Translations under genes and position numbers: made by a program
Sequence record: MZ501081
DNA length: 39,842 nt
Origin: Escherichia phage JeanTinguely
Direction: 5' to 3' (one strand)
Part shown: one piece after another, positions 1-39,842 of the stretch
Layout of the letters: the number at the start of each line of letters is the position of its first letter
Position numbering within the stretch: position 1 is the first letter of the stretch
The notes under the pieces: generated by a model
What the model was told of the DNA's origin: nothing
The model's database searches: none
Seen by the model: only the letters and a program-made list of their open reading frames with translations

Positions 1-204
1 ATGCTGTCATTAGATTTTAACAACGAGGTAGTGAAGGCTGCTCCGATTGTAGGGACTGGTGTAGCCGATGGTGCTGCCAGACTCTTTTGGGGACTTTCAT
101 TAAACGAGTGGTTCTATATTGCTGCTATCGCCTACACAGTGGTTCAGATTGGTGCCAAGGTAGTCGATAAGATGATTGACTGGAAGAAAGCCAATAAGGA
201 GTAA
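1..204 (+). CDS. 17.5: Holin (T7 gp17.5 homolog), 67 aa
   Basis: Translation MLSLDFNNE...DWKKANKE is colinear with T7 gp17.5 over the full 67 aa; RBS aaaggagga lies at the window's 3' end if circular. Confidence 0.9.
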   Translation: MLSLDFNNEVVKAAPIVGTGVADGAARLFWGLSLNEWFYIAAIAYTVVQIGAKVVDKMIDWKKANKE

Positions 205-207
205 TAT

Positions 208-477
208 ATGGAAAAAGATAAGAGCCTTATTACATTCTTAGAGATGTTGGACACTGCGATGGCTCAGCGTATGCTTGCGGACCTTTCGGACCCTGAGCGC
301 CGCTCTCCGCAACTCTATAACGCCATCAACAAACTATTAGACCGCCACAAGTTCCAGATTGGTAAGTTGCAGCCGGATGTTCACATCTTGGGTGGCCTTG
401 CTGGTGCTCTTGAAGAGTACAAAGAGAAAGTCGGTGATAACGGTCTTACGGATGACGATATTTACACTTTACAGTGA
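208..477 (+). CDS. 18: Terminase small subunit / DNA maturation protein A (gp18), 89 aa
   Basis: 89-aa ORF MEKDKSLITFLEMLD... matches T7 gp18 in sequence and length; position directly after holin. Confidence 0.9.
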   Translation: MEKDKSLITFLEMLDTAMAQRMLADLSDPERRSPQLYNAINKLLDRHKFQIGKLQPDVHILGGLAGALEEYKEKVGDNGLTDDDIYTLQ

Positions 478-520
478 TATACTCAAGGCCACTACCTATA
501 GTGGTCTTTATGGATGTCAT
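478..520 (+). promoter_or_regulatory. RNase III processing site (R18.5-like hairpin)
   Basis: Motif actcaaggcc...ctttatgg shared with other T7 RNase III sites in this window (R0.5, R1.1, R6.5); located between genes 18 and 18.5 as in T7. Confidence 0.45.
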
Positions 521-571
521 TGTCTATACGAGATGCTCCTACGTGAAATCTGAAAGTTAACGGGAGGCATT

Positions 572-1015
572 ATGCTGCAATTTTTACGTAAGCTAATCCC
601 TTGGGTTCTCGCTGGGATGCTATTCGGGTTAGGATGGCATCTAGGGTCAGACTCAATGGACGCTAAATGGAAACAGGAGGTACACAATGAGTACGTTAAG
701 AGAGTTGAGGCTACGGCGAGCACTCAAAGAGCAATCAATGAAATATCGGCTAAGTATCAAGAAGACCTTGCCGCGCTGGAAGGGAGCACTGATAGGATTA
801 TTTCTGATTTGCGTAGCGACAATAAGCGGTTGCGCGTCAGAGTCAAAACTACCGGAGCCTCCGATGGTCAGTGTGGATTCGAGCCTGATGGTCGAGCCGA
901 ACTTGACGACCGAGATGCTAAGCGTATTCTCGCAGTGACCCAGAAGGGTGACGCATGGATTCGTGCGTTACAGGATACTATTCGTGAACTGCAACATAAG
1001 CAGGCAATCAAGTAA
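572..1015 (+). CDS. 18.5: i-spanin (Rz-like, gp18.5), 147 aa
   Basis: ORF MLQFLRKLIPWVLAGMLFGLGW... with N-terminal TM segment; matches T7 gp18.5; RBS gggagg upstream. Confidence 0.85.
   Translation: MLQFLRKLIPWVLAGMLFGLGWHLGSDSMDAKWKQEVHNEYVKRVEATASTQRAINEISAKYQEDLAALEGSTDRIISDLRSDNKRLRVRVKTTGASDGQCGFEPDGRAELDDRDAKRILAVTQKGDAWIRALQDTIRELQHKQAIK
687..938 (+). CDS. 18.7: o-spanin (Rz1-like lipoprotein, gp18.7), embedded in 18.5 in another frame
   Basis: 83-aa ORF MSTLRELRLRR...ATISGCASE has a lipobox-like TISGC and matches T7 gp18.7; wholly inside gene 18.5. Confidence 0.8.
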   Translation: MSTLRELRLRRALKEQSMKYRLSIKKTLPRWKGALIGLFLICVATISGCASESKLPEPPMVSVDSSLMVEPNLTTEMLSVFSQ

Positions 1016-1024
1016 GGAGGCAAC

Positions 1025-2785
1025 GTGTCTACTCAAGCCAATCGTAATGCGCTCGTAGTGGCGCAACTGAAAGGAGACTTCGTGGCGTTCCTGTTCGTCT
1101 TATGGAAGGCGTTAAACCTTCCGGTGCCCACTAAGTGTCAGATTGACATGGCTAAGGTACTGGCGAATGGAGAAAACAAGAAGTTTATTCTACAGGCTTT
1201 CCGCGGTATCGGTAAGTCATTCATCACATGTGCGTTCGTTGTGTGGTCCTTATGGAGAGACCCTCAGTTGAAGATACTTATCGTATCAGCCTCTAAGGAA
1301 CGTGCAGACGCTAACTCCATCTTCATTAAGAACATCATTGACCTTCTACCGTTCCTAGCTGAGTTAAAGCCAAGACCCGGACAGCGTGATTCTGTAATCA
1401 GCTTTGACGTTGGCCCAGCTAAACCTGACCACTCTCCTAGTGTTAAATCGGTGGGTATCACTGGTCAGTTAACTGGTAGCCGTGCTGACATTATCATTGC
1501 GGATGACGTTGAGATTCCGTCGAATAGTGCAACTATGGGTGCCCGTGAGAAGCTATGGACTCTGGTTCAGGAGTTCGCTGCGTTACTTAAACCGCTGCCT
1601 TCCTCTCGCGTTATCTACCTTGGTACACCTCAGACCGAGATGACTCTCTATAAGGAACTTGAGGATAACCGTGGGTACACCACTATCATCTGGCCTGCTC
1701 TGTACCCAAGGACGCATGAAGAGAACCTCTATTACGCACAACGTCTTGCGCCTATGTTACGCGCTGAGTACGATGAGAACCCTGAGGCGCTCGCTGGGAC
1801 TCCTACGGACCCTGTGCGCTTTGACCGTGATGACCTGCGTGAGCGTGAGTTGGAATATGGTAAGGCTGGCTTCACACTACAGTTCATGCTTAACCCGAAC
1901 CTGAGTGATGCCGAGAAGTACCCTCTGAGGCTCCGTGACGCTATCGTAGCGGCCTTAGACTTAGAGAAGGCCCCAATGCATTACCAGTGGCTTCCGAACC
2001 GTCAGAACATCATTGAGGACCTTCCTAACGTGGGTCTTAAAGGTGATGACCTGCATACCTATCATGATTGTTCCAACAACTCAGGTCAGTACCAACAGAA
2101 GATTCTGGTCATTGACCCTAGTGGTCGCGGTAAGGACGAAACAGGTTACGCTGTGCTGTACACCTTGAACGGTTACATCTACCTTATGGAAGCTGGAGGT
2201 TTCCGTGATGGCTACTCCGATAAGACCCTTGAGTTGCTCGCTAAGAAAGCGAAGCAATGGGGAGTCCAGACGGTTGTCTATGAGAGTAACTTCGGTGATG
2301 GTATGTTCGGTAAGGTATTCAGTCCTATCCTTCTTAAACACCACAACTGTGCGATGGAAGAGATTCGTGCTCGTGGTATGAAGGAGATGCGTATTTGTGA
2401 TACCCTTGAGCCAGTCATGCAGACTCACCGCCTTGTCATTCGTGATGAGGTCATTAGGGCCGACTATCAGTCCGCTCGTGATGTAGACGGTAAGCATGAC
2501 ATTAAGTATTCACTGTTCTACCAGATGACCCGTATCACCCGTGATAAAGGCGCTCTGGCTCACGATGACCGATTAGATGCCCTTGCGTTAGGCGTTGAGT
2601 ATCTCCGTGAGTCCATGCAGTTGGATTCCATTAAGGTCGAAGGTGAAGTGCTTGCTGACTTCCTTGAGGAGCACATGATGCGTCCTACAGTGTCTGCTAC
2701 CCACATCATTGAGATGTCTGTGGGAGGGGTTGATGTGTACTCTGAGGACGATGAGGGTTACGGTACGTCTTTCATTGAGTGGTGA
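1025..2785 (+). CDS. 19: Terminase large subunit / DNA maturation protein B (gp19), 586 aa
   Basis: GTG start after RBS taaggagg; 586-aa product colinear with T7 gp19 end to end (…GYGTSFIEW). Confidence 0.95.
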
Positions 2786-2822
2786 TTTATGAGGCCAAGG
2801 AGGGCCACTTTAAGGAGGTAAT

Positions 2823-3263
2823 ATGATAAGCAAGAAGAAGTATGTAATTGATAAGGATACTGGCTGCTGGAACTTTAAGGGCTGTAAGACGAAGACTGGC
2901 TATGGTCGCATTCGTGTAAATGGAGTCCATTGGATGGCCCACAGGTATTCCCTGAGTTGTCATCTAGGTAGACCGATAGCTGACGGAATGGTTGTGATGC
3001 ACCTATGTGATAATCCTTCATGCGTTAACCCTGAGCACCTTAAGGAAGGGACTCAGAAGGAGAACATAGAGGATTGTATATCAAAAGGCAGGGCAACAAA
3101 GGCTACTGGCAAACGTGTGTCGAGGAGGGACCCTAGTGAGGAACGTAAGGCTATGGTCATTCGTCGATACCATAAAGGGTGGACAGCAACGTCCATAGCG
3201 AGATACCATAAGCTCTCTGTGGCGTGGGTAAAGCTGGTAATTGAGGCTTACCTAAGTGATTGA
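2823..3263 (+). CDS. Free-standing HNH homing endonuclease, 146 aa
   Basis: RBS aaggagg 7 nt before ATG; HNH motif with paired Cys/His (…GYGRIRVNGVHWMAHRYS…HLCDNPSCVNPEHL…); no counterpart at this locus in T7. Confidence 0.8.
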   Translation: MISKKKYVIDKDTGCWNFKGCKTKTGYGRIRVNGVHWMAHRYSLSCHLGRPIADGMVVMHLCDNPSCVNPEHLKEGTQKENIEDCISKGRATKATGKRVSRRDPSEERKAMVIRRYHKGWTATSIARYHKLSVAWVKLVIEAYLSD

Positions 3264-3314
3264 TATTTGAAATTAGTGATACAGGTCTAAGTATATGATT
3301 CCAGACCATTATTC

Positions 3315-3337
3315 TAATTCGACTCACTATAGGGAGA
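3315..3337 (+). promoter_or_regulatory. T7 RNAP promoter, phiOR equivalent
   Basis: taattcgactcactatagggaga, 1 mismatch to the 23-bp T7 consensus taatacgactcactatagggaga. Confidence 0.8.
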
Positions 3338-3428
3338 AGCCTACCTAAAGATAACTATAAGACTTAAAGTGGCCTATAAGGTAGGTTGTTATTATTGTTA
3401 ATACAACCAACATAAAGGGAGGAGACTA

Positions 3429-3578
3429 ATGTTCCGCTTATTGTTGAACCTATTGCGGCATAGAGTCACCTACCGCTTTCTTATGGTACTTTGTGCTGCC
3501 CTTGGGTACGCATCGCTTACTGGAGACCTCAGTTCACTGGAGTCTACCGTTTGCTCTTTACTCACTTGTAGCGATTAG
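3429..3578 (+). CDS. 19.5: gp19.5 homolog, 49 aa small hydrophobic protein
   Basis: ATG after RBS gggagga; MFRLLLNLLRHRVTYRFL... matches T7 gp19.5; below the ORF-track length cutoff. Confidence 0.75.
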   Translation: MFRLLLNLLRHRVTYRFLMVLCAALGYASLTGDLSSLESTVCSLLTCSD

Positions 3579-3818
3579 GGTCTTCCTGACCGACTGATGG
3601 CTCACCGAGGGATTCAGCGGTATGATTGCATCACACCACTTCATCCCTATAGAGTCAAGTCCTAAGGTATATCCATAAAGAGCCTCTAATGGTCTATCCT
3701 AAGGTCTATACCTAAAGATAGGCCATCCTATCAGTGTCACCTAAAGAGGGTCTTAGAGAGGTCCTAAGGGGGTCCCTAGAGGGTCCTTTAAAATATACCA
3801 TAAAAATCTGAGTGACTA

Positions 3819-3999
3819 TCTCACAGTGTACGGACCCAAAGTTCCCCCATAGGGGGGGTCCTAAAGCCCAGCCAATCACCTTGAGTCAACTTTCAGTTGA
3901 CTTTGAGGGTCCCTAAGGGTTGGGGTTGGTCCTTTGGGTTATCTTTGAGTGTTGCTTTGAGTGTCTCTTTGTGTCCCTATCTGTTACAACCTCCTAAAG
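3819..3999. repeat. Terminal-repeat sequence of the mature genome (single copy present; boundaries approximate)
   Basis: tctcacagtgtacgg...ctgttacaacctcctaaag is colinear with the T7 direct terminal repeat, which starts with TCTCACAGTGTACGG at the genome left end; only one copy occurs in the window. Confidence 0.55.
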
Positions 4000-4140
4000 T
4001 CACCTCCTAAAGTCATTCCTACCGTCTACAGCCTAAAGCCTAAACCTAAAGACCCATCAAGTCAACGCCTATCTTAAAGTATCCTCTAAAGACCAGCCTA
4101 AAGACCAGCCTAAAGACCAGCCTAAAGCCTATCCCTAAAG
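4000..4140. repeat. Left-end array of short cctaaag-type repeats, including a 12-bp unit gaccagcctaaa x3 at 4091-4126
   Basis: Direct inspection: repeated (c)ctaaag heptamers and three perfect tandem copies of gaccagcctaaa. Confidence 0.8.
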
Positions 4141-4200
4141 CCTATCCTATAGATGCCCTGTTGTTGCCTATAAAGAGATAATCTTCAATCATTGTCTTTC

Positions 4201-4223
4201 TAATACGACTCACTATAGAGAGA
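4201..4223 (+). promoter_or_regulatory. T7 RNAP promoter, phiOL equivalent
   Basis: taatacgactcactatagagaga, 1 mismatch to consensus. Confidence 0.8.
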
Positions 4224-4287
4224 GACAGACAGAGAGACTACTTAAAGAGCCTTAAAGAGAGAAATTAAAGTTTTTAAAAAAAGAGTA

Positions 4288-4316
4288 TTGACTTAAAGGG
4301 TCATAGGGTTTACTAT
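4288..4316 (+). promoter_or_regulatory. Host sigma70 early promoter A1
   Basis: -35 ttgact (4288-4293), 17-bp spacer, -10 tactat (4311-4316), upstream A/T tract; colinear with T7 A1. Confidence 0.7.
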
Positions 4317-4413
4317 TCATCTCGTCAACGGGACAACGGCCCAAAGCCACTCCCTGAGATACCGGAGTCAACCGGATAAGTAGGCAGCCTGTAAGCCATA
4401 CGAAAAACAGGCA

Positions 4414-4443
4414 TTGACAACACGCAGTAACATGCAGTAAGAT
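4414..4443 (+). promoter_or_regulatory. Host sigma70 early promoter A2
   Basis: -35 ttgaca (4414-4419), 18-bp spacer, -10 taagat (4438-4443). Confidence 0.7.
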
Positions 4444-4520
4444 ACACAGCGTCAATCGGTAGCACACGGTGTCTTCTAGGTGACTTAAGCGCACCACGGC
4501 ACATAAGGTGAACAAAACGG

Positions 4521-4549
4521 TTGACAACATGAAGTAAACACGGTACGAT
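4521..4549 (+). promoter_or_regulatory. Host sigma70 early promoter A3
   Basis: -35 ttgaca (4521-4526), 17-bp spacer, -10 tacgat (4544-4549). Confidence 0.7.
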
Positions 4550-4667
4550 GTACCACATGAAACGACAGTGAGTCACCACACTGAAAGGTGATGCGGTCTA
4601 ATGAAACCTGACCAAAGACGCTCTTTAACAATCTGGTAAATAGCTCTTGAGTGCATGACTAGCGGAT

Positions 4668-4703
4668 AACTCAAGGGTATCGCAAGATGCCCTTTATGAT
4701 ATC
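4668..4703 (+). promoter_or_regulatory. RNase III processing site R0.3
   Basis: aactcaagggtatcgcaagatgccctttatgat hairpin motif just upstream of gene 0.3. Confidence 0.5.
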
Positions 4704-4731
4704 CACTAACAACACTATGAGGTAACACAAG

Positions 4732-5085
4732 ATGGCTATGTCTAACATGACTTACAAAAACGTTTTCGACCACGCTTACGAAATGCTGAAAGAAAACATC
4801 CGTTATGATGACATCCGCGACACTGATGACCTGCACGATGCTATTCACATGGCTGCCGATAGCGCCGTTCCGCACTACTACAGCGACATTTTCAGCGTAA
4901 TGGCAAGTGAAGGCATTGACCTTGAGTTCGAAGACTCTGGTCTTATGCCGGACACCAAGGACGTGACCCGCATTCTACAGGCTCGCATCTATGAGCAACT
5001 CACACTCGACCTCTGGGAAGACGCTGAGGACTTACTGAACGAGTACCTTGAGGAAGTCGAGGAAGAGGAAGAGGAAGAAGAGTAA
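4732..5085 (+). CDS. 0.3: Ocr anti-restriction protein (gp0.3, DNA mimic), 117 aa
   Basis: [22 protein letters not shown]... matches T7 Ocr; highly acidic; C-terminus is a run of eight Glu. Confidence 0.95.
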
Positions 5086-5237
5086 TGACTAATAGCACGC
5101 AATACGGTCTGACCGCTCAAACTGTGCTGTTCTATAGTGACATGGTGCGCTGCGGGTTTGATTGGTCGCTCGCAATGGCACACCTTAAGGAACTGTACGA
5201 AAACAACAAGGCAATAGCTTTGGAATCTGCTGAGTGA
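5085..5237 (+). CDS. 0.4: gp0.4 homolog (FtsZ inhibitor in T7), 50 aa
   Basis: ATG overlaps the 0.3 stop (taATG); [25 protein letters not shown]... closely matches T7 gp0.4. Confidence 0.75.
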   Translation: MTNSTQYGLTAQTVLFYSDMVRCGFDWSLAMAHLKELYENNKAIALESAE

Positions 5238-5238
5238 T

Positions 5239-5276
5239 AAACTCAAGGTCGCTCCTAGCGAGTGGCCTTTATGATT
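5239..5276 (+). promoter_or_regulatory. RNase III processing site R0.5
   Basis: actcaaggtcgctcctagcgagtggcctttatgatt hairpin motif. Confidence 0.55.
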
Positions 5277-5299
5277 ATCATTCTATGAGGATTAAACGC

Positions 5300-5470
5300 A
5301 TGACGACTGGAATCTTTATGGCAACCGTTGCAGTATTCATAGCGATGGGATGGCGTAGCACCGCGTTGGAGCGCTCAAAGTTCCTTAAGCAACGTGATGC
5401 ACTACTAGAGAAGTTTGATGCTGAGGGGCGCGGTCAGGAAGCTCTGGAGGCCATAAAGTGCTATCGCTAA
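5300..5470 (+). CDS. Hypothetical small membrane protein, 56 aa (start inferred)
   Basis: RBS gagga 8 nt before ATG 5300; hydrophobic N-terminus TGIFMATVAVFIAMGW; no resemblance to T7 gp0.5/0.6 that I can recognise. Confidence 0.45.
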   Translation: MTTGIFMATVAVFIAMGWRSTALERSKFLKQRDALLEKFDAEGRGQEALEAIKCYR

Positions 5471-5655
5471 TTATCATCACTGGTTACGCTCTAATCCTAT
5501 ACGTGTTCCTTAGAGACTTCCGCAAGGGTATAAAGGTTCACAAAGCAACGCTAAGTTACTTTAAATACGGATTCCTACCACGGTTTACGGTACGTGAACA
5601 CAACGGGCGCTTTAAGGCGAACAAAGTAGGCATCTTTTACGTAGCAACTCATTAA
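5458..5655 (+). CDS. Hypothetical small membrane protein, 65 aa
   Basis: GTG start overlapping the previous stop, RBS ggagg 7 nt upstream; hydrophobic N-terminus [17 protein letters not shown]. Confidence 0.4.
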
Positions 5656-5677
5656 TCACACTTGGAGAATACATAAA

Positions 5678-6754
5678 GTGAACATCACCGACATCATGAA
5701 CGCTATCGACGCAATCAAAGCACTGCCAATCTGTGAACTTGACAAGCGCCAAGGTATGCTCATCGACTTACTGGTAGAGATGGTCAACAGCGAAACATGC
5801 GATGGAGAGCTAACCGAACTGAATCAGGCACTTGAGTTTCAAGACTGGTGGACTACCTTGAAGTGTCTCACGGCTGACGCAGGGTTCAAGATGCTCGGTA
5901 ATGGTCACTTCTCGGCTGCTTATAGCCACCCGCTGCTGCCTAACAGAGTGATTAAGGTGGGCTTTAAGAAAGAGGATTCAGGCGCAGCATACACCGCATT
6001 CTGCCGCATGTATCAGGGCCGTGCCGGTATCCCTAACGTCTACGATGTACAGCGTCACGCTGGATGCTATACGGTTGTACTCGATGCACTGAATGATTGT
6101 GAGCGTTTCAACAATGATGAACATTATAAATACGCTGAGATTGCAAGCGACATCATTGACTACAAATCAGATGAGCACGATGGGCTAACTGGGTGGGATG
6201 GCGAGTTCGTCGAGACTTGCAAGCTAATCCGCAAGTTCTTTGAGGGCATCGCTTCGTTCGACATGCACAGTGGGAACATCATGTTCGATGATAATGATGT
6301 ACCATACATTACCGACCCTGTATCGTTCTCGCAGAAGAAAGGTGGTTCGTTCAGTATTGACCCTGAGGAACTCATCAAGGAAGTCGAGGAGGTCGCACGT
6401 CAGAAGGAAATTGACCGCGCTAAGGAACGTAAAGCACGCCATGTTGGTCGATTGGAGGCACGCAGATTCAAACGTCGCAACCGCAAGGCACGTAGAGTAC
6501 ACCAAGCGAAGCGCGAGAGAATGCTTGCTGCGTGGCGAATGGCTGAACGTCAAGAACGACGTAACCATGAGAGAGCTGTAGATGTACTAGGAAGAACCGA
6601 TAACGCTATGCTCTGGGTCAACATGTTCGCTGGGGACTTTAAGGCGCTTGAGGAACGAATCGCAGCGCACTGGTGTAAAGCTGACCGAATGGCTATCGCT
6701 AACGGTCTTCCGCTTAACATCGACAAGAAACTTGACGCAATGCTAATGGGCTGA
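5678..6754 (+). CDS. 0.7: Ser/Thr protein kinase and host transcription shut-off protein (gp0.7), 358 aa
   Basis: GTG start after RBS ggaga; [28 protein letters not shown]... colinear with T7 gp0.7, including the Arg/Lys-rich C-terminal shut-off region. Confidence 0.95.
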
Positions 6755-6800
6755 TAGTCTTATCTTACAGGTCATCTGCGGGTGGCCTGAATAGATACGA
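6755..6800 (+). promoter_or_regulatory. RNase III processing site R1
   Basis: Hairpin-capable gtcatctgcgggtggcctga between 0.7 and gene 1, at the position of T7 R1. Confidence 0.4.
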
Positions 6801-6824
6801 TTCACTAACCGGAAGAGGCACTAA

Positions 6825-9476
6825 ATGAACACGATTAACATCGCTAAGAACGACTTCTCTGACATCGAACTGGCTGCTATCCCGTTCAACACTCTGGCTG
6901 ACCATTACGGTGAGCGTTTAGCTCGCGAACAGTTGGCCCTTGAGCATGAGTCTTACGAAATGGGTGAAGCACGCTTCCGCAAGATGTTTGAGCGTCAGCT
7001 TAAAGCTGGTGAGGTTGCGGATAACGCTGCCGCTAAGCCTCTCATCACTACTCTGCTCCCCAAGATGATTGCACGCATCAACGATTGGTTTGAGGAAGTG
7101 AAAGCTAAGCGCGGTAAGCGCCCGACAGCCTTCCAGTTCCTGCAAGAAATCAAGCCGGAAGCGATAGCGTACATCACCATTAAGACAACTCTGGCTTGCC
7201 TAACGAGCGTAGACAATACAACCGTTCAGGCTGTAGCAAGTGCAATCGGTCGAGCTATTGAGGACGAGGCGCGCTTTGGTCGAATCCGTGACCTTGAAGC
7301 TAAGCACTTTAAGAAAAACGTTGAGGAACAACTTAACAAGCGCGTAGGGCACGTCTACAAGAAAGCATTCATGCAGGTTGTTGAAGCGGACATGCTCTCT
7401 AAGGGTCTACTAGGTGGCGAGGCGTGGTCTTCGTGGCATAAGGAAGACTCTATTCACGTTGGGGTGCGCTGCATTGAGATGCTCATTGAGTCCACCGGAA
7501 TGGTTAGCTTACATCGTCAAAATGCTGGCGTAGTAGGGCAAGACTCTGAGACTATCGAACTTGCACCGGAATACGCTGAGGCTATCGCAACCCGTGCAGG
7601 TGCGCTGGCTGGTATCTCCCCGATGTTCCAACCTTGCGTGGTTCCTCCTAAGCCTTGGACTGGTATTACTGGTGGTGGATATTGGGCTAACGGTCGCCGT
7701 CCTCTGGCACTGGTACGTACTCATAGCAAGAAAGCACTGATGCGCTACGAAGACGTTTACATGCCTGAGGTGTACAAGGCGATTAACATTGCACAAAACA
7801 CCGCATGGAAAATCAACAAGAAAGTTCTAGCGGTCGCTAACGTAATCACCAAGTGGAAGCATTGCCCTGTAGAGGACATCCCAGCGATTGAGCGCGAAGA
7901 ACTTCCGATGAAACCGGAAGACATCGACACGAATCCTGAGGCTCTCGCCGCATGGAAACGTGCTGCTGCTGCTGTGTACCGCAAGGACAAGGCTCGTAAG
8001 TCTCGCCGTATCAGCTTAGAGTTCATGCTGGAGCAAGCCAATAAGTTCGCTAACCATAAGGCCATCTGGTTCCCTTACAACATGGACTGGCGCGGTCGTG
8101 TTTACGCTGTGTCAATGTTCAACCCGCAAGGTAACGATATGACCAAGGGTCTGCTGACGCTGGCGAAAGGTAAGCCAATCGGTAAGGAAGGTTACTACTG
8201 GTTGAAAATCCACGGTGCAAACTGTGCGGGTGTCGATAAGGTTCCGTTCCCTGAGCGCATCAAGTTCATTGAGGACAACCATGAGAACATCATGGCTTGC
8301 GCTAAGTCTCCGCTGGAGAACACTTGGTGGGCTGAGCAAGATTCTCCGTTCTGCTTCCTCGCGTTCTGCTTTGAGTATGCTGGGGTACAGCACCACGGCT
8401 TAAGCTACAACTGCTCTCTTCCGCTGGCGTTCGATGGGTCTTGCTCTGGCATTCAGCACTTCTCCGCTATGCTCCGAGATGAGGTAGGTGGTCGCGCTGT
8501 TAACCTTCTGCCTAGCGAAACCGTTCAGGACATCTACGGGATTGTCGCTAAGAAAGTCAATTTGATTCTGCAAGAAGACGTAATCAATGGAACCGACAAC
8601 GAAGTAGTTACCGTGACCGATGAGAACACTGGTGAAATCTCTGAGAAAGTCAAGCTGGGCACTAAGGCGCTGGCTGGTCAATGGCTGGCTTACGGTGTAA
8701 CACGTAGCGTGACTAAACGTTCAGTCATGACGCTGGCTTACGGGTCCAAAGAGTTCGGCTTCCGTCAACAAGTGCTGGAAGATACCATTCAGCCAGCTAT
8801 TGATTCCGGTAAAGGTCTGATGTTCACTCAACCGAATCAGGCTGCTGGATACATGGCGAAACTGATTTGGGAAGCTGTGAGCGTTACGGTGGTAGCCGCT
8901 GTGGAGGCAATGAACTGGCTCAAGTCTGCCGCTAAGCTGCTGGCTGCTGAGGTCAAAGATAAGAAGACTGGAGAGATTCTTCGCAAACGTTGCGCTGTAC
9001 ATTGGGTAACTCCTGATGGGTTCCCTGTGTGGCAGGAATACAAGAAGCCAATTCAGACTCGCTTGAACCTGATTTTCCTCGGCCAGTTCCGCTTACAGCC
9101 AACCATTAACACTAACAAGGATAGCGAGATTGATGCACACAAGCAGGAGTCCGGCATTGCTCCTAACTTTGTACACAGCCAAGACGGTAGCCATCTGCGT
9201 AAGACTGTAGTGTGGGCGCATGAGAAGTACGGAATCGAGTCTTTTGCATTGATTCACGACTCCTTCGGGACCATTCCGGCTGACGCTGCTAACCTGTTCA
9301 AAGCTGTTCGCGAAACTATGGTGGACACCTATGAGTCTTGTGATGTACTGGCTGACTTCTATGACCAGTTCGCTGACCAGTTGCATGAGTCTCAACTGGA
9401 CAAAATGCCAGCACTTCCGGCTAAAGGTAACTTGAACCTCCAAGACATCCTTAAGTCAGACTTCGCGTTTGCGTAA
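6825..9476 (+). CDS. 1: Single-subunit DNA-directed RNA polymerase (T7 RNAP), 883 aa
   Basis: 883-aa product essentially identical to T7 RNA polymerase along its whole length (MNTINIAKNDFSDIELAAIPFNTLADHYGERLAREQ...). Confidence 0.98.
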   Translation: MNTINIAKNDFSDIELAAIPFNTLADHYGERLAREQLALEHESYEMGEARFRKMFERQLKAGEVADNAAAKPLITTLLPKMIARINDWFEEVKAKRGKRPTAFQFLQEIKPEAIAYITIKTTLACLTSVDNTTVQAVASAIGRAIEDEARFGRIRDLEAKHFKKNVEEQLNKRVGHVYKKAFMQVVEADMLSKGLLGGEAWSSWHKEDSIHVGVRCIEMLIESTGMVSLHRQNAGVVGQDSETIELAPEYAEAIATRAGALAGISPMFQPCVVPPKPWTGITGGGYWANGRRPLALVRTHSKKALMRYEDVYMPEVYKAINIAQNTAWKINKKVLAVANVITKWKHCPVEDIPAIEREELPMKPEDIDTNPEALAAWKRAAAAVYRKDKARKSRRISLEFMLEQANKFANHKAIWFPYNMDWRGRVYAVSMFNPQGNDMTKGLLTLAKGKPIGKEGYYWLKIHGANCAGVDKVPFPERIKFIEDNHENIMACAKSPLENTWWAEQDSPFCFLAFCFEYAGVQHHGLSYNCSLPLAFDGSCSGIQHFSAMLRDEVGGRAVNLLPSETVQDIYGIVAKKVNLILQEDVINGTDNEVVTVTDENTGEISEKVKLGTKALAGQWLAYGVTRSVTKRSVMTLAYGSKEFGFRQQVLEDTIQPAIDSGKGLMFTQPNQAAGYMAKLIWEAVSVTVVAAVEAMNWLKSAAKLLAAEVKDKKTGEILRKRCAVHWVTPDGFPVWQEYKKPIQTRLNLIFLGQFRLQPTINTNKDSEIDAHKQESGIAPNFVHSQDGSHLRKTVVWAHEKYGIESFALIHDSFGTIPADAANLFKAVRETMVDTYESCDVLADFYDQFADQLHESQLDKMPALPAKGNLNLQDILKSDFAFA

Positions 9477-9482
9477 CGTCAA

Positions 9483-9505
9483 TTAATACGACTCACTATA
9501 GAGGG
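9483..9505 (+). promoter_or_regulatory. T7 RNAP promoter phi1.1A
   Basis: taatacgactcactatagaggga. Confidence 0.8.
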
Positions 9506-9507
9506 AC

Positions 9508-9546
9508 AAACTCAAGGTCATTCGCAAGAGTGGCCTTTATGATTGA
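9508..9546 (+). promoter_or_regulatory. RNase III processing site R1.1
   Basis: actcaaggtcattcgcaagagtggcctttatgatt. Confidence 0.55.
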
Positions 9547-9557
9547 CCTTCTTCCGG

Positions 9558-9580
9558 TTAATACGACTCACTATAGGGAA
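9558..9580 (+). promoter_or_regulatory. T7 RNAP promoter phi1.1B
   Basis: taatacgactcactatagggaac. Confidence 0.8.
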
Positions 9581-9656
9581 CCTTAAGGTTTAACTTTAAG
9601 ACCCTTAAGTGTTAATTAAAGATTTAAATTAAAGAATTACTAAGAGGACTTTAAGT
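9581..9656. other. Probable primary origin of DNA replication (AT-rich segment downstream of phi1.1A/B)
   Basis: AT-rich ttaaggtttaactttaagaccc...aattaaagatttaaattaaag immediately after paired promoters, as at the T7 primary origin. Confidence 0.45.
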
Positions 9657-9788
9657 ATGCGTAACTTCGAAAAGAGGACCAAACGTTCTAACCGTAACGC
9701 TCATGACAGCTTCGAGACAACCAAGGGCCGCAAGTTTAATAAACCATTACGCACCCGTGCTCATAAACGCTGCTGGGAGAGTCAATAA
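9657..9788 (+). CDS. 1.1: gp1.1 homolog, 43 aa basic protein
   Basis: MRNFEKRTKRSNRNAHD... similar to T7 gp1.1; below ORF-track cutoff. Confidence 0.7.
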   Translation: MRNFEKRTKRSNRNAHDSFETTKGRKFNKPLRTRAHKRCWESQ

Positions 9789-9789
9789 G

Positions 9790-10062
9790 ATGGGACGTTT
9801 ATATAGTGGCAATCTGGCAGCATACAAAGATGCTATCAAGCGCCTAAGAGAAGACCATGCCGTCGATGTGGTCACTGAGACTTATCGACGTGAAGACTAC
9901 GCACAGCGCCGATGGGTAGCTGGCGAGACTCTTCGAGTGGTCTTGCGGAATGGCGTAGAGCTAACATCCAAGAGGTTCGAACAGTCAGACGAAGACGTTC
10001 GCTGTAATGCACAGACGGCATGGCTCCGTAAGGTTCACAGTGATTTGAAGCACTGGAAGTAA
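9790..10062 (+). CDS. 1.2: gp1.2 homolog (dGTPase inhibitor in T7), 90 aa
   Basis: ATG 2 nt after the 1.1 stop; N-terminus MGRLYSGNLAA and C-terminus ...LKHWK resemble T7 gp1.2. Confidence 0.7.
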   Translation: MGRLYSGNLAAYKDAIKRLREDHAVDVVTETYRREDYAQRRWVAGETLRVVLRNGVELTSKRFEQSDEDVRCNAQTAWLRKVHSDLKHWK

Positions 10063-10082
10063 TACGACTCAGTATAGGGACA
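10060..10082 (+). promoter_or_regulatory. T7 RNAP promoter phi1.3
   Basis: taatacgactcagtatagggaca; overlaps the gene 1.2 stop codon. Confidence 0.8.
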
Positions 10083-10083
10083 A

Positions 10084-10115
10084 TGCTTAAGGTCGCTCAT
10101 TGAGTGGCCTTAGTC
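10084..10115 (+). promoter_or_regulatory. RNase III processing site R1.3
   Basis: gcttaaggtcgctcattgagtggccttagtc. Confidence 0.45.
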
Positions 10116-10142
10116 ATTTAACCAAACATGGAGATAAACATT

Positions 10143-11159
10143 ATGATGAACATTAAGACTAGCCCGTTTAAAGCAGTGTCTTTCGTAGAGTCTGCCATTA
10201 AGAAAGCTCTGGATAACGCTGGGTATCTTATTGCTGACATTAAGTACGATGGTGTGCGTGGTAACATCTGCGTAGACAATACTGCTAACTGCTGCTGGCT
10301 CTCTCGTGTGTCTAAAACGATTCCGGCACTGGAGCACTTAAACGGATTCGATGTTCGCTGGAAGCGTCTGCTGAACGATGACCGTTGCTTCTACAAAGAT
10401 GGCTTTATGCTCGATGGGGAACTCATAGTCAAGGGCGTGGACTTTAACACAGGGTCTGGCCTACTGCGCACCAAGTGGCTCAACAAGAATAACTTTGAGT
10501 TCGACGTTGGCGGTGTACCTCCGCTCAAGGGGTCCAAGGTTGAGTTCGCGTTGGACACCAAACGTCTGAGTGTCAAACTGTACGCTATCCTCCCTCTGCA
10601 CATCGTGGAGTCTGGTGAAGACTATGATGTCATGACGTTGCTCATGCAGGAACACGTTAAGAACATGCTGCCTCTGCTACAGGAATACTTCCCTGAAATC
10701 GAATGGCAAGCGGCTGAATCTTACGAGGTCTACGATATGGTAGAACTACAGCAACTGTATGAGAAGAAGCGTGAAGAAGGCCATGAGGGTCTCATTGTGA
10801 AAGACCCGATGTGCATCTACAAGCGAGGCAAGAAGTCCGGCTGGTGGAAACTTAAGCCTCTTGAGGAAGCTGACGGCATCATTCAAGGTGTAAACTGGGG
10901 AACAGAAGGACTTGCTAACGAAGGTAAGGTAATTGGATTCAAGGTGCTTCTTGAGACTGGTCGTCTTGTCGATGCCAATAACATCTCTCGCGCCTTAATG
11001 GATGAATTTACAGATAACGTTAAAGAACATGGCGAGGACTACTATAATGGGTGGGCTTGCCAGATTGGATTTATGGAGGAAACACCTGATGGCTCACTAC
11101 GTCACCCGTCCTTCACCTGCTTCCGAGGAACTGAGGACAATCCGAAAGAGAAAGTATAA
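10143..11159 (+). CDS. 1.3: ATP-dependent DNA ligase (gp1.3), 338 aa
   Basis: MMNIKTSPFKAVSFVESAIKKALDNAGYLIADIKYDGVRGN... contains the ligase adenylation motif KYDG; start set at the MMNIKT ATG as in T7 (the ORF track starts 15 nt earlier). Confidence 0.93.
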   Translation: MMNIKTSPFKAVSFVESAIKKALDNAGYLIADIKYDGVRGNICVDNTANCCWLSRVSKTIPALEHLNGFDVRWKRLLNDDRCFYKDGFMLDGELIVKGVDFNTGSGLLRTKWLNKNNFEFDVGGVPPLKGSKVEFALDTKRLSVKLYAILPLHIVESGEDYDVMTLLMQEHVKNMLPLLQEYFPEIEWQAAESYEVYDMVELQQLYEKKREEGHEGLIVKDPMCIYKRGKKSGWWKLKPLEEADGIIQGVNWGTEGLANEGKVIGFKVLLETGRLVDANNISRALMDEFTDNVKEHGEDYYNGWACQIGFMEETPDGSLRHPSFTCFRGTEDNPKEKV

Positions 11160-11559
11160 GTATAACCCTGCGGCTCCTTCTGGAGTCGTTTCCGCCTCTG
11201 GTAAACCAATAGGTTACAAGCGGAAAGATGGGTATTGGCTACTTTCTTATGGAGGAAAGCATGTACTTGCACACAGGGTTGTCTGGATGCTTAACTTCGG
11301 TGTCATACCTGAGGGAATGGTGATAGACCACATTAACAGAAACCCTAGCGATAACCGAATAGAGAATCTTCGAGTAGTAACTCAATCAGCTAACCTAATG
11401 AACGTAGGCGTCCGGTCTCACTGTAGGAGTGGAGAGAAGTTTATCTCCCTTGATGTGAGAACCGGACGTTTTTCCGTTCGTATCAGGAGAAAATCCTATG
11501 GCACATATGGTACTCTCGAAGAGGCTATAGCTGTGCGCGATGCTAATACGACTCACTAA
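11089..11559 (+). CDS. HNH endonuclease with C-terminal AP2-like DNA-binding domain, about 156 aa (start inferred)
   Basis: HNH core HRVVWMLNFGVIPEGMVIDHINRNPSDNRIENLRVVTQSAN plus AP2-like RTGRFSVRIRRKSYGTYGTLEEAIAVRD; RBS ggagga 8 nt before ATG 11089; overlaps the last 71 nt of the ligase gene in another frame. Confidence 0.7.
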   Translation: MAHYVTRPSPASEELRTIRKRKYKYNPAAPSGVVSASGKPIGYKRKDGYWLLSYGGKHVLAHRVVWMLNFGVIPEGMVIDHINRNPSDNRIENLRVVTQSANLMNVGVRSHCRSGEKFISLDVRTGRFSVRIRRKSYGTYGTLEEAIAVRDANTTH

Positions 11560-11566
11560 AGGAGGT
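11544..11566 (+). promoter_or_regulatory. T7 RNAP promoter phi1.5
   Basis: taatacgactcactaaaggaggt; overlaps the last codons and stop of the HNH ORF. Confidence 0.8.
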
Positions 11567-11573
11567 ACACACC

Positions 11574-11663
11574 ATGATGTACTTAATGCCATTACTCATT
11601 GTCATCTTAGGATGCCTTGCGCTTCACTATACTGACGATGATATGCCAGATGGTCACGCTTGA
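11574..11663 (+). CDS. 1.5: gp1.5 homolog, 29 aa
   Basis: MMYLMPLLIVILGCLALHYTDDDMPDGHA, near-identical to T7 gp1.5 as recalled. Confidence 0.6.
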   Translation: MMYLMPLLIVILGCLALHYTDDDMPDGHA

Positions 11664-11686
11664 CGACACCACTAAGGAGATACCTT

Positions 11687-11803
11687 ATGATGTACTTAAT
11701 GCCACTACTGATGCTATTCTTGGTGTCATTACTCATTCTCATCCCTGTATATGCTGTACTGCGTGATGATGACGATGATGACACACAAGATGACCACGCT
11801 TAA
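11687..11803 (+). CDS. Second gp1.5-like paralog, 38 aa
   Basis: MMYLMPLLMLFLVSLLILIPVYAVLRDDDDDDTQDDHA; the first 8 codons match gene 1.5 at the DNA level; preceded by actaaggagatacc, a degenerate copy of the phi1.5 promoter/RBS. Confidence 0.5.
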   Translation: MMYLMPLLMLFLVSLLILIPVYAVLRDDDDDDTQDDHA

Positions 11804-11823
11804 TACGACTCACTAAAGGAGGT
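11801..11823 (+). promoter_or_regulatory. T7 RNAP promoter phi1.6
   Basis: taatacgactcactaaaggaggt, identical to phi1.5. Confidence 0.8.
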
Positions 11824-11828
11824 ACTAT

Positions 11829-12089
11829 ATGTTTCGACTTCATTTCAACAAAAGCATTAAGAGTTTCACGGTTCGCCGTGCTGACCGTTCAATCGTATGT
11901 GCGAGCGAGCGCAGAGCTAAGTTGCCTCTTATTGGCAACACAGTTCCTTTGGCACCGCGCGTCCACATCATTATCACCCGTGGTGACTTTGAGAAAGCAA
12001 TAGACAAGAAACGTCCGGTTCTTAGTGTGGCAGTGACCCGCTTCCCGTTCGTCCGTCTGTTATTCAAACGAATCAAGGAGGTGTTCTGA
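11829..12089 (+). CDS. 1.6: gp1.6 homolog, 86 aa
   Basis: [31 protein letters not shown]... matches T7 gp1.6. Confidence 0.8.
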
Positions 12090-12628
12090 TGGGATGCATA
12101 GCTTGCTTAGAGAAAGACGACCGTTATCCACACACCTGTAATAAAGGAGCTAACAATATGACCGAACGTGAACAAGATATTATCATCAAGTTGATAGATA
12201 ATAATGATGGTCGTACTGGCGACACGTCTGGTTGCGACCTGTTCTGCGCTGGAGTACCTTGTGGTGAGTGCCCTGTAACAAACGATGAGAACATTACCTT
12301 AGGTGAAATCCGAGCGATGGACCCACGTAAACCCCATCTGAATAAACTTGAGGTAACTCCTACAGATGACCAGCCTTCCGCTGAATCAATCGAAGGTGTC
12401 ACTAAGCCTTCCCATTACATGCTGTTCGACGACATTGAGGCTATCGAGGTGATTGCCCGTTCAATGACTTGTGAGCAGTTCAAAGGTTACTGCTTAGGGA
12501 ACATCCTTAAGTACCGCCTACGTGCTGGTAAGAAGTCAGAACTGGCTTACTTAGAGAAAGACATGGCTAAAGCTGACTTCTATGGTGAATTGTACGAGAA
12601 ACATAAGGATAAGTGCTATGACGCGTGA
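12089..12628 (+). CDS. 1.7: Nucleoside monophosphate kinase (gp1.7), 179 aa
   Basis: [22 protein letters not shown]... matches T7 gp1.7 but starts at the internal GCIACLEKDD position; ATG overlaps the 1.6 stop (tgATGg). Confidence 0.8.
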   Translation: MGCIACLEKDDRYPHTCNKGANNMTEREQDIIIKLIDNNDGRTGDTSGCDLFCAGVPCGECPVTNDENITLGEIRAMDPRKPHLNKLEVTPTDDQPSAESIEGVTKPSHYMLFDDIEAIEVIARSMTCEQFKGYCLGNILKYRLRAGKKSELAYLEKDMAKADFYGELYEKHKDKCYDA

Positions 12629-12845
12629 AGAACTTCAAGCCGCATCGGTGAAGCGTAGAGCGCACAGGTTCTATCTGGCATACAAGGCTCTGCGCATGGG
12701 TATGCTGATGTTCTCGTTAGGACACAGTGAATATTGTGATAGTGACCTCCTACCGTTTGCTTATAAGAAGACACCTAGTCTGATTATCAAGGTAGAGGAG
12801 TATGAATATTCTGACGACTGTGTTATGGTGAACCGCTATGCTTAA
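12618..12845 (+). CDS. 1.8: gp1.8-position ORF, 75 aa (start uncertain)
   Basis: First ATG in frame at 12618, overlapping the end of 1.7; assigned by position only. Confidence 0.45.
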   Translation: MTREELQAASVKRRAHRFYLAYKALRMGMLMFSLGHSEYCDSDLLPFAYKKTPSLIIKVEEYEYSDDCVMVNRYA

Positions 12846-12886
12846 GCCTTCCGAATGGTGCCACAAGATGTGGACTGAATGTATAG

Positions 12887-13150
<264 letters not shown>

Positions 13151-13153
<3 letters not shown>

Positions 13154-13173
13154 TACGACTCACTATTAGGGGA
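13151..13173 (+). promoter_or_regulatory. T7 RNAP promoter phi2.5
   Basis: taatacgactcactattagggga; overlaps the gene 2 stop. Confidence 0.8.
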
Positions 13174-13219
13174 AGACTCCCTTTGAGAAACCAAATGAAA
13201 CCTAAAGGAGATTAACATT

Positions 13220-13918
13220 ATGGCTAAGAAGATTTTCACCTCTGCGCTGGGTACTGCTGAACCTTACGCTTACATCGCTAAGCCGGACTACGGCAACGAA
13301 GAGCGTGGCTTCGGGAACCCTCGCGGTGTCTACAAAGTTGACCTGACTATTCCCAACAAAGACCCGCGCTGCCAACGCATGGTCGATGAAATCGTGAAGT
13401 GTCACGAAGAGGCTTATGCTGCTGCCGTTGAGGAATACGAAGCGAATCCACCTGCGGTAGCCCGTGGTAAGAAACCACTGAAACCGTATGAAGGCGAAAT
13501 GCCGTTCTTCGATAACGGTGACGGCACGACTACCTTTAAGTTCAAATGCTACGCGTCTTTCCAAGACAAGAAGACCAAAGAGACCAAGCACATCAATCTG
13601 GTTGTGGTTGACTCCAAGGGTAAGAAGATGGAAGACGTTCCGATTATCGGTGGTGGCTCTAAGCTGAAAGTCAAATACTCTCTGGTTCCGTACAAGTGGA
13701 ACACCGCTGTAGGTGCAAGCGTTAAGCTGCAACTGGAATCCGTAATGCTGGTCGAACTGGCTACCTTTGGTGGCGGTGAAGATGATTGGGCTGACGAAGT
13801 TGAAGAGAACGGCTATGTTGCCTCTGGTTCTGCCAAAGCGAGCAAACCACGCGACGAAGAAAGCTGGGACGAAGACGACGAAGAGTCCGATGAAGTAGAC
13901 GAAGACGGAGATTTCTAA
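13220..13918 (+). CDS. 2.5: Single-stranded DNA-binding protein (gp2.5), 232 aa
   Basis: MAKKIFTSALGTAEPYAYIAKPDYG... with acidic C-terminal tail ...DEESDEVDEDGDF; matches T7 gp2.5. Confidence 0.95.
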   Translation: MAKKIFTSALGTAEPYAYIAKPDYGNEERGFGNPRGVYKVDLTIPNKDPRCQRMVDEIVKCHEEAYAAAVEEYEANPPAVARGKKPLKPYEGEMPFFDNGDGTTTFKFKCYASFQDKKTKETKHINLVVVDSKGKKMEDVPIIGGGSKLKVKYSLVPYKWNTAVGASVKLQLESVMLVELATFGGGEDDWADEVEENGYVASGSAKASKPRDEESWDEDDEESDEVDEDGDF

Positions 13919-14374
13919 GTGGCTGGCGCATACGCTGCGCGTGGTATCCGAAAGGTCGGGACATTCCGTTCCGGCCTAGAAGATAAGGTCTCTAAGCAGC
14001 TAGAGGGTAAGGGCATTCAGTTCGACTATGAACTATGGAAAATCCCTTACGTTGTCCCTGCGAGCAACCATGTGTATACTCCAGACTTCCTACTGCCTAA
14101 CGGAATCTTTATTGAAACCAAGGGTTTATGGGAGAGTGACGACCGAAAGAAACACTTATTGGTTCGCGAACAGTTCCCCGAACTGGACATCAGACTGGTG
14201 TTCTCAAGCTCACGCACTAAGCTGTATAAAGGGTCTCCGACCAGTTATGGCGAGTTCTGCGAAAAGCACGGTATTCTGTTTGCTGACAAATTAATTCCTG
14301 TAGAATGGCTCAAAGAACCCAAAAAGGAGGTGCCATTTGACAAGCTGAAACAATCGAAGGGAGGAAAGAAATAA
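13919..14374 (+). CDS. 3: Endonuclease I (Holliday-junction resolvase, gp3), 151 aa
   Basis: GTG start directly after the 2.5 stop; MAGAYAARGIRKVGTFRSGLEDKVSKQLEGKGIQFDYE... matches T7 gp3. Confidence 0.9.
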   Translation: MAGAYAARGIRKVGTFRSGLEDKVSKQLEGKGIQFDYELWKIPYVVPASNHVYTPDFLLPNGIFIETKGLWESDDRKKHLLVREQFPELDIRLVFSSSRTKLYKGSPTSYGEFCEKHGILFADKLIPVEWLKEPKKEVPFDKLKQSKGGKK

Positions 14375-14829
14375 TGGCTCGTGTACAGTTTAAACAACGT
14401 GAATCTACTGACGCAATCTTTGTTCACTGCTCGGCTACCAAGCCAAGTCAGAATGTAGGTGTCCGTGAGATTCGTCAGTGGCATAAAGAGCAAGGTTGGC
14501 TTGATGTCGGGTATCACTTTATCATCAAGCGCGATGGTACTGTAGAGGAAGGCCGAGATGAGATGGCTGTAGGCTCTCACGCTAAGGACTACAATCACAA
14601 CTCTATTGGTGTCTGCCTTGTAGGTGGTATCGACGATAAAGGTAAGTTTGACGCTAACTTTACGCCAGCCCAAATGCAATCCCTCCGCTCACTGCTTGTC
14701 ACACTGCTGGCTAAGTACGAAGGCGCTGTGCTTCGCGCGCATCACGATGTGGCACCTAAGGCTTGCCCTTCGTTCGACCTTAAGCGTTGGTGGGAGAAGA
14801 ATGAACTTGTAACTTCTGACCGAGGGTAA
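14374..14829 (+). CDS. 3.5: Lysozyme / N-acetylmuramoyl-L-alanine amidase and RNAP inhibitor (gp3.5), 151 aa
   Basis: MARVQFKQRESTDAIFVHCSATKPSQNVGVREIRQWHKEQGWLDVGYHFII... near-identical to T7 lysozyme. Confidence 0.95.
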   Translation: MARVQFKQRESTDAIFVHCSATKPSQNVGVREIRQWHKEQGWLDVGYHFIIKRDGTVEEGRDEMAVGSHAKDYNHNSIGVCLVGGIDDKGKFDANFTPAQMQSLRSLLVTLLAKYEGAVLRAHHDVAPKACPSFDLKRWWEKNELVTSDRG

Positions 14830-14832
14830 AAC

Positions 14833-14919
14833 ATGATTATTCACGAAATGGGTTTATACGATTTGATTTATCATCTTGCTTTCTTACTGGCAATGGTGTA
14901 CGTACTGACCCGTAATTAA
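14833..14919 (+). CDS. Candidate 28-codon hydrophobic ORF at the position occupied by gene 3.8 in T7
   Basis: ATG 14833 with weak RBS gagg; MIIHEMGLYDLIYHLAFLLAMVYVLTRN; no homology support. Confidence 0.25.
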   Translation: MIIHEMGLYDLIYHLAFLLAMVYVLTRN

Positions 14920-14939
14920 TTGAACTCACTAAAGGGAGA
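14917..14939 (+). promoter_or_regulatory. T7 RNAP promoter phi3.8-type, directly upstream of gene 4
   Basis: taattgaactcactaaagggaga followed by ccacaacggtttccc. Confidence 0.75.
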
Positions 14940-14971
14940 CCACAACGGTTTCCCTTTGTTCGCAATGTTGA

Positions 14972-16687
<1,716 letters not shown>

Positions 16688-16705
16688 CAGGATTCTTGAC
16701 GATTT

Positions 16706-16728
16706 TAATACAACTCACTAAAGGAGAC
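16706..16728 (+). promoter_or_regulatory. T7 RNAP promoter phi4.3
   Basis: taatacaactcactaaaggagac. Confidence 0.75.
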
Positions 16729-16735
16729 ACACATC

Positions 16736-16948
16736 ATGTTCAAATTGATTAAGAAGTTAGGCCAACTGCTGGTTCGCATGTACAACGTGGAAGCCAAGCG
16801 TCTGAACGATGAGGCTCGTAAAGAGGCCACACAGTCACGCGCTCTGGCTATTCGAGCCAACGAACTGGCTGACAGCGCATCCACTAAAGTTACCGAAGCT
16901 GCCCATGTAGCAAACCAAGCTCAGCAACTTTCCAAATTCTTTGAGTAA
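16736..16948 (+). CDS. 4.3: gp4.3 homolog, 70 aa
   Basis: MFKLIKKLGQLLVRMYNVEAKRLNDEARKEA...; position and length as T7 gp4.3. Confidence 0.7.
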   Translation: MFKLIKKLGQLLVRMYNVEAKRLNDEARKEATQSRALAIRANELADSASTKVTEAAHVANQAQQLSKFFE

Positions 16949-16967
16949 TCAAACAGGAGAAACCATT

Positions 16968-17237
16968 ATGTCTAACGTAGCTGAAACAATCCGTCTATCC
17001 GATACCGCTGACCAGTGGAACCGTCGAGTCCACATCAACGTGCGCAACGGTAAGGCGACTATGGTTTACCGCTGGAAGGACTCTAAGTCCTCTAAGAATC
17101 ACACTCAGCGTATGACGTTGACAGATGAGCAAGCACTGCGTCTGGTCAATGCGCTTACCAAAGCTGCCGTGACAGCAATTCATGAGGCTGGTCGCATCAA
17201 TGAAGCTATGGCTATCCTCGACAAGATTGATGGCTAA
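16968..17237 (+). CDS. 4.5: gp4.5 homolog, 89 aa
   Basis: RBS aggag 8 nt before ATG 16968; MSNVAETIRLSDTADQWNRRVHINVRNGKATMVYRWKD... matches T7 gp4.5. Confidence 0.75.
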   Translation: MSNVAETIRLSDTADQWNRRVHINVRNGKATMVYRWKDSKSSKNHTQRMTLTDEQALRLVNALTKAAVTAIHEAGRINEAMAILDKIDG

Positions 17238-17245
17238 GAGTGGTA

Positions 17246-17278
17246 TCCTCAAGGTCGCCCGAGTGGTGGCCTTCATGA
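17246..17278 (+). promoter_or_regulatory. RNase III processing site R4.7
   Basis: tcctcaaggtcgcccgagtggtggccttcatg. Confidence 0.5.
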
Positions 17279-17281
17279 ATA

Positions 17282-17304
17282 CTATTCGACTCACTATAGG
17301 AGAT
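17282..17304 (+). promoter_or_regulatory. T7 RNAP promoter phi4.7
   Basis: ctattcgactcactataggagat. Confidence 0.7.
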
Positions 17305-17310
17305 ATTACC

Positions 17311-17718
17311 ATGCGTGACCCTAAAGTTATCCAAGCAGAAATCGCTAAGTTGGAAGCTGAACTGGAGGACGTTAAGTGCCATGAAGCTAAGACTCGCTCC
17401 GCTGTTCACATCTTGAAGAACTTAGGCTGGACTTGGACAAGACAGACTGGCTGGAAGAAACCAGAAGTTAACAAACTGAGCCACAAGGTGTTCGATAATG
17501 ACACTATGACCCACATCAAGGCTGGAGATTGGGTTAAGGTTGACACTGGAGTCGGTGGTGGTTATGGCTATGTACGCTCAGTTAGTGGTAAATTTGCACA
17601 AGTGTCATACATCAACGGTGTTAACCCGCAAGGTGCAATCGTTGCCTATAAGACCGATATGATTCACACAGATTTCTTGACAGTTGTCTCATATGCAGAG
17701 ATTGTTAAGTTACAATAA
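17311..17718 (+). CDS. 4.7: gp4.7 homolog, 135 aa
   Basis: ATG after the phi4.7 transcript start; MRDPKVIQAEIAKLEAELEDVK...; the ORF-track start at 17182 runs through the promoter and is trimmed. Confidence 0.8.
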   Translation: MRDPKVIQAEIAKLEAELEDVKCHEAKTRSAVHILKNLGWTWTRQTGWKKPEVNKLSHKVFDNDTMTHIKAGDWVKVDTGVGGGYGYVRSVSGKFAQVSYINGVNPQGAIVAYKTDMIHTDFLTVVSYAEIVKLQ

Positions 17719-17736
17719 TCAATAGGAGAAATCAAT

Positions 17737-19695
17737 ATGATCGTTTCTGACATCGAAGCTAACGCCCTCTTAGAGAGCGTCACTAAGTTCCACTGCGGGG
17801 TTATCTACGACTACTCCACCACTGAGTACGTAAGCTACCGTCCGAGTGACTTCGGTGCGTATCTGGATGCGCTGGAAGCCGAGGTTTCACGAGGCGGTCT
17901 TATTGTGTTCCACAACGGTCACAAGTATGACGTGCCTGCATTGACCAAACTGGCAAAGTTACAGTTGAACAGAGAGTTCCACCTTCCTCGTGAGAACTGT
18001 ATTGACACCCTTGTGCTGTCACGTTTGATTCACTCTAACCTAAAGGACACCGATATGGGTCTCCTGCGTTCCGGTAAGTTGCCGGGGAACCGCTTTGGGT
18101 CTCACGCTTTGGAGGCGTGGGGTTATCGCTTAGGCGAAATGAAGGGTGAATACAAGGACGACTTTAAGCGTATGCTTGAAGAGCAAGGTGAAGAATACGT
18201 TGACGGAATGGAGTGGTGGAACTTCAACGAAGAGATGATGGCCTATAACGTTCAGGACGTTGTGGTCACTAAAACTCTCCTTGAGAAGCTACTCTCTGAC
18301 AAACATTACTTCCCTCCTGAGATTGACTTTACGGACGTAGGATACACTACGTTCTGGTCAGAATCCCTTGAGGCCGTTGACATTGAGCATCGTGCTGCAT
18401 GGCTACTCGCTAAGCAAGAGCGCAATGGGTTCCCGTTTGACACGAAAGCAATCGAAGAATTGTACGTAGAGTTAGCTGCGAGACGCTCTGAGTTGCTACG
18501 TAAATTGACAGAAACGTTCGGCTCGTGGTATCAGCCGAAAGGTGGCACTGAGATGTTCTGCCATCCACGAACAGGTAAGCCACTGCCTAAATACCCTCGC
18601 ATTAAGATACCTAAAGTTGGTGGTATCTTTAAGAAGCCTAAGAACAAGGCACAGCGAGAAGGCCGTGAGCCTTGCGAACTGGACACCCGCGAGTACGTTG
18701 CTGGTGCTCCTTATACGCCAGTTGAGCACGTAGTGTTTAACCCATCGTCTCGTGACCACATTCAGAAGAAACTCCAAGAGGCTGGGTGGGTCCCCACGAA
18801 GTACACCGATAATGGTGCGCCTGTGGTGGACGATGAGGTACTCGAAGGAGTACGTGTAGATGACCCTGAGAAGCAAGCTGCCATCGACCTCATTAAAGAG
18901 TACCTGATGATTCAGAAGCGAATCGGACAGTCTGCTGAGGGAGACAAGGCGTGGCTTCGTTACGTTGCTGAGGACGGTAAGATTCATGGTTCTGTTAATC
19001 CCAACGGCGCTGTTACTGGGCGCGCTACTCACGCTTTCCCTAACCTCGCACAAGTACCCGGTGTCCGTTCTCCTTATGGTGATAAGTGCCGCGCTGCTTT
19101 TGGCGCTGAACATCACCTAGACGGTATTACTGGTAAGCCTTGGGTTCAGGCTGGCATCGACGCATCCGGTCTGGAGCTACGCTGCTTGGCCCACTTCATG
19201 GCTCGCTTTGATAACGGTGAGTACGCTAGAGAGATTCTTCATGGCGACATCCACACTAAAAACCAGCTAGCTGCTGAATTACCTACCCGTGATAACGCAA
19301 AGACGTTCATCTATGGGTTCCTCTATGGTGCTGGCGATGAGAAGATTGGGCAGATTGTTGGTGCTGGTAAAGAGCGCGGTAAGGAACTCAAGAAGAAATT
19401 CCTTGAGAACACACCCGCGATTGCAGCACTCCGCGAGTCTATCCAACAGACACTTGTCGAGTCCTCTCAGTGGGTAGCTGGTGAGCAACAAGTCAAGTGG
19501 AAACGCCGCTGGATTAAAGGTCTGGATGGTCGTAAGGTACACGTTCGTAGTCCTCACGCTGCCTTGAATACACTACTGCAATCTGCTGGTGCTCTTATCT
19601 GCAAACTGTGGATTATCAAGACCGAAGAGATGCTAGTAGAGAAAGGCTTGAAGCATGGCTGGGATGGGGACTTTGCGTACATGGCATGGGTGCAT
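17737..19695 (+). CDS. 5: DNA polymerase (gp5) exon 1, codons 1-653
   Basis: [69 protein letters not shown]... colinear with T7 DNA polymerase up to ...DFAYMAWVH; the frame then hits a stop 8 codons later. Confidence 0.9.
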
Positions 19696-20296
19696 AAACT
19701 ATCTCATTGTGCACATTAAATCTGGTGAACTCGGTGAAACCCTTCTGGGGCAATACCGAGCCAAGCCATAGGGAGGATATATGAGAGGCAAGAAGTTAAT
19801 CCTTGCGGCCACAGAGAGTGGTTGTATCATCCCTACGTCGCACAAACTTAATGCTGATGGTTATTTCCGAAAGAAGACGAACGGTGTCCTAGAGATGTAT
19901 CACAGGACAGTCTGGAAGGAACACTACGGAGATATACCAGAAGGGTATGAAGTAGACCACAAGTGTAGGAACAGGGCGTGCTGTAACGTAGAGCACCTCC
20001 AGTTACTAGAAGGTTCTGAGCATACAGTCAAGACAAACAGGGAACGCTACGCTGACCGTAAAGAGTCCGCGAAGGAATACTTGTTGGAGACTGGATGTAC
20101 AGGAACACACTTAGGTGAGAAGTTTGGTGTAACGTTCTCTGCCGCTTGTAAGTGGATTAGAGAGTGGAAGGCGTAGAGACTATCCGAAAGGAGTAGGGCC
20201 GAGGGTGAAATTCCCTCGTTACCCGAAGCGCCAGACAGTCAACTCAAAGGCTGATGATATAGTCCGACACTCCTAGTAATAGGAGAATACAGAAAG
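19696..20296 (+). mobile_element. Group I-type intron (601 nt) in gene 5 carrying an HNH homing-endonuclease ORF
   Basis: Interrupts an otherwise colinear 704-codon gene; preceded by exon U (19695), ends in G (20296); intron gugcac (19709-19714) can pair with exon-terminal gugcau (19690-19695) to form a P1 helix with a U-G wobble at the splice site. Confidence 0.75.
19781..20176 (+). CDS. Intron-encoded HNH homing endonuclease, 131 aa
   Basis: RBS gggagga before ATG; HNH motif ...YHRTVWKEHYGDIPEGYEVDHKCRNRACCNVEHLQLLEGSEH... Confidence 0.85.
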   Translation: MRGKKLILAATESGCIIPTSHKLNADGYFRKKTNGVLEMYHRTVWKEHYGDIPEGYEVDHKCRNRACCNVEHLQLLEGSEHTVKTNRERYADRKESAKEYLLETGCTGTHLGEKFGVTFSAACKWIREWKA

Positions 20297-20452
20297 GATG
20301 AGATTCAAGTAGGTTGCCGTACCGAAGAGATTGCTCAGGTGGTCATTGAGACCGCACAAGAAGCAATGCGCTGGGTTGGAGACCACTGGAACTTCCGGTG
20401 TCTTCTGGATACCGAAGGTAAGATTGGTCCGAATTGGGCAGTATGTCACTAA
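20297..20452 (+). CDS. 5: DNA polymerase (gp5) exon 2, C-terminal 51 codons
   Basis: DEIQVGCRTEEIAQVVIETAQEAMRWVGDHWNFRCLLDTEGKIGPNWAVCH matches the C-terminus of T7 gp5; no start codon or RBS of its own; exon1+exon2 = 704 aa. Confidence 0.85.
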   Translation, partial: DEIQVGCRTEEIAQVVIETAQEAMRWVGDHWNFRCLLDTEGKIGPNWAVCH

Positions 20453-20471
20453 TTCTATAGGAGAAATTATT

Positions 20472-20768
20472 ATGGCTATCACTAAGAAATTTAAAGTGTC
20501 CTTTGATGTTACCCTTAAGCTGGACAGCGAGACCGAAGAACTGATGCTGGAAAAGATTCTGGACTTAGCCCATCGTGCTGGTGCTGGTGAGGAGATTGCT
20601 CCTATGGACCGAGAGTTGCTAGTTCAGGCCCTGACACATGGTCCAGACGGTGCTGCCACATTTGCTGTACGACAAGGTATCCGCAATGCTGTCAAGGATA
20701 TGTTCGAAGAGTCTGGTGATAAATCACTGTTCAAAGTATCTCCTGCAACTGTACGGGAGGTGTTCTGA
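20472..20768 (+). CDS. 5.5: gp5.5 homolog (H-NS-binding protein in T7), 98 aa
   Basis: MAITKKFKVSFDVTLKLDSE...SPATVREVF; N- and C-termini match T7 gp5.5. Confidence 0.8.
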   Translation: MAITKKFKVSFDVTLKLDSETEELMLEKILDLAHRAGAGEEIAPMDRELLVQALTHGPDGAATFAVRQGIRNAVKDMFEESGDKSLFKVSPATVREVF

Positions 20769-20977
20769 TGTCTGACTACTTGAAAGTGCTGCAAGCAATC
20801 AAAAGTTGCCCTAAGACTTTCCAGTCCAACTATGTACGGAACAATGCGAGCCTCGTAGCGGAGGCCGCTTCCCGTGGTCACATCTCGTGCCTGACCACTA
20901 GTGGACGTAACGGTGGTGCTTGGGAAATCACTGCTTCTGGTACTCGTTTTCTTAAACGAATGGGAGGGTGTGTATAA
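20768..20977 (+). CDS. 5.7: gp5.7 homolog, 69 aa
   Basis: MSDYLKVLQAIKSCPKTFQSNYVRNNASLVAEAASRGHISCLTTSGRNGGAWEITASGTRFLKRMGGCV; start overlaps the 5.5 stop. Confidence 0.85.
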   Translation: MSDYLKVLQAIKSCPKTFQSNYVRNNASLVAEAASRGHISCLTTSGRNGGAWEITASGTRFLKRMGGCV

Positions 20978-21135
20978 TGTCTAGCGACCTTGTGACTATT
21001 CCACGCGATGTGTGGAACGATATGCAGGGCTACATCGACTCTCTGGAACGTGAGAACGATAGCCTTAAGAATCAACTAATGGAAGCTGACGAATACGTAG
21101 CGGAACTAGAGGAGAAACTTAATGGCGCTTCTTGA
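20977..21135 (+). CDS. 5.9: gp5.9 homolog (RecBCD inhibitor in T7), 52 aa
   Basis: MSSDLVTIPRDVWNDMQGYIDSLERENDSLKNQLMEADEYVAELEEKLNGAS; below ORF-track cutoff. Confidence 0.8.
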   Translation: MSSDLVTIPRDVWNDMQGYIDSLERENDSLKNQLMEADEYVAELEEKLNGAS

Positions 21136-22024
21136 CCTTAAACAATTCTACGAGTTACGTGAAGGCTGTGACGACAAGGGTATCCTTGTGATGGATGGAG
21201 ACTGGCTGGTCTTCCAAGCGATGAGTGCTGCTGAGTTTGATGCCTCATGGGAGGAAGAGATTTGGCACCGCTGCTGTGACCATGCTAAGGCACGTCAGAT
21301 TCTTGATGATTCCATTAAGTCCTATGAGACCCGTAAGAAGGCTTGGGTAGGTGCTCCGATTGTACTTGCGTTCACCGATAGTGTTAACTGGCGTAAAGAA
21401 CTGGTTGACCAGAACTACAAGGCTAACCGTAAGGCCGCTAAGAAGCCTGTAGGTTACTTTGAGTTCCTTGATGCCCTCTTTGAGCGAGAAGAGTTCTATT
21501 GCATCCGTGAGCCTATGCTTGAGGGTGATGACGTTATGGGAGTTATTGCTTCCAATCCGTCTGCCTTCGGTGCTCGTAAGGCGGTAATCATCTCGTGCGA
21601 TAAGGACTTTAAGACCATCCCTAACTGTGACTTCCTGTGGTGTACCACTGGTAACATCCTGACTCAGACCGAAGAGTCCGCTGACTGGTGGCACCTCTTC
21701 CAGACAATCAAAGGTGACATCACCGATGGTTACTCAGGGATTGCCGGATGGGGTGATACCGCCGAGGACTTCTTGAATAACCCGTTCATAGTCGAGCCTA
21801 AAACGTCTGTGCTTAAGTCTGGCAAGAACAAAGGCCAAGAGGTTACTAAATGGGTTAAACGCGACCCTGAGCCTCATGAGACGCTTTGGGACTGCATTAA
21901 GTCCATTGGCGCTAAGGCTGGTATGACCGAAGAGGATATTATCAAGCAGGGCCAGCTGGCTCGCATCCTTCGGTTCAACGAGTACAACTTTATTGACAAG
22001 GAGATTTACCTGTGGAGACCGTAG
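21122..22024 (+). CDS. 6: 5'-3' exonuclease (gp6), 300 aa
   Basis: MALLDLKQFYELREGCDDKGILVMDGDWLVFQAMSAAEFD... near-identical to T7 gp6. Confidence 0.95.
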   Translation: MALLDLKQFYELREGCDDKGILVMDGDWLVFQAMSAAEFDASWEEEIWHRCCDHAKARQILDDSIKSYETRKKAWVGAPIVLAFTDSVNWRKELVDQNYKANRKAAKKPVGYFEFLDALFEREEFYCIREPMLEGDDVMGVIASNPSAFGARKAVIISCDKDFKTIPNCDFLWCTTGNILTQTEESADWWHLFQTIKGDITDGYSGIAGWGDTAEDFLNNPFIVEPKTSVLKSGKNKGQEVTKWVKRDPEPHETLWDCIKSIGAKAGMTEEDIIKQGQLARILRFNEYNFIDKEIYLWRP

Positions 22025-22125
22025 CGTATATTGGTCTTGGTCTTTGTGGTATCGGAGTGTGCCTCATTTCGTGGGGCCTTTTGGACTTAGCCAGAATAAT
22101 CAAGTCGTTACACGACACTAAGTAA
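22012..22125 (+). CDS. 6.3: gp6.3 homolog, 37 aa
   Basis: GTG start overlapping the end of gene 6; ...AYIGLGLCGIGVCLISWGLLDLARIIKSLHDTK. Confidence 0.55.
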   Translation: METVAYIGLGLCGIGVCLISWGLLDLARIIKSLHDTK

Positions 22126-22127
22126 TA

Positions 22128-22195
22128 AACTCAAGGTCCCTAAATTAATACGACTCACTATAGGGAGATAGGGGCCTTTATGATTATTACTTTAA
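22128..22195 (+). promoter_or_regulatory. RNase III processing site R6.5 (flanks the phi6.5 promoter)
   Basis: actcaaggtccc ... ggggcctttatgatt arms flank the promoter. Confidence 0.5.
22146..22168 (+). promoter_or_regulatory. T7 RNAP class III promoter phi6.5
   Basis: Perfect 23-bp consensus taatacgactcactatagggaga. Confidence 0.9.
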
Positions 22196-22222
22196 GATTT
22201 AACTCTAAGAGGAATCTTTATC

Positions 22223-22477
22223 ATGTTAACACCTATTAACCAATTACTTAAGAACCCTAACGATATTCCAGATGTACCTCGTGCAACCGCTGAGTATCTA
22301 CAGGTTCGATTCAACTATGCGTACCTCGAAGCATCTGGTCATATAGGACTTATGCGTGCTAATGGTTGTAGTGAAGCTCACATCTTGGGTTTCATTCAGG
22401 GCCTACAGTATGCCTCTAACGTCATTGACGAGATTGAGTTGCGCAAGGAACAACTAAGAGATGATGGGGAGGATTAA
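22223..22477 (+). CDS. 6.5: gp6.5 homolog, 84 aa
   Basis: [40 protein letters not shown]... Confidence 0.8.
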
Positions 22478-22481
22478 CCTT

Positions 22482-22748
22482 ATGTGTTTCTCACCGAAAG
22501 TTAAAGTTCCGAAGATGGATACCAATCAGATTCGAGCCGTTGAGCCAGCGCCTCTGACCAAAGAAGTGGCAAGCGTGGAGTTCGGTGGGTCTTCTGATGA
22601 GACGGATACCGAAGGCACCGAAGTGTCTGGACGCAAAGACCTAAAGGTCGAACGCGACGATTCCGTAGCGAAGTATAAAGCCAGTGGTACTGGTTCCGCT
22701 CGTATGAAATCTTCAATCCGTAAGTCCGCATTTGGAGGTAAGAAGTGA
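22482..22748 (+). CDS. 6.7: gp6.7 homolog (virion protein), 88 aa
   Basis: MCFSPKVKVPKMDTNQIRAVEPAPL...; RBS ggagga upstream; the ORF-track start at 22461 is trimmed. Confidence 0.8.
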   Translation: MCFSPKVKVPKMDTNQIRAVEPAPLTKEVASVEFGGSSDETDTEGTEVSGRKDLKVERDDSVAKYKASGTGSARMKSSIRKSAFGGKK

Positions 22749-23149
22749 TGTCTGAGTTCACATGTGTGGAGGCTAAGAGTCGCTTCCGTGCAATCAGGTG
22801 GACTGTGGAACACCTTGGGTTGCCTAAGGGATTTGAAGGACACTTCATAGGTTACAGCCTCTACGTGGATGAAGTAATGGATATGTCTGGTTGTCGTGAA
22901 GAGTACATTCTGGACTCTACCGGAAAACATGTAGCGTACTTCGCGTGGTGCGTAAGCTGTGACATTCACCACAAGGGAGACATTCTGGACGTTACGTCAG
23001 TTGTTATTAATCCTGAGGCAGACTCTAAGGGCTTACAGCGATTCCTAGCGAAACGCTTTAAGTACCTTGCAGAACTCCACGATTGCGATTGGGTGTCTCG
23101 TTGTAAGCATGAAGGCGAGACAATGCGTGTATACTTTAAGGAGGTATAA
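22748..23149 (+). CDS. 7: gp7 homolog (host-range / virion protein), 133 aa
   Basis: MSEFTCVEAKSRFRAIRWTVEHLGLPKGFEGHF...; ATG overlaps the 6.7 stop. Confidence 0.85.
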   Translation: MSEFTCVEAKSRFRAIRWTVEHLGLPKGFEGHFIGYSLYVDEVMDMSGCREEYILDSTGKHVAYFAWCVSCDIHHKGDILDVTSVVINPEADSKGLQRFLAKRFKYLAELHDCDWVSRCKHEGETMRVYFKEV

Positions 23150-23152
23150 GTT

Positions 23153-23473
23153 ATGGGTAAGAAAGTTAAGAAGGTAGTGAAGAAAGTCACCAAGCCAATT
23201 ACGAAAGCTGTGAAGAAAGTTACCAAGGAAGTGACTCGTCCTATTAAACAGGTCGCTGGTGCGCTGGCAGGTGGTGCTGGTGAAGCACAGGTGGTTGAAG
23301 TTCCACAACCAACAGCCGCTGCTACTCCTGCTGCACAAATTGTTGACGTACCTGAGAAAGAGGTTTCCACTGAGGACGAAGCACAGACAGAAAGCGGACG
23401 CAAGAAAGCTCGTTCTGGCGGTAAGAAGTCCTTGAGTGTAGCCCGTAGCTCCGGTGGCGGCATCAACATTTAA
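23153..23473 (+). CDS. 7.3: gp7.3 homolog (tail-associated protein), 106 aa
   Basis: Lys-rich repeats MGKKVKKVVKKVTKPITKAVKKVTKEV... Confidence 0.85.
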   Translation: MGKKVKKVVKKVTKPITKAVKKVTKEVTRPIKQVAGALAGGAGEAQVVEVPQPTAAATPAAQIVDVPEKEVSTEDEAQTESGRKKARSGGKKSLSVARSSGGGINI

Positions 23474-23487
23474 TCAGGAGGTGACAC

Positions 23488-25098
23488 ATGGCTGAGAAGC
23501 GTACAGGTCTAGCCGAGGAAGGCGCAAAGTCGGTCTATGAGCGATTAAAGAACGACCGTGCTCCTTATGAGACTCGTGCCCAAAACTGCGCTCAGTACAC
23601 CATTCCGTCCCTCTTCCCAAAGGATTCCGATAACTCATCCACAGACTACACAACTCCGTGGCAAGCTGTGGGTGCTCGCGGTCTCAATAACTTGGCCTCC
23701 AAGCTCATGCTGGCTCTCTTCCCGATGCAAACGTGGATGAAACTGACCATCTCTGAGTATGAGGCCAAACAGTTACTGAACGACCCCGATGGACTCGCTA
23801 AGGTCGATGAGGGTCTCTCGATGGTAGAGCGTATCATCATGAACTACATTGAGTCTAACAGCTACCGAGTGACTCTCTTTGAGGCTCTCAAACAGTTAGT
23901 CGTAGCGGGTAACGTCCTGCTGTACCTACCGGAACCGGAAGGGTCAAACTATAATCCCATGAAGCTGTACCGATTGTCTTCTTATGTGGTCCAACGAGAC
24001 GCATTCGGCAACGTTCTGCAAATGGTGACTCGTGACCAGATAGCTTTTGGTGCTCTCCCTGAGGACATCCGTAAGGCTGTAGAAGGTCAAGGTGGTGAGA
24101 AGAAACCTGATGAGACCATTGATGTGTACACTCACATCTACTTGGACGAAGAGTCAGACGAATATCTCCGCTACGAAGAGGTTGAAGGTATGGAGATACA
24201 AGGCTCCGATGGGGCGTATCCGAAAGATGCTTGCCCATACATCCCGATTCGAATGGTTCGTCTGGACGGTGAATCCTACGGTCGTTCGTACATTGAGGAA
24301 TACTTAGGCGACTTACGGTCCCTTGAGAATCTCCAAGAGGCTATCGTCAAGATGTCCATGATTAGCTCTAAGGTTATCGGCTTAGTGAATCCTGCTGGTA
24401 TCACCCAGCCACGCCGACTGACCAAAGCTCAGACTGGTGACTTCGTTACTGGTCGTCCAGAAGACATCTCGTTCCTCCAGCTAGAGAAGCAAGCAGACTT
24501 TACTGTAGCCAAGGCTGTAAGTGACGCTATTGAGGCTCGACTTTCGTTTGCCTTTATGTTGAACTCTGCGGTTCAGCGCACAGGTGAACGTGTGACCGCC
24601 GAAGAGATTCGGTATGTCGCTTCTGAACTTGAAGATACTTTAGGTGGTGTCTACTCTATCCTTTCTCAAGAATTACAATTGCCTCTGGTACGAGTGCTCT
24701 TGAAGCAACTACAAGCCACGCAACAGATTCCTGAGTTACCTAAGGAAGCCGTAGAGCCAACCATTAGTACAGGTCTGGAAGCAATCGGTCGCGGTCAAGA
24801 CCTTGATAAGCTGGAGCGTTGTGTCGCTGCGTGGGCTGCTCTTGCTCCTATGCGTGATGACCCTGACATCAACCTTGCTATGATTAAGTTGCGCATTGCT
24901 AACGCTATCGGTATTGACACTTCTGGTATCCTTCTTACCGAAGAACAGAAGCAACAGAAGATGGCTCAACAGTCTATGCAAATGGGTATGGATAGTGGTG
25001 CTGCTGCGCTTGGTCAAGGTATGGCTGCGCAGGCCACAGCTTCACCTGAGGCTATGGCTGCTGCCGCTGATTCCGTAGGTCTACAGCCGGGAATTTAA
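23488..25098 (+). CDS. 8: Portal (head-tail connector) protein gp8, 536 aa
   Basis: MAEKRTGLAEEGAKSVYERLKNDRAPYETRAQNCAQYTIPSLFPKDSDN... colinear with T7 gp8. Confidence 0.97.
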   Translation: MAEKRTGLAEEGAKSVYERLKNDRAPYETRAQNCAQYTIPSLFPKDSDNSSTDYTTPWQAVGARGLNNLASKLMLALFPMQTWMKLTISEYEAKQLLNDPDGLAKVDEGLSMVERIIMNYIESNSYRVTLFEALKQLVVAGNVLLYLPEPEGSNYNPMKLYRLSSYVVQRDAFGNVLQMVTRDQIAFGALPEDIRKAVEGQGGEKKPDETIDVYTHIYLDEESDEYLRYEEVEGMEIQGSDGAYPKDACPYIPIRMVRLDGESYGRSYIEEYLGDLRSLENLQEAIVKMSMISSKVIGLVNPAGITQPRRLTKAQTGDFVTGRPEDISFLQLEKQADFTVAKAVSDAIEARLSFAFMLNSAVQRTGERVTAEEIRYVASELEDTLGGVYSILSQELQLPLVRVLLKQLQATQQIPELPKEAVEPTISTGLEAIGRGQDLDKLERCVAAWAALAPMRDDPDINLAMIKLRIANAIGIDTSGILLTEEQKQQKMAQQSMQMGMDSGAAALGQGMAAQATASPEAMAAAADSVGLQPGI

Positions 25099-25118
25099 TA
25101 CGACTCACTATAGGGAGA
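25096..25118 (+). promoter_or_regulatory. T7 RNAP class III promoter phi9
   Basis: Perfect consensus; overlaps the gene 8 stop codon. Confidence 0.9.
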
Positions 25119-25194
25119 GTAAGACTTCGAGGCAATCCGTACTGCGGACCTTCGCTGCGTCTCCCTGTAGTTCAACTTTAAGGAGACAATAATA

Positions 25195-26118
25195 ATGGCT
25201 GAATCTAATGCAGACGTATATGCATCTTTTGGCGTGAACTCCGCTGTGATGTCTGGTGGTTCAATTGAGGAACATGAACAGAACATGCTGGCTCTTGATG
25301 TTGCTGCCCGTGATGGCGATGATGCAATCGAGTTAGCGTCCGACGAAGTGGAAACAGGACGTGACCTGTATGACAACTCTGACCCGTTCGGTCAAGAGGA
25401 TGACGAAGGTCGCATTCAGGTTCGTATTGGTGATGGCTCTGAGCCGACCGATGTGGACACTGGTGAAGAAGGCTTTGAGGACACCGAAGGTTCCGAAGAG
25501 TTTACACCGCTGGGTGAGACTCCAGAAGAACTGGTAGCTGCCTCTGAGCAACTTGGTGAGCACGAAGAGGGCTTCCAAGAGATGATTAACATTGCTGCCG
25601 AGCGTGGAATGAGCGCCGAGACCATCGAGGCCATCCAGCGTGAGTACGAGGAGAACGAAGAGTTGTCCGCTGAGTCCTACGCTAAGCTGGCTGAAATTGG
25701 CTACACTAAGGCTTTCATTGACTCGTACATTCGTGGTCAAGAAGCTCTGGTGGAGCAGTACGTAAACAGTGTCATTGAGTACGCTGGCGGTCGTGAACGT
25801 TTTGATGCACTGTATAATCACCTTGAGACGCACAACCCTGAGGCTGCACAGTCGCTTGACAATGCGTTGACCAATCGTGACTTAGCGACAGTTAAGGCTA
25901 TCATCAACTTGGCTGGTGAGTCTCGCGCTAAGGCGTTCGGTCGTAAGCCAACTCGTAGTGTGACTAATCGTGCTATTCCGGCTAAACCTCAGGCTACCAA
26001 GCGTGAAGGCTTTGCTGACCGTAGCGAGATGATTAAAGCTATGAGCGACCCTCGGTATCGCACAGATGCCAACTATCGTCGTCAAGTCGAACAGAAAGTA
26101 ATCGATTCGAACTTCTGA
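25195..26118 (+). CDS. 9: Capsid assembly (scaffolding) protein gp9, 307 aa
   Basis: Acidic ORF MAESNADVYASFGVNSAVMSGGSIEEHEQNML... matches T7 gp9. Confidence 0.95.
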   Translation: MAESNADVYASFGVNSAVMSGGSIEEHEQNMLALDVAARDGDDAIELASDEVETGRDLYDNSDPFGQEDDEGRIQVRIGDGSEPTDVDTGEEGFEDTEGSEEFTPLGETPEELVAASEQLGEHEEGFQEMINIAAERGMSAETIEAIQREYEENEELSAESYAKLAEIGYTKAFIDSYIRGQEALVEQYVNSVIEYAGGRERFDALYNHLETHNPEAAQSLDNALTNRDLATVKAIINLAGESRAKAFGRKPTRSVTNRAIPAKPQATKREGFADRSEMIKAMSDPRYRTDANYRRQVEQKVIDSNF

Positions 26119-26131
26119 TAGACTCTGAAAT

Positions 26132-26154
26132 TAATACGACTCACTATAGGGAGA
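26132..26154 (+). promoter_or_regulatory. T7 RNAP class III promoter phi10
   Basis: Perfect consensus followed by gggagaccacaacggtttccc and the strong RBS aaggagacatacatATG. Confidence 0.92.
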
Positions 26155-26216
26155 CCACAACGGTTTCCCTATAGAAATCATTCTTTGTTTAACGTTCTTA
26201 AGAAGGAGACATACAT

Positions 26217-27248
26217 ATGACTACTATGACTGGTGGACAGCAACTGGGTGCTAACCAAGGTAAAGGTGCAAGTGCTTCTGATAAACTGGCGTTGTTCTTG
26301 AAGGTATTTGGTGGTGAAGTTCTGACTGCATTCGCACGTACCTCTGTGACTACTTCTCGCCACATGGTCCGTTCCATCTCCAGTGGTAAATCTGCTCAGT
26401 TCCCTGTTCTGGGTCGCACTCAGGCAGCGTATCTGGCTCCGGGTGAGAACCTCGATGATAAACGTAAAGACATCAAACACACCGAGAAGGTAATCACCAT
26501 TGACGGTCTCCTGACGGCTGACGTTCTGATTTACGATATTGAGGACGCGATGAACCACTATGACGTTCGCTCTGAGTATACCTCTCAGTTGGGTGAATCT
26601 CTGGCTATGGCTGCTGATGGTGCGGTTCTGGCTGAGATTGCTGGCCTGTGTAACTTGGCGGGCGACTCTAATGAGAACATTGATGGCTTGGGTACTGCTA
26701 CCGTAATTGAGACCACTCAGGACAAGGCGGCACTTACCGACCAAGTTGCTCTGGGTAAGGAGATTATTGCGGCTCTGACCAAAGCTCGTGCGGCTCTGAC
26801 CAAGAACTATGTTCCAGCTGCTGACCGCGTGTTCTACTGCGACCCAGATAGCTACTCTGCGATTCTGGCTGCGCTGATGCCGAACGCGGCAAACTACGCC
26901 GCTCTGATTGACCCTGAGAAGGGTTCTATCCGCAACGTTATGGGCTTTGAGGTTGTAGAAGTTCCGCACCTCACCGCTGGTGGCGCTGGTACTACTCGTG
27001 AGGATACTACTGGCCAGAAGCACGCCTTCCCTGCCACTAAGAGTGGTAACGACAAGGTTGCTAAGGACAACGTTATCGGCCTGTTCATGCACCGCTCTGC
27101 GGTAGGTACTGTTAAACTGCGCGACTTGGCTCTGGAGCGCGCTCGCCGTGCTAACTTCCAAGCAGACCAGATTATTGCTAAGTACGCAATGGGCCACGGT
27201 GGTCTGCGTCCAGAAGCTGCTGGTGCAGTGGTTTTCAAGGGGAAGTAA
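26217..27248 (+). CDS. 10A: Major capsid protein gp10A, 343 aa
   Basis: MTTMTGGQQLGANQGKGASASDKLALFLKVFGGEVLTAFARTSV... colinear with T7 gp10A. Confidence 0.97.
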   Translation: MTTMTGGQQLGANQGKGASASDKLALFLKVFGGEVLTAFARTSVTTSRHMVRSISSGKSAQFPVLGRTQAAYLAPGENLDDKRKDIKHTEKVITIDGLLTADVLIYDIEDAMNHYDVRSEYTSQLGESLAMAADGAVLAEIAGLCNLAGDSNENIDGLGTATVIETTQDKAALTDQVALGKEIIAALTKARAALTKNYVPAADRVFYCDPDSYSAILAALMPNAANYAALIDPEKGSIRNVMGFEVVEVPHLTAGGAGTTREDTTGQKHAFPATKSGNDKVAKDNVIGLFMHRSAVGTVKLRDLALERARRANFQADQIIAKYAMGHGGLRPEAAGAVVFKGK

Positions 27249-27403
27249 TGCTGGAGGTTGCCTCAACGGTAGCTGCTAGTCCCGAAGAGGAGAGTGTTAC
27301 TTCAACAGAAGAAACCTTAACGCCAGCACAGAAGGCCGCACGCACCCGCGCTGCTAACAAAGCCCGAAAGGAAGCTGAGTTGGCTGCTGCCACCGCTGAG
27401 TAG
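27230..27403 (+). CDS. 10B: Minor capsid protein gp10B C-terminal extension reached by -1 ribosomal frameshift
   Basis: Slippery G GUU UUC at 27230-27236; the -1 frame continues ...MLEVASTVAASPEEESVTSTEETLTPAQKAARTRAANKARKEAELAAATAE to TAG at 27401-27403, matching the T7 10B tail. Confidence 0.7.
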   Translation, partial: GFQGEVMLEVASTVAASPEEESVTSTEETLTPAQKAARTRAANKARKEAELAAATAE

Positions 27404-27413
27404 TAACTAGCAT

Positions 27414-27454
27414 AACCCCTTGGGGCCTCTAAACGGGTCTTGAGGGGTTTTTTG
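27414..27454 (+). terminator. Tphi late transcription terminator
   Basis: GC-rich hairpin aaccccttggggcctctaaacgggtcttgagggg followed by tttttt; same sequence as the classical T7 terminator. Confidence 0.88.
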
Positions 27455-27471
27455 CTGAAAGGAGGAACTAT

Positions 27472-28062
27472 ATGCGCTCTTACGATATGAACGTTGAGAC
27501 TGCCGCTGAGTTATCCGCTGTGAACGACATTCTGGCATCTATCGGGGAACCTCCGGTATCGACGCTGGAAGGTGATGCTAACGCAGACGTGGCGAACGCT
27601 CGACGTATTCTCAATAAGATTAACCGACAGATTCAGTCTCGTGGCTGGACGTTCAACATTGAGGAAGGTGTAACGCTCTTACCTGATGTTTACTCCAACC
27701 TGATTGTATACAGTGATGACTATTTATCCTTAATGGCTACTTCCGGTCAATCCATCTACGTCAACCGAGGTGGCTATGTGTATGACCGAATGAATCAAAC
27801 AGACCGCTTTGACTCTGGCATTACTGTGAACATTATACGTCTTCGAGACTACGATGAGATGCCTGAGTGCTTCCGCTACTGGATAGTAACCAAGGCTTCC
27901 CGTCAGTTCAACAACCGATTCTTTGGGGCACCAGAAGTAGAGGGTGTACTCCAAGAAGAGGAAGATGAGGCTAGACGCCTCTGTATGGAGTACGAAGTGG
28001 ACTACGGTGGGTACAATATGCTGGATGGCGATGCGTTCACTTCTGGTCTACTGACTCGCTAA
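27472..28062 (+). CDS. 11: Tail tubular protein A (gp11), 196 aa
   Basis: [66 protein letters not shown]... Confidence 0.95.
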
Positions 28063-28082
28063 TAATCAATAAGGAGGCTCTA

Positions 28083-30467
28083 ATGGCACTCATTAGCCAA
28101 TCAATCAAGAACTTGAAGGGTGGTATCAGCCAACAGCCTGACATCCTTCGTTATCCAGACCAAGGGTCACGCCAAGTTAACGGTTGGTCTTCGGAGACCG
28201 AGGGCCTCCAAAAGCGTCCACCTCTGGTTTTCCTTAAGACACTGGGAGGAAGCGGTGACTTAGGGCAAGCACCTTTAATCCACTTGATTAACCGTGATGA
28301 GAACGAACAGTATTACGCTGTGTTCACTGGTACAGGAATCCGTGTGTTTGACCTTGCTGGTAACGAGAAGCAAGTCAGGTATCCTAACGGTTCCAACTAC
28401 ATCAAGACCGCTAATCCACGTAACGACCTGCGAATGGTTACTGTAGCAGACTATACGTTCATCGTTAACCGTAACGTTGTTGTACAGAAGAACACAAAGT
28501 CTGTCAACTTACAGAATTACAACCCTAAGCAAGACGGATTGATTAACGTGCGTGGTGGTCAGTATGGTAGGGAACTAATTATACACATTAACGGTAAAGA
28601 CGTTGCTAAGTATAAGATCCCAGATGGTAGTAAGCCTGAACACGTAAACAATACGGATGCCCAATGGTTAGCCGAAGAGTTAGCCAAGCAGATGCGCACT
28701 AACTTGTCTGGTTGGACTGTAAATGTAGGGCAAGGGTTCATCCATGTGGCCGCACCTAGCGGTCAACAGATTAACTCCTTCACTACTAAAGATGGATACG
28801 CAGACCAGTTGATTAACCCTGTGACCCACTACGCTCAGTCGTTCTCTAAGTTGCCACCTAATGCTCCTAACGGCTACATTGTGAAAATCGTAGGGGACTC
28901 CTCTAGGTCTGCCGACCAGTATTACGTTCGGTATGACGCTGAGCGGAAAGTTTGGGTTGAGACTTTAGGTTGGGACACTGAGAACCAAGTTCTATGGGAA
29001 ACCATGCCACACGCTCTTGTGCGAGCCGCTGATGGCAATTTCGACTTCAAGTGGCTTGAGTGGTCTCCTAAGTCTTGTGGTGACGTTGATACCAACCCTT
29101 GGCCTTCTTTTGTTGGTTCAAATATTAACGATGTGTTCTTCTTCCGTAACCGCTTAGGATTCCTTAGTGGGGAGAACATCATATTGAGCCGTACAGCCAA
29201 ATACTTCAACTTCTACCCTGCGTCCATTGCTAACCTTAGTGATGACGACCCTATAGACGTAGCTGTGAGTACCAACCGAATATCAATCCTTAAGTACGCC
29301 GTTCCGTTCTCAGAAGAGTTACTCATCTGGTCAGACGAAGCACAGTTCGTTCTGACAGCGTCCGGCACCCTTACATCGAAGTCTGTTGAGTTGAACCTGA
29401 CGACTCAGTTTGACGTGCAGGACAGAGCGAGACCTTATGGGATTGGGCGTAATGTCTACTTTGCTAGTCCGAGGTCCAGCTTCACGTCCATTTACAGATA
29501 TTACGCTGTGCAGGACGTAAGTTCCGTTAAGAACGCTGAGGACATTACAGCGCACGTTCCTAACTACATCCCTAATGGTGTGTTCAGCATTTGTGGTAGT
29601 GGTACTGAAAACTTCTGTTCTGTGCTATCTCACGGGGACCCAAGTAAAATCTTCATTTACAAATTCCTGTACCTGAACGAAGAGTTAAGGCAACAGTCGT
29701 GGTCTCACTGGGACTTTGGGGCAAACGTGCAGGTTCTGGCTTGTCAGAGCATCGGCTCGGATATGTACGTTATTCTTCGCAATGAGTTCAATACGTTTCT
29801 AGCTAAAATATCCTTCACTAAGAATGCCATTGACTTACAAGGTGAACCCTATCGTGCCTTTATGGATATGAAGGTTCGCTACGTGATTCCTAGTGGAACA
29901 TACAACGATGATACCTTCACTACCTCTATCCACATTCCAACAATCTATGGCGCAAACTTCAGGAGAGGCAAAATCACTGTATTGGAACCTGATGGTAAGA
30001 TAGCCATATTTGAGCAACCTACTGCTGGGTGGAATAGTGACCCTTGGCTGAGACTCAACGGTAACTTAGAGGGACGAACGGTGTACATTGGGTTCAACAT
30101 TAACTTCGTCTATGAGTTCTCTAAGTTTCTCATCAAGCAGACTGCCGACGATGGGTCTACATCCCCGGAAGACATTGGTCGCTTACAGTTACGCCGAGCG
30201 TGGGTTAACTACGAGGAATCTGGTACGTTCGATATTTATGTTGAGAACCAATCGTCCAACTGGAAGTATACAATGGCTGGTGCTCGCTTAGGCTCTAACA
30301 CTCTGAGGGCTGGGCGATTGAACTTAGGGACCGGACAATACCGATTCCCTGTGGTGGGTAACGCCAAGTTCAATACCGTGTCCATCTTGTCTGATGAGAC
30401 TACCCCACTGAACATAATTGGGTGTGGCTGGGAAGGTAACTACTTACGGAGAAGTTCCGGTATTTAA
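28083..30467 (+). CDS. 12: Tail tubular protein B (gp12), 794 aa
   Basis: MALISQSIKNLKGGISQQPDILRYPDQGSRQVNGWSSETEGLQKRPP... Confidence 0.95.
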   Translation: MALISQSIKNLKGGISQQPDILRYPDQGSRQVNGWSSETEGLQKRPPLVFLKTLGGSGDLGQAPLIHLINRDENEQYYAVFTGTGIRVFDLAGNEKQVRYPNGSNYIKTANPRNDLRMVTVADYTFIVNRNVVVQKNTKSVNLQNYNPKQDGLINVRGGQYGRELIIHINGKDVAKYKIPDGSKPEHVNNTDAQWLAEELAKQMRTNLSGWTVNVGQGFIHVAAPSGQQINSFTTKDGYADQLINPVTHYAQSFSKLPPNAPNGYIVKIVGDSSRSADQYYVRYDAERKVWVETLGWDTENQVLWETMPHALVRAADGNFDFKWLEWSPKSCGDVDTNPWPSFVGSNINDVFFFRNRLGFLSGENIILSRTAKYFNFYPASIANLSDDDPIDVAVSTNRISILKYAVPFSEELLIWSDEAQFVLTASGTLTSKSVELNLTTQFDVQDRARPYGIGRNVYFASPRSSFTSIYRYYAVQDVSSVKNAEDITAHVPNYIPNGVFSICGSGTENFCSVLSHGDPSKIFIYKFLYLNEELRQQSWSHWDFGANVQVLACQSIGSDMYVILRNEFNTFLAKISFTKNAIDLQGEPYRAFMDMKVRYVIPSGTYNDDTFTTSIHIPTIYGANFRRGKITVLEPDGKIAIFEQPTAGWNSDPWLRLNGNLEGRTVYIGFNINFVYEFSKFLIKQTADDGSTSPEDIGRLQLRRAWVNYEESGTFDIYVENQSSNWKYTMAGARLGSNTLRAGRLNLGTGQYRFPVVGNAKFNTVSILSDETTPLNIIGCGWEGNYLRRSSGI

Positions 30468-30497
30468 TTAAGTGTTCTCCCTGTGGTGGTTCGAAAT

Positions 30498-30520
30498 TAA
30501 TACGACTCACTATAGGGAGA
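30498..30520 (+). promoter_or_regulatory. T7 RNAP class III promoter phi13
   Basis: Perfect consensus. Confidence 0.9.
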
Positions 30521-30547
30521 ACAATACGACTACGGGAGGGTTTTCTT

Positions 30548-30964
30548 ATGATGATTATAAGACCTACTAAAAGTACAGACTTTGAGGTATTCACTCCGGC
30601 TCACCATGACATTCTTGAAGCTAAGGCTGCTGGTATTGAGCCGAGTTTCCCTGATGCTTCCGAGTGTGTCACGTTGAGCCTCTACGGGTTCCCTCTAGCT
30701 ATCGGTGGTAACTGTGGGGGCCAATGCTGGTTCGTTACGAGCGACCAAGTGTGGCGACTTAGTGGAAAAGCTAAGCGAGAGTTCCGTAAGTTAATCATGG
30801 AGTATCGCGATAAGATGCTTGAGAAGTATGATACTCTTTGGAATTACGTATGGGTAGGCAATACGTCCCACATTCGTTTCCTCAAGACTATCGGTGCGGT
30901 ATTCCATGAAGAGTACACACGGGATGGTCAATTTCAGTTATTTACAATCACGAAAGGAGGATAA
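30548..30964 (+). CDS. 13: Internal virion protein A (gp13), 138 aa
   Basis: MMIIRPTKSTDFEVFTPAHHDILEAKAAGIEPSFPDASECVTLSLYGFPLAIGGNCGGQCWF... Confidence 0.9.
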   Translation: MMIIRPTKSTDFEVFTPAHHDILEAKAAGIEPSFPDASECVTLSLYGFPLAIGGNCGGQCWFVTSDQVWRLSGKAKREFRKLIMEYRDKMLEKYDTLWNYVWVGNTSHIRFLKTIGAVFHEEYTRDGQFQLFTITKGG

Positions 30965-30968
30965 CAAT

Positions 30969-31559
30969 ATGTGTTGGGCAGCCGCAATTCCTATCGCTAT
31001 AGCTGGTGCTCAGGCTATCAGTGGTCAGAACACTCAGGCCAAAATGATTGCCGCTCAGACCGCTGCTGGTCGTCGTCAAGCCTTTGAACTTATGAAGCAG
31101 ACGAACATCCAGAATGCTGACCTATCGCTGCAAGCTAGAAGTAAACTTGAGGAAGCGTCCTCTGAGTTGACCGCTCAGAACATGCAGAAGGTCCAAGCTC
31201 TGGGGTCTATCCGAGCGGCTATCGGGGAGAGTATGCTTGAGGGTTCCTCAATGGACCGCATTAAGCGAGTCACAGATGGACAGTTCATTCGGGAAGCCAA
31301 TATGGTGACTGAGAACTATCGTCGTGACTATCAAGCAATATTCGCACAGCAACTTGGCGGTACTCAAAGTGCTGCAAGCCAGATTAGAGAAATCTATAAG
31401 GGCGAACAGAAGCAGAAGAGTAAGCTACAGATGGTTCTGGACCCACTGGCTATCATGGGGTCTTCCGCTGCGAGTGCTTATGCATCCGGTGCGTTCGACT
31501 CTAAGCCCACAACTAAGGCACCTATTGTTGCCGCTAAAGGAACCAAGACGGGGAGGTAA
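30969..31559 (+). CDS. 14: Internal virion protein B (gp14), 196 aa
   Basis: MCWAAAIPIAIAGAQAISGQNTQAKMIAAQTAAGRRQAFE...; ATG after RBS aaggagg; the ORF-track start at 30894 is trimmed. Confidence 0.9.
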   Translation: MCWAAAIPIAIAGAQAISGQNTQAKMIAAQTAAGRRQAFELMKQTNIQNADLSLQARSKLEEASSELTAQNMQKVQALGSIRAAIGESMLEGSSMDRIKRVTDGQFIREANMVTENYRRDYQAIFAQQLGGTQSAASQIREIYKGEQKQKSKLQMVLDPLAIMGSSAASAYASGAFDSKPTTKAPIVAAKGTKTGR

Positions 31560-31565
31560 TAAGCT

Positions 31566-33809
31566 ATGAGTAAAATTGAATCTGCCCTTCAAGCGGCACA
31601 ACCGGGACTCTCTCGGTTACGTGGTGGCGCTGGTGGTATGGGCTATCGTGCAGCAACCACTCAAGCTGGACAACCAAGGTCAAGCCTATTGGACACCATT
31701 GGTCGGTTCGCTCAGGCTGGTGCTGATATGTATACCGCTAAGGAACAGAGAGCACGAGACCTAGCTGACGAACGCTCCAACGAGATTATTCGTAAGCTGA
31801 CCCCTGAGCAACGTCGAGAAGCTCTCAACAATGGGACCCTTCTGTATCAGGATGACCCATACGCTATGGAGGCACTGCGAGTCAAGACTGGTCGTAACGC
31901 TGCGTACCTTGTGGACGACGACGTTATGCAGAAGATCAAAGAGGGTGTCTTCCGTACTCGTGAAGAAATGGAAGAGTATCGTCACAGTCGTCTTCAAGAG
32001 GGCGCTAAGGCATACGCTGAGCAGTTTGGTATTGACCCTGATGACGTTGACTATCAGCGTGGTTTCAACGGGGACATCACCGAGCGTAACATCTCGCTGT
32101 ATGGCGCACATGATAACTTCTTGAGCCAGCAAGCTCAGAAGGGTGCCATCATGAACAGCCGAGTGGAACTCAACAGTGTCCTTCAAGACCCTGATATGCT
32201 GCGTCGTCCAGACTCTGCGGACTTCTTTGAGAAGTACATCGACAACGGTCTGGTTACTGGAGCAATCCCGTCGGACGCTCAGGCTACACAGCTTATAAGC
32301 CAAGCGTTCAGTGACGCTTCTAGCCGTGCTGGTGGTGCTGACTTCCTGATGCGAGTCGGTGACAAGAAGGTAACACTTAACGGAGCCACTACGACTTACC
32401 GAGAGTTGATGGGTGAAGAACAGTGGAATGCTCTCATGGTCACAGCACAACGTTCTCAGTTTGAGAATGACGCTAAGCTGAACGAGCAGTACCGCTTGAA
32501 GATTAACTCTGCGCTGAACCAAGAGGACCCTCGTATTGCATGGGAGATGCTTCAAGGTATCAAGGCTGAACTAGATAAGGTTCAACCTGATGAGCAGATG
32601 ACACCACAGCGTGAGTGGTTAATCTCGGCACAGGAGCAAGTTCAGAATCAGATGAACGCATGGACGAAAGCTCAAGCAAAAGCTCTGGATGACTCAATGA
32701 AGTCTATGAACAAACTTGACGTAATAGACAAGCAGTTCCAGAAGCGAATCAACGGTGAGTGGGTCTCAACGGACTTTAAGGACATGCCAACAAACGAGAA
32801 CACTGGTGAGTTCAAGCATAGTGATATGGTTAACTATGCCAATAAGAAGCTCGCGGAGATTGACCGCATGGATATTCCAGATGGCGCTAAGGACGCTATG
32901 AAGTTGAAGTACCTTCAAGCGGACTCTAAGGACGGAGCATTCCGTACAGCTATCGGGACTATGGTCACTGATGCTGCTCAGGAGTGGTCTGCCGCTGTGA
33001 TTAACGGTAAGTTACCAGAACGAACACCAGCTCTGGACGCTCTCCGTAGAATCCGTAATGCCGACCCTCAGTTGATTGCTGCGCTATATCCAGACCAAGC
33101 TGAGTTGTTCCTGACGATGGACATGATGGACAAGCAGGGTATTGACCCTCAGGTTATTCTTGATGCCGACCGACTGAGTGTTAAGCGGTCCAAAGAGCAA
33201 CGCTTTGAGGACGATAAAGCATTCGAGTCTGCACTGAACGCGTCTAAGGCTCCTGAGATTGCCCGTATGCCAGCGTCACTACGTGAATCTGCGCGTAAGA
33301 TCTATGACTCAGTTAAGTATCGCTCAGGTAACGAAAGTATGGCTATGGAGCAGATGACCAAGTTCCTTAAGGAATCTACCTACACGTTCACTGGTGACGA
33401 TGTTGATGGTGATACCATTGGTGTAATTCCGAAGAACATGATGCAAGTCAACTCTGACCCGAAATCGTGGGAGCAAGGTCGTGATATTCTGGAGGAAGCA
33501 CGTAAGGGAATCATTGCGAGCAACCCTTGGATAACTAATAAGCAACTGACCGTATATTCACAAGGTGATTCCATTTACCTTATGGACACAACTGGTCAAG
33601 TCCGAGTACGATACGACAAAGAGTTACTCTCGAAGGTCTGGAGTGAGAACCAGAAGAAACTCGAAGAGAAAGCTCGCGAGAAGGCTCTGGCTGATGTTAA
33701 CAAGCGAGCACCTATAGTTGCCGCAACGAAAGCCCGTGAAGCTGCTGCTAAACGAGTCAGAGAGAAACGTAAACAGACTCCTAAGTTCATCTATGGACGT
33801 AAGGAGTAA
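31566..33809 (+). CDS. 15: Internal virion protein C (gp15), 747 aa
   Basis: MSKIESALQAAQPGLSRLRGGAGGMGYRAATTQAGQPRSSLLDTIGRFAQAGADMYTAKEQ... colinear with T7 gp15. Confidence 0.95.
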   Translation: MSKIESALQAAQPGLSRLRGGAGGMGYRAATTQAGQPRSSLLDTIGRFAQAGADMYTAKEQRARDLADERSNEIIRKLTPEQRREALNNGTLLYQDDPYAMEALRVKTGRNAAYLVDDDVMQKIKEGVFRTREEMEEYRHSRLQEGAKAYAEQFGIDPDDVDYQRGFNGDITERNISLYGAHDNFLSQQAQKGAIMNSRVELNSVLQDPDMLRRPDSADFFEKYIDNGLVTGAIPSDAQATQLISQAFSDASSRAGGADFLMRVGDKKVTLNGATTTYRELMGEEQWNALMVTAQRSQFENDAKLNEQYRLKINSALNQEDPRIAWEMLQGIKAELDKVQPDEQMTPQREWLISAQEQVQNQMNAWTKAQAKALDDSMKSMNKLDVIDKQFQKRINGEWVSTDFKDMPTNENTGEFKHSDMVNYANKKLAEIDRMDIPDGAKDAMKLKYLQADSKDGAFRTAIGTMVTDAAQEWSAAVINGKLPERTPALDALRRIRNADPQLIAALYPDQAELFLTMDMMDKQGIDPQVILDADRLSVKRSKEQRFEDDKAFESALNASKAPEIARMPASLRESARKIYDSVKYRSGNESMAMEQMTKFLKESTYTFTGDDVDGDTIGVIPKNMMQVNSDPKSWEQGRDILEEARKGIIASNPWITNKQLTVYSQGDSIYLMDTTGQVRVRYDKELLSKVWSENQKKLEEKAREKALADVNKRAPIVAATKAREAAAKRVREKRKQTPKFIYGRKE

Positions 33810-33835
33810 CTAAAGGCTACATAAGGAGGCCCTAA

Positions 33836-36800
33836 ATGGATAAGTACGATAAGAACGTACCAAGTGAGTATGATGGTCTGTTCCAGAAGGCGGCTGATGC
33901 CACAGGGGTCTCTTATGACCTTTTACGTAAAGTCGCTTGGACGGAATCACGATTTGTACCTACAGCTAAATCTAAGACTGGACCGCTAGGGATGATGCAA
34001 TTCACCAAGGCTACCGCTAAGGCCCTTGGTCTGCGAGTTACCGATGGTCCAGATGATGACCGACTGAACCCTGAGTTGGCTATCAATGCTGCTGCCAAGC
34101 ACCTTGCTGAACTGGTGAGTAAATTCGATGGGGACGAACTTAAGGCGGCCCTTGCGTACAATCAAGGTGAGGGACACTTTGGTAATCCACAACTTGAGGC
34201 GTACTCCAAGGGAGACTTCGCGTCCATCTCTGAGGAAGGACGGAACTACATGCGTAACCTTCTGGATGTTGCTAAGTCACCTATGGCTGGACAGTTGGAA
34301 ACTTTTGGAGGTATCACCCCAAAGGGTAAAGGCATTCCGGCTGAGGTAGGATTGGCTGGAATCGGTCACAGTCAGAAAGTAACGCGGGAACTTCCTGAGT
34401 CCACAAGTTTTGACGTTAAGGGTATCGAACAGGAGGCTCCGGCGAAACCATTCGCCAAGGACTTTTGGGAGACCCACGGAGAGACACTTGACGAGTACAA
34501 TAATCGTTCAACCTTCTTCGGATTCAAAAATGCTGCCGAAGCTGAACTCTCAAACTCAGTAGCTGGGATGGCTTTCCGTGCTGGTCGTCTCGACAATGGT
34601 TTTGACGTGTTTAAAGACACCATTACGCCGACTCGCTGGAACTCTCACATCTGGACTCCAGAAGAGTTAGAGAAGATTAGAAAAGAGGTTAAGAACCCTG
34701 CGTACATCAACGTGGTAACTGGTGGTTCCCCTGAGAATCTTGACGACCTCATAAAGATGGCTAACGAGAACTTTGAGGCTGACTCCCGCGCTGCCGAAGC
34801 TGGCCTAGGTGCCAAACTGAGTGCTGGCGTTATTGGCGCTGGTGTGGACCCACTTAGCTATGTTCCTATGGTCGGTGTAACTGGTAAGGGCTTTAAGTTA
34901 ATCAATAAGGCTCTCGTAGTTGGTGCAGAAAGTGCTACTCTGAACGTTGCATCCGAAGGTCTCCGTACCTCTGTAGCGGGTGGTGATGCAGACTATGCTG
35001 GTGCGACCTTAGGTGGCTTTGTGTTTGGCGCTGGTATGTCTGCAATCAGTGACGCTGTAGCTGCTGGCCTGAAACGTAGTAAACCAGAAGCTGAGTTCGA
35101 CAATGAGTTCATCGGTCCTATGATGCGAATGGAAGCCCGTGAGACCGCACGCAACGCCAACTCTACGGACCTCTCTCGGATGAACACTGAGAACATGAAG
35201 TTTGAAGGTGAACATAATGGTGTCCCTTATGCGGAATTACCAACAGAGAGAGGTGCCGTGGTGTTGCATGATGGCTCCGTCCTAAGTGCAAGCAACCCAA
35301 TCAACCCTAAGACTCTCAAAGAGTTCTCAGAGGTTGACCCTGAGAAGGCAGCACGAGGAATCAAACTTGCTGGGTTCACCGAGATTGGTTTGAAGACCTT
35401 GGGGTCTGACGATGCTGACATCCGTAGCGTGGCTATCGACCTCGTTCGCTCTCCTACTGGTATGCAGTCTGGTGCCTCAGGTAAGTTCGGTGCAACAGCT
35501 TCTGACATCCACGAGAGACTTCATTGTACTGACCAGCGTACTTATAATGACTTGTACAAAGCAATGTCTGACGCTATGAAAGACCCTGAGTTCTCTACTG
35601 GCGGTGCTAAGATGTCCCGTGAAGAAGTTCGCTACACTATCTATCGTAGAGCGGCACTGGCTATTGAGCGTCCAGAGTTACAGAAGGCACTTACTCCGTC
35701 TGAGAGAATCGTTATGGACATCATTAAGCGTCACTTTGACACCAAGCGTGAACTTATGGAAAACCCAGCAATCTTCGGTAACACAAAGGCTGTGAGTATC
35801 TTCCCTGAGAGTCGTCACAAAGGGACTTACGTTCCTCACGTATACGACCGTCACGCCAAGGCGCTGATGATTCAACGCTACGGTGCCGAAGGTTTACAGG
35901 AAGGTATTGCTCGTTCGTGGATGAACAGCTACGTCTCCAGACCTGAGGTCAAGGCCAGAGTCGATGAGACGCTTAAGGAAGTACACGGGGTGAATGAAGT
36001 AACGCCAGAGATGGTAGAGAAGTACGCTATGGATAAGGCTTACGGTATCTCCCATTCAGACCAGTTCACCAATAGTTCCATAATCGAAGAGAACATTGAG
36101 GGCTTAGTAGGTATCGAGAACAACTCATTCCTTGAGGCGCGTAACTTGTTTGATTCGGACCTATCCATCACTATGCCAGACGGACAGCAATTCTCAGTGA
36201 ACGACCTAAGGGACTTCGATATGTTCCGCATCATGCCAGCGTATGACCGCCGTATCAACGGTGACATCGCCATCATGGGGTCTACTGGTAAAACCACTAA
36301 GGAACTTAAGGATGAGATTCTAGCTCTCAAAGCGAAAGCTGAGGGAGACGGTAAGAAGACTGGCGAGGTTCATGCCCTAATGGATACCGTTAAGATTCTT
36401 ACTGGTCGCGCTAGACGCAATCAGGACACTGTGTGGGAAACAGCACTGCGTTCCATCAATGACCTAGGGTTCTTCGCTAAGAACGCCTATATGGGTGCTC
36501 AGAACATTACGGAGATTTCTGGGATGATTGTCACTGGTAACGTGCGCGCTCTCGGTCACGGTATCCCAATTCTGCGCGATATACTCTACAAGTCTAAACC
36601 AGTTTCCGCTAAGGAACTCAAGGAACTCCATGCGTCTCTGTTCGGGAAGGAGGTGGACCAGTTGATTCGACCTAAACGTGCTGACATTGTGCAGCGCCTA
36701 AGGGAAGCAACTGATACCGGACCTGCTGTGGCGAACATCGTAGGGACCTTGAAGTATTCCACACAGGAACTGGCTGCTCGTTCACCTTGGACGATGATGT

Positions 36801-37792
36801 TGAACGGCACTACTAACTACCTTCTGGATGCTGCGCGTCAAGGGATGCTTGGGGATATTATTAGTGCCACCTTAACAGGTAAGACTACCCGCTGGGAGAA
36901 AGAAGGATTCCTTCGGGGTGCCTCCGTAACTCCTGAGCAGATGGCTGGCATCAAGTCTCTCATCAAGGAACATATGGTACGTGGTGAGGACGGTAAGTTT
37001 ACCGTTAAGGACAAGCAAGCGTTCTCTATGGACCCACGGGCTATGGACTTATGGCGACTTGCTGACAAGGTAGCTGATGAGGCAATGCTGCGTCCGCATA
37101 AGGTGTCCTTACAGGATTCCCATGCGTTCGGAGCACTAGGTAAGATGGTAATGCAGTTTAAGTCTTTCACTATCAAGTCCCTTAACTCTAAGTTCCTGCG
37201 AACCTTCTATGATGGATACAAGAACAACCGAGCGATTGACGCTGCGCTGAGCATTATCACCTCAATGGGTCTCGCTGGTGGTTTCTATGCTATGGCCGTA
37301 CACGTCAAAGCGTATGGGATGCCTAAGGAGAAACGTAAGGAGTATTTGGAGCGTGCATTGGACCCAACCATGATTGCCCACGCTGCGTTGTCTCGTAGTT
37401 CTCATTTAGGTGCTCCTTTGGCTATGGTGGACCTCATTGGCGGTGTCTTGGGGTTCGAGTCATCAAAGATGGCTCGCTCTACGATTCTACCTAAGGACAC
37501 CATGAAGGAACGTGACCAAAACAAACCGTACACCTCTAGAGAGATAATTGGCGATATGGGTTCAAACCTTCTGGAACAGATGCCTTCTGCTGGCTTTGTG
37601 GCTAACGTAGGGGCGACCCTGATGAATGCTGCTGGTGTTGTCAACTCACCTAACAAAGCAACCGAGCAGGACTTCATGACTGGCTTAATGAACTCTACCA
37701 AAGAGTTAGTACCGAACGACCCATTGACTCAACAGCTTGTGTTGAAGATTTATGAGGCCAATGGTGTGAACTTGAGGGAACGTAGGAAATAA
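33836..37792 (+). CDS. 16: Internal virion protein D (gp16) with N-terminal lytic transglycosylase domain, 1318 aa
   Basis: MDKYDKNVPSEYDGLFQKAADATGVSYDLLRKVAWTESRF...GMMQFT (transglycosylase motif); same length as T7 gp16. Confidence 0.95.
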   Translation: MDKYDKNVPSEYDGLFQKAADATGVSYDLLRKVAWTESRFVPTAKSKTGPLGMMQFTKATAKALGLRVTDGPDDDRLNPELAINAAAKHLAELVSKFDGDELKAALAYNQGEGHFGNPQLEAYSKGDFASISEEGRNYMRNLLDVAKSPMAGQLETFGGITPKGKGIPAEVGLAGIGHSQKVTRELPESTSFDVKGIEQEAPAKPFAKDFWETHGETLDEYNNRSTFFGFKNAAEAELSNSVAGMAFRAGRLDNGFDVFKDTITPTRWNSHIWTPEELEKIRKEVKNPAYINVVTGGSPENLDDLIKMANENFEADSRAAEAGLGAKLSAGVIGAGVDPLSYVPMVGVTGKGFKLINKALVVGAESATLNVASEGLRTSVAGGDADYAGATLGGFVFGAGMSAISDAVAAGLKRSKPEAEFDNEFIGPMMRMEARETARNANSTDLSRMNTENMKFEGEHNGVPYAELPTERGAVVLHDGSVLSASNPINPKTLKEFSEVDPEKAARGIKLAGFTEIGLKTLGSDDADIRSVAIDLVRSPTGMQSGASGKFGATASDIHERLHCTDQRTYNDLYKAMSDAMKDPEFSTGGAKMSREEVRYTIYRRAALAIERPELQKALTPSERIVMDIIKRHFDTKRELMENPAIFGNTKAVSIFPESRHKGTYVPHVYDRHAKALMIQRYGAEGLQEGIARSWMNSYVSRPEVKARVDETLKEVHGVNEVTPEMVEKYAMDKAYGISHSDQFTNSSIIEENIEGLVGIENNSFLEARNLFDSDLSITMPDGQQFSVNDLRDFDMFRIMPAYDRRINGDIAIMGSTGKTTKELKDEILALKAKAEGDGKKTGEVHALMDTVKILTGRARRNQDTVWETALRSINDLGFFAKNAYMGAQNITEISGMIVTGNVRALGHGIPILRDILYKSKPVSAKELKELHASLFGKEVDQLIRPKRADIVQRLREATDTGPAVANIVGTLKYSTQELAARSPWTMMLNGTTNYLLDAARQGMLGDIISATLTGKTTRWEKEGFLRGASVTPEQMAGIKSLIKEHMVRGEDGKFTVKDKQAFSMDPRAMDLWRLADKVADEAMLRPHKVSLQDSHAFGALGKMVMQFKSFTIKSLNSKFLRTFYDGYKNNRAIDAALSIITSMGLAGGFYAMAVHVKAYGMPKEKRKEYLERALDPTMIAHAALSRSSHLGAPLAMVDLIGGVLGFESSKMARSTILPKDTMKERDQNKPYTSREIIGDMGSNLLEQMPSAGFVANVGATLMNAAGVVNSPNKATEQDFMTGLMNSTKELVPNDPLTQQLVLKIYEANGVNLRERRK

Positions 37793-37812
37793 TACGACTC
37801 ACTATAGGGAGA
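37790..37812 (+). promoter_or_regulatory. T7 RNAP class III promoter phi17
   Basis: Perfect consensus; overlaps the gene 16 stop codon. Confidence 0.9.
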
Positions 37813-37864
37813 GGTGAAAGAATCTTCTCCCTGTAGTCTCTTAGATTTACTTTAAGGAGGTCAA

Positions 37865-39796
37865 ATGGCTAACGTAATTAAAACCGTTTTGACTTACCAG
37901 TTAGATGGCTCCAAGCGTGATTTTAATATCCCGTTTGAGTATCTAGCCCGTAAGTTCGTAGTGGTAACTCTTATTGGTGTAGACCGCAAGGTTCTTACGA
38001 TTAATGCAGACTACCGTTTTGCTACACGTACTACCATATCACTGACCAAGGCTTGGGGTCCAGCCGATGGCTACACGACCATCGAGTTACGTCGAGTAAC
38101 CTCAGCGACCGACCGATTGGTTGACTTTACGGACGGCTCCATCCTCCGTGCGTATGACCTTAACGTTGCTCAGATTCAGACAATGCACGTAGCGGAAGAG
38201 GCTCGTGACATGACTGCGGATACTATCGGTGTCAACAATAACGGTCACTTGGATGCCCGTGGTCGTAAGATTGTGAACCTAGCGTTCGCTACTGGCGACT
38301 ATGATGCCGTCCCACTTAAGCAGATTAAGGAACGTGAGACCTCTGTGTGGAACGCTGTTACTAAAGCTGATGAACACGCTAACCGCTCCAACAAGGAAGC
38401 CAATCGCTCACGCGACGAAGCTGACCGCGCGAAACGTGAAGCTGACCGCTCGACCCAACAGGCAGGTGTTTCTACGGCACAAGCAGTTGAGTCCAAGAAT
38501 CAAGCTGACCGTTCCAACTCTGAGGCCAATCGTGCTAAAGGCTATGCTGACAGTATGACCGCAAGTGTCGCTGAGGCCAAGAAGCAAGCTGACCGTTCCA
38601 ACTCTGAGGCCAATCGTGCCCGTGATGAGGCCAATCGTTCTGCCGGAGAAGTGACTAAGGCTGCTGCTGAGGTTGCTAAAGCTGCTGCACACGTTGAGAC
38701 CGCTAAGGGACACGCTGACCGTGCTAACACTGAGGCTAACCGCTCTAAGAGTGAAGCTGACCGTGCTAAGACTGAGGCCGATAAGTTGGGTAATATGAAT
38801 GGCCTCGCGGGAACCATTGAGAGCATTGGGAGTAACGGCAAGGATGTGAACTTCAAAGGTGGCGTGAATGGTCACACACTTCTAGCTAAAGATTCTGTAC
38901 ACGTTGGGGTTCAGCCAAACACTGCGTCACTCACTGAAACCACACTACGCATTCGCAACCGTAACAACAAGGAGCGCACTTGGGACATCTATGCTTGGGG
39001 TAATGATTCTGGACGTGGTAATGTGCTTGAGTTCGGGTCTAACTATGGTCAAACATGGGGGATGTACTTGCAGTTTGCTAAAGGTGACTCACAAGATTCA
39101 CGACTTAGTGTTAATGGTGAGATTGTAGCTAAGACAGATATTTCAGGAAGGGGCATCACAGCAAGTGGGCAATTGATTACCAGCTCGCCATTCCTTAAGC
39201 TGATTAACTCTGGTCGTCGCCACATTCAGTTCATGACTGCCGATAACTACACTGATGGTTATCTCTACAAAGACCCCGGTGTTGGTGTGTGGAGACTTAA
39301 CTTTGGTCAGGCAGCTAGCATGGAGTATACGTTTGCTTCAAATGGTACATTAACATCCAGCTCCGGCTGGTATATCCCACCAGATGGCAACCTGTACATC
39401 CAGAAATATGGACTGTATATTGATACGTGGGTTAACAACCGCTTGGGCGAACACGCCTACACCAAAGGAGAAGTGAACAACTTGGTCAATGCTCGATTGA
39501 CACAAGCCCAAGCTGATGCTCGATACGTCAATAAGAATGCTGGGTGGGCTGAGGTGTGGAAAGGCACTGCTGGTGGTGGTGTTTCCGTAGGTCTCTCACA
39601 GGATGTCCGATGGAGAACTATCTGGATTCAGACTAACGGACGCTGGAACGCTGTGCCTATTGGTGACAATGCGTCTTACTTCATCGCGTCTGATGGTGGC
39701 TGGTTGAAGTTCACTATCTCCAACAACGGGCGAACATTCCGTAACGATGAGGATCACCACTCTGTACCAACTCGTATTCTAGTACAGAGCCAATAA
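37865..39796 (+). CDS. 17: Tail fibre protein gp17, 643 aa, with divergent middle region and extended coiled-coil
   Basis: N-terminus MANVIKTVLTYQLDGSKRDFNIPFEYLARKFVVVTLIGVDRKVL and C-terminus ...GGGVSV...YFIASDGGWL... resemble T7 gp17; from about residue 145 to the C-terminal domain the sequence differs and is 90 aa longer overall. Confidence 0.93.
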   Translation: MANVIKTVLTYQLDGSKRDFNIPFEYLARKFVVVTLIGVDRKVLTINADYRFATRTTISLTKAWGPADGYTTIELRRVTSATDRLVDFTDGSILRAYDLNVAQIQTMHVAEEARDMTADTIGVNNNGHLDARGRKIVNLAFATGDYDAVPLKQIKERETSVWNAVTKADEHANRSNKEANRSRDEADRAKREADRSTQQAGVSTAQAVESKNQADRSNSEANRAKGYADSMTASVAEAKKQADRSNSEANRARDEANRSAGEVTKAAAEVAKAAAHVETAKGHADRANTEANRSKSEADRAKTEADKLGNMNGLAGTIESIGSNGKDVNFKGGVNGHTLLAKDSVHVGVQPNTASLTETTLRIRNRNNKERTWDIYAWGNDSGRGNVLEFGSNYGQTWGMYLQFAKGDSQDSRLSVNGEIVAKTDISGRGITASGQLITSSPFLKLINSGRRHIQFMTADNYTDGYLYKDPGVGVWRLNFGQAASMEYTFASNGTLTSSSGWYIPPDGNLYIQKYGLYIDTWVNNRLGEHAYTKGEVNNLVNARLTQAQADARYVNKNAGWAEVWKGTAGGGVSVGLSQDVRWRTIWIQTNGRWNAVPIGDNASYFIASDGGWLKFTISNNGRTFRNDEDHHSVPTRILVQSQ

Positions 39797-39842
39797 GGAT
39801 GGCCAATAGACCACGGACGGTCTCAATTTAAAGGAGGACATA

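Follow-up and report, generated by a model that had tools for sequence, protein, structure and literature searches.

The open reading frame at positions 2823-3263 of the Escherichia phage JeanTinguely genome (sequence record MZ501081) is very probably a free-standing HNH (His-Me finger) homing endonuclease gene. We infer homing for a 146-aa protein that would combine a nuclease core like those of I-HmuI and I-PpoI with one Cys3His site and a C-terminal helix-turn-helix (HTH). The gene is already known as the counterpart of gene 19.4 of phage 13a, and belongs with the ordinary selfish mobile genes; the element is not of a new type. The window, by which we mean the whole 39,842-nt stretch of DNA that was analysed, is a circularly permuted T7-like (Teseptimavirus) genome that runs from holin gene 17.5 through genes 18, 18.5 and 19 to the right end, the left end, gene 0.3 and onward. 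A preliminary description had placed a 146-aa ORF between the gene 19 stop (2785) and a promoter at 3315, an arrangement borne out by the sequence, the ORF list and a promoter scan. The features of the locus are as follows.

1025-2785, + strand: gene 19, terminase large subunit, 586 aa, intact; left flank of the cassette (ORF list, Pfam)
2792-3405, + strand: 614-bp heterologous block, the HNH-bearing haplotype of the gene 19-19.5 spacer (multiple and pairwise alignments)
2812-2819, + strand: Shine-Dalgarno sequence AAGGAGGT of the HNH gene (read from the sequence)
2823-3263, + strand: HNH (His-Me finger) endonuclease gene, counterpart of phage 13a gene 19.4 (ORF list, Pfam, PHROG, homologues)
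2823-3092, + strand: catalytic and putative zinc-binding domain, residues 1-90 (57-sequence alignment, Pfam, dN/dS)
3129-3254, + strand: C-terminal three-helix HTH, the presumed DNA-recognition domain, residues 103-144 (HTH_23, model, fold matches)
3315-3337, + strand: phiOR-equivalent T7 RNA polymerase promoter TAATTCGACTCACTATAGGGAGA, +1 at 3332 (promoter scan; HNH-linked haplotype)
3338-3428, + strand: leader of gene 19.5, of which the 3' part (~3363-3405) is a diverged homologue, ~69% identical, of the T7-type leader (alignments)
3429-3578, + strand: gene 19.5, 49 aa; right flank, Bas104-type sequence (ORF list; Pfam DUF5465)

The locus and its expression signals

The HNH gene starts with ATG on the + strand, and the strong ribosome binding site claimed for it is present as AAGGAGGT, 3 nt before the start codon. 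Folding gave no significant RNA structure that would sequester this site (z-score -0.70). To its left, gene 19 encodes 586 aa, as does T7 gene 19 (37370-39130), and because the two are of equal length gene 19 is intact, as had been proposed. The gene 19 product also matches the Pfam family Terminase-T7_RNaseH-like (E 5.6e-40). Gene 19.5, to the right, is likewise intact in the ORF list. An intron or intein at the gene 19 locus was rejected: the gene has its full length, and the window holds no match, at this locus or elsewhere, that attains an Rfam gathering score. The HNH gene lies outside any intron or intein, between two intact neighbours, as is characteristic of free-standing homing endonuclease genes (HEGs). 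The corresponding interval in T7, from the gene 19 stop (39130) to phiOR (+1 at 39229), is non-coding, again as stated beforehand.

The 23-mer TAATTCGACTCACTATAGGGAGA that follows the HNH gene has one mismatch against the T7 consensus, and its position aligns with the annotated phiOR of phage 13a. In total, 11 T7-type promoter sites were found in the window, compared to 0 expected in shuffled sequences. None of them is directly upstream of the HNH gene, in agreement with the preliminary description; the nearest + strand site 5′ of it is at 37790, reached around the circular permutation. We detected neither a terminator-like site nor a convincing sigma-70-like promoter between 2500 and 3900, and on these grounds an uncoupling of the ORF from gene 19 transcription was rejected. 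With no promoter directly upstream and no terminator-like site, transcription of the HNH gene by read-through from gene 19 is a reasonable expectation.

The encoded protein and its relatives

The assignment of the protein to the HNH nucleases is far beyond chance. Residues 39-81 match Pfam HNH_3 (PF13392) with an E-value of 8.9e-9 and 35.3 bits against a cutoff of 24.8, and the full length matches PHROG 6254, 'HNH endonuclease', with an E-value of 6.4e-58. The C-terminal part matches HTH_23 (E 1.9e-5, 24.7 bits against a cutoff of 24.6), and residues 55-101 match zf-His_Me_endon (PF05551; E 8.7e-6) at 26.4 bits, which is 0.6 bits under the cutoff of 27. Two kinds of HNH model had been put forward for this search; the PF13392 match is above threshold, whereas the classical HNH model PF01844 gave no match at E<=1. 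We then aligned the protein with 56 homologues, down to ~32% identity with it, and in these 57 sequences C15, G28, H40, H60, C62, C67, H72, L73 and N81 are invariant. The HNH motif with paired Cys and His residues that had been read from the sequence is therefore upheld, both by HNH_3 and by the invariance of C15, H40, H60, C62, C67, H72 and N81. Four of these residues, C15, C62, C67 and H72, make up a candidate Cys3His zinc site, to which the PF05551 match just under its cutoff also points. The spacing H60-x-C62-x4-C67-x4-H72-x8-N81 equals that of H98/C100/C105/H110/N119 in I-PpoI, which form its first zinc site and active site.

A search of PDB sequences matched I-HmuI only, and weakly (E 0.72), in an alignment that pairs H60 with the catalytic His and N81 with the metal-binding Asn of I-HmuI. 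The AlphaFold2 model, built on the alignment, has a mean pLDDT of 90.9. It predicts a beta-beta-alpha core (strands 56-60 and 73-77, helix 78-88; pLDDT ~95), a low-confidence linker (~residues 90-100) and three C-terminal helices (104-117, 122-129 and 133-145), so that, by alignment and model, a catalytic His (H60) and a metal-binding Asn (N81) are found on the predicted core. Foldseek against the PDB ranked I-HmuI (1u3e) first with a probability of 1.00 and a weak E-value of 3e-3, followed by four I-PpoI entries and then by Smad-MH1/NFI domains. The C-terminal helices gave fold matches to the HTH domains of Fis, resolvase and Hin. Together, the model and its matches indicate that the HNH protein is a homing-type His-Me-finger nuclease, small and composed of two domains.

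I-HmuI (PDB 1U3E), from Bacillus phage SPO1, resembles the window protein in having a beta-beta-alpha-metal core followed by a C-terminal helical DNA-binding module, and the two are 26% identical over 95 columns. I-HmuI is, however, an intron-encoded nickase without the Cys3His zinc site, whereas the window gene is free-standing. The second-best fold match, the His-Cys box enzyme I-PpoI (PDB 1A74/1CYQ), is the protein on whose zinc loop PF05551 was built. It differs in its eukaryotic nuclear intron origin, and the window protein has no evident second zinc site or dimerisation tail.

T7 gp2.8, gp5.3 and gp7.7, as well as the gene 5 intron HNH of T7-like phages, also belong to the HNH_3 family. 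In tblastn comparisons these T7-group proteins are 36-44% identical to the window HNH protein over the catalytic core; however, they are encoded at other loci and have other C-terminal domains, and are paralogues, not counterparts, of the gene studied here. Two HNH_3 paralogues of this gene are found elsewhere in the window. DNA polymerase gene 5 (17737-20449) is interrupted: its coding sequence breaks off after ...DFAYMAWVH and continues at DEIQVGCRTEE. The intervening sequence of 601 bp (19696-20296) matches Rfam Intron_gpI over the full model, with 36.8 bits (E 1.3e-7) where the gathering score is 50, and holds a 131-aa HNH_3 ORF (19781-20176; E 6.7e-17). Gene 5 of the related phage Bas104 is annotated as a joined CDS with an internal HNH endonuclease, and because this arrangement matches we take the intervening sequence to be the known group I intron of T7-like phages. 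The third HNH_3 ORF of the window (11002-11559; E 3.2e-20) is listed with 185 aa and overlaps the DNA ligase gene (10128-11159) at the latter's end. In Bas104 an 'endonuclease' gene is annotated before the ligase gene and none after it, and the two genomes appear to differ in the nuclease genes flanking ligase as well.

Spacer haplotypes and exchange between genomes

The preliminary description viewed the HNH gene as a free-standing insertion and suggested alignment with T7-group genomes to define its boundaries. Alignment with T7, Bas104 and 13a supports this view with one correction: the gene is free-standing and its occurrence is patchy, but it is not a clean insertion before an unchanged phiOR, as the whole spacer belongs to a linked haplotype. 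A 614-bp block (2792-3405) stands in place of the T7-type spacer, which is 227 bp in Bas104 and 229 bp in T7. In the alignment with T7, Bas104 and 13a, the left edge lies six bases past the gene 19 stop (TGA TTTATG). Identity with T7 and Bas104 ends after TGATTTATG and restarts at ACCAACATAAAGGGAGG, which is the gene 19.5 ribosome binding site. The gene 19-19.5 intergenic region is 643 bp long in the window, compared to 256 bp in Bas104 and 258 bp in T7.

Within the block are the HNH ORF, a 51-bp spacer, a phiOR copy of its own and a different leader. When the ORF is removed in silico, what is left can be aligned with the T7-type spacer in three places only: TTTATG, the promoter core and a ~65-bp block before the gene 19.5 ribosome binding site that is ~69% identical. 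The 165-bp piece at 3264-3428 occurs in 31 records and the HNH gene is present in 31/31 of them, a co-occurrence that makes the ORF and the phiOR variant one linkage unit. We rejected the simple-insertion model because the spacer, including phiOR and the leader, is a different and strictly linked haplotype. As judged from these alignments, there are two deeply diverged spacer haplotypes between flanks that are 95-100% identical. This is the pattern that would be expected if the HEG-less sequence holds the target and the HEG-bearing sequence is immune. As anticipated for self-immunity, the HEG-bearing and HEG-less alleles differ beside the insertion, where the spacers are non-homologous or, in the alignable part, ~69% identical, between flanks that are 99-100% identical.

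No significant RNA fold was found in the leader that links phiOR to gene 19.5 (z-score 0.07), and a consensus structure of the pre-19.5 leader across genera had no predicted pairs, because the Berlin-type sequences do not align. A 6-bp stem just 5′ of the gene 19.5 ribosome binding site (window 3384-3408; T7 ~39340-39365) is present in both haplotypes, as GGTTGT...ACAACC in the window and GGTGAT...ATCACC in T7 and Bas104, with two compensatory differences. The region around the stem has the same z-score of 0.07, and the stem may be due to chance.

The exchange of haplotypes was examined in a three-way comparison of the window with Bas104, which lacks the HNH gene, and LNA7, the nearest cassette relative. 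The window and Bas104 are 100% identical over 2101-2785 (685 bp, up to the left junction). Across 43 informative sites between 1807 and 2764, the window matches Bas104 at 40/43, including all 38 from 1861 on, and matches LNA7 only at 1807, 1840 and 1858. Around the locus it is LNA7-like only within the cassette, and from 3422 it is again Bas104-like and not LNA7-like, with 99.3% identity to Bas104 in the gene 19.5 flank (3451-3600). The breakpoints fall within ~22 bp (left) and ~17 bp (right) of the heterologous block. These comparisons show that the haplotype was swapped, with exact edges, between genomes that are otherwise almost the same. With LNA7 the cassette shares only 95.5% identity, and no co-conversion tract from an LNA7-like donor is visible, LNA7 being the nearest sampled donor and the true donor unsampled. 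The cassette may have come from a close relative that is not among the sampled phages, or else the lineage of Bas103/104 may have swapped it for a T7-type spacer. In the HNH-bearing phages, the cassette (90-95.5% identical to that of the window) has diverged roughly in step with gene 19 (92-95% identical), which suggests a long, vertical residence of the cassette in these lineages and speaks against a recent sweep. The terminal-repeat/early-promoter region holds more patches of mosaicism relative to Bas104, with the window 33% identical to Bas104 and 97% identical to LNA7 over 4501-4650, and diverged from both over 3900-4350.

Since no co-conversion tract is visible, the difference between the window and Bas104 could have arisen by ordinary recombination between close relatives without a nuclease. 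The enzyme might be a competition nuclease that does not home: it would cut co-infecting T7-type genomes at phiOR/right end (marker exclusion), and the cassette would move by ordinary recombination only. Such a role is consistent with the lack of a visible tract, with cassette divergence that tracks genome divergence, and with haplotypes that exclude each other and have different phiOR regions. It is, however, hard to separate from homing, as the HNH-bearing genome is the expected template for the repair of a break beside homologous flanks, and we consider competition without homing unlikely. Our preferred reading remains a homing endonuclease.

Distribution, selection and proposed function

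A megablast search with positions 2300-3800 identified 29 phage records that cover the whole query, 13a included. In 13a (NC_011045), gene 19.4 (YP_002003987.1) is annotated 'HNH endonuclease' and is followed by phiOR and gene 19.5, and RefSeq annotates an HNH endonuclease likewise in N30, HZ2R8, HZP2, CICC 80001, 3A_8767, IME390 and Vi06. The slot, the linked phiOR variant and the domain layout are as in the window in 13a as well as in N30, HZ2R8, HZP2, CICC 80001, 3A_8767, IME390, LNA7, Yanou and YpYeO9. Window-type alleles share 92-97% protein identity with the window gene; its exact allele is absent from the databases, where the nearest protein is 96-97% identical. The searchable literature yielded no paper characterising the HNH gene and no cleavage or homing experiment, 13a gp19.4 included. 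We found nothing specific to the gene in the literature on gene 19.4/gp19.4 and 13a, the YpYeO9 paper or the BASEL paper, and nothing usable on phiOR and packaging.

The HNH-bearing cassette was found in 30-31 T7-like phage records and the T7-type spacer, counted when covered over >=80% of its length, in 152. The HNH ORF is absent from T7, phiA1122, YpP-Y, SYGE1, Bas103 and Bas104. These records have flanks that are 96.6-99.2% identical, and cover only 59% of the 2300-3800 query. The closest genomes to the window are those of the BASEL phages Bas103 and Bas104, with 97-98% identity over 97-98% of a 24.6-kb query. Sporadic presence and absence among close relatives at a fixed locus is typical of HEGs. 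A conserved core gene, the alternative raised at the outset, does not agree with absence from T7 and Bas103/Bas104 and presence in ~30 other T7-like phages. Vi06, Salmonella phage BP12A, Yersinia phage Berlin and Yep-phi have related HNH genes between genes 19 and 19.5 as well; those of Berlin and Yep-phi can be aligned with the window protein over the N-terminal catalytic portion only (75% identity, residues 6-89). The slot is a recurrent home of this HEG lineage across the Studiervirinae.

The distribution also bears on whether the gene encodes a packaging-associated HNH protein like HK97 gp74, which would work with terminase on concatemer ends and so explain a position by the terminase gene and the genome end. 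The gene is directly 3′ of the large terminase gene and ~550 bp ahead of the terminal repeat region, terminase-assisting HNH proteins exist in cos phages (PMC10448857), and gp74-type proteins are likewise HNH-superfamily nucleases encoded beside terminase genes near the genome end. HK97 gp74, however, belongs to a different HNH subfamily and is conserved and required in its own phages. For the window gene we found neither conservation in all related phages, its closest relatives lacking it, nor the PF01844 match that would mark a gp74-like protein; its domains are HNH_3, zf-His_Me_endon and HTH, and its best folds are homing enzymes. The gene must be dispensable for T7-type packaging, since T7, Bas103/Bas104 and the 152 records with an HNH-less spacer do without it, as does phiA1122, and the T7 terminase has a nuclease domain of its own (Terminase-T7_RNaseH-like). 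We regard a role in packaging as highly improbable.

Among 10 window-type alleles the HNH gene has a dN/dS of 0.08 (mean dN 0.030, dS 0.358), lower in the catalytic half (0.05) than in the C-terminal half (0.14), and the ORF is full length in 12/12 alleles examined. By these measures the gene encodes an intact, functional and selectively maintained protein. Many phage HEGs degenerate after fixation, and the zf-His_Me_endon score lies just under the Pfam cutoff, but we give almost no credence to a passively carried remnant, decaying or inactive, of what was once a homing endonuclease, because dN/dS is 0.08, all examined alleles are full length, and every invariant catalytic and candidate zinc residue is present.

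Compared to 13a, the first 84 codons are near-identical (dS 0.35, dN 0.03), whereas the remainder of the gene is saturated (dS >2, dN 0.63). The 13a/Vi06 alleles are 69.7% identical overall to the window allele, from which they differ by a strongly diverged linker and HTH half. A C-terminal dN of ~0.6 with saturated dS, set against the N-terminal dS of 0.35, indicates that the gene is a mosaic in which the linker and HTH half stems from an allele that is far more distant. This one locus has at least two classes of C-terminal allele, window-type and 13a/Vi06-type. The mosaicism fits the shuffling of domains that has been described for phage HEGs, which are commonly located beside essential genes, terminase genes among them (PMC10448857).

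We hypothesize that the HNH gene is transcribed late, from class III transcripts that start at phi13/phi17 and run through gene 19. In a mixed infection the enzyme would nick or cut the T7-type (HNH-less) haplotype at a recognition site inside the T7-type spacer (T7 ~39137-39365) or across a junction. Recombinational repair from the HNH-bearing genome would then copy the cassette in, and the HNH-bearing genome would be immune because its own spacer sequence differs. We propose a target in the spacer or at a junction because the coding flanks of the window are identical to those of an HNH-less phage; a target wholly within the flanks would be self-destructive, since the window carries the nuclease together with Bas104-type flanks. 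The T7-type spacer is most likely to hold the target.

The T7 phiOR/right-end region is involved in concatemer processing and packaging. We speculate that the HNH gene and its private phiOR/leader variant could form a co-adapted unit, in which the nuclease targets the T7-type phiOR/right-end spacer and so both drives its inheritance and cripples competitor packaging. The linker/HTH classes (window-type, 13a/Vi06-type and Berlin-type) would then be specificity shifts in an arms race at one slot. This extension of the homing model is a long shot.

The analysis gives the correct annotation for the ORF at 2823-3263, although its practical value is modest, and T7-group biology as known is unchanged by the finding. 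What it adds is that the HNH gene moves together with a phiOR/leader haplotype of its own, and that the window phage and Bas103/Bas104 are a clean natural presence/absence pair, with identical flanks and only the cassette differing. The likely target is narrowed to ~230 bp of T7 DNA (39137-39365), in a phage with easy mixed-infection genetics.

Follow-up and report, generated by a model that had tools for sequence, protein, structure and literature searches.

The predicted physical DNA ends of Escherichia phage JeanTinguely were confirmed in this study to meet inside the window, which is the whole stretch of 39,842 bases that was analysed, across one copy of the direct terminal repeat (TR). 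The whole-genome comparison identified the window as a complete T7-like phage genome, whose parts across the junction are ordered, from 5' to 3', as gene 19.5, right-end non-coding DNA, a single TR, a heptamer array, phiOL, A1–A3 and ocr. Very probably, this layout was created by a circular short-read assembly of a Teseptimavirus genome in which the terminal repeats were collapsed and which was subsequently linearised at the ATG of the holin gene. Such layouts arise often when short-read assemblies are made and deposited, and they are documented as artefacts. The underlying T7 biology is already known, and the layout of the junction opens no new biological question.

The first base of the window is the A of the ATG of gene 17.5 (positions 1–204, + strand), which encodes a class II holin (Pfam Phage_holin_2_2, E = 3.7e-34). 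The DNA upstream of this ATG is found at the 3' end of the window and is contiguous with the ATG in relatives; base 1 is an artificial linearisation point of the record. Gene 17.5 is followed by gene 18 (208–477, +; Pfam DNA_Packaging_2, E = 1e-15), which encodes the terminase small subunit and is collinear with T7 gene 18, and by gene 19 (1025–2785, +; Pfam Terminase-T7_RNaseH-like, E = 5.6e-40), which encodes the terminase large subunit. Both terminase subunits are trans-acting maturation factors, and genes 18.5/18.7 are located between their genes. The DNA identity between positions 2–2791 and T7 36345–39136 was 94.7%. The T7-type late promoter phiOR (TAATTCGACTCACTATAGGGAGA; 3315–3337, +) differs from the consensus of T7 promoters at one position, and its location agrees with those of phiOR of T7 (39229) and of 13a. 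It is oriented rightward, through gene 19.5 toward the junction, and no terminator-like site was found between phiOR and the TR. Gene 19.5 (3429–3578, +), the last gene on the T7 map, is a 49-aa ORF (Pfam DUF5465, E = 9.3e-9) whose identities to those of T7, Yanou, phiA1122 and 13a were 95–97%. The initial annotation described gene 19.5 as running without a break into the TR. Their order was found as described, but the two are not directly adjacent: 240 nt of right-end unique non-coding DNA (3579–3818, +), including right-hand heptamer-like repeats, lie between them to the left of the TR, and T7 has the same arrangement.

The single TR of 160 nt (3819–3978, +) is homologous to the TRs that were measured in T7, Yanou, phiA1122 and 13a. 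It begins with TCTCACAGTGTACGG at 3819, where the start of the TR-colinear segment had been placed initially. The TR is followed by the left-end heptamer array of SRL type (3979–4150, +), with CCTAAAG units of which eight exact copies occur between 3993 and 4140. This array is collinear with the left end of T7, with many indels, and the T7.1 record annotates 'SRL' and 'TR' in the region that matches it. CCTAAAG was found 19 times in the 39,842 bases vs. 4.1 times expected by chance, a count reached by none of 100 shuffles, and 12 of the 19 copies are within 3344–4140. The T7-type left-end promoter phiOL (TAATACGACTCACTATAGAGAGA; 4201–4223, +; one mismatch) agrees in location with phiOL of T7 (405) and of 13a (423–445). 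The early host-RNAP promoters A1, A2 and A3 (4288–4316, 4414–4443 and 4521–4549, +) match the sigma-70 consensus at 9–10 of 12 positions and are collinear with T7 A1–A3 at 498, 626 and 750. Thus, the left-end heptamers and phiOL/A1–A3, which had been proposed to come next after the TR, were indeed found there, at 3979–4549.

Further to the right are gene 0.3 (ocr; 4732–5085, +; Pfam ocr, E = 2.3e-62), which is the first gene on the T7 map, gene 1 for a T7-type RNA polymerase (6825–9476, +; Pfam RNA_pol, E = 3.3e-108, and RPOL_N, E = 3.1e-34) and gene 3.5 for an amidase/lysozyme (14374–14829, +; Pfam Amidase_2, E = 1.8e-18). The gene for endonuclease I is also present, and the T7 gene order 17.5-18-18.5-19-19.5 / 0.3-0.7-1 is kept. 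The non-coding DNA at 3579–4223 is an end and packaging region and not an intergenic spacer. In addition, a GA-rich short run (GAGAGAGACAGACAGAGAGAC; 4224–4250) is located directly after phiOL, where phiA1122 possesses a long (GA)n tract and T7 has none. This run represents a variable microsatellite with which the phiOL transcript begins.

For comparison, a synthetic T7 concatemer junction was constructed from NC_001604, in which the right end and one TR were joined to the left-end unique sequence. Positions 3867–5568 of this construct matched 3406–5097 of the window as one HSP (86.8% over 1733 columns), and both TR boundaries were crossed unbroken. A second copy of 3819–3978 was absent from the whole window, in which the next best matches were 10–14 nt long and at chance level and which showed no family of long direct repeats. 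The single HSP and the lack of a second copy bear out the earlier view that a single TR copy stands between right-end and left-end unique DNA. Moreover, the last 700 and first 700 bases of the window were contiguous, in single alignment pieces, in SYGE1 (95.7%), BSP161, PYps50T and 285P. As the two are contiguous in these independent records, the window is one full genome circle minus one TR. The same contiguity supports the initial reading of 39,842 bp as the genome length minus one repeat.

The lengths of TRs were measured by exact prefix/suffix match in five records with both ends and were 160 nt for T7, 159 nt for Yanou, 148 nt for phiA1122, 170 nt for 13a and 231 nt for T3. Multiple alignment placed the TRs of all four Teseptimaviruses with independently determined ends (T7, Yanou, phiA1122 and 13a) at 3819–3978. 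The flanks are the same in the window and in these four phages, ...GAGTGACTA|TCTCACAGTG... at the left and ...GTGTCCCT|ATCTGTTACA... at the right. The left boundary, TATACCATAAAAATCTGAGTGACTA|TCTCACAGTGTACGG, is that of T7, and 25 of 25 nt to the left of 3819 match T7. The longer TR of T3 gave no global alignment, yet its boundary motifs are the same. The pattern ...TCTGA..TA|TCTCAYAG ... GTCCCT|ATCTGTTA was found at the boundaries of 20 distinct Studiervirinae TRs of 145–241 nt, which came from isolates as well as metagenome contigs; in the 14-mer scan of viral contigs, which yielded mostly chance matches, T7-like loci made up 21 of the 122 motif loci. When 3640–4160 was compared by blastn with 50,697 phage records, many linear T7-type records in GenBank ended at 3978 (query position 339) and others started at 3819 (query position 180). 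The TRs of Teseptimavirus ranged from 144 to 174 nt, and the variation resulted from internal indels with unshifted boundaries. The predicted ends of the virion DNA are 3819 (left) and 3978 (right). Judged from these homologies, the virion DNA is most likely linear, with about 40,002 bp and a 160-bp direct repeat at each end, a length obtained by re-opening the circle at 3819 and adding a second TR copy.

Given the varied lengths of TRs among relatives, the value of 160 nt presupposes that no error was made in assembling the TR and its homopolymer runs at 3844–3858. At these positions, a C-run/ATA/G-run palindrome has unequal runs of 5 C and 7 G, and the runs vary widely among relatives, with up to 11 C in the metagenome contig L022. 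The segment represents either a homopolymer that is hypervariable or a hotspot of sequencing errors, and it affects the exact length of the TR. As a structure, this CCCCC-ATA-GGGGGGG palindrome was rejected: its fold does not stand out from those of shuffled sequences (z = -0.44), and T3 is without it. Two inconsistencies were also observed in the records of relatives. The TR in the 13a record (NC_011045) is annotated as 1–170 at the left end but as 164 nt at the right end, while the exact repeat measures 170 nt, and vB_YpYeO9 (OQ828305) is flagged 'circular' though its record starts exactly at the TR.

By their collinearity, TR boundaries and T7-type terminase, the sequences place JeanTinguely in the T7-type group (Studiervirinae, Teseptimavirus). 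Its identities to 13a and T7 were 92–94% over 23 kb. The T7 junction (NC_001604 39538–39937 joined to 161 onward) has the same order of parts from phiOR to ocr, a TR of the same 160 nt and the same boundary bases. However, the TR of the window is only about 88% identical to that of T7, its left heptamer array differs by several indels, and T7 is without the HNH endonuclease gene that stands between gene 19 and phiOR in the window. The closest relative is Escherichia phage EmilieLinder_Bas103 (PQ850602.1), with 96–97% identity. Similar to the window, the Bas103 record, which is labelled 'circular', begins with the holin CDS at 1..204 and contains a single internal TR (159 nt, record position 3433). 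Different from the window, Bas103 lacks the HNH endonuclease insertion of about 385 bp between gene 19 and phiOR, and its tail-fibre region also differs. Match coordinates indicate that Bas102, Bas104 and Bas65 apparently have the same record start.

In the proposed route to this layout, right-end reads (right-unique sequence plus TR) and left-end reads (TR plus left-unique sequence) would overlap within the TR. Both TR copies would be merged, and the contig would close as a circle of the genome length minus one TR, i.e., 39,842 bp. The circle would then be re-opened at the ATG of gene 17.5, which is the convention of the BASEL collection, so that the physical ends become internal, the left one at 3819 and the right one at 3978. 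By analogy, a BASEL-style pipeline may be the source of the layout. According to Elek et al. (PMC10438801), T7-like phages lose their DTRs when they are assembled from short reads or by a hybrid approach; the BASEL papers describe the procedure of circularising and re-opening, and papers on isolate sequencing treat such a layout as routine. The initial annotation had offered two origins, a concatemer junction or an assembler that circularises the genome. The structure common to both was found, and the evidence favours the route by assembly and deposition, because the window starts exactly at the holin ATG and spans exactly one genome circle, and because the 'circular' Bas103 record has the same start and a T7 assembly, OZ035731.1 (39,778 bp), has the same layout. 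Similar to the window, OZ035731.1 is permuted and has one internal TR, and its identity to the synthetic single-TR junction was 4554/4554. The DTR ends of this phage are experimentally established. Thus, a phage with known DTR ends takes on this layout by assembly alone. OZ035731.1 differs from the window in that it is linearised within gene 17.5 (T7 coordinate 36524) and unannotated. The junction was also spanned in one alignment piece by 30–40 GenBank records and by the metagenome contigs L022, L023 and L027.

In the concatemers of T7-type replication, one TR is common to two adjacent genomes and must be duplicated during processing. Thus, the merged sequence equals a real junction: a real concatemer junction and a collapsed repeat are identical by construction and cannot be told apart by sequence alone. 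The sequenced DNA might have held real junctions if it came from intracellular replicating phage DNA, e.g., of infected cells or a metagenome, given that T7-type replication makes such junctions, whose sequence would equal that of the window (PMC3276506), and that the three metagenome contigs above are known to contain an internal junction. However, the window spans exactly one genome circle from a start codon onward, which is the mark left by the curation and re-linearisation of a circular contig, and a raw concatemer read or contig is not expected to close at the exact unit length. Public T7 assemblies also show the same layout, which is called routine in papers on isolate sequencing. We consider it improbable that real junctions were sequenced.

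Slightly less probable still is that the terminal repeats are present with boundaries that differ from the prediction by T7 homology, either because the TR is longer or shorter or because it was mis-sized in homopolymer or heptamer runs. The range of 144 to 174 nt among the TRs of close relatives, the varied C and G runs at 3844–3858 and the inconsistent TR lengths in the 13a record itself (170 vs. 164 nt) are in its favour. Against these, both boundary contexts are those of T7 (25 of 25 nt to the left of 3819, and GTGTCCCT|ATCTGTTACA at 3978/3979), and they are kept in every examined genome with determined ends, including T3, while changes in length come from internal indels. Virion DNA that is circularly permuted by headful packaging or has a single repeat copy, with no fixed ends at this locus, is a formal possibility that finds no support in the sequence and is exceedingly improbable. 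The terminase is of T7 type, the DNA of the gene 17.5–19 region is 94.7% identical to that of T7, the cis apparatus with which T7 processes its junction is conserved at the base level throughout, and the related phages with determined ends all carry exact short DTRs. The collapse of the two terminal repeats during assembly is the preferred explanation for the layout of the window.

Under this explanation, annotators should treat the record as circularly permuted, with a predicted virion genome that runs from 3819 round to 3978. Correct ends are important when genome lengths are compiled into statistics, when packaging signals are compared and when the phage is to be rebooted or engineered with synthetic DNA.

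The segments of the junction were conserved to different extents. The right-end non-coding DNA at 3579–3818 was the most conserved one, with identities of 96–97.5% to T7, Yanou, phiA1122 and 13a; the identities to the same phages were lower for gene 19.5 (95–97%), the TR (85–91%) and the left heptamer array (84–93%, with many indels). Within the right flank, 3579–3660 was identical to T7, Yanou and phiA1122 at 82 of 82 positions, and 3777–3818 to Yanou, phiA1122 and 13a at 42 of 42. This conservation fits with a sequence-specific signal that would be carried on the right side of the junction. An imperfect hairpin at 3608–3648 is located inside the invariant 82-bp block (DNA fold of -7.2 kcal/mol, z = -1.85). 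Another hairpin, at 3689–3726, has a 10-bp stem (ATGGTCTATC...GATAGGCCAT), is about 93–130 nt to the left of the TR and was found in all four Teseptimaviruses folded. At a similar distance from its TR, T3 (locus L012, 642–683) possesses a different inverted repeat, AAAGA..CCCTGTA / TACAGGG..TCTTT. A hairpin-end intermediate was proposed by Chung, Nardone and Hinkle in 1990, as cited in PMC11482910, and neither hairpin of the window is equated here with this published intermediate. A long imperfect hairpin at 3658–3806 is likewise not claimed, as its z score was -3.1 in the window but only -1.5 in T7 and -1.2 in T3; of this structure, the inner hairpin at 3689–3726 alone is shared among the Teseptimaviruses. 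Searches of 3200–4800 against Rfam with permissive E-value filters did not find any known RNA family.

The TR itself contains a palindrome that is predicted to form a hairpin, AGTCAACT-TTC-AGTTGACT (3884–3902; DNA fold of -6.4 kcal/mol, z = -3.18). Among only nine distinct T7/T3-type variants, 92% of the cells were paired and 3 of the 7 pairs changed on both sides, and the covariation score of these nine sequences was reached by 1 of 500 shuffles. The arms are GTCAACC/GGTTGAC in T7, GTCAACT/AGTTGAC in the group of the window, TTAACC/GGTTAA in T3 and GCCAACC/GGTTGGC in L027; compared with T7, the window thus has a compensatory change from C:G to T:A. Moreover, in three lineages (L021, L027 and L030), the loop is inverted and reads GAA, the reverse complement of TTC. 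The hairpin at 3884–3902 and the invariant block at 3579–3660 might be uncharacterised cis-acting parts of T7-type end formation, in terminase recognition or TR duplication, a suggestion that is tentative and rather unlikely to hold.

Directly to the right of the TR is ATCTGTT (3979–3985, +), the class II pause/termination signal of T7 RNA polymerase ('CJ' site), which is preceded by the T at 3978. The resulting TATCTGTT at 3978–3985 straddles the right boundary of the TR and is the sole HATCTGTT on the + strand in 39.8 kb. HATCTGTT was not enriched in the window (5 observed vs. 4.2 expected), and the significance of the CJ site comes from its strand and homologous position rather than from its count. 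The boundary CCCT|ATCTGTTA is kept in T7, Yanou, phiA1122, 13a and T3 as well as in the 20 distinct Studiervirinae TRs, and in the record of 13a, 169..177 carries the annotation 'concatemeric junction'. Previous results showed that class II signals have the core ATCTGTT and require A, C or T before it, and the location of CJ is known (10.1101/2021.01.11.426313, PMC11617373, 10.64898/2026.02.12.705533). The complex of the polymerase with lysozyme (gp3.5) pauses at CJ and interacts with gp18/gp19, upon which maturation and packaging begin (PMC3276506). In an insertion screen of T7, the genome ends were largely dispensable except for positions 142 and 162, which flank the right boundary of the TR (PMC11482910).

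All cis and trans parts that T7 uses on its junction are, as judged by homology, present in JeanTinguely, including phiOR, the right flank, the TR, CJ, gp18, gp19, RNA polymerase, gp3.5 and endonuclease I. Transcription from phiOR would enter the junction, and the RNA polymerase–lysozyme complex would pause at ATCTGTT and engage the terminase gp18/gp19. For this locus, the literature on T7 predicts pausing, cleavage and the duplication of the TR.

The HNH gene between gene 19 and phiOR (2823–3263, +) encodes a homing endonuclease of 146 aa with a C-terminal HTH (Pfam HNH_3, 8.9e-9; HTH_23, 1.9e-5). It is located at the same place in 13a (gene 19.4) and Yanou (ORF54), and its absence from Bas103 accounts for the offset of about 385 bp between the Bas103 record and the window. 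At the end of the window, the tail fibre gene, which is at the position of gene 17, contains 21-nt-periodic repeats of the families D2 and D3 (38362–38787), whose period suggests a heptad-type coiled-coil. Finally, the 3' part of the tail fibre gene (39143–39842) had few good matches, with 95.7% identity to SYGE1 and 77–80% to others, suggesting a mosaic receptor-binding region.

Follow-up and report, generated by a model that had tools for sequence, protein, structure and literature searches.

The closest described counterparts of the locus considered here are found in the early regions of phages T7 and T3. In T7, the R0.5 RNase III hairpin is followed first by gene 0.5, and gene 0.6A lies immediately upstream of gene 0.7. 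The T7 gp0.6A and gp0.6B proteins belong to one family (phrog_8393, Pfam PF26851), and T7 gp0.6 has been described as an inhibitor of MreB (bioRxiv 10.64898/2026.09.14.751387). In the T3 group, the genes for members of a separate family (phrog_2385) belong to the early region and immediately precede that of the kinase or the RNA polymerase. This T3-type gene 0.6 family includes gp0.6/0.6A of T3, the gene 0.6 products of phiYeO3-12 and AP5, gp0.6A of K11, BA14 and phiSG-JL2, and gp0.37 of K1F. Few early accessory proteins of enterobacterial T7-like phages are as well conserved as its members. A transmembrane domain has been reported for the AP5 protein (PMC4283147). A further family, phrog_25811, is represented by gp3 of Citrobacter phage SH2 and by the protein UNA05181 of Pantoea phage F2M1C; the genes of these proteins lie directly upstream of a gene 0.6 homologue and overlap it. 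A search of one collection of articles found no function for T3-type gp0.6 or for genes 10 and 11 of Bas64.

Escherichia phage JeanTinguely (Bas64; sequence record MZ501081) carries two overlapping open reading frames, here called ORF-A and ORF-B, between gene 0.4 and the gene 0.7 kinase, 3' of a conserved R0.5 hairpin. Positions are those of the window, that is, the whole stretch of 39,842 nucleotides that was analyzed. The features of the locus are as follows.

5085..5237, plus strand: gene 0.4 (50 aa), conserved flank on the left, marking where the 0.3-0.4 mRNA ends; matches phrog_7202 with E = 8.5e-34
5232..5283, plus strand: R0.5 RNase III processing hairpin, overlapping the stop codon of gene 0.4; marks the left boundary of the exchanged cassette
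5287..5290, plus strand: Shine-Dalgarno sequence GAGG for ORF-A, 9 nt 5' of the ATG at 5300, read from the sequence
5300..5470, plus strand: ORF-A (bas64_0010, phrog_25811), 56 aa; predicted N-terminal transmembrane helix, then a predicted cytoplasmic helix-loop-helix with the motif D-x-EGRG-x-E
5446..5450, plus strand: Shine-Dalgarno sequence GGAGG for ORF-B, 7 nt upstream of the GTG and inside the 3' end of ORF-A
5458..5655, plus strand: ORF-B (bas64_0011, phrog_2385), 65 aa, GTG start; variable, predicted N-terminal transmembrane anchor (about residues 2-18), then a basic C-terminal domain
5664..5680, plus strand: Shine-Dalgarno sequence GGAG and GTG initiation codon of gene 0.7, at which the cassette ends on the right and T7 homology begins again
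5678..6754, plus strand: gene 0.7 (protein kinase), conserved flank on the right; 92% amino acid and 90% DNA identity to T7

On both sides of the two ORFs the genome closely follows T7. DNA identity to T7 is 89% in gene 0.3, 88% in gene 0.4, 89% in the R0.5 region and 90% in gene 0.7, and the amino acid identities are 94% for Ocr, 90% for gp0.4 and 92% for gp0.7. The hairpin has a folding energy of -24.7 kcal/mol (z = -3.4), which was equalled by none of 200 shuffled sequences; its core has the same letters in T7, and the T7.1 record labels the corresponding sequence 'RSL_R0.5, putative RNaseIII cut site'. Between 5292 and 5677, the identity to T7 DNA is 45%, which is the level of unrelated sequence. 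The initial annotation had described T7-like flanks and a T7-like hairpin around two small genes that stand in place of T7 0.5/0.6 in the class I host-takeover region, and this description holds, as do its coordinates (each ORF comprises the stated 56 or 65 codons and a stop codon) and its GTG start of ORF-B behind a GGAGG ribosome binding site. Judged by sequence comparison, T7 genes 0.5, 0.6A and 0.6B have been replaced 3' of R0.5 by members of phrog_25811 and of the T3-type gene 0.6 family.

By analogy with T7, a single mRNA processed by RNase III would carry ORF-A, ORF-B and gene 0.7. A scan of positions 4300-7000 for sigma-70 promoters and terminators gave site counts not above those of shuffled sequences. 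Inside the interval, the scan reported a single site, which resembles a terminator, lies on the minus strand (5261-5249) within the R0.5 hairpin and is attributed to the hairpin itself. ORF-A and ORF-B overlap by 13 nt, and the location of the ORF-B Shine-Dalgarno sequence within the 3' end of ORF-A suggests that their translation is coupled. A divergent metagenomic relative (L012) retains both the GGAGG...GTG arrangement and the 13-nt overlap. The stop codon of ORF-B is separated from the start of gene 0.7 by 22 nt.

ORF-B is a member of the T3-type gene 0.6 family. A PHROG scan returned phrog_2385 only, with E = 3.2e-28 and residues 1-65 aligned to profile positions 7-66 of 70. The identity is 68% to the T3 protein, 68% to the N-terminal part of the phiYeO3-12 '0.6B' protein, 71% to K11 gp0.6A, 65-80% to most phrog_2385 members and 48% to K1F gp0.37. 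Homologues were found with tblastn in about 790 phage records, the hosts of which include Klebsiella, Escherichia, Salmonella, Yersinia, Pectobacterium, Erwinia, Enterobacter, Citrobacter and others, and those of T3, K11, K1F, LL2 and SH2 occupy the same genomic position as ORF-B. The family alignment has 17 invariant columns, all of which ORF-B carries. Sixteen of them are located in residues 20-64, and the transmembrane part varies. The nearly invariant C-terminal domain has a net charge of +9 and contains the conserved basic core RDF-x-KG ... PRFTVR (followed by 12 residues not spelled out here) ... ATH. In the AlphaFold2 (AF2) model of ORF-B (pLDDT 79), residues 2-28 form a helix and three strands fall within residues 42-62. 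A fold search of BFVD gave one significant match, the 'putative 0.6B protein' of phiYeO3-12 (E = 1.3e-5), which belongs to the same family. No significant match was found in the PDB; the best, AcrIF9, has E = 0.86 over 27 columns and was rejected as a fold relative. The sequences of solved structures gave nothing even at E <= 10, and there was no match to ORF-B in Pfam-A, NCBIfam or PADLOC. An exhaustive profile search returned only 12 small clusters of the same architecture, with no informative domain fusions.

ORF-A matches the phrog_25811 profile with E = 1e-8 (residues 5-53 on profile positions 3-50 of 52). It shares the architecture, the G-W boundary and the DAEGRG motif of the SH2 and F2M1C proteins, although its identity to the T3-like members of the family is only about 40%. 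Homologues are 56-58 aa long, and their starts match the ATG at 5300. ORF-A is found in 48 phage records, and in 43 of the 48 an ORF-B homologue lies directly downstream. The AF2 model (pLDDT 72) has helices at residues 2-19, 22-42 and 45-55. Pfam-A, NCBIfam and PADLOC contain no match to ORF-A. Candidate relationships to Fpg/MutM and to EF-hand proteins, obtained with the sequences of solved structures, were insignificant (E >= 0.17); the EF-hand matches run over the DAEGRG loop, which lacks the EF-hand calcium ligands, and this reading was therefore rejected. The deposited protein (QXV80859.1, hypothetical protein bas64_0010) has 78 aa and begins at a GTG at 5234; translation from there would cross the R0.5 hairpin, and the start is probably set too far upstream.

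The initial annotation had considered the two ORFs to be candidates for novel factors. This is not the case: both exact proteins are already public, ORF-B as QXV80860.1 (hypothetical protein bas64_0011), and the pair consists of catalogued genes, namely the T3-type gene 0.6 and a partner that sometimes lies upstream of it.

As judged from their substitution patterns, both ORFs are real genes under purifying selection and not chance open reading frames, since the proportion of synonymous differences (pS) is far above that of nonsynonymous ones (pN) in the ORF frame only. For ORF-B, pS is 0.69-0.85 and pN 0.18-0.26 against T3, K11 and SH2, an asymmetry that disappears in the other two frames. 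For ORF-A, dN/dS is about 0.35 against the 59%-identical homologue of L012. That one or both ORFs are non-functional, either remnants or chance frames, is thus barely conceivable. Both are indeed very short, and the comparison of ORF-A with its close relatives is uninformative on selection as it involves only 3-10 substitutions, but the selection is frame-specific, the Shine-Dalgarno sequences and the overlap are conserved, and hundreds of homologues have the same length and position.

The diverged-orthologue explanation, in which ORF-A and ORF-B descend from the same ancestors as T7 gp0.5 and gp0.6A and replace nothing, agrees with the position and order of the genes. ORF-A, like T7 gp0.5 (phrog_16572), is a small hydrophobic protein encoded first after R0.5 in the same Shine-Dalgarno context ('tatgagg' is found at the same place ahead of T7 gene 0.5). 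ORF-B, like gp0.6A, is small and very basic (+9 against +7) and lies in the slot immediately upstream of gene 0.7. Furthermore, the last 63 nt of T7 0.6A and ORF-B have 33 bases in common (of 20000 63-mers drawn at random from the window, not one did as well); the two proteins share the ending ...TH, and BLASTP finds a weak C-terminal match of 13 residues (E = 0.035). Most gp0.6A homologues, however, lack the T7 tail and end at ...INKI. The shared tail therefore looks like a recombination scar in T7, and the sequences are compatible with such a possible event rather than with common descent of the whole gene.

The remaining evidence speaks against orthology. T7 gp0.5 is hydrophobic and glycine-rich over all 47 residues, whereas in ORF-A a single short hydrophobic helix precedes a charged helix-loop-helix, and the two proteins give no BLASTP match even at E <= 100. 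T7 gp0.6A has neither a transmembrane nor a hydrophobic segment, unlike ORF-B, and its core, VMPIH..G.TVCTPD...RLKRE, is not present in ORF-B. Precomputed Pfam assignments place PF26851 on gp0.6A members and on none of the ORF-B relatives. The profile-profile comparison (hhalign) of the two families gave a probability of 0.3% and E = 0.19 over 8 columns in the non-conserved tail, so that homology is rejected at the family level. Diverged orthology is accordingly very improbable and largely refuted. The observation of the initial annotation that neither ORF resembles T7 gp0.5, gp0.6A or gp0.6B agrees with these results, as BLASTP detects nothing significant and the PHROG families differ. It had also named clear homology to the T7 0.5/0.6 products as a finding that would overturn its reading. 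Such a connection exists in name, through the T3-group label gp0.6/gp0.6A that annotators have given to ORF-B homologues, but these proteins are not homologous to T7 gp0.6A.

By their hydropathy and the helices of the AF2 models, both products resemble membrane proteins, and the hydrophobic N-termini reported earlier are present in both: the Kyte-Doolittle maximum over 15 residues is 2.0 for ORF-A, the hydrophobic stretch of which is short (about 16 residues), and 2.55 for ORF-B. Basic residues directly follow the hydrophobic segment in the sequence and in the alignment. In LL2, the ORF-B homologue is annotated with a transmembrane domain in an N-out/C-in orientation. Sequence and models together predict that both are single-pass inner-membrane proteins with the N-terminus outside and the C-terminus inside, leaving only 1-4 residues in the periplasm. 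A holin function was rejected for both ORFs because holin genes belong to a late lysis cassette, beside the endolysin or spanin genes, whereas the genes found here are early ones flanked by 0.4 and 0.7; in AP5, a T3-like phage, the holin is assigned to gene 17.5 and not to gene 0.6 (PMC4283147).

By combining these data, it is possible to propose a role for the cassette. We assign a probability of about 55% to the reading in which the interval is an exchanged early host-takeover cassette and ORF-B is a membrane-tethered binder of a conserved target at the cytoplasmic face. ORF-A and ORF-B would be made by coupled translation from the early processed mRNA that also encodes the 0.7 kinase. The transmembrane segment of ORF-B, because its sequence varies, would be only an anchor for a nearly invariant, strongly basic alpha/beta mini-domain (about 45 residues), which it would keep on the cytoplasmic side of the inner membrane. 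This domain would bind, and most likely inhibit, a target that is conserved across Enterobacterales, with ORF-A acting as a facultative partner or modulator. Homology gave no pointer to a target of ORF-B in Pfam-A, NCBIfam, PADLOC or the PDB. The most likely class of target would, speculatively, be the membrane-proximal machinery of cell growth or the cytoskeleton, since ORF-B occupies the same slot as gp0.6A, the reported MreB inhibitor, the two almost never co-occur, and gp0.4, which has been described as acting on FtsZ, is encoded next to this slot. From this we infer a cytoskeletal or envelope target. A more specific version, in which the two proteins form a translationally coupled module on the cytoplasmic side of the inner membrane and ORF-B, tethered there, is a non-homologous functional replacement of gp0.6A that inhibits a conserved envelope or cytoskeleton protein of enterobacteria (MreB/RodZ or the divisome) or a membrane-bound defence sensor, is tentative and rather unlikely. 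If true, it would provide a function for a family that is present in about 800 sequenced phages and has lacked one for more than 20 years.

Two other roles compete with that of a host-target binder. ORF-B, with or without ORF-A, might neutralize a membrane-associated anti-phage system early in infection, such as an abortive-infection effector or an envelope sensor. The neighboring early genes all touch host defence, as Ocr is annotated as an anti-restriction protein, gp0.4 triggers CapRel (PMC13423816) and the T7 kinase, according to one report, disarms defences (PMC13645617). The distribution of the cassette is also patchy, which is typical of accessory counter-defence genes. The C-terminal domain of ORF-B, however, is nearly invariant over at least 10 host genera that have very different defence repertoires, and a conserved housekeeping target therefore fits better than a defence target. 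In addition, the peptide motifs of both ORFs are absent from the supplements of two phage accessory-gene screens, and PADLOC, the models of which represent defence and not anti-defence proteins, gave no match. A role in counter-defence is thus a secondary, doubtful option.

Alternatively, in line with the superinfection-related role that the initial annotation had named beside host interaction, the two proteins might block the entry of the genome of a second T7-like phage. Both are predicted to reside in the inner membrane, in which the channel of the T7 ejectosome has to form, and early expression would suit superinfection exclusion. With the C-terminus inside and the conserved parts predicted to be cytoplasmic, a binder of a host target fits better than a periplasmic entry blocker. 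No similarity to a characterized exclusion protein was detected in Pfam-A, the PHROG annotations, the PDB or BFVD, and no supporting literature was found, which makes exclusion distinctly improbable.

The interval is an exchanged accessory cassette in the class I early region, and, since both genes are already catalogued in many relatives, it is a case of ordinary early-region mosaicism. ORF-A and ORF-B recur together, as one cassette, among T7-like and T3-like phages, and the two slots can also be exchanged separately, with breakpoints at conserved regulatory sequences. Bas65 combines ORF-A with a T7-type 0.6A; the breakpoints are at window positions 5480 and 5660, and the identity to the window is 100% over 5660-5743 despite the different gene upstream. 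In Bas103, an extra gene is inserted between two copies of the R0.5 hairpin. ORF-B is far more common than the pair (about 790 records against 43), and because it usually occurs without ORF-A, any partnership of the two would be optional. ORF-B is present in 790 records and T7 gp0.6A in 213, the union being 988, so that the two are almost never found in one genome. This exclusivity is confounded by phylogeny, as the genera differ wholesale, and it may reflect lineage rather than function.

The main value of these results lies in annotation and bookkeeping, including the probably wrong start of the deposited bas64_0010. The locus also illustrates gene-by-gene mosaicism clearly; its breakpoints fall on conserved regulatory sequences, the R0.5 hairpin and the ribosome-binding site before gene 0.7. 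Bas64 (ORF-A and ORF-B), Bas65 (ORF-A and 0.6A) and T7 (0.5 and 0.6A) constitute a natural allelic series at this slot.

In comparison with the T3 group, the JeanTinguely cassette differs in its details and in its genomic setting. In SH2, the phrog_25811 gene overlaps the downstream gene by 4 nt (ATGA), whereas the overlap here is 13 nt and the downstream gene starts with GTG. In phiYeO3-12 and phiSG-JL2, a '0.6B' product is annotated as a frameshift fusion into gene 0.65. JeanTinguely has no gene 0.65 homologue or other open frame at 5655-5678, which makes such a fusion impossible. The 0.6B form is optional in the T3-type family, and K11 and SH2 are likewise without one. The backbone around ORF-B, with its ocr and gene 0.4, is of the T7 type (Teseptimavirus) and not of the T3 type with the SAM hydrolase.

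Between gene 0.4 and the 0.7 protein kinase, Escherichia phage JeanTinguely (Bas64 of the BASEL collection; MZ501081, PMC11564622), a T7-like phage whose complete genome of 39,842 bp makes up the window, carries an exchanged cassette of two conserved coding genes, ORF-A and ORF-B, with conserved coupling signals. The initial annotation had described them as two membrane-type ORFs replacing T7 0.5/0.6. This observation is correct, as are its coordinates throughout (56 aa for ORF-A; 65 aa, GTG 5458 and GGAGG 5446-5450 for ORF-B), and its caution about T7 0.5/0.6 was justified. The locus is laid out as follows.

Features of the early region
4732-5085, ocr (gene 0.3)
5085-5237, gene 0.4
5232-5283, RNase III hairpin R0.5, core the same as in T7
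5300-5470, ORF-A, 56 aa
5458-5655, ORF-B, 65 aa, GTG 5458, GGAGG 5446-5450
5678-6754, 0.7 kinase
6825-9476, gene 1, RNA polymerase

With V01146 as the T7 reference, amino-acid identity is 94% for Ocr, 90% for gp0.4 and 92% for gp0.7, and the flanking DNA is 88-90% identical. The hairpin at 5232-5283 (-24.7 kcal/mol, z = -3.4 against shuffles) is R0.5, the RNase III site known from T7, with an identical core sequence; the record of engineered T7.1 labels the matching stretch as the R0.5 cut site. T7 homology ends at about 5291, just past the 'tatgagg' ribosome-binding site, and is regained at the 0.7 start codon. The 386 nt in between align with the T7 0.5-0.6 region at 45% identity, the level of unrelated sequences. 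The kinase start at 5678 is GTG, likewise in Bas103, Bas104 and Bas65, and ATG in T7. Compared with T7 the record is a circular permutation, with the start of gene 0.3 at 4732 (925 in T7). Ahead of ocr, where T7 has promoters A2 and A3, are early promoter-like sites at 4414-4443 and 4521-4549.

Substitution patterns show that ORF-A and ORF-B are genes with conserved coding. For ORF-B compared with T3, K11, SH2 and F2M1C, pS is 0.67-0.85 (near saturation) and pN is 0.18-0.27, with dN/dS of ~0.16-0.20 in the comparisons where it is computable; the asymmetry is lost or reversed in the other two frames. ORF-A and its 59% identical homologue on L012, a metagenomic contig of a divergent T7-like phage, differ by a dS of 0.98 and a dN of 0.34. 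ATG 5300 appears to be the best-placed start of ORF-A, because it has GAGG 9 nt before it, homologues (56-58 aa) begin there, and reading from GTG 5234 crosses the RNase III hairpin. The deposited bas64_0010, to which the ORF-A product is 100% identical, has 78 aa and runs from GTG 5234, inside the gene 0.4 stop region, through R0.5. A third annotated start (ATG 5285, 61 aa; Bas103 and Bas104) is without a Shine-Dalgarno sequence.

To judge from their sequences, the two genes are not T7 0.5/0.6 in disguise. BLASTP of both against T7 gp0.4, 0.5, 0.6A, 0.6B and 0.7 gave no significant match. The PHROG families differ: phrog_16572 for T7 gp0.5 and phrog_8393 for gp0.6A, versus phrog_25811 (E = 1e-8) for ORF-A and phrog_2385 (E = 3e-28) for ORF-B. 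Precomputed Pfam assignments place PF26851 on relatives of T7 gp0.6A and on none of those of ORF-B. The sole likeness between ORF-B and T7 gp0.6A resides in the last 13 residues (T7: KINKIGSGYDRTH), and both proteins end ...TH. The last 21 codons of 0.6A (V01146, 936-998) share 33 of 63 bases with window 5593-5655, a value not reached once among 20000 random 63-mers drawn from it. Most gp0.6A homologues stop at ...INKI and lack this tail, so that it is possibly an old recombination scar in T7 itself, left by a crossover of the two types of gene, rather than a sign of common descent. Alignments of ORF-B (48 sequences) and gp0.6A (31 sequences) matched in hhalign with a probability of only 0.3%.

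The cassette proteins are already public, in catalogued families. ORF-B is identical to bas64_0011 (QXV80860.1) and is the gene 0.6 or 0.6A of the T3-group annotators. Homologues were found by tblastn in 790 of 50,697 phage records, chiefly from phages of Klebsiella, Escherichia and Salmonella, but also of Yersinia, Pectobacterium, Erwinia, Enterobacter, Citrobacter and others. They include T3 1429-1626, K11 gp0.6A, K1F gp0.37 and the LL2 'putative transmembrane protein', all in the early region. Gene 0.6 of phage AP5 is listed as a 67-aa protein with a pI of 10.5 and a transmembrane domain (PMC4283147). A small membrane protein precedes the ORF-B slot in T7, Bas64 and K1F, and not in T3 and K11; in K1F (NC_007636, 1324-1692) it is gp0.36, fully hydrophobic and 55 aa long, whose sequence, compared by eye, does not obviously resemble ORF-A or T7 gp0.5.

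ORF-A is rarer (48 records), and in 43 of these it is immediately followed, in a different frame, by a homologue of ORF-B, as in Citrobacter phage SH2 (gp3/gp4) and Pantoea phage F2M1C. The full cassette occurs inside the genus of T7 in Bas103, Bas104, JB01 and SYGE1. The 13-nt overlap of the two genes and the GTG start are both kept in L012, which is T7-like without the kinase. L012 (394-3635) and a similar contig, L013, both lack the 0.7 kinase: ocr, gene 0.4, ORF-A and ORF-B are followed by an acidic, unrelated ORF of 65 aa, after which comes the RNA polymerase gene. The ocr gene call of L012 is only 79 aa.

Both proteins begin with a hydrophobic stretch (residues 3-18 in ORF-A, 2-18 in ORF-B; Kyte-Doolittle 15-residue maxima 2.0 and 2.55). 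Because basic residues follow it directly (W-R-S...R-S-K in ORF-A), an N-out/C-in topology is predicted by the positive-inside rule; the LL2 annotators give this topology for their homologue. ORF-B has a net charge of +9, and 16 of its 17 invariant columns in a 66-sequence alignment fall within residues 20-64, the hydrophobic part being variable. Its AF2 model (pLDDT 79, pTM 0.56) has a helix (2-28) and a three-stranded beta-meander (42-62). In a viral structure library the model has a single significant neighbor, the phiYeO3-12 'Putative 0.6B protein' (E = 1.3e-5, 68% identity); a PDB fold search gave nothing significant (best E = 0.86), and the PDB sequence search, Pfam, NCBIfam and PADLOC gave no match. 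Exhaustive HMMER over 1.84 billion representative proteins returned only 12 clusters, of 32-93 aa, all with the ORF-B architecture and without domain fusions. ORF-A is modeled as helices 2-19, 22-42 and 45-55 (pLDDT 72), with a conserved loop D-x-EGRG-x-E; its EF-hand likeness was dismissed, the matches being weak and not significant (E >= 0.24).

The two slots have been exchanged one by one, with breakpoints at conserved regulatory sequences. In Bas65 (JacobBurckhardt; MZ501078, 1450-1864) ORF-A is followed by a 45-aa T7-type gp0.6A in place of ORF-B. Its identity to the window is 94% over 5184-5480 and 100% over 5660-5743, the breakpoints being 5480 (~10 nt past the ORF-A stop) and 5660 (the GGAG ahead of gene 0.7). 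PGX1 likewise has ORF-A followed by a T7-type gp0.6A. In Bas103 (PQ850602, 1501-1850) two R0.5 hairpin copies enclose an additional gene (66 aa) of the 13a gp0.45/SH2 gp2/LL2_002 family; the RNase III site appears to be a recombination linker for cassette insertion. The annotated 44-aa 'gp0.7' of 13a (EU734174, 1516-1650) consists of ORF-A codons 1-19 and the last ~25 kinase codons, and thus the ancestor of 13a had ORF-A. Window 5233-5355 is joined there to 6671-6864, the result of a ~1.3-kb deletion whose junction has a 5-nt overlap. Homologues of T7 gp0.6A, for which MreB inhibition has been described (bioRxiv 10.64898/2026.09.14.751387), are also present in phi92-like and Aeromonas phages of 124-219 kb (phi92, PHB05, Aeromonas phage AsFcp_2 and others), at 51-72% identity over ~40 residues among the matches listed, so that the reach of this gene extends well beyond T7 and its relatives. 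ORF-B occurs in 790 records and T7-type gp0.6A in 213 (union 988), with both in at most ~15 and possibly none, the thresholds being slightly different. Such near mutual exclusivity is only suggestive because genera differ wholesale.

In T7, genes 0.5, 0.6 and 0.7 are translated from RNase III-processed early mRNA. ORF-A and ORF-B would be translated from the processed '0.7' early mRNA and would insert into the inner membrane N-out/C-in. The sequence-tolerant anchor of ORF-B might then keep its near-invariant basic mini-domain on the cytoplasmic side of the membrane, and this domain may bind a target there that is conserved across Enterobacterales. Speculatively, this target belongs to the membrane-proximal growth or cytoskeleton machinery, because ORF-B sits in the slot of gp0.6A, and this slot adjoins gp0.4, a protein that complexes with FtsZ (PMC13423816). 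Anti-defense activity against a membrane-linked system is an unlikely alternative, at perhaps one chance in several. Superinfection exclusion is more doubtful still, as the conserved parts are predicted to be cytoplasmic. Divergent orthology to T7 0.5/0.6 and a lack of function of the ORFs are both highly improbable. This exchanged pair of conserved genes typifies the early-region mosaicism of Studiervirinae, and, as Bas65 combines ORF-A with a T7-type gp0.6A, Bas64, Bas65 and T7 make up a natural allelic series at the two slots.

Follow-up and report, generated by a model that had tools for sequence, protein, structure and literature searches.

An apparent tandem duplication of gene 1.5 with a decayed middle promoter copy in Escherichia phage JeanTinguely

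In phage T7, one gene 1.5 is located between the promoters phi1.5 and phi1.6, and a second open reading frame of this kind is not present there. Production of T7 gp1.5 from pBAD33 inhibits E. coli growth in minimal medium, its toxicity is relieved by stringent-like RNA polymerase alleles, and gp1.5 showed no interaction with RelA, SpoT or RpoZ (PMC13483052). In the outgroup phage T3, gene 1.5 is likewise single and of like design, and phi1.6 is absent. Closely spaced promoter copies are represented in these phages by the tandem pair phi1.1A and phi1.1B, located at 5848 and 5923 in T7 and at 9484 and 9559 in the genome studied here. In the literature, no description of a second gene 1.5 copy was found.

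The window analyzed here is the whole 39,842-nt stretch of JeanTinguely DNA, and it represents an entire genome of the T7 group (Teseptimavirus). Over its first 25 kb, it shares 97-98% identity with two BASEL phages, EmilieLinder (Bas103) and AnnaIndermaur (Bas104), and ~92% with T7 and others. A scan with the T7 promoter pattern returned 16 sites on the + strand, compared with 0 expected by chance. A preliminary description of this DNA had proposed three successive units in the gene 1.5 region: phi1.5 with gene 1.5 (unit 1), a degenerate promoter copy with a second small ORF (unit 2), and an intact phi1.6 (unit 3). Its statement of the T7 gene order was correct, and the positions and sequences that it gave for the promoters, gene 1.5 and the second ORF were reproduced in our analysis (Table 1). 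To our knowledge, the genes of T7 are all transcribed from one strand. Minus-strand ORFs in the region (e.g. 11602-11784, 60 aa) were set aside, since the genes annotated here in the T7-group records examined correspond to the + strand of the window only. An Rfam scan of the region gave no match at E≤1, no terminator-like sites were found in it, and its sigma-70-like sites were at chance level only.

Table 1 Features of the gene 1.5 region (positions in the 39,842-nt window).
Feature	Coordinates	Strand	Evidence
phi1.5, T7 RNA polymerase class II promoter (-17 to +6)	11544..11566	+	One mismatch to consensus pattern; aligns with annotated T7 phi1.5
Gene 1.5, 29 aa, MMYLMPLLIVILGCLALHYTDDDMPDGHA	11574..11663	+	ORF list; phrog_12128 E=1e-20 full length; orthologue of annotated T7 gene 1.5
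Putative decayed promoter copy TGACGACACCACTAAGGAG and leader; remnant in full TGACGACACCACTAAGGAGATACCTT	11661..11686	+	70% identity to phi1.6 and leader; opposite T7 phi1.6 in alignment
ORF 1.5b (name given here), 38 aa, MMYLMPLLMLFLVSLLILIPVYAVLRDDDDDDTQDDHA, apparent diverged gene 1.5 paralogue	11687..11803	+	ORF list; homology z≈10; intact in 7 genomes
Internal repeat copy B1, codons 1-8, MMYLMPLL	11687..11710	+	22/24 nt identical to gene 1.5 5' end
Internal repeat copy B2, codons 9-16, MLFLVSLL	11711..11734	+	18/24 nt identical to gene 1.5; 26/36 when extended
Asp codon run (GAT/GAC), length polymorphic	11765..11782	+	Genome alignment
phi1.6, T7 RNA polymerase class II promoter	11801..11823	+	One mismatch to pattern; repeat with phi1.5; multiple alignment
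Gene 1.6, 86 aa, BC10 family, downstream boundary of duplicated region	11829..12089	+	Pfam PF06726 5.9e-23; phrog_1777; annotated as gene 1.6 in T7

Promoters of T7 RNA polymerase are expected to resemble the 23-bp consensus TAATACGACTCACTATAGGGAGA, and candidates were judged with weight on positions -12 to -5 and on the AT-rich stretch from -17 to -13. Both outer promoters, at 11544 and 11801, conform to this consensus with 1 mismatch each. Transcription from phi1.5 would start at the G at 11561, which is 13 nt 5' of the gene 1.5 ATG in both the window and T7, and the GGAGG transcribed from this promoter is also the Shine-Dalgarno sequence of gene 1.5. For phi1.6, the start would be the G at 11818, and the first 3 nt of the promoter (TAA) form the stop codon of the second ORF. 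The two promoters had been called identical, and they do share 25 nt (11544-11568 = 11801-11825). In the window, Bas103, Bas104 and vB_EcoP_SYGE1, phi1.6 reads GGAGGTAC and is phi1.5-like at +5/+6, whereas the same position reads GGAGACACTATATG in all phages with one gene 1.5 copy, the otherwise universal form being GGAGACAC. This difference suggests that the reading GGAGGTAC may have resulted from a later conversion from phi1.5.

The protein encoded by gene 1.5 in the window is hydrophobic in its N-terminal segment and closes with an acidic tail (…DDDMPDGHA). Among 27 sampled orthologues from Teseptimavirus, mutual identity is 76-100% (median 86%). The N-terminal octapeptide MMYLMPLL is nearly unchanged in almost all gene 1.5 orthologues.

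To measure the relatedness of the second ORF, named 1.5b here, gene 1.5 was compared with unit 2 by local DNA alignment, with both intact promoters left out. The alignment score is 31.5, versus 10.8 ± 2.1 for shuffled sequences (maximum of 22 in 2000; z≈10), and the observed score was reached by 0 of the 2000 shuffles. The repeat is thus real beyond the promoter consensus and, taken with the repeats visible across the region, this alignment supports the earlier proposal of a tandem duplication of the promoter-plus-gene 1.5 unit with a degenerated middle promoter. In a permutation test of the two proteins for similarity beyond block composition, the observed value was reached in 0 of 5000 permutations for the full length and in 0.9% for the offset body. 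The 3' ends of the two genes are 75% identical over 28 nt, and both finish with CACGCTT plus a stop codon. All three units had been described as led by CACGCT; this is true of units 2 and 3 (CACGCTT), but GCGATGC, from the 3' end of an HNH ORF, stands before unit 1. The shared D(G/D)HA ending that had been noticed was also recovered, at the close of the Asp-rich tails …DDDMPDGHA and Asp6-TQDDHA. BLASTP of gene 1.5 against 1.5b produced no alignment, and 1.5b did not match the phrog_12128 profile at E≤0.1. Membership of the gene 1.5 family by descent is indicated by the DNA similarity together with the shared slot between phi1.5 and gene 1.6. As judged from these comparisons, 1.5b is a diverged paralogue by descent and not a profile-level member of phrog_12128.

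Unit 2 had been said to open with a degenerated promoter and ribosome-binding site. In agreement with this, the stretch 11663-11689 matches phi1.6 and its leader at 70% identity, MAFFT alignment sets the remnant opposite phi1.6 of T7, and the middle copy went undetected at up to 3 mismatches in the window scan that returned the 16 sites. In the register given by its GGAG, the middle copy (11661-11683) is mismatched to the T7 promoter consensus at -8, -6, -5, -4 and -3, and four of the five positions in the AT-rich -17 to -13 stretch are off consensus. Substitutions at -8 and nearby abolish T7 RNA polymerase promoters in studies of promoter variants, and because of this the middle promoter is predicted to be dead: the changes that it carries should abolish its activity. 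The first 3 nt of the remnant are the gene 1.5 stop codon (TGA), and the sole promoter part kept is the Shine-Dalgarno sequence AAGGAG (11674-11679), located 7 nt before the 1.5b ATG. A promoter of the T3, K11 or SP6 type was ruled out by eye, as the remnant needs indels to align with these and all 16 promoters of the genome are T7-type.

The second copy differs from the first in its layout. It consists of an 8-codon N-terminal block, followed from 11711 by a diverged, full-length gene 1.5 body. Gene 1.5 and 1.5b had been reported to have the same first 8 codons, and all 8 do encode the same residues (22/24 nt); however, the likeness is not confined to this block, since the rest aligns at an 8-codon offset (26/36 nt from 11711). 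The best local alignment pairs the start of gene 1.5 with 11711 and not with the start codon of 1.5b. Of the two internal repeat copies, B1 is nearly unchanged relative to gene 1.5, and B2 has drifted like the rest of 1.5b. From these alignments, B2 appears to be what was at first the 5' end of the duplicated gene and now lies within it, and B1 and B2 together constitute an in-frame 24-nt tandem repeat. This repeat and a longer Asp run explain why 1.5b encodes 38 aa and gene 1.5 only 29 aa, and the repetition of the 5' end explains the extension of the hydrophobic stretch from ~17 to 25 residues. The Asp run has 2 additional codons in Bas104 and reads DDDYDG in a related contig (ERR9710127).

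The 1.5b product consists of a 25-residue hydrophobic helix, one Arg and the Asp6-TQDDHA tail. Residues 1-25 are hydrophobic, with 15-residue Kyte-Doolittle means of up to 3.1, and residues 4-29 form the only helix of an AlphaFold model (mean pLDDT 79), in which the acidic tail is unstructured. Single-pass membrane peptides are expected to have an unbroken hydrophobic helix at least about 20 residues long, and the modeled 1.5b peptide has a helix of this kind. The predicted product is a peptide that spans the membrane once and has a strongly acidic tail, i.e. a sibling of gp1.5 with a longer anchor.

The distribution of the second copy was assessed in phage records and metagenomic collections. 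In the genome alignment, T7 and CQ615 are without the extra unit of ~140 nt. This unit is carried by Bas103, Bas104, vB_EcoP_SYGE1, PDP351P2 and JacobBurckhardt (Bas65), the five of 50,697 phage records that were matched by blastn with unit 2 alone; the wider region matches 172 records. A sixth relative with unit 2, the 39.7-kb Logan contig ERR9710127, was found via its protein, so that with the window a total of 7 two-copy genomes were found. One copy is present in ~97% of the sampled T7-group records. In IMG/VR, 13 T7-group contigs have the one-copy spacing and 0 have the two-copy spacing. Exact-pattern scans of IMG/VR and the JGI metagenomes for unit 2 or a promoter pair spaced 220-250 nt gave no match, and no two-copy match was obtained from the JGI metagenomes. 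A single copy is accordingly the usual state and also that of the outgroup.

Searches with the 1.5b protein were similarly sparse. With the 40-aa version of Bas104 as query, a word search of 5.8 billion sequences found one orthologue, and HMMER against 1.84 billion representatives returned the same single orthologue and no other. A tblastn search of the phage records yielded nothing, probably through low-complexity masking. Neither profile nor structure libraries gave informative hits as to function. Nothing significant was found in Pfam, where a match to RSN1_TM was sub-threshold, and the weak PHROGs matches (E = 4e-4 to 0.02), to three families of unassigned function, were not taken as meaningful. 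In Bas103, Bas104, Bas65 and SYGE1, 1.5b is already annotated as a hypothetical protein.

These observations can be accommodated by a promoter-to-promoter recombination event. In an ancestor with the T7 order (phi1.5 / gene 1.5 / phi1.6 / gene 1.6), unequal homologous crossover would have taken place between the ~22-nt identical cores of phi1.6 and phi1.5, with either sister genomes or two co-infecting T7-group phages as partners, yielding the arrangement phi1.5 / 1.5 / hybrid promoter / 1.5 / phi1.6. As seen in the sequence, this promoter copy then lost its recognition elements through a 2-nt deletion in the AT-rich -17 to -13 stretch, a T to A change at -8 and shifts in -6 to -3, with the coding needs embedded in it being spared (the gene 1.5 stop, TAA to TGA, and AAGGAG 7 nt before the second ATG). 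The second copy gained the in-frame 24-nt tandem repeat of its own 5' end, by which the hydrophobic segment grew from ~17 to 25 residues, and its Asp run expanded as it diverged to 62-71% identity. We consider it probable, although far from certain, that the locus arose in this way, by unequal crossover between promoters followed by promoter decay and divergence of 1.5b, the latter being expressed from upstream promoters.

Unequal crossover between promoters is expected to generate promoter-bounded units, and the units are indeed bounded by phi1.5, the remnant and phi1.6, with a one-copy outgroup in existence. The ATG-to-ATG period is 113 nt, compared with a phi1.5-to-phi1.6 spacing of 117 nt in T7. 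At the upstream junction, the CACGCTT at the gene 1.5 end adjoins the remnant exactly as it adjoins phi1.6 in T7. Downstream, the leaders are informative: that of phi1.6 is GGAG-ACACTAT-ATG in every one-copy phage, and those of phi1.5 vary (GTACACACC, ATACACACC, ATACACATA, ATACACCTT and others). The remnant leader ATACCTT, found in 6 of the 7 genomes, equals the phi1.5 leader ATACACCTT of N30, KKE5P and ESh6 minus two bases; in an assignment made on 7-9 nt, it scores 5 against this phi1.5-type leader and 1 against the best phi1.6 leader. The Bas65 leader, ACACCCT, fits the phi1.5 and phi1.6 types equally (3 vs 3). Unequal crossover in the shared promoter core would be expected to leave a hybrid whose upstream context is that of phi1.6 and whose downstream context is that of phi1.5. 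Promoter-mediated recombination, as suggested in the preliminary description, is plausible from this junction, and a crossover within the promoter core is moderately supported as its origin. The leader of unit 1 is T7-type and that of unit 2 is N30-type, and therefore the crossover may have been between two different co-infecting phages.

The duplication had also been called recent, and this part of the claim is contradicted by several observations. The 1.5b body is 62-71% identical to every sampled gene 1.5, as compared to 76-100% between orthologues; the copy contains an internal 8-codon repeat; the middle promoter is unrecognizable; and the 7 carriers of the two-copy arrangement differ by up to ~8% genome-wide. 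1.5b has diverged further than the gene 1.5 orthologues have from one another, and to account for this, either change came in an early burst or the copy predates the sampled genus. In addition, neither the gene 1.5 tree nor the gene 1.6 tree groups the two-copy genomes as a clade, although both genes are short, mosaic sequences in which gain versus loss is not settled; a single gain therefore needs later spread by recombination, and otherwise losses have to be assumed. Both the low identity between the paralogues, which is below that of any orthologue pair, and the scattering of carriers in the local trees would be expected if the two-copy state were ancestral to the T7 group and most relatives had lost the second copy by deletion between direct repeats (either the promoter cores or the ends of the two genes, which are alike). 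T7 is well known to undergo deletions of this kind between short direct repeats. However, this would demand many independent precise losses, T3 has one copy and no phi1.6, one copy predominates in the T7-group records and is the state of all 13 IMG/VR contigs, and no chimeric 1.5/1.5b gene or deletion scar was seen in the 20 one-copy regions inspected; we regard an ancestral second copy as unlikely. A burst of change with later movement by recombination is favored over an old origin with many losses, given that T3 as outgroup has one copy, that the arrangement is rare and that neither chimeric genes nor scars were seen in the one-copy phages inspected. Alternatively, the second unit may have been captured from a co-infecting, distant T7-like phage by crossover of its phi1.5 with the resident phi1.6, such that 1.5b is a foreign allele. 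Its arrival in pre-diverged form would explain the large divergence without a burst, and the unit 2 leader is of the phi1.5 type of N30, KKE5P and ESh6 (GGAGATACACCTT), as opposed to the T7-type leader of unit 1 (GGAGGTACACACC). Nevertheless, no known phage has a 1.5b-like gene (MLFLVSLLILIPVYAVLR body) as its sole gene 1.5, neither among the HMMER representatives (one orthologue) nor among the blastn records (five two-copy phages), and the first 24 nt are almost identical to those of the resident gene. This origin involves the same promoter-to-promoter crossover and is thus a variant of the main explanation; a foreign source is, in our estimation, improbable to a similar degree.

Having no promoter of its own, 1.5b would be transcribed on class II mRNAs from phi1.5 and upstream promoters and translated from its own Shine-Dalgarno sequence; by inference, it would belong to the class II (middle) products, as a small membrane peptide with an acidic tail whose gene shares the phi1.5 transcript with gene 1.5. 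Its ORF is open in all 7 two-copy genomes, and the only indel within it is 6 nt long and in frame. By pairwise Nei-Gojobori comparison, pN/pS is 0.24 for 1.5b (7 genomes), equal to the 0.24 of its conserved neighbor gene 1.6, and 0.10 for gene 1.5, with pS of 0.08-0.11. Only one site varies among the 45 nt of the hydrophobic core (11711-11755). The AAGGAG sequence, its spacing and the 1.5b start codon are invariant across the two-copy genomes, while the adjacent promoter part has decayed; 1-nt indels are confined to the remnant, with none in the ORFs. These patterns suggest that 1.5b is likely to be coding and maintained, and they argue against a decaying, non-functional duplicate that is not yet broken and is carried between two needed promoters. 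Decay would be consistent with the nonsense codon that cuts the last 5 residues of 1.5b in SYGE1, with several tail substitutions in the ERR9710127 contig and PDP351P2, and with the fact that nearly all relatives live without 1.5b. Further, with 15 variable sites only, a test on synonymous versus nonsynonymous site counts revealed no significant departure from neutrality (p=0.13). On balance, we find simple decay very unlikely. It is also conceivable, although quite doubtful, that 1.5b has been neofunctionalized, with the doubled octapeptide and the longer poly-Asp tail turning a short, possibly peripheral anchor into a transmembrane peptide with a different host target or compartment, and with the death of the middle promoter being selected to tie the dosage of a toxic peptide to phi1.5. 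If so, one possibility is that 1.5b influences stress or envelope physiology of hosts with O-antigen, for instance the hosts on which Bas103 and Bas104 were isolated.

The locus provides a small natural example of gene gain in T7-type genomes, in which unequal crossover can draw on the portable homology of many near-identical promoters, and in which a promoter copy made redundant decays while its embedded ribosome-binding site stays. The toxicity of T7 gp1.5 is the sole experimental lead to the function of these peptides. gp1.5 has recently been linked genetically to the host stringent response, and gp1.5 and 1.5b form a natural paralogue pair, comparison of which could help to define the parts of gp1.5 that matter. 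As an evolutionary event, the duplication is a modest and minor new case of a known process in a well-studied phage group, and it changes no current view.

Among the described systems, T3 gene 1.5 (25 aa, MWLILFAIVATLGLMVADDNIWPDC) resembles gene 1.5 in its position between phi1.5 and gene 1.6 and in its product, a lone small hydrophobic peptide whose tail is acidic. A gene of the same design in the same slot indicates that both slot and design are old, although the T3 gene has no recognizable sequence identity to gp1.5 or 1.5b, is not followed by phi1.6 and has no second copy. The closest relative is T7 gene 1.5 itself (gp1.5, 29 aa; phrog_12128), with which 1.5b shares the genomic slot, the first 8 residues MMYLMPLL, a hydrophobic N-terminus, an Asp-rich tail ending in D(G/D)HA, a promoter GGAG that serves as Shine-Dalgarno sequence, and homology at the DNA level. 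In contrast to T7 gp1.5, 1.5b is 38 aa long, with an extra 8-codon repeat, a hydrophobic stretch of 25 versus ~17 residues, an Arg after the helix and six to eight Asp residues, and it is without the conserved Gly-Cys; it also has no promoter of its own and is missed by both phrog_12128 and BLASTP. For the promoters, the nearest parallel is the phi1.1A/phi1.1B pair, which like the phi1.5-phi1.6 region consists of two class II promoters in direct repeat at a short distance in the early/middle region, and which sets a precedent for local duplication of promoter-containing segments in such genomes. Whereas both phi1.1 promoters are active in T7 and enclose no duplicated gene, here the gene was copied as well, and one of the promoter copies is predicted to be dead.

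The leader of phi1.6 in the window is GGAGGTAC, which resembles that of phi1.5, and the same leader is found in Bas103, Bas104 and SYGE1. At this position GGAGACAC is present in T7, PDP351P2, Bas65, the ERR9710127 contig from Logan, and all 13 of the T7-group IMG/VR contigs with a single gene 1.5. A short stretch of gene conversion involving phi1.5 and phi1.6 appears to account for GGAGGTAC at phi1.6. In two other phages, the stretch separating phi1.6 from the stop codon of gene 1.5 partly repeats the first bases of the promoter, reading TAATATTCC|TAATACGAC in Serratia phage Pila (L010, ~1310-1335) and TAATACTTC|TAATACGAC in L019 (~590-610). These partial repeats are a further small rearrangement scar at phi1.6. 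The window genome also carries another direct-repeat promoter pair, the counterpart of the tandem phi1.1A/phi1.1B of T7.

Runs of Asp codons (GAT/GAC) in gene 1.5 and in its diverged second copy, 1.5b, differ in length among close relatives: the gene 1.5 run encodes DDD in the window and DDDD in Bas103 and Bas104, and the 1.5b run encodes D6 in the window and D8 in Bas104. This variation is consistent with slippage in short triplet repeats. In PDP351P2, the 1.5b tail is GATGGTCACGCT (DGHA) rather than GATGACCACGCT (DDHA), differing at codon 36, and is identical to the gene 1.5 tail; either an ancestral state has been retained or conversion has occurred between gene 1.5 and 1.5b.

In every gp1.5 orthologue translated (the window and loci L002-L026), residues 11-14 form a lipobox-like [IV][ILV]-G-C motif; the Cys is positioned unusually early and the usual positively charged n-region is lacking. 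The motif is absent from both 1.5b and T3 gp1.5.

Features in and around the gene 1.5 region, with window coordinates
Feature	Position	Details
T7-type promoter pair	9484-9505 and 9559-9580	spacing 75 nt
HNH homing-endonuclease ORF	11002-11559	likely start ATG 11090; Pfam HNH_3 at 3e-20; phrog_99
gp1.5 residues 10-14	11601-11615	
Gene 1.5 Asp-codon run	11634-11642	
1.5b Asp-codon run	11765-11782	
1.5b codon 36 (equivalent)	11792-11794	
phi1.6 leader	11818-11825	

The early terminator TE, which T7, N30 and the ERR9710127 contig all have, was found nowhere in the window with up to 3 mismatches allowed. The HNH ORF lies between the ligase gene, whose 3' end it overlaps in a different frame, and phi1.5, which contains its stop codon (…ACTCACTAA). 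In T7 this slot is occupied by gene 1.4; related HNH ORFs are located here in CQ615, Bas102 and Yep_15, and Bas65 likewise has a homing-endonuclease gene at this position.

Follow-up and report, generated by a model that had tools for sequence, protein, structure and literature searches.

A probable mobile IA2-type group I intron with an HNH endonuclease ORF within the gene for the DNA polymerase of Escherichia phage JeanTinguely

A DNA polymerase gene in two exons

The window analysed in this work is the whole 39,842-nucleotide record MZ501081 of Escherichia phage JeanTinguely, a complete T7-like genome (Teseptimavirus) that is permuted and starts near the Rz and terminase genes, as do the BASEL records. 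Across 95% of its first 25 kb, the genome is 97-98% identical to those of Bas103 and Bas104, and it holds 11 T7-type promoters when up to 3 mismatches are allowed. Gene 5, which encodes the DNA polymerase, is split by an insert as follows, the splice junction being marked by a slash from here on:

17737..19695, + strand: gene 5 exon 1, codons 1-653, ending in ...AYMAWVH with the His codon CAU (ORF list; colinear with the intronless YpsP-G gene and T7 gp5)
19696..20296, + strand: insert of 601 nt read as a group I (IA2-type) intron, from the base after exon U19695 to omega-G20296 (intronless-allele boundaries; RF00028; covariation)
20296, + strand: omega-G, a G in all 16 alleles
20297..20452, + strand: gene 5 exon 2, codons 654-704 (DEIQVG...NWAVCH) and TAA, without its own start codon or RBS

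The upstream ORF (17737..19719, 660 aa) tracks T7 gp5 through AYMAWVH, whose last residue is codon 653 (end at 19695), and then runs through seven unrelated codons, KLSHCAH, into a stop. In a different frame from exon 1, nucleotides 20297-20452 encode DEIQVGCRTEEIAQ...NWAVCH followed by TAA, and the stretch from the in-frame stop at 20255 up to 20297 holds no ATG, GTG or TTG. When 19695 is joined to 20297, the product is a 704-aa polymerase that shares 690 of its 704 residues with the intronless polymerase of the Yersinia phage YpsP-G and equals in length the product of T7 gene 5 (14353-16467); in the junction region, 57 of 60 bases are identical to the intronless gene. Since only 19695/20297 restores both the reading frame and the AWVH/DEIQ of the intronless gene, the boundaries are unambiguous, with no room for sliding. 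Comparison with intronless alleles thus sets the insert at 19696-20296 (601 nt), and the exon-exon sequence expected across the 19695/20297 junction is ...GGGUGCAU/GAUGAGAUU.... An earlier sequence-only reading had proposed a gene 5 frame that runs from 17737 to codon 653 and stops early, a startless C-terminal stretch of 51 residues at 20297-20452 in another frame, and a join of T7 gp5 length; all three elements were recovered here.

The insert lies between the His and Asp codons of the H-D-E motif (motif C) of a family A polymerase, AWVH/DEIQ in JeanTinguely, and the same H/DE site is occupied in 16 of 16 intron-bearing alleles examined, which come from five phage lineages. Asp654 of the T7 DNA polymerase is a catalytic metal ligand. 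The His codon at the site is CAU in all 16 intron-bearing alleles and CAC in the intronless T3 gene; in the former, CAU supplies the U for the wobble pair of P1 described below.

The correct annotation of JeanTinguely gene 5 is join (17737..19695, 20297..20452). Many GenBank records of related phages present exon 2 as a separate gene (K1F gp5.4, 'DNA polymerase', 'hypothetical protein') or give it no annotation, and an unjoined exon 2 in the public records amounts to a systematic annotation error for this gene 5 intron family. Taken at face value, the records in which exon 2 stands as its own gene (K1F gp5.4, Ro45lw and SU7) would suit a different arrangement, in which the insert is kept in the RNA and the polymerase is made as two associating polypeptides of 660 aa and about 51 aa. 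We regard this as very improbable: exon 2 has no RBS and no start codon between the 20255 stop and 20297, the split would separate the His of motif C from its catalytic Asp, no reason would remain for a complete ribozyme that covariation shows to be conserved (see below), and other records (13a, K1F, Bas102 and Bas104) do annotate a gene 5 join.

The group I core and its covariation

The Rfam family RF00028 (group I catalytic intron) matched 19686-20286 with the model covered end to end, at 36.8 bits and an E-value of 1.2e-7 for the region; it was the sole Rfam match in the whole 39.8-kb genome at E<=0.05 (genome-wide E 5.8e-6). Against the group I reading counts the score itself, which lies below the curated cutoff of 50, and at the curated gathering thresholds the whole genome gave no Rfam match. 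The covariance-model scan of 19696-20296 that the sequence-only reading had proposed as a check spoke for it in the extent and E-value of the alignment but not in the score. The shortfall is likely due to the 396-nt ORF inside P6 and to the missing P2; an ORF-less relative of 272 nt from Salmonella phage Arash clears the Rfam cutoff with 58.9 bits. The Arash intron (OQ632216, positions 849-1120 of the fetched locus) carries no HNH ORF, is 74% identical to the JeanTinguely intron in its 3' half and occupies another site of a family A polymerase, apparently motif B (...QGAKSVTF/GLLYGAT...), and that polymerase's two halves bear the annotations 'DNA polymerase nu' and 'DNA polymerase theta'.

An interruption of the gene, taken alone, would also agree with an intein, a group II intron or a translational bypass, to which together we give a negligible probability. 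The intein was rejected, as the insert shifts the frame and reaches a stop 8 codons in; the group II intron was rejected, as Rfam gave no match to a group II family, even at E<=10, or to another family beside RF00028, and the ORF is an HNH nuclease only; and the bypass was rejected, as 601 nt is too long, being to our knowledge far beyond any ribosomal hop described.

The Rfam alignment and the sequence together served as the basis on which the structure of the insert was drawn. In a phage collection, a distant BLAST search with the insert found relatives in 115 records, 52 of which cover at least 80% of it. Loci were fetched from the Teseptimavirus phages 13a, Bas104 and Bas102, the Berlinvirus PC192, the Kayfunavirus phages K1F, Ro45lw and CHRF_10037, the Aeromonas Studiervirinae phage PT2, the other Autographiviridae RCIP0053 and DT115P1, the Gordonclarkvirinae ECBP2, SU7, 1-6bf and PE006, and the 112-kb Vibrio phage Vp_R1. 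The covariation alignment held 13 distinct sequences from five phage lineages, with the ORF removed, and the following elements were placed on it:

19690..19714, + strand: P1, 19690-97 with 19707-14 (internal guide); 8 pairs, 100% paired in 13 homologues
19701..19707, + strand: P10 guide strand, partner at the start of exon 2 (20298-20304); 93% of cells paired, with compensatory changes
19721-27 with 20229-35, + strand: P3; 7 pairs, 5 of them compensatory, 100% paired
19731-36 with 19754-59, + strand: P4; invariant, helix recovered by MFE folding
19740-43 with 19747-50, + strand: P5, with A-rich J4/5 and J5/4; 2 compensatory pairs, present in the MFE fold
19760-62 with 20170-72, + strand: P6, 3' strand within the 3' end of the ORF; one compensatory pair, 96-100% paired
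19766-69 with 20164-67, + strand: P6a, 3' strand within the 3' end of the ORF; one compensatory pair, 96-100% paired
20178-83 (GACUAU) with 20259-64 (AUAGUC), + strand: P7, forming a pseudoknot with P3; invariant in 13 homologues
20184-91, + strand: P7.1, CC-GAAA-GG; invariant
20193-95, + strand: G-U-A linker between P7.1 and P7.2; invariant
20196-98 with 20222-24 and 20200-05 with 20213-18, + strand: P7.2; 3 compensatory pairs
20236..20253, + strand: P8 hairpin, 20236-40 with 20249-53; 4 of 5 pairs compensatory
20254..20264, + strand: J8/7 (AUGAU) and the P7 3' strand, together the conserved GAUAUAGUC element; aligned to the RF00028 consensus
20270..20285, + strand: P9 hairpin, 20270-75 with 20280-85, GUAA tetraloop; 4 of 6 pairs compensatory, 100% paired

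Across the 13 homologues, 98.2% of the 762 cells that make up 60 pairs in 12 helices are standard pairs, and 22 of the 60 pairs show double-sided (compensatory) changes, a result that none of 500 shuffles reached in any of five measures. When the 3' partners were slid by 1-3 columns as a control, pairing fell to 36-44%. Compensatory changes occur in P1, P3, P5, P6, P6a, P7.2, P8 and P9, while P4, P7 and P7.1 are invariant, and minimum free energy folding of the ORF-deleted RNA recovers P4/P5, P7.1, P7.2, P8, P9 and the long-range pairing of P10 type. The catalytic core is therefore present and under structural selection. The sequence-only reading could not see P3-P9 by eye and had named a missing group I core, together with absent splicing in vitro, as grounds for giving up its proposal; P3, P4, P5, P6/P6a, P7, P7.1, P7.2, P8, P9 and P10 can now all be drawn with covariation behind them.

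The core of P1 pairs the exon segment gugcau (19690-95) with gugcac (19709-14), and its wobble pair at the 5' splice site, U19695.G19709, is UG in 13 of 13 homologues; the guide varies in step with the exon, from GC to AU at the outer pair. This pairing, the exon-terminal U and the intron-terminal G had all been pointed out before, and the helix proved two pairs longer (A19696:U19708 and A19697:U19707). P10 covaries in a similar manner, the base at intron position 19703 being C in alleles with GAG as the exon Glu codon and U in those with GAA. The two strands of P7 correspond to the classical R and S elements, and the GAUAUAGUC element at 20254-20264 is invariant in every HNH-carrying relative fetched (15 loci). 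P2 is absent from the JeanTinguely intron. Joining of P7.1 and P7.2 by G-U-A is described as a hallmark of the IA2 class in PMC3428280.

The introns of the Klebsiella phage RCIP0053 and the Edwardsiella phage DT115P1 have an extra hairpin between P1 and P3, ACGUC-GAGUAAUU-GACGU, which is the P2 missing in JeanTinguely, and in both the intron ORF stops earlier, ahead of the 3' strand of P6.

Within 9 nt of the junction, three synonymous changes set JeanTinguely apart from T7 and YpsP-G (GGGTGCAT/GATGAGATT versus GGGTACAT/GATGAAATC), namely, relative to T7, A to G at 19692, A to G at 20302 and C to T at 20305. Both changes to G turn an A.C mismatch into a G:C pair, one in P1 (G19692:C19712) and the other in P10 (G20302:C19703). 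The synonymous changes at the junction may also keep the allele's own endonuclease from cutting it.

The HNH endonuclease ORF

The loop of P6a contains an ORF with its own ribosome binding site:

19771..19776, + strand: RBS GGGAGG, 4 nt ahead of the ORF AUG (read from the sequence; GGAG core kept in all homologues)
19781..20176, + strand: ORF of 131 aa in the loop of P6a, HNH homing endonuclease orthologous to I-TslI (HNH_3; phrog_6254; 87% identity)

Residues 40-82 of the product match Pfam HNH_3 with 61.3 bits (cutoff 24.8; E 6.7e-17), the catalytic residues D59-H60, N69 and H72 are present, and the protein also matches PHROG 6254 (HNH endonuclease), so that the RBS and the 131-aa HNH ORF proposed earlier from the letters of the sequence were borne out. 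An exact-sequence look-up identified the product as QXV80881.1, 'putative homing endonuclease' of Escherichia phage JeanTinguely (Bas64). It belongs to a 158-member 90% cluster together with I-TslI of PhiI (AAV53690) and the endonuclease of 13a. In the protein-level comparison with I-TslI it is 87% identical and differs at 17 of 131 residues; these differences, and the short spacing of 4 nt between RBS and AUG, count against a working endonuclease gene. The copies of the ORF gave dN/dS values of 0.06-0.26 in all comparisons (Nei-Gojobori), and the endonuclease is therefore under purifying selection. An AlphaFold single-sequence model of the protein was of too low quality for use (pLDDT 46.7), and a search of the PDB with the protein sequence found no relative.

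No T7-type promoter was found between 13173 and 22146 with up to 3 mismatches allowed, which suggests that the transcript of the ORF is the gene 5 pre-mRNA; a scan of the region for sigma-70 promoters and terminators gave nothing above background. A structure that would sequester the RBS was also looked for, and none could be supported. The ORF's final 13 nt double as the 3' strands of P6a and P6, and a single base (A20177) stands between the ORF stop and P7. On one RNA molecule, translating the ORF thus probably competes with folding the ribozyme core, perhaps to the point of mutual exclusion.

Two further ORFs of this genome have HNH_3 domains. The first, 2823-3263 on the + strand, is free-standing, encodes 146 aa with HNH_3 (E 8.9e-9) and HTH_23, and lies directly downstream of ORF 1025-2785, the terminase large subunit by position and by the annotation of Bas104; it is probably another homing endonuclease, and it resembles the intron ORF across the HNH core only (44% over 55 aa). 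The second, 11002-11559 on the + strand (185 aa, HNH_3 E 3.2e-20), overlaps the 3' end of ORF 10128-11159, matches the intron ORF at 33% identity over 60 aa and represents the third HNH endonuclease gene of the genome.

Mobility and relation to known introns

When 19654-20335 was compared with the Escherichia phage BUCT788 (PV540240), the intron was 97% identical, whereas the polymerase gene around it was about 55-65% identical. The borders are sharp, as identity rises about 40 nt upstream of the 5' splice site and drops 16-40 nt past the 3' splice site. Introns of K1F-type Kayfunavirus phages are 80% identical to that of JeanTinguely, and the 97% of BUCT788, set beside this value, indicates a recent transfer of a 13a-type intron into a distantly related phage. 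The pattern is the footprint to be expected of homing in which co-conversion tracts are short, spanning a few tens of bases. The distribution is patchy as well: 370 records match the junction region, mostly through the exon flanks, and 31 of the 370 cover at least 80%, intron included. Phages with the ribozyme-plus-HNH unit are found in genera of Studiervirinae, in other Autographiviridae, in Gordonclarkvirinae and in the Vibrio phage Vp_R1 (112 kb).

It might be argued that the ribozyme still splices while the endonuclease no longer works or no longer has a target, the intron having become a stationary passenger. The 17 substitutions relative to I-TslI and the short RBS spacing would fit such a state, and introns are known to pass, after fixation, through a stage of the homing cycle in which homing activity is lost. 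We nevertheless consider it unlikely, since the ORF is intact and keeps the D-H...N...H motif, dN/dS stays at 0.06-0.26 throughout the comparisons, a near-identical copy has recently moved into the distant polymerase gene of BUCT788, and the intron is patchy among T7-like genomes (the 31 of 370 matching records above). We favor the reading of 19696-20296 as a mobile IA2 group I intron that lacks P2, has P7.1 and P7.2, holds the ORF in the loop of P6a and sits between His653 and Asp654, and give it a probability of about 0.93.

Splicing and cleavage in JeanTinguely are proposed here by analogy with the literature on PhiI and W31. The intron would be transcribed as part of the gene 5 pre-mRNA and the RNA would fold so that exon 1 and the internal guide form P1, presenting the U19695.G19709 wobble. 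A free guanosine bound in P7 would attack 3' of U19695; P10 (19701-07 with 20298-304) would align exon 2, omega-G20296 would take the place of the guanosine, and exon ligation would yield the mRNA for the 704-aa polymerase. The 131-aa HNH protein, the I-TslI orthologue, would be translated from its own RBS and, in a mixed infection, would cut intronless gene 5 alleles near the insertion site, and repair of the cut genome from the intron-bearing copy would bring in the intron together with a few tens of bases of the flanking exons (homing). More tentatively, and with less than even confidence, we hypothesize that one ribozyme-plus-HNH unit has been moving between unrelated phage families, always at the H/DE boundary of family A polymerases, with the P1 and P10 guides re-tuned to each exon, with junction changes that may protect the allele, and with translation and folding that may exclude each other.

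The main importance of the JeanTinguely intron lies in annotation. It is a textbook case of a homing intron lodged where the codons of an essential gene are most conserved and opens no new question, and gene conversion around the site is to be expected in phylogenies and recombination analyses that run across gene 5.

The JeanTinguely intron is an already known and annotated member of a characterised family. In 13a (EU734174, NC_011045), Bas103 and Bas104, the intron is 99.2-99.3% identical to that of JeanTinguely along its full 601 nt, and the annotation of gene 5 is a join of two pieces with the internal endonuclease between them; the ORF differs by 2-3 aa, and otherwise there is essentially no difference. 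A gene 5 join is also annotated in K1F and Bas102, a K1F intron is mentioned in PMC4925675, and the BASEL authors annotated intron boundaries (PMC8594841). Self-splicing of the gene 5 intron of PhiI and W31 has been reported (Bonocora and Shub, 2004, cited in PMC3428280), and that article describes it as an IA2 intron without P2, with an HNH ORF in P6a that has its own RBS, at a site equivalent to E. coli Pol I position 881. The JeanTinguely intron shares the host gene, the His/Asp site 881, the IA2 class, the lack of P2, the P6a ORF and its own RBS, and this, with an ORF 87% identical to I-TslI, upholds the earlier assignment to the PhiI/W31 class. Relative to the PhiI/W31 intron, it is a sequence variant that may be called the '13a type', and its P10 guide base is C19703 instead of U, which fits the exon codon GAG instead of GAA. 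The endonuclease of Bas102 is 98% identical to I-TslI, and its intron DNA is 86.9% identical to that of JeanTinguely.

In T3, the homologous gene 5.3 product (HNH_3) shares 48% identity with the intron ORF across 95 residues (E 9e-32); the gene is free-standing, directly downstream of the intronless T3 polymerase gene and without a surrounding ribozyme, and its 101-aa product has no counterpart of the intron protein's C-terminal ~35 residues. This product reportedly cuts the polymerase gene at the I-TslI position, and Bonocora and Shub, in work from 2009, are said to have described I-TslI-dependent mobility of the intron and its relation to T3 gene 5.3.

The td, nrdB and sunY introns of T4 and the SPO1-family polymerase introns (I-HmuI) are, like that of JeanTinguely, phage IA2 introns in essential genes of nucleotide metabolism or replication, with an endonuclease ORF looped out from a peripheral helix and an ORF end that overlaps core helices (PMC3073962, Table 1). 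They differ from it in their host genes or sites, the SPO1 type lying at polymerase site 674 according to PMC3428280, and the T4 introns carry endonucleases of other families (GIY-YIG), in contrast to the HNH endonuclease of JeanTinguely.

Follow-up and report, generated by a model that had tools for sequence, protein, structure and literature searches.

The tail fiber gene of Escherichia phage JeanTinguely lies within the 39,842-bp stretch of DNA analyzed here (the window) and encodes a protein of 643 aa, compared with the 553 aa of T7 gp17. This raises the question of whether the additional length reflects a foreign module that has displaced part of the T7 fiber or a variant of the T7 architecture itself. 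Through profile, structural, and genomic comparisons, we found that the protein is very probably a fiber of T7 architecture in the form of a longer recombinant allele, with a Berlinvirus-type distal shaft and a tip like that of phage SYGE1. An earlier note, made from the sequence, had already given the length of the ORF and predicted a mosaic fiber; both stand, as the ORF is confirmed, the shaft is 42 aa longer than that of T7, and the distal half is 48 aa longer and of a different allele family. The features are collected in Table 1.

Table 1. Features of the gene 17 region of JeanTinguely (positions in the window)
Feature	Position	Strand	Evidence
phi17, T7-type class III promoter, TAATACGACTCACTATAGGGAGA	37790..37812	+	Read directly in the sequence
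Gene 17, tail fiber protein, 643 aa	37865..39796	+	ORF list; 100% protein identity; PHROG 4242
N-terminal tail-attachment domain, Teseptimavirus/T7 type, aa 1-150	37865..38314	+	PF03906; identity to T7
α-Helical shaft, predicted coiled coil, aa 151-317	38315..38815	+	Heptad layout; AF2 model
Direct repeat copy 1, 35 nt exact, encodes QADRSNSEANRA	38501..38535	+	Exact-repeat search
Direct repeat copy 2, offset from copy 1 by 84 nt (28 codons, 4 heptads)	38585..38619	+	
Predicted all-β distal-shaft ("pyramid"-type) domain, aa 318-520	38816..39424	+	hhalign; AF2; Foldseek
Predicted helical linker, aa 521-555, ~23-aa insertion relative to T7	39425..39529	+	Alignment gaps; AF2
Receptor-binding tip domain, aa 556-643, T7 gp17 tip fold	39530..39793	+	phmmer; identity; AF2

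Genomic setting and the tail-attachment domain

JeanTinguely (Bas64) is a T7-like coliphage of the genus Teseptimavirus, and its gene 17 codes for the lateral tail fiber. In a protein search, the product is 100% identical to the deposited "tail fiber protein" of Escherichia phage JeanTinguely, and its residues 1 to 642 match positions 1 to 627 of the 628 positions of the PHROG 4242 profile (E = 4e-233). The gene is found in a typical T7-like gp17 setting, with gene 16 upstream, the 17.5 holin as the next gene, and the phi17 promoter ahead of it. This promoter overlaps the stop codon of gene 16, which ends at 37792; the T7 annotation places phi17 in the matching location, and the other T7-promoter sites of the window carry the identical phi17 20-mer. 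Ahead of the gene itself is a ribosome-binding site, AAGGAGG. A search of the whole window against Rfam at the gathering threshold gave no match, the Pfam search found no intramolecular S74 chaperone (PF13884) in gp17, and no chaperone (tfa) gene follows gene 17. In blastn, the T7 alignment of the backbone runs at 94% identity as far as position 38284, is lost from 38285 on, and resumes at the holin (T7 position 36345). The backbone is also 97% identical to that of the Teseptimavirus Bas103. In INPHARED, a collection that lacks JeanTinguely, the best whole-gene DNA match for gene 17 reaches 72% coverage at 95% identity.

The gp17 fiber would be a homotrimer present six times per virion, with four predicted parts: an N-terminal domain, a helical coiled-coil proximal rod, a β distal shaft, and a helical linker followed by a small β-sandwich tip. 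It is collinear with T7 gp17 domain by domain, and its domain order, with PF03906, rod, predicted β shaft, linker, and tip, is that of the T7 fiber, for which there are solved structures (4A0T and 4A0U for aa 371 to 553; 7BOZ, 7EY9, 8E4G, and 8DSP for the N terminus). The attachment domain is recovered by PF03906 over aa 1 to 155 (E = 3.1e-64), matches the T7 structures 7BOZ, 8E4G, and 8DSP, and is identical to T7 at 139 of its 150 residues (93%), whereas berlinviruses reach only 111 to 113 of 149. It would dock on the gp11/gp12 tail, and an N terminus of T7 type would suit the phage's own T7-type tail.

The predicted coiled-coil shaft and its direct repeat

The shaft consists of 22 unbroken heptads with the consensus [D/N]-R-[A/S]-x-x-E-A; the stretch that the earlier note described as "heptad-like" is a true heptad array. 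AF2 models aa 151 to 317 as a single continuous helix with pLDDT mostly >90, and the segment probably forms a coiled coil in trimeric packing. It is 37% identical to the T7 rod and exceeds it by exactly 42 aa (six heptads), which by calculation would add about 6 nm to the fiber. Among 120 homolog clusters, shafts of 113 and 155 aa between the anchors are common, and there is one of 132 aa. The long shaft is found joined to many different distal domains among the homologs and is common to many Teseptimavirus and Berlinvirus fibers; at the nucleotide level, that of JeanTinguely is 90 to 98% identical to those of SYGE1 and Bas103 and ~90% identical to those of berlinviruses.

The ORF list contains two long minus-strand frames under the shaft, at 38408 to 38875 (155 aa) and 38542 to 38856 (104 aa), and if these were real overlapping genes they could account for its conservation. 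We consider the chance of this to be negligible and rejected them as compositional: the Ala, Asp, Arg, and Glu codons of the rod (GCT, GAC, CGT, and GAG) have stop-free complements, and the frames are open for this reason. Similar antisense frames occur in every relative and even in the nonidentical shaft of T7, their ends shift between relatives, they lie in two different frames, and we found no promoter or homolog in their favor.

Within the rod, the 35-mer CAAGCTGACCGTTCCAACTCTGAGGCCAATCGTGC occurs exactly twice, with the match extending on neither side, and this pair is the sole exact direct repeat of at least 35 nt in the window. The earlier note had reported this perfect repeat and was right about its existence, although it placed the first copy one base too far downstream and the second one base too far upstream. 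By our own arithmetic, ~1e-12 exact pairs of 35-mers would be expected by chance in 40 kb. The pair is the core of a wider repeat of 48 nt with 96% identity (38488 to 38535 and 38572 to 38619) set in a 21-nt periodic array, and similarity between the copies spans just 48 of the 84 nt that separate their starts. The output of Tandem Repeats Finder was limited to two short 21-nt arrays and did not include the pair with 84-nt spacing.

No other exact repeat in the window is as long, and the pair lies in low-complexity periodic sequence of the kind prone to assembler slippage, so that it might be suspected of being an assembly artifact or a recent duplication private to JeanTinguely, and the earlier note did present it as an internal duplication of this fiber. 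However, the pair is also found, with the same 84-nt spacing, in seven other independently sequenced genomes from two genera (Bas103, SYGE1, BSP161, nasanit, 285P, and BA14 and, in diverged form, PYps50T), with exact runs of 22 to 41 nt in six of them. Because of this occurrence across genomes and genera, we regard the repeat as inherited and reject both a new duplication and an artifact. The continuity of the frame and heptad register across both copies and the 127× coverage of the deposited genome further make an artifactual or private origin highly improbable. The rod carries an inherited 16-codon block twice, four heptads apart, and the perfect repeat is part of this block.

The near identity of the copies in most carriers could come from occasional gene conversion. 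On the 5′ side, copy 1 of BSP161 has copy-2 sequence (giving the 41-nt run), and copy 1 of JeanTinguely and SYGE1 has the synonymous state AAT of copy 2; such patterns hint that conversion may have taken place. The evidence for it is thin, and one synonymous change is all that lies between the 30-nt run of Bas103 and the 35-nt run seen here. The patterns also raise the idea that the pair is functional, serving as a recombination substrate for in-register deletion or duplication of four heptads that yields fibers of different lengths, with the copies held alike by conversion. The 4-heptad spacing means that gain or loss of the interval would preserve both frame and register, and T7 reportedly recombines short direct repeats efficiently (Pierce, Kong, and Masker, 1991). 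Nevertheless, we regard this as very unlikely. The restriction of common shafts to the two length classes noted above speaks against it, no shaft 28 aa off the long class was found among the 120 homolog cluster representatives, the similarity is limited to the 48-nt block, and the sequence patterns can be explained by one or two point changes. Less likely again is that the paired 48-nt blocks, kept alike by conversion, constitute a built-in recombination site for in-register variants of ±28 aa (~4 nm by calculation); if this were true, the pair would provide a simple form of bet hedging by which a phage population could reach receptors beneath varying surface glycan layers. A diversity-generating retroelement or phase variation was dropped as an interpretation, as the repeat is located in the structural shaft and not in the receptor tip. 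The preferred reading remains an inherited repeat in a periodic rod.

The distal shaft, the tip, and LPS dependence

The earlier note described the middle of the protein as unlike the T7 fiber, and it is conceivable that aa 318 to 550 are a nonhomologous receptor-binding or enzymatic module that has replaced the T7 distal shaft. A Pfam search with the full protein recovers only the N-terminal domain, with PF20744 undetected at E <0.01 and no match to PF12604, whereas T7 gp17 matches both; blastn to T7 is blank here, and pairwise BLASTP gives a marginal hit (26% identity, E = 0.037). In contrast, profile-profile comparison with hhalign aligns the middle domain to the T7-type fiber with 97.2% probability (E = 3.6e-11) over 170 collinear columns at 22% identity, the counterpart being aa 274 to 461 of T7 gp17. 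In the AF2 model, the domain is all-β, with pLDDT of 80 to 90 over its first 120 residues, and the model's best Foldseek matches in the PDB are 4A0U and 4A0T, i.e., T7 gp17 371 to 553, at E = 3e-13, with both pyramid and tip covered. These models depict monomers of an intertwined trimer; their pTM is low (0.33 to 0.43), and the linker is poorly predicted. Furthermore, BA14-type sequences bridge the middle domain and T7 as intermediates (31% identity, E = 3e-19), and gp17 matches no enzyme family in Pfam or PHROG. On the basis of these profile and model comparisons, we take the middle domain to be very probably a distant homolog of the T7 distal half, strongly diverged and with insertions, and hold a foreign module to be very unlikely. 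Colinearity with T7, which the earlier note had set against its own interpretation, thus extends over the full length of the fiber at the profile and fold levels.

AF2 predicts the linker as two helices with low confidence between them. The tip that follows is modeled with pLDDT of ~90 or higher, is recovered by phmmer against PDB 4A0T (E = 3e-24), and is identical to T7 at 46 of 87 positions (53% over the last 88 aa); together with the attachment domain, it bears out the earlier statement that the two ends of the protein resemble T7. A mutational scan of the T7 tip has defined its critical residues (PMC8043750), and most of these are kept in JeanTinguely, namely, G476, G479, N501, G510, D520 to G522, G532, D540, S543, and V544 (T7 numbering). 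A departure is seen in the HI loop, where the motif D630-H631-H632-S-V-P (39752 to 39769) has H631/H632 in place of the T7 "hook" S541/R542; DHHSVP is found in no other of the 120 cluster representatives.

The tip would bind the LPS core, and the published receptor of JeanTinguely is "rough LPS," with plating reduced on waaC and waaG mutants. For its efficiency of plating (EOP) on the waaG mutant, the published data give 0.08 to 0.27 in three experiments out of four and 0.0027 in the remaining one, while the T7 values are 4e-5 to 4e-4, which amounts to a waaG dependence about 1,000-fold weaker in JeanTinguely; on the waaC mutant, the values are 1e-4 to 5e-4 for JeanTinguely and 4e-6 or less for T7 (PMC8594841, S1 data). 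These EOPs are consistent with a changed LPS-core specificity relative to T7, and the altered tip and distal half most likely lie behind the weaker dependence on waaG (outer LPS core) and waaC (heptose). The phenotype is not assignable to gp17 alone; in the published EOPs, T3(K12), which has the distal gp17 of T7, also loses less of its infectivity than T7 when plated on the waaC mutant. The altered fiber is nonetheless a concrete candidate cause of the weak outer-core dependence of JeanTinguely. The earlier prediction of a specificity and host range different from those of T7 therefore holds for receptor dependence but not for host range, which is the same among the tested strains: both phages plate on K-12 and on B, the O16 O-antigen blocks the two alike, and UTI89, CFT073, 55989, and Salmonella are lysed by neither (PMC8594841, S1 data).

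Provenance of the fiber domains

Nucleotide identity in 20-codon bins against eight relatives reveals gene 17 to be a mosaic, in which an N terminus of Teseptimavirus type is followed by a long shaft of wide occurrence, a middle domain of Berlinvirus type, and a tip like that of SYGE1. The N terminus and long shaft are 90 to 100% identical at the nucleotide level to those of the teseptimaviruses SYGE1 and EmilieLinder (Bas103). SYGE1 also shares the tip (90 to 100%) and has an unrelated middle domain, whereas Bas103 has a different distal half, a tfa gene for the separate Mu-like Tfa chaperone that it requires, and the O16 O-antigen as its target. The DNA of the middle domain is present in only 10 phage records, at 75 to 86% nucleotide identity. 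Six of the seven phages that carry it are annotated as Berlinvirus (BSP161, nasanit, PYPS50 and two variants, and 285P), the other being Enterobacter phage PZJ0206. As identity never exceeds 86% in any relative, the source of this domain has yet to be sampled, and the data do not show which way the transfer went.

Fibers of the BSP161/nasanit/PYPS50/285P type (PHROG 4242) are the sole carriers of this middle-domain allele and are collinear with JeanTinguely gp17 over their full length, with 642 to 643 aa and 78 to 82% amino acid identity. They differ in having their own type of N-terminal 80 aa (50 to 78% nucleotide identity), where JeanTinguely has the T7 type; the JeanTinguely tip is closer to that of SYGE1, and its genome backbone is without Berlinvirus character. 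The longer allele would have arisen by homologous recombination at conserved junctions.

This mosaic is real but belongs to an ordinary, previously described kind of variation, as modular swapping of receptor-binding parts among T7-like fibers is well established and an equivalent case has been published. The Teetrevirus Sxt1 (Sekstaphage-1) has an elongated, Berlinvirus-like lateral tail fiber that clusters with Berlinvirus and not with its backbone; it displays distal-shaft insertions and a 27-aa linker insertion, and its authors suggest that this fiber widens the host range (PMC11680406). Sxt1, from a sister genus, is thus a parallel case, with a matching linker insertion and 66% identity to JeanTinguely gp17 over the full length, but differs in its middle-domain allele (29% identity over aa 316 to 520) and in the genus of its backbone. 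What the present analysis provides is a domain-by-domain provenance of the fiber for one member of the BASEL collection, a reference phage set in wide use, and the conserved junctions near aa 134 to 150, 300 to 316, and 500 offer natural splice points for the engineering of T7-family fibers.

Gene 17 and the heptad shaft of its fibre

The window spans an entire T7-like genome in rotated form, running from the gene 17.5 holin to just past gene 17, which is preceded by a strong ribosome-binding site. In the table of the BASEL collection, JeanTinguely (Bas64, MZ501081; 39,842 bp, 127x coverage) appears as a Teseptimavirus from Basel sewage with "rough LPS" as its receptor, and protein searches recovered the deposited "tail fiber protein [Escherichia phage JeanTinguely]" at 100% identity over its full length. 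The phage and its gene 17 annotation are thus already public, the gene is correctly annotated, and its product and PHROG 4242 ("tail fiber protein") match over their whole length. The BASEL paper does not discuss this fibre, though it does discuss the Berlinvirus-like gp1.2 allele, and we found no description of a domain-level mosaic of the JeanTinguely fibre in searchable papers.

Features of gene 17 and its segments (segment affinities from codon-aligned nucleotide identity in 20-codon bins)
Feature	Position	Strand	Basis or closest relatives	Other relatives
T7 class III promoter, perfect, ahead of gene 17	37790-37812	+	Read in sequence	
Gene 17 ORF, 643 aa	37865..39796	+	ORF call	
35-bp repeat, copy 1	38501-38535			
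35-bp repeat, copy 2	38585-38619			
First segment	codons 1-140		Bas103, SYGE1, T7 (87-100% nt)	Berlinviruses only 50-78% up to codon 80
Second segment	codons 141-300		SYGE1, Bas103 (90-98% nt)	Berlinviruses mostly 72-98%
Third segment	codons 321-500		BSP161, nasanit, PYps50T (77-93% nt)	285P 48-85%
Fourth segment	codons 501-643		SYGE1 (85-100% nt)	BA14 90-95% over codons 501-540

The T7 gp17 fibre is trimeric and attaches to the tail via its N terminus. As the earlier note had proposed, this region is T7-like in JeanTinguely: 139 of the first 150 residues are identical to those of T7, the domain matches Pfam PF03906, and aa 1-150 match solved structures of the tail-bound T7 N terminus. The fibre is also longer than that of T7, as had been claimed (643 versus 553 aa). 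Laying out the sequence of aa 151-317 in sevens resolved a stretch previously termed heptad-like into 22 uninterrupted heptads with the consensus [D/N]-R-[A/S]-x-x-E-A, the two core positions being filled by Ala/Val and Ala/Ser; an AlphaFold2 monomer model renders it as one continuous helix (pLDDT of >90 over most of its length). Between conserved anchors, this shaft measures 165 aa versus 123 in T7, a difference of 42 aa or six heptads. Assuming about 0.15 nm per residue, this would lengthen the rod by about 6 nm relative to T7. Shaft lengths of 113 and 155 aa, which are in equal phase modulo 7, dominate among 120 homologue cluster representatives. Minus-strand open frames under the shaft recur, with shifting ends, in every relative and also in the different shaft of T7, and we rejected them as a by-product of codon composition.

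The 35-mer reported within the shaft is present exactly twice, one base from the positions first given. It cannot be extended, and the window holds no longer exact direct repeat; a repeat finder placed it within a 48-nt pair at 96% identity, in an array with a 21-nt period and at least 11 units. The repeat is real and no chance match. At the protein level its copies correspond to (K)QADRSNSEANRA, found at aa 213-225 and again, 28 residues (four heptads) further on, at aa 241-253. The pair recurs with equal spacing in Bas103, SYGE1, BSP161, nasanit, 285P, and BA14 (exact runs of 22 to 41 nt), which rules out an assembly error and also a duplication special to JeanTinguely; PYps50T has a diverged version, and the short shaft of T7 lacks the pair. 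The repeat pair therefore belongs to the long-shaft allele and was inherited with it. The 35-nt run is one synonymous base away from the 30-nt run of Bas103, and the 5' side of copy 1 in BSP161 carries copy-2 sequence, slight hints of occasional gene conversion between copies. None of the 120 representatives is a natural shaft variant with a 28-aa difference.

A distal half compared with that of T7

The earlier note held the middle of the fibre to be unlike T7. At the level of DNA and Pfam domains this stands: blastn found no T7 match past 38284 within gene 17, and PF20744 and PF12604, both detected in T7, were not found in the JeanTinguely fibre. Profile and fold comparisons indicate otherwise. 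A profile of the mid domain (the all-beta distal shaft, aa 318-520) aligned collinearly with one of T7-type distal shafts (97.2% probability; E = 3.6e-11; 170 columns at 22% identity, aa 316-525 against T7 274-461). The AlphaFold2 model of aa 316-643 (mean pLDDT of 78.8, about 90 or higher in the tip) is all-beta up to a helical, poorly predicted linker, and its closest PDB structures are 4A0U and 4A0T (T7 gp17 371-553; E about 3e-13, with nearly the entire target covered). The T7-like character claimed for the last residues holds, as the tip (aa 556-643) shares 46 of 87 residues with T7 and matches 4A0T by sequence alone (E = 3e-24). Together, these profile, fold, and tip matches suggest that the fibre is collinear with that of T7, with insertions in the rod, beta shaft, and linker; the distal part (aa 318-643) comprises 328 aa versus 280 in T7. 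It thus appears to be not a receptor-binding protein of another kind but a longer allele that has diverged.

Mosaic origin and plating phenotype

Comparison by nucleotide identity reveals four segments in gene 17 with differing closest relatives (see the table), of which codons 321-500 are essentially unrelated in T7, Bas103, SYGE1, and BA14. Across the remaining genome, identity is 94% to T7 and 97% to the Teseptimavirus Bas103. A dedicated search of 50,697 phage records found mid-domain DNA in only 10 of them, at 75 to 86% identity; the carriers are BSP161, nasanit, 285P, PZJ0206, and PYPS50 with two variants, and those whose genus was checked, all but PZJ0206, are annotated as Berlinviruses. 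With no relative above 86% nucleotide identity, the donor is unsampled. Alignment placed the switch points within stretches conserved across all fibres (GHLDARGRKIVNLA, EADKLGNMNGLAG, and GWYIPPDGNLYI), where homologous recombination would be expected to occur. In other phages the long shaft precedes many different distal domains, some with chaperone or collar domains, a pattern that demonstrates modular exchange.

The same N terminus and long shaft are found in EmilieLinder (Bas103), the closest backbone relative (locus L002 4310-4837; PQ850602.1 39594-40121). Past the shaft its distal half differs, a separate gene of Mu-like type for tail fibre assembly (Tfa) comes next, and the phage is O16 O-antigen dependent. 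One shaft junction therefore takes very different receptor-binding modules. An equivalent case from a sister genus is the Teetrevirus Sxt1, whose fibre clusters with those of Berlinvirus, is elongated by beta-shaft insertions and a 27-aa linker insertion, retains a tip of the T7 fold, and may widen host range according to the paper describing it (2024; PMC11680406). Mosaicism in gp17 genes is therefore already known, and the JeanTinguely fibre is ordinary, with no new kind of biology. Overall, what the earlier note observed is borne out, and its interpretation partly so.

Among T7 tip residues that are mutationally critical (2021; PMC8043750), G476, G479, N501, G510, D520, G521, G522, G532, D540, S543, and V544 are kept. 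The HI-loop pair S541/R542, including the arginine "hook" R542, is replaced by H631/H632 at positions hypervariable in homologues, and the motif DHHSVP occurs in no other of the 120 representatives. Of the predicted change in receptor specificity or host range, the receptor part is borne out by published platings on LPS-core mutants (PMC8594841 S1 data): efficiencies on waaG (rfaG) are 0.08 to 0.27 (0.0027 in one experiment) versus 4e-5 to 4e-4 for T7, and on waaC (rfaC) 1e-4 to 5e-4 versus 4e-6 or less. Host range in the same panel is nevertheless that of T7: both phages plate on E. coli B REL606, neither forms plaques on K-12 with restored O16 O-antigen, and neither lyses UTI89, CFT073, 55989, or two Salmonella strains. 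The fibre mosaic could explain the plating phenotype, and we infer that the difference on core mutants is due to gp17; however, T3(K12), which carries the distal gp17 of T7, likewise plates unlike T7 on waaC, and therefore other virion proteins contribute.

Other features of the window

Gene 5 (DNA polymerase) carries a 601-nt insertion at 19686-20286 (+), between T7 positions 16311 and 16312, containing a 131-aa HNH-type ORF (19781-20176) and matching the full Rfam group I intron model RF00028 (36.8 bits versus a gathering threshold of 50; E = 1.2e-7). It looks like a group I intron with a homing endonuclease, as reportedly described by Bonocora and Shub in 2004 from the DNA polymerase genes of certain T7-like phages. 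The stretch 9828-10044 has no T7 blastn match and is equivalent to gene 1.2 (dGTPase inhibitor, T7 6137-6394); according to the BASEL paper, JeanTinguely has a Berlinvirus-like gp1.2 allele and is PifA resistant. This would be a second Berlinvirus-type patch in the Teseptimavirus backbone, after the fibre. Four further stretches of 300 to 600 nt each without T7 blastn matches (2792-3405, 5281-5678, 11160-11540, and 12621-12941) probably represent replaced alleles or small accessory genes of the early region and the right end. At 3819-3978, T7 aligns with both its right end (to position 39937) and its left end (starting at position 1), the two overlapping by 160 bp, and therefore the physical ends and a single stored terminal-repeat copy lie inside the window. 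Immediately inward of the left genome end, at 4086-4120, a short tandem array repeats at a 12-nt offset, with an exact 30-mer starting at both 4086 and 4098.
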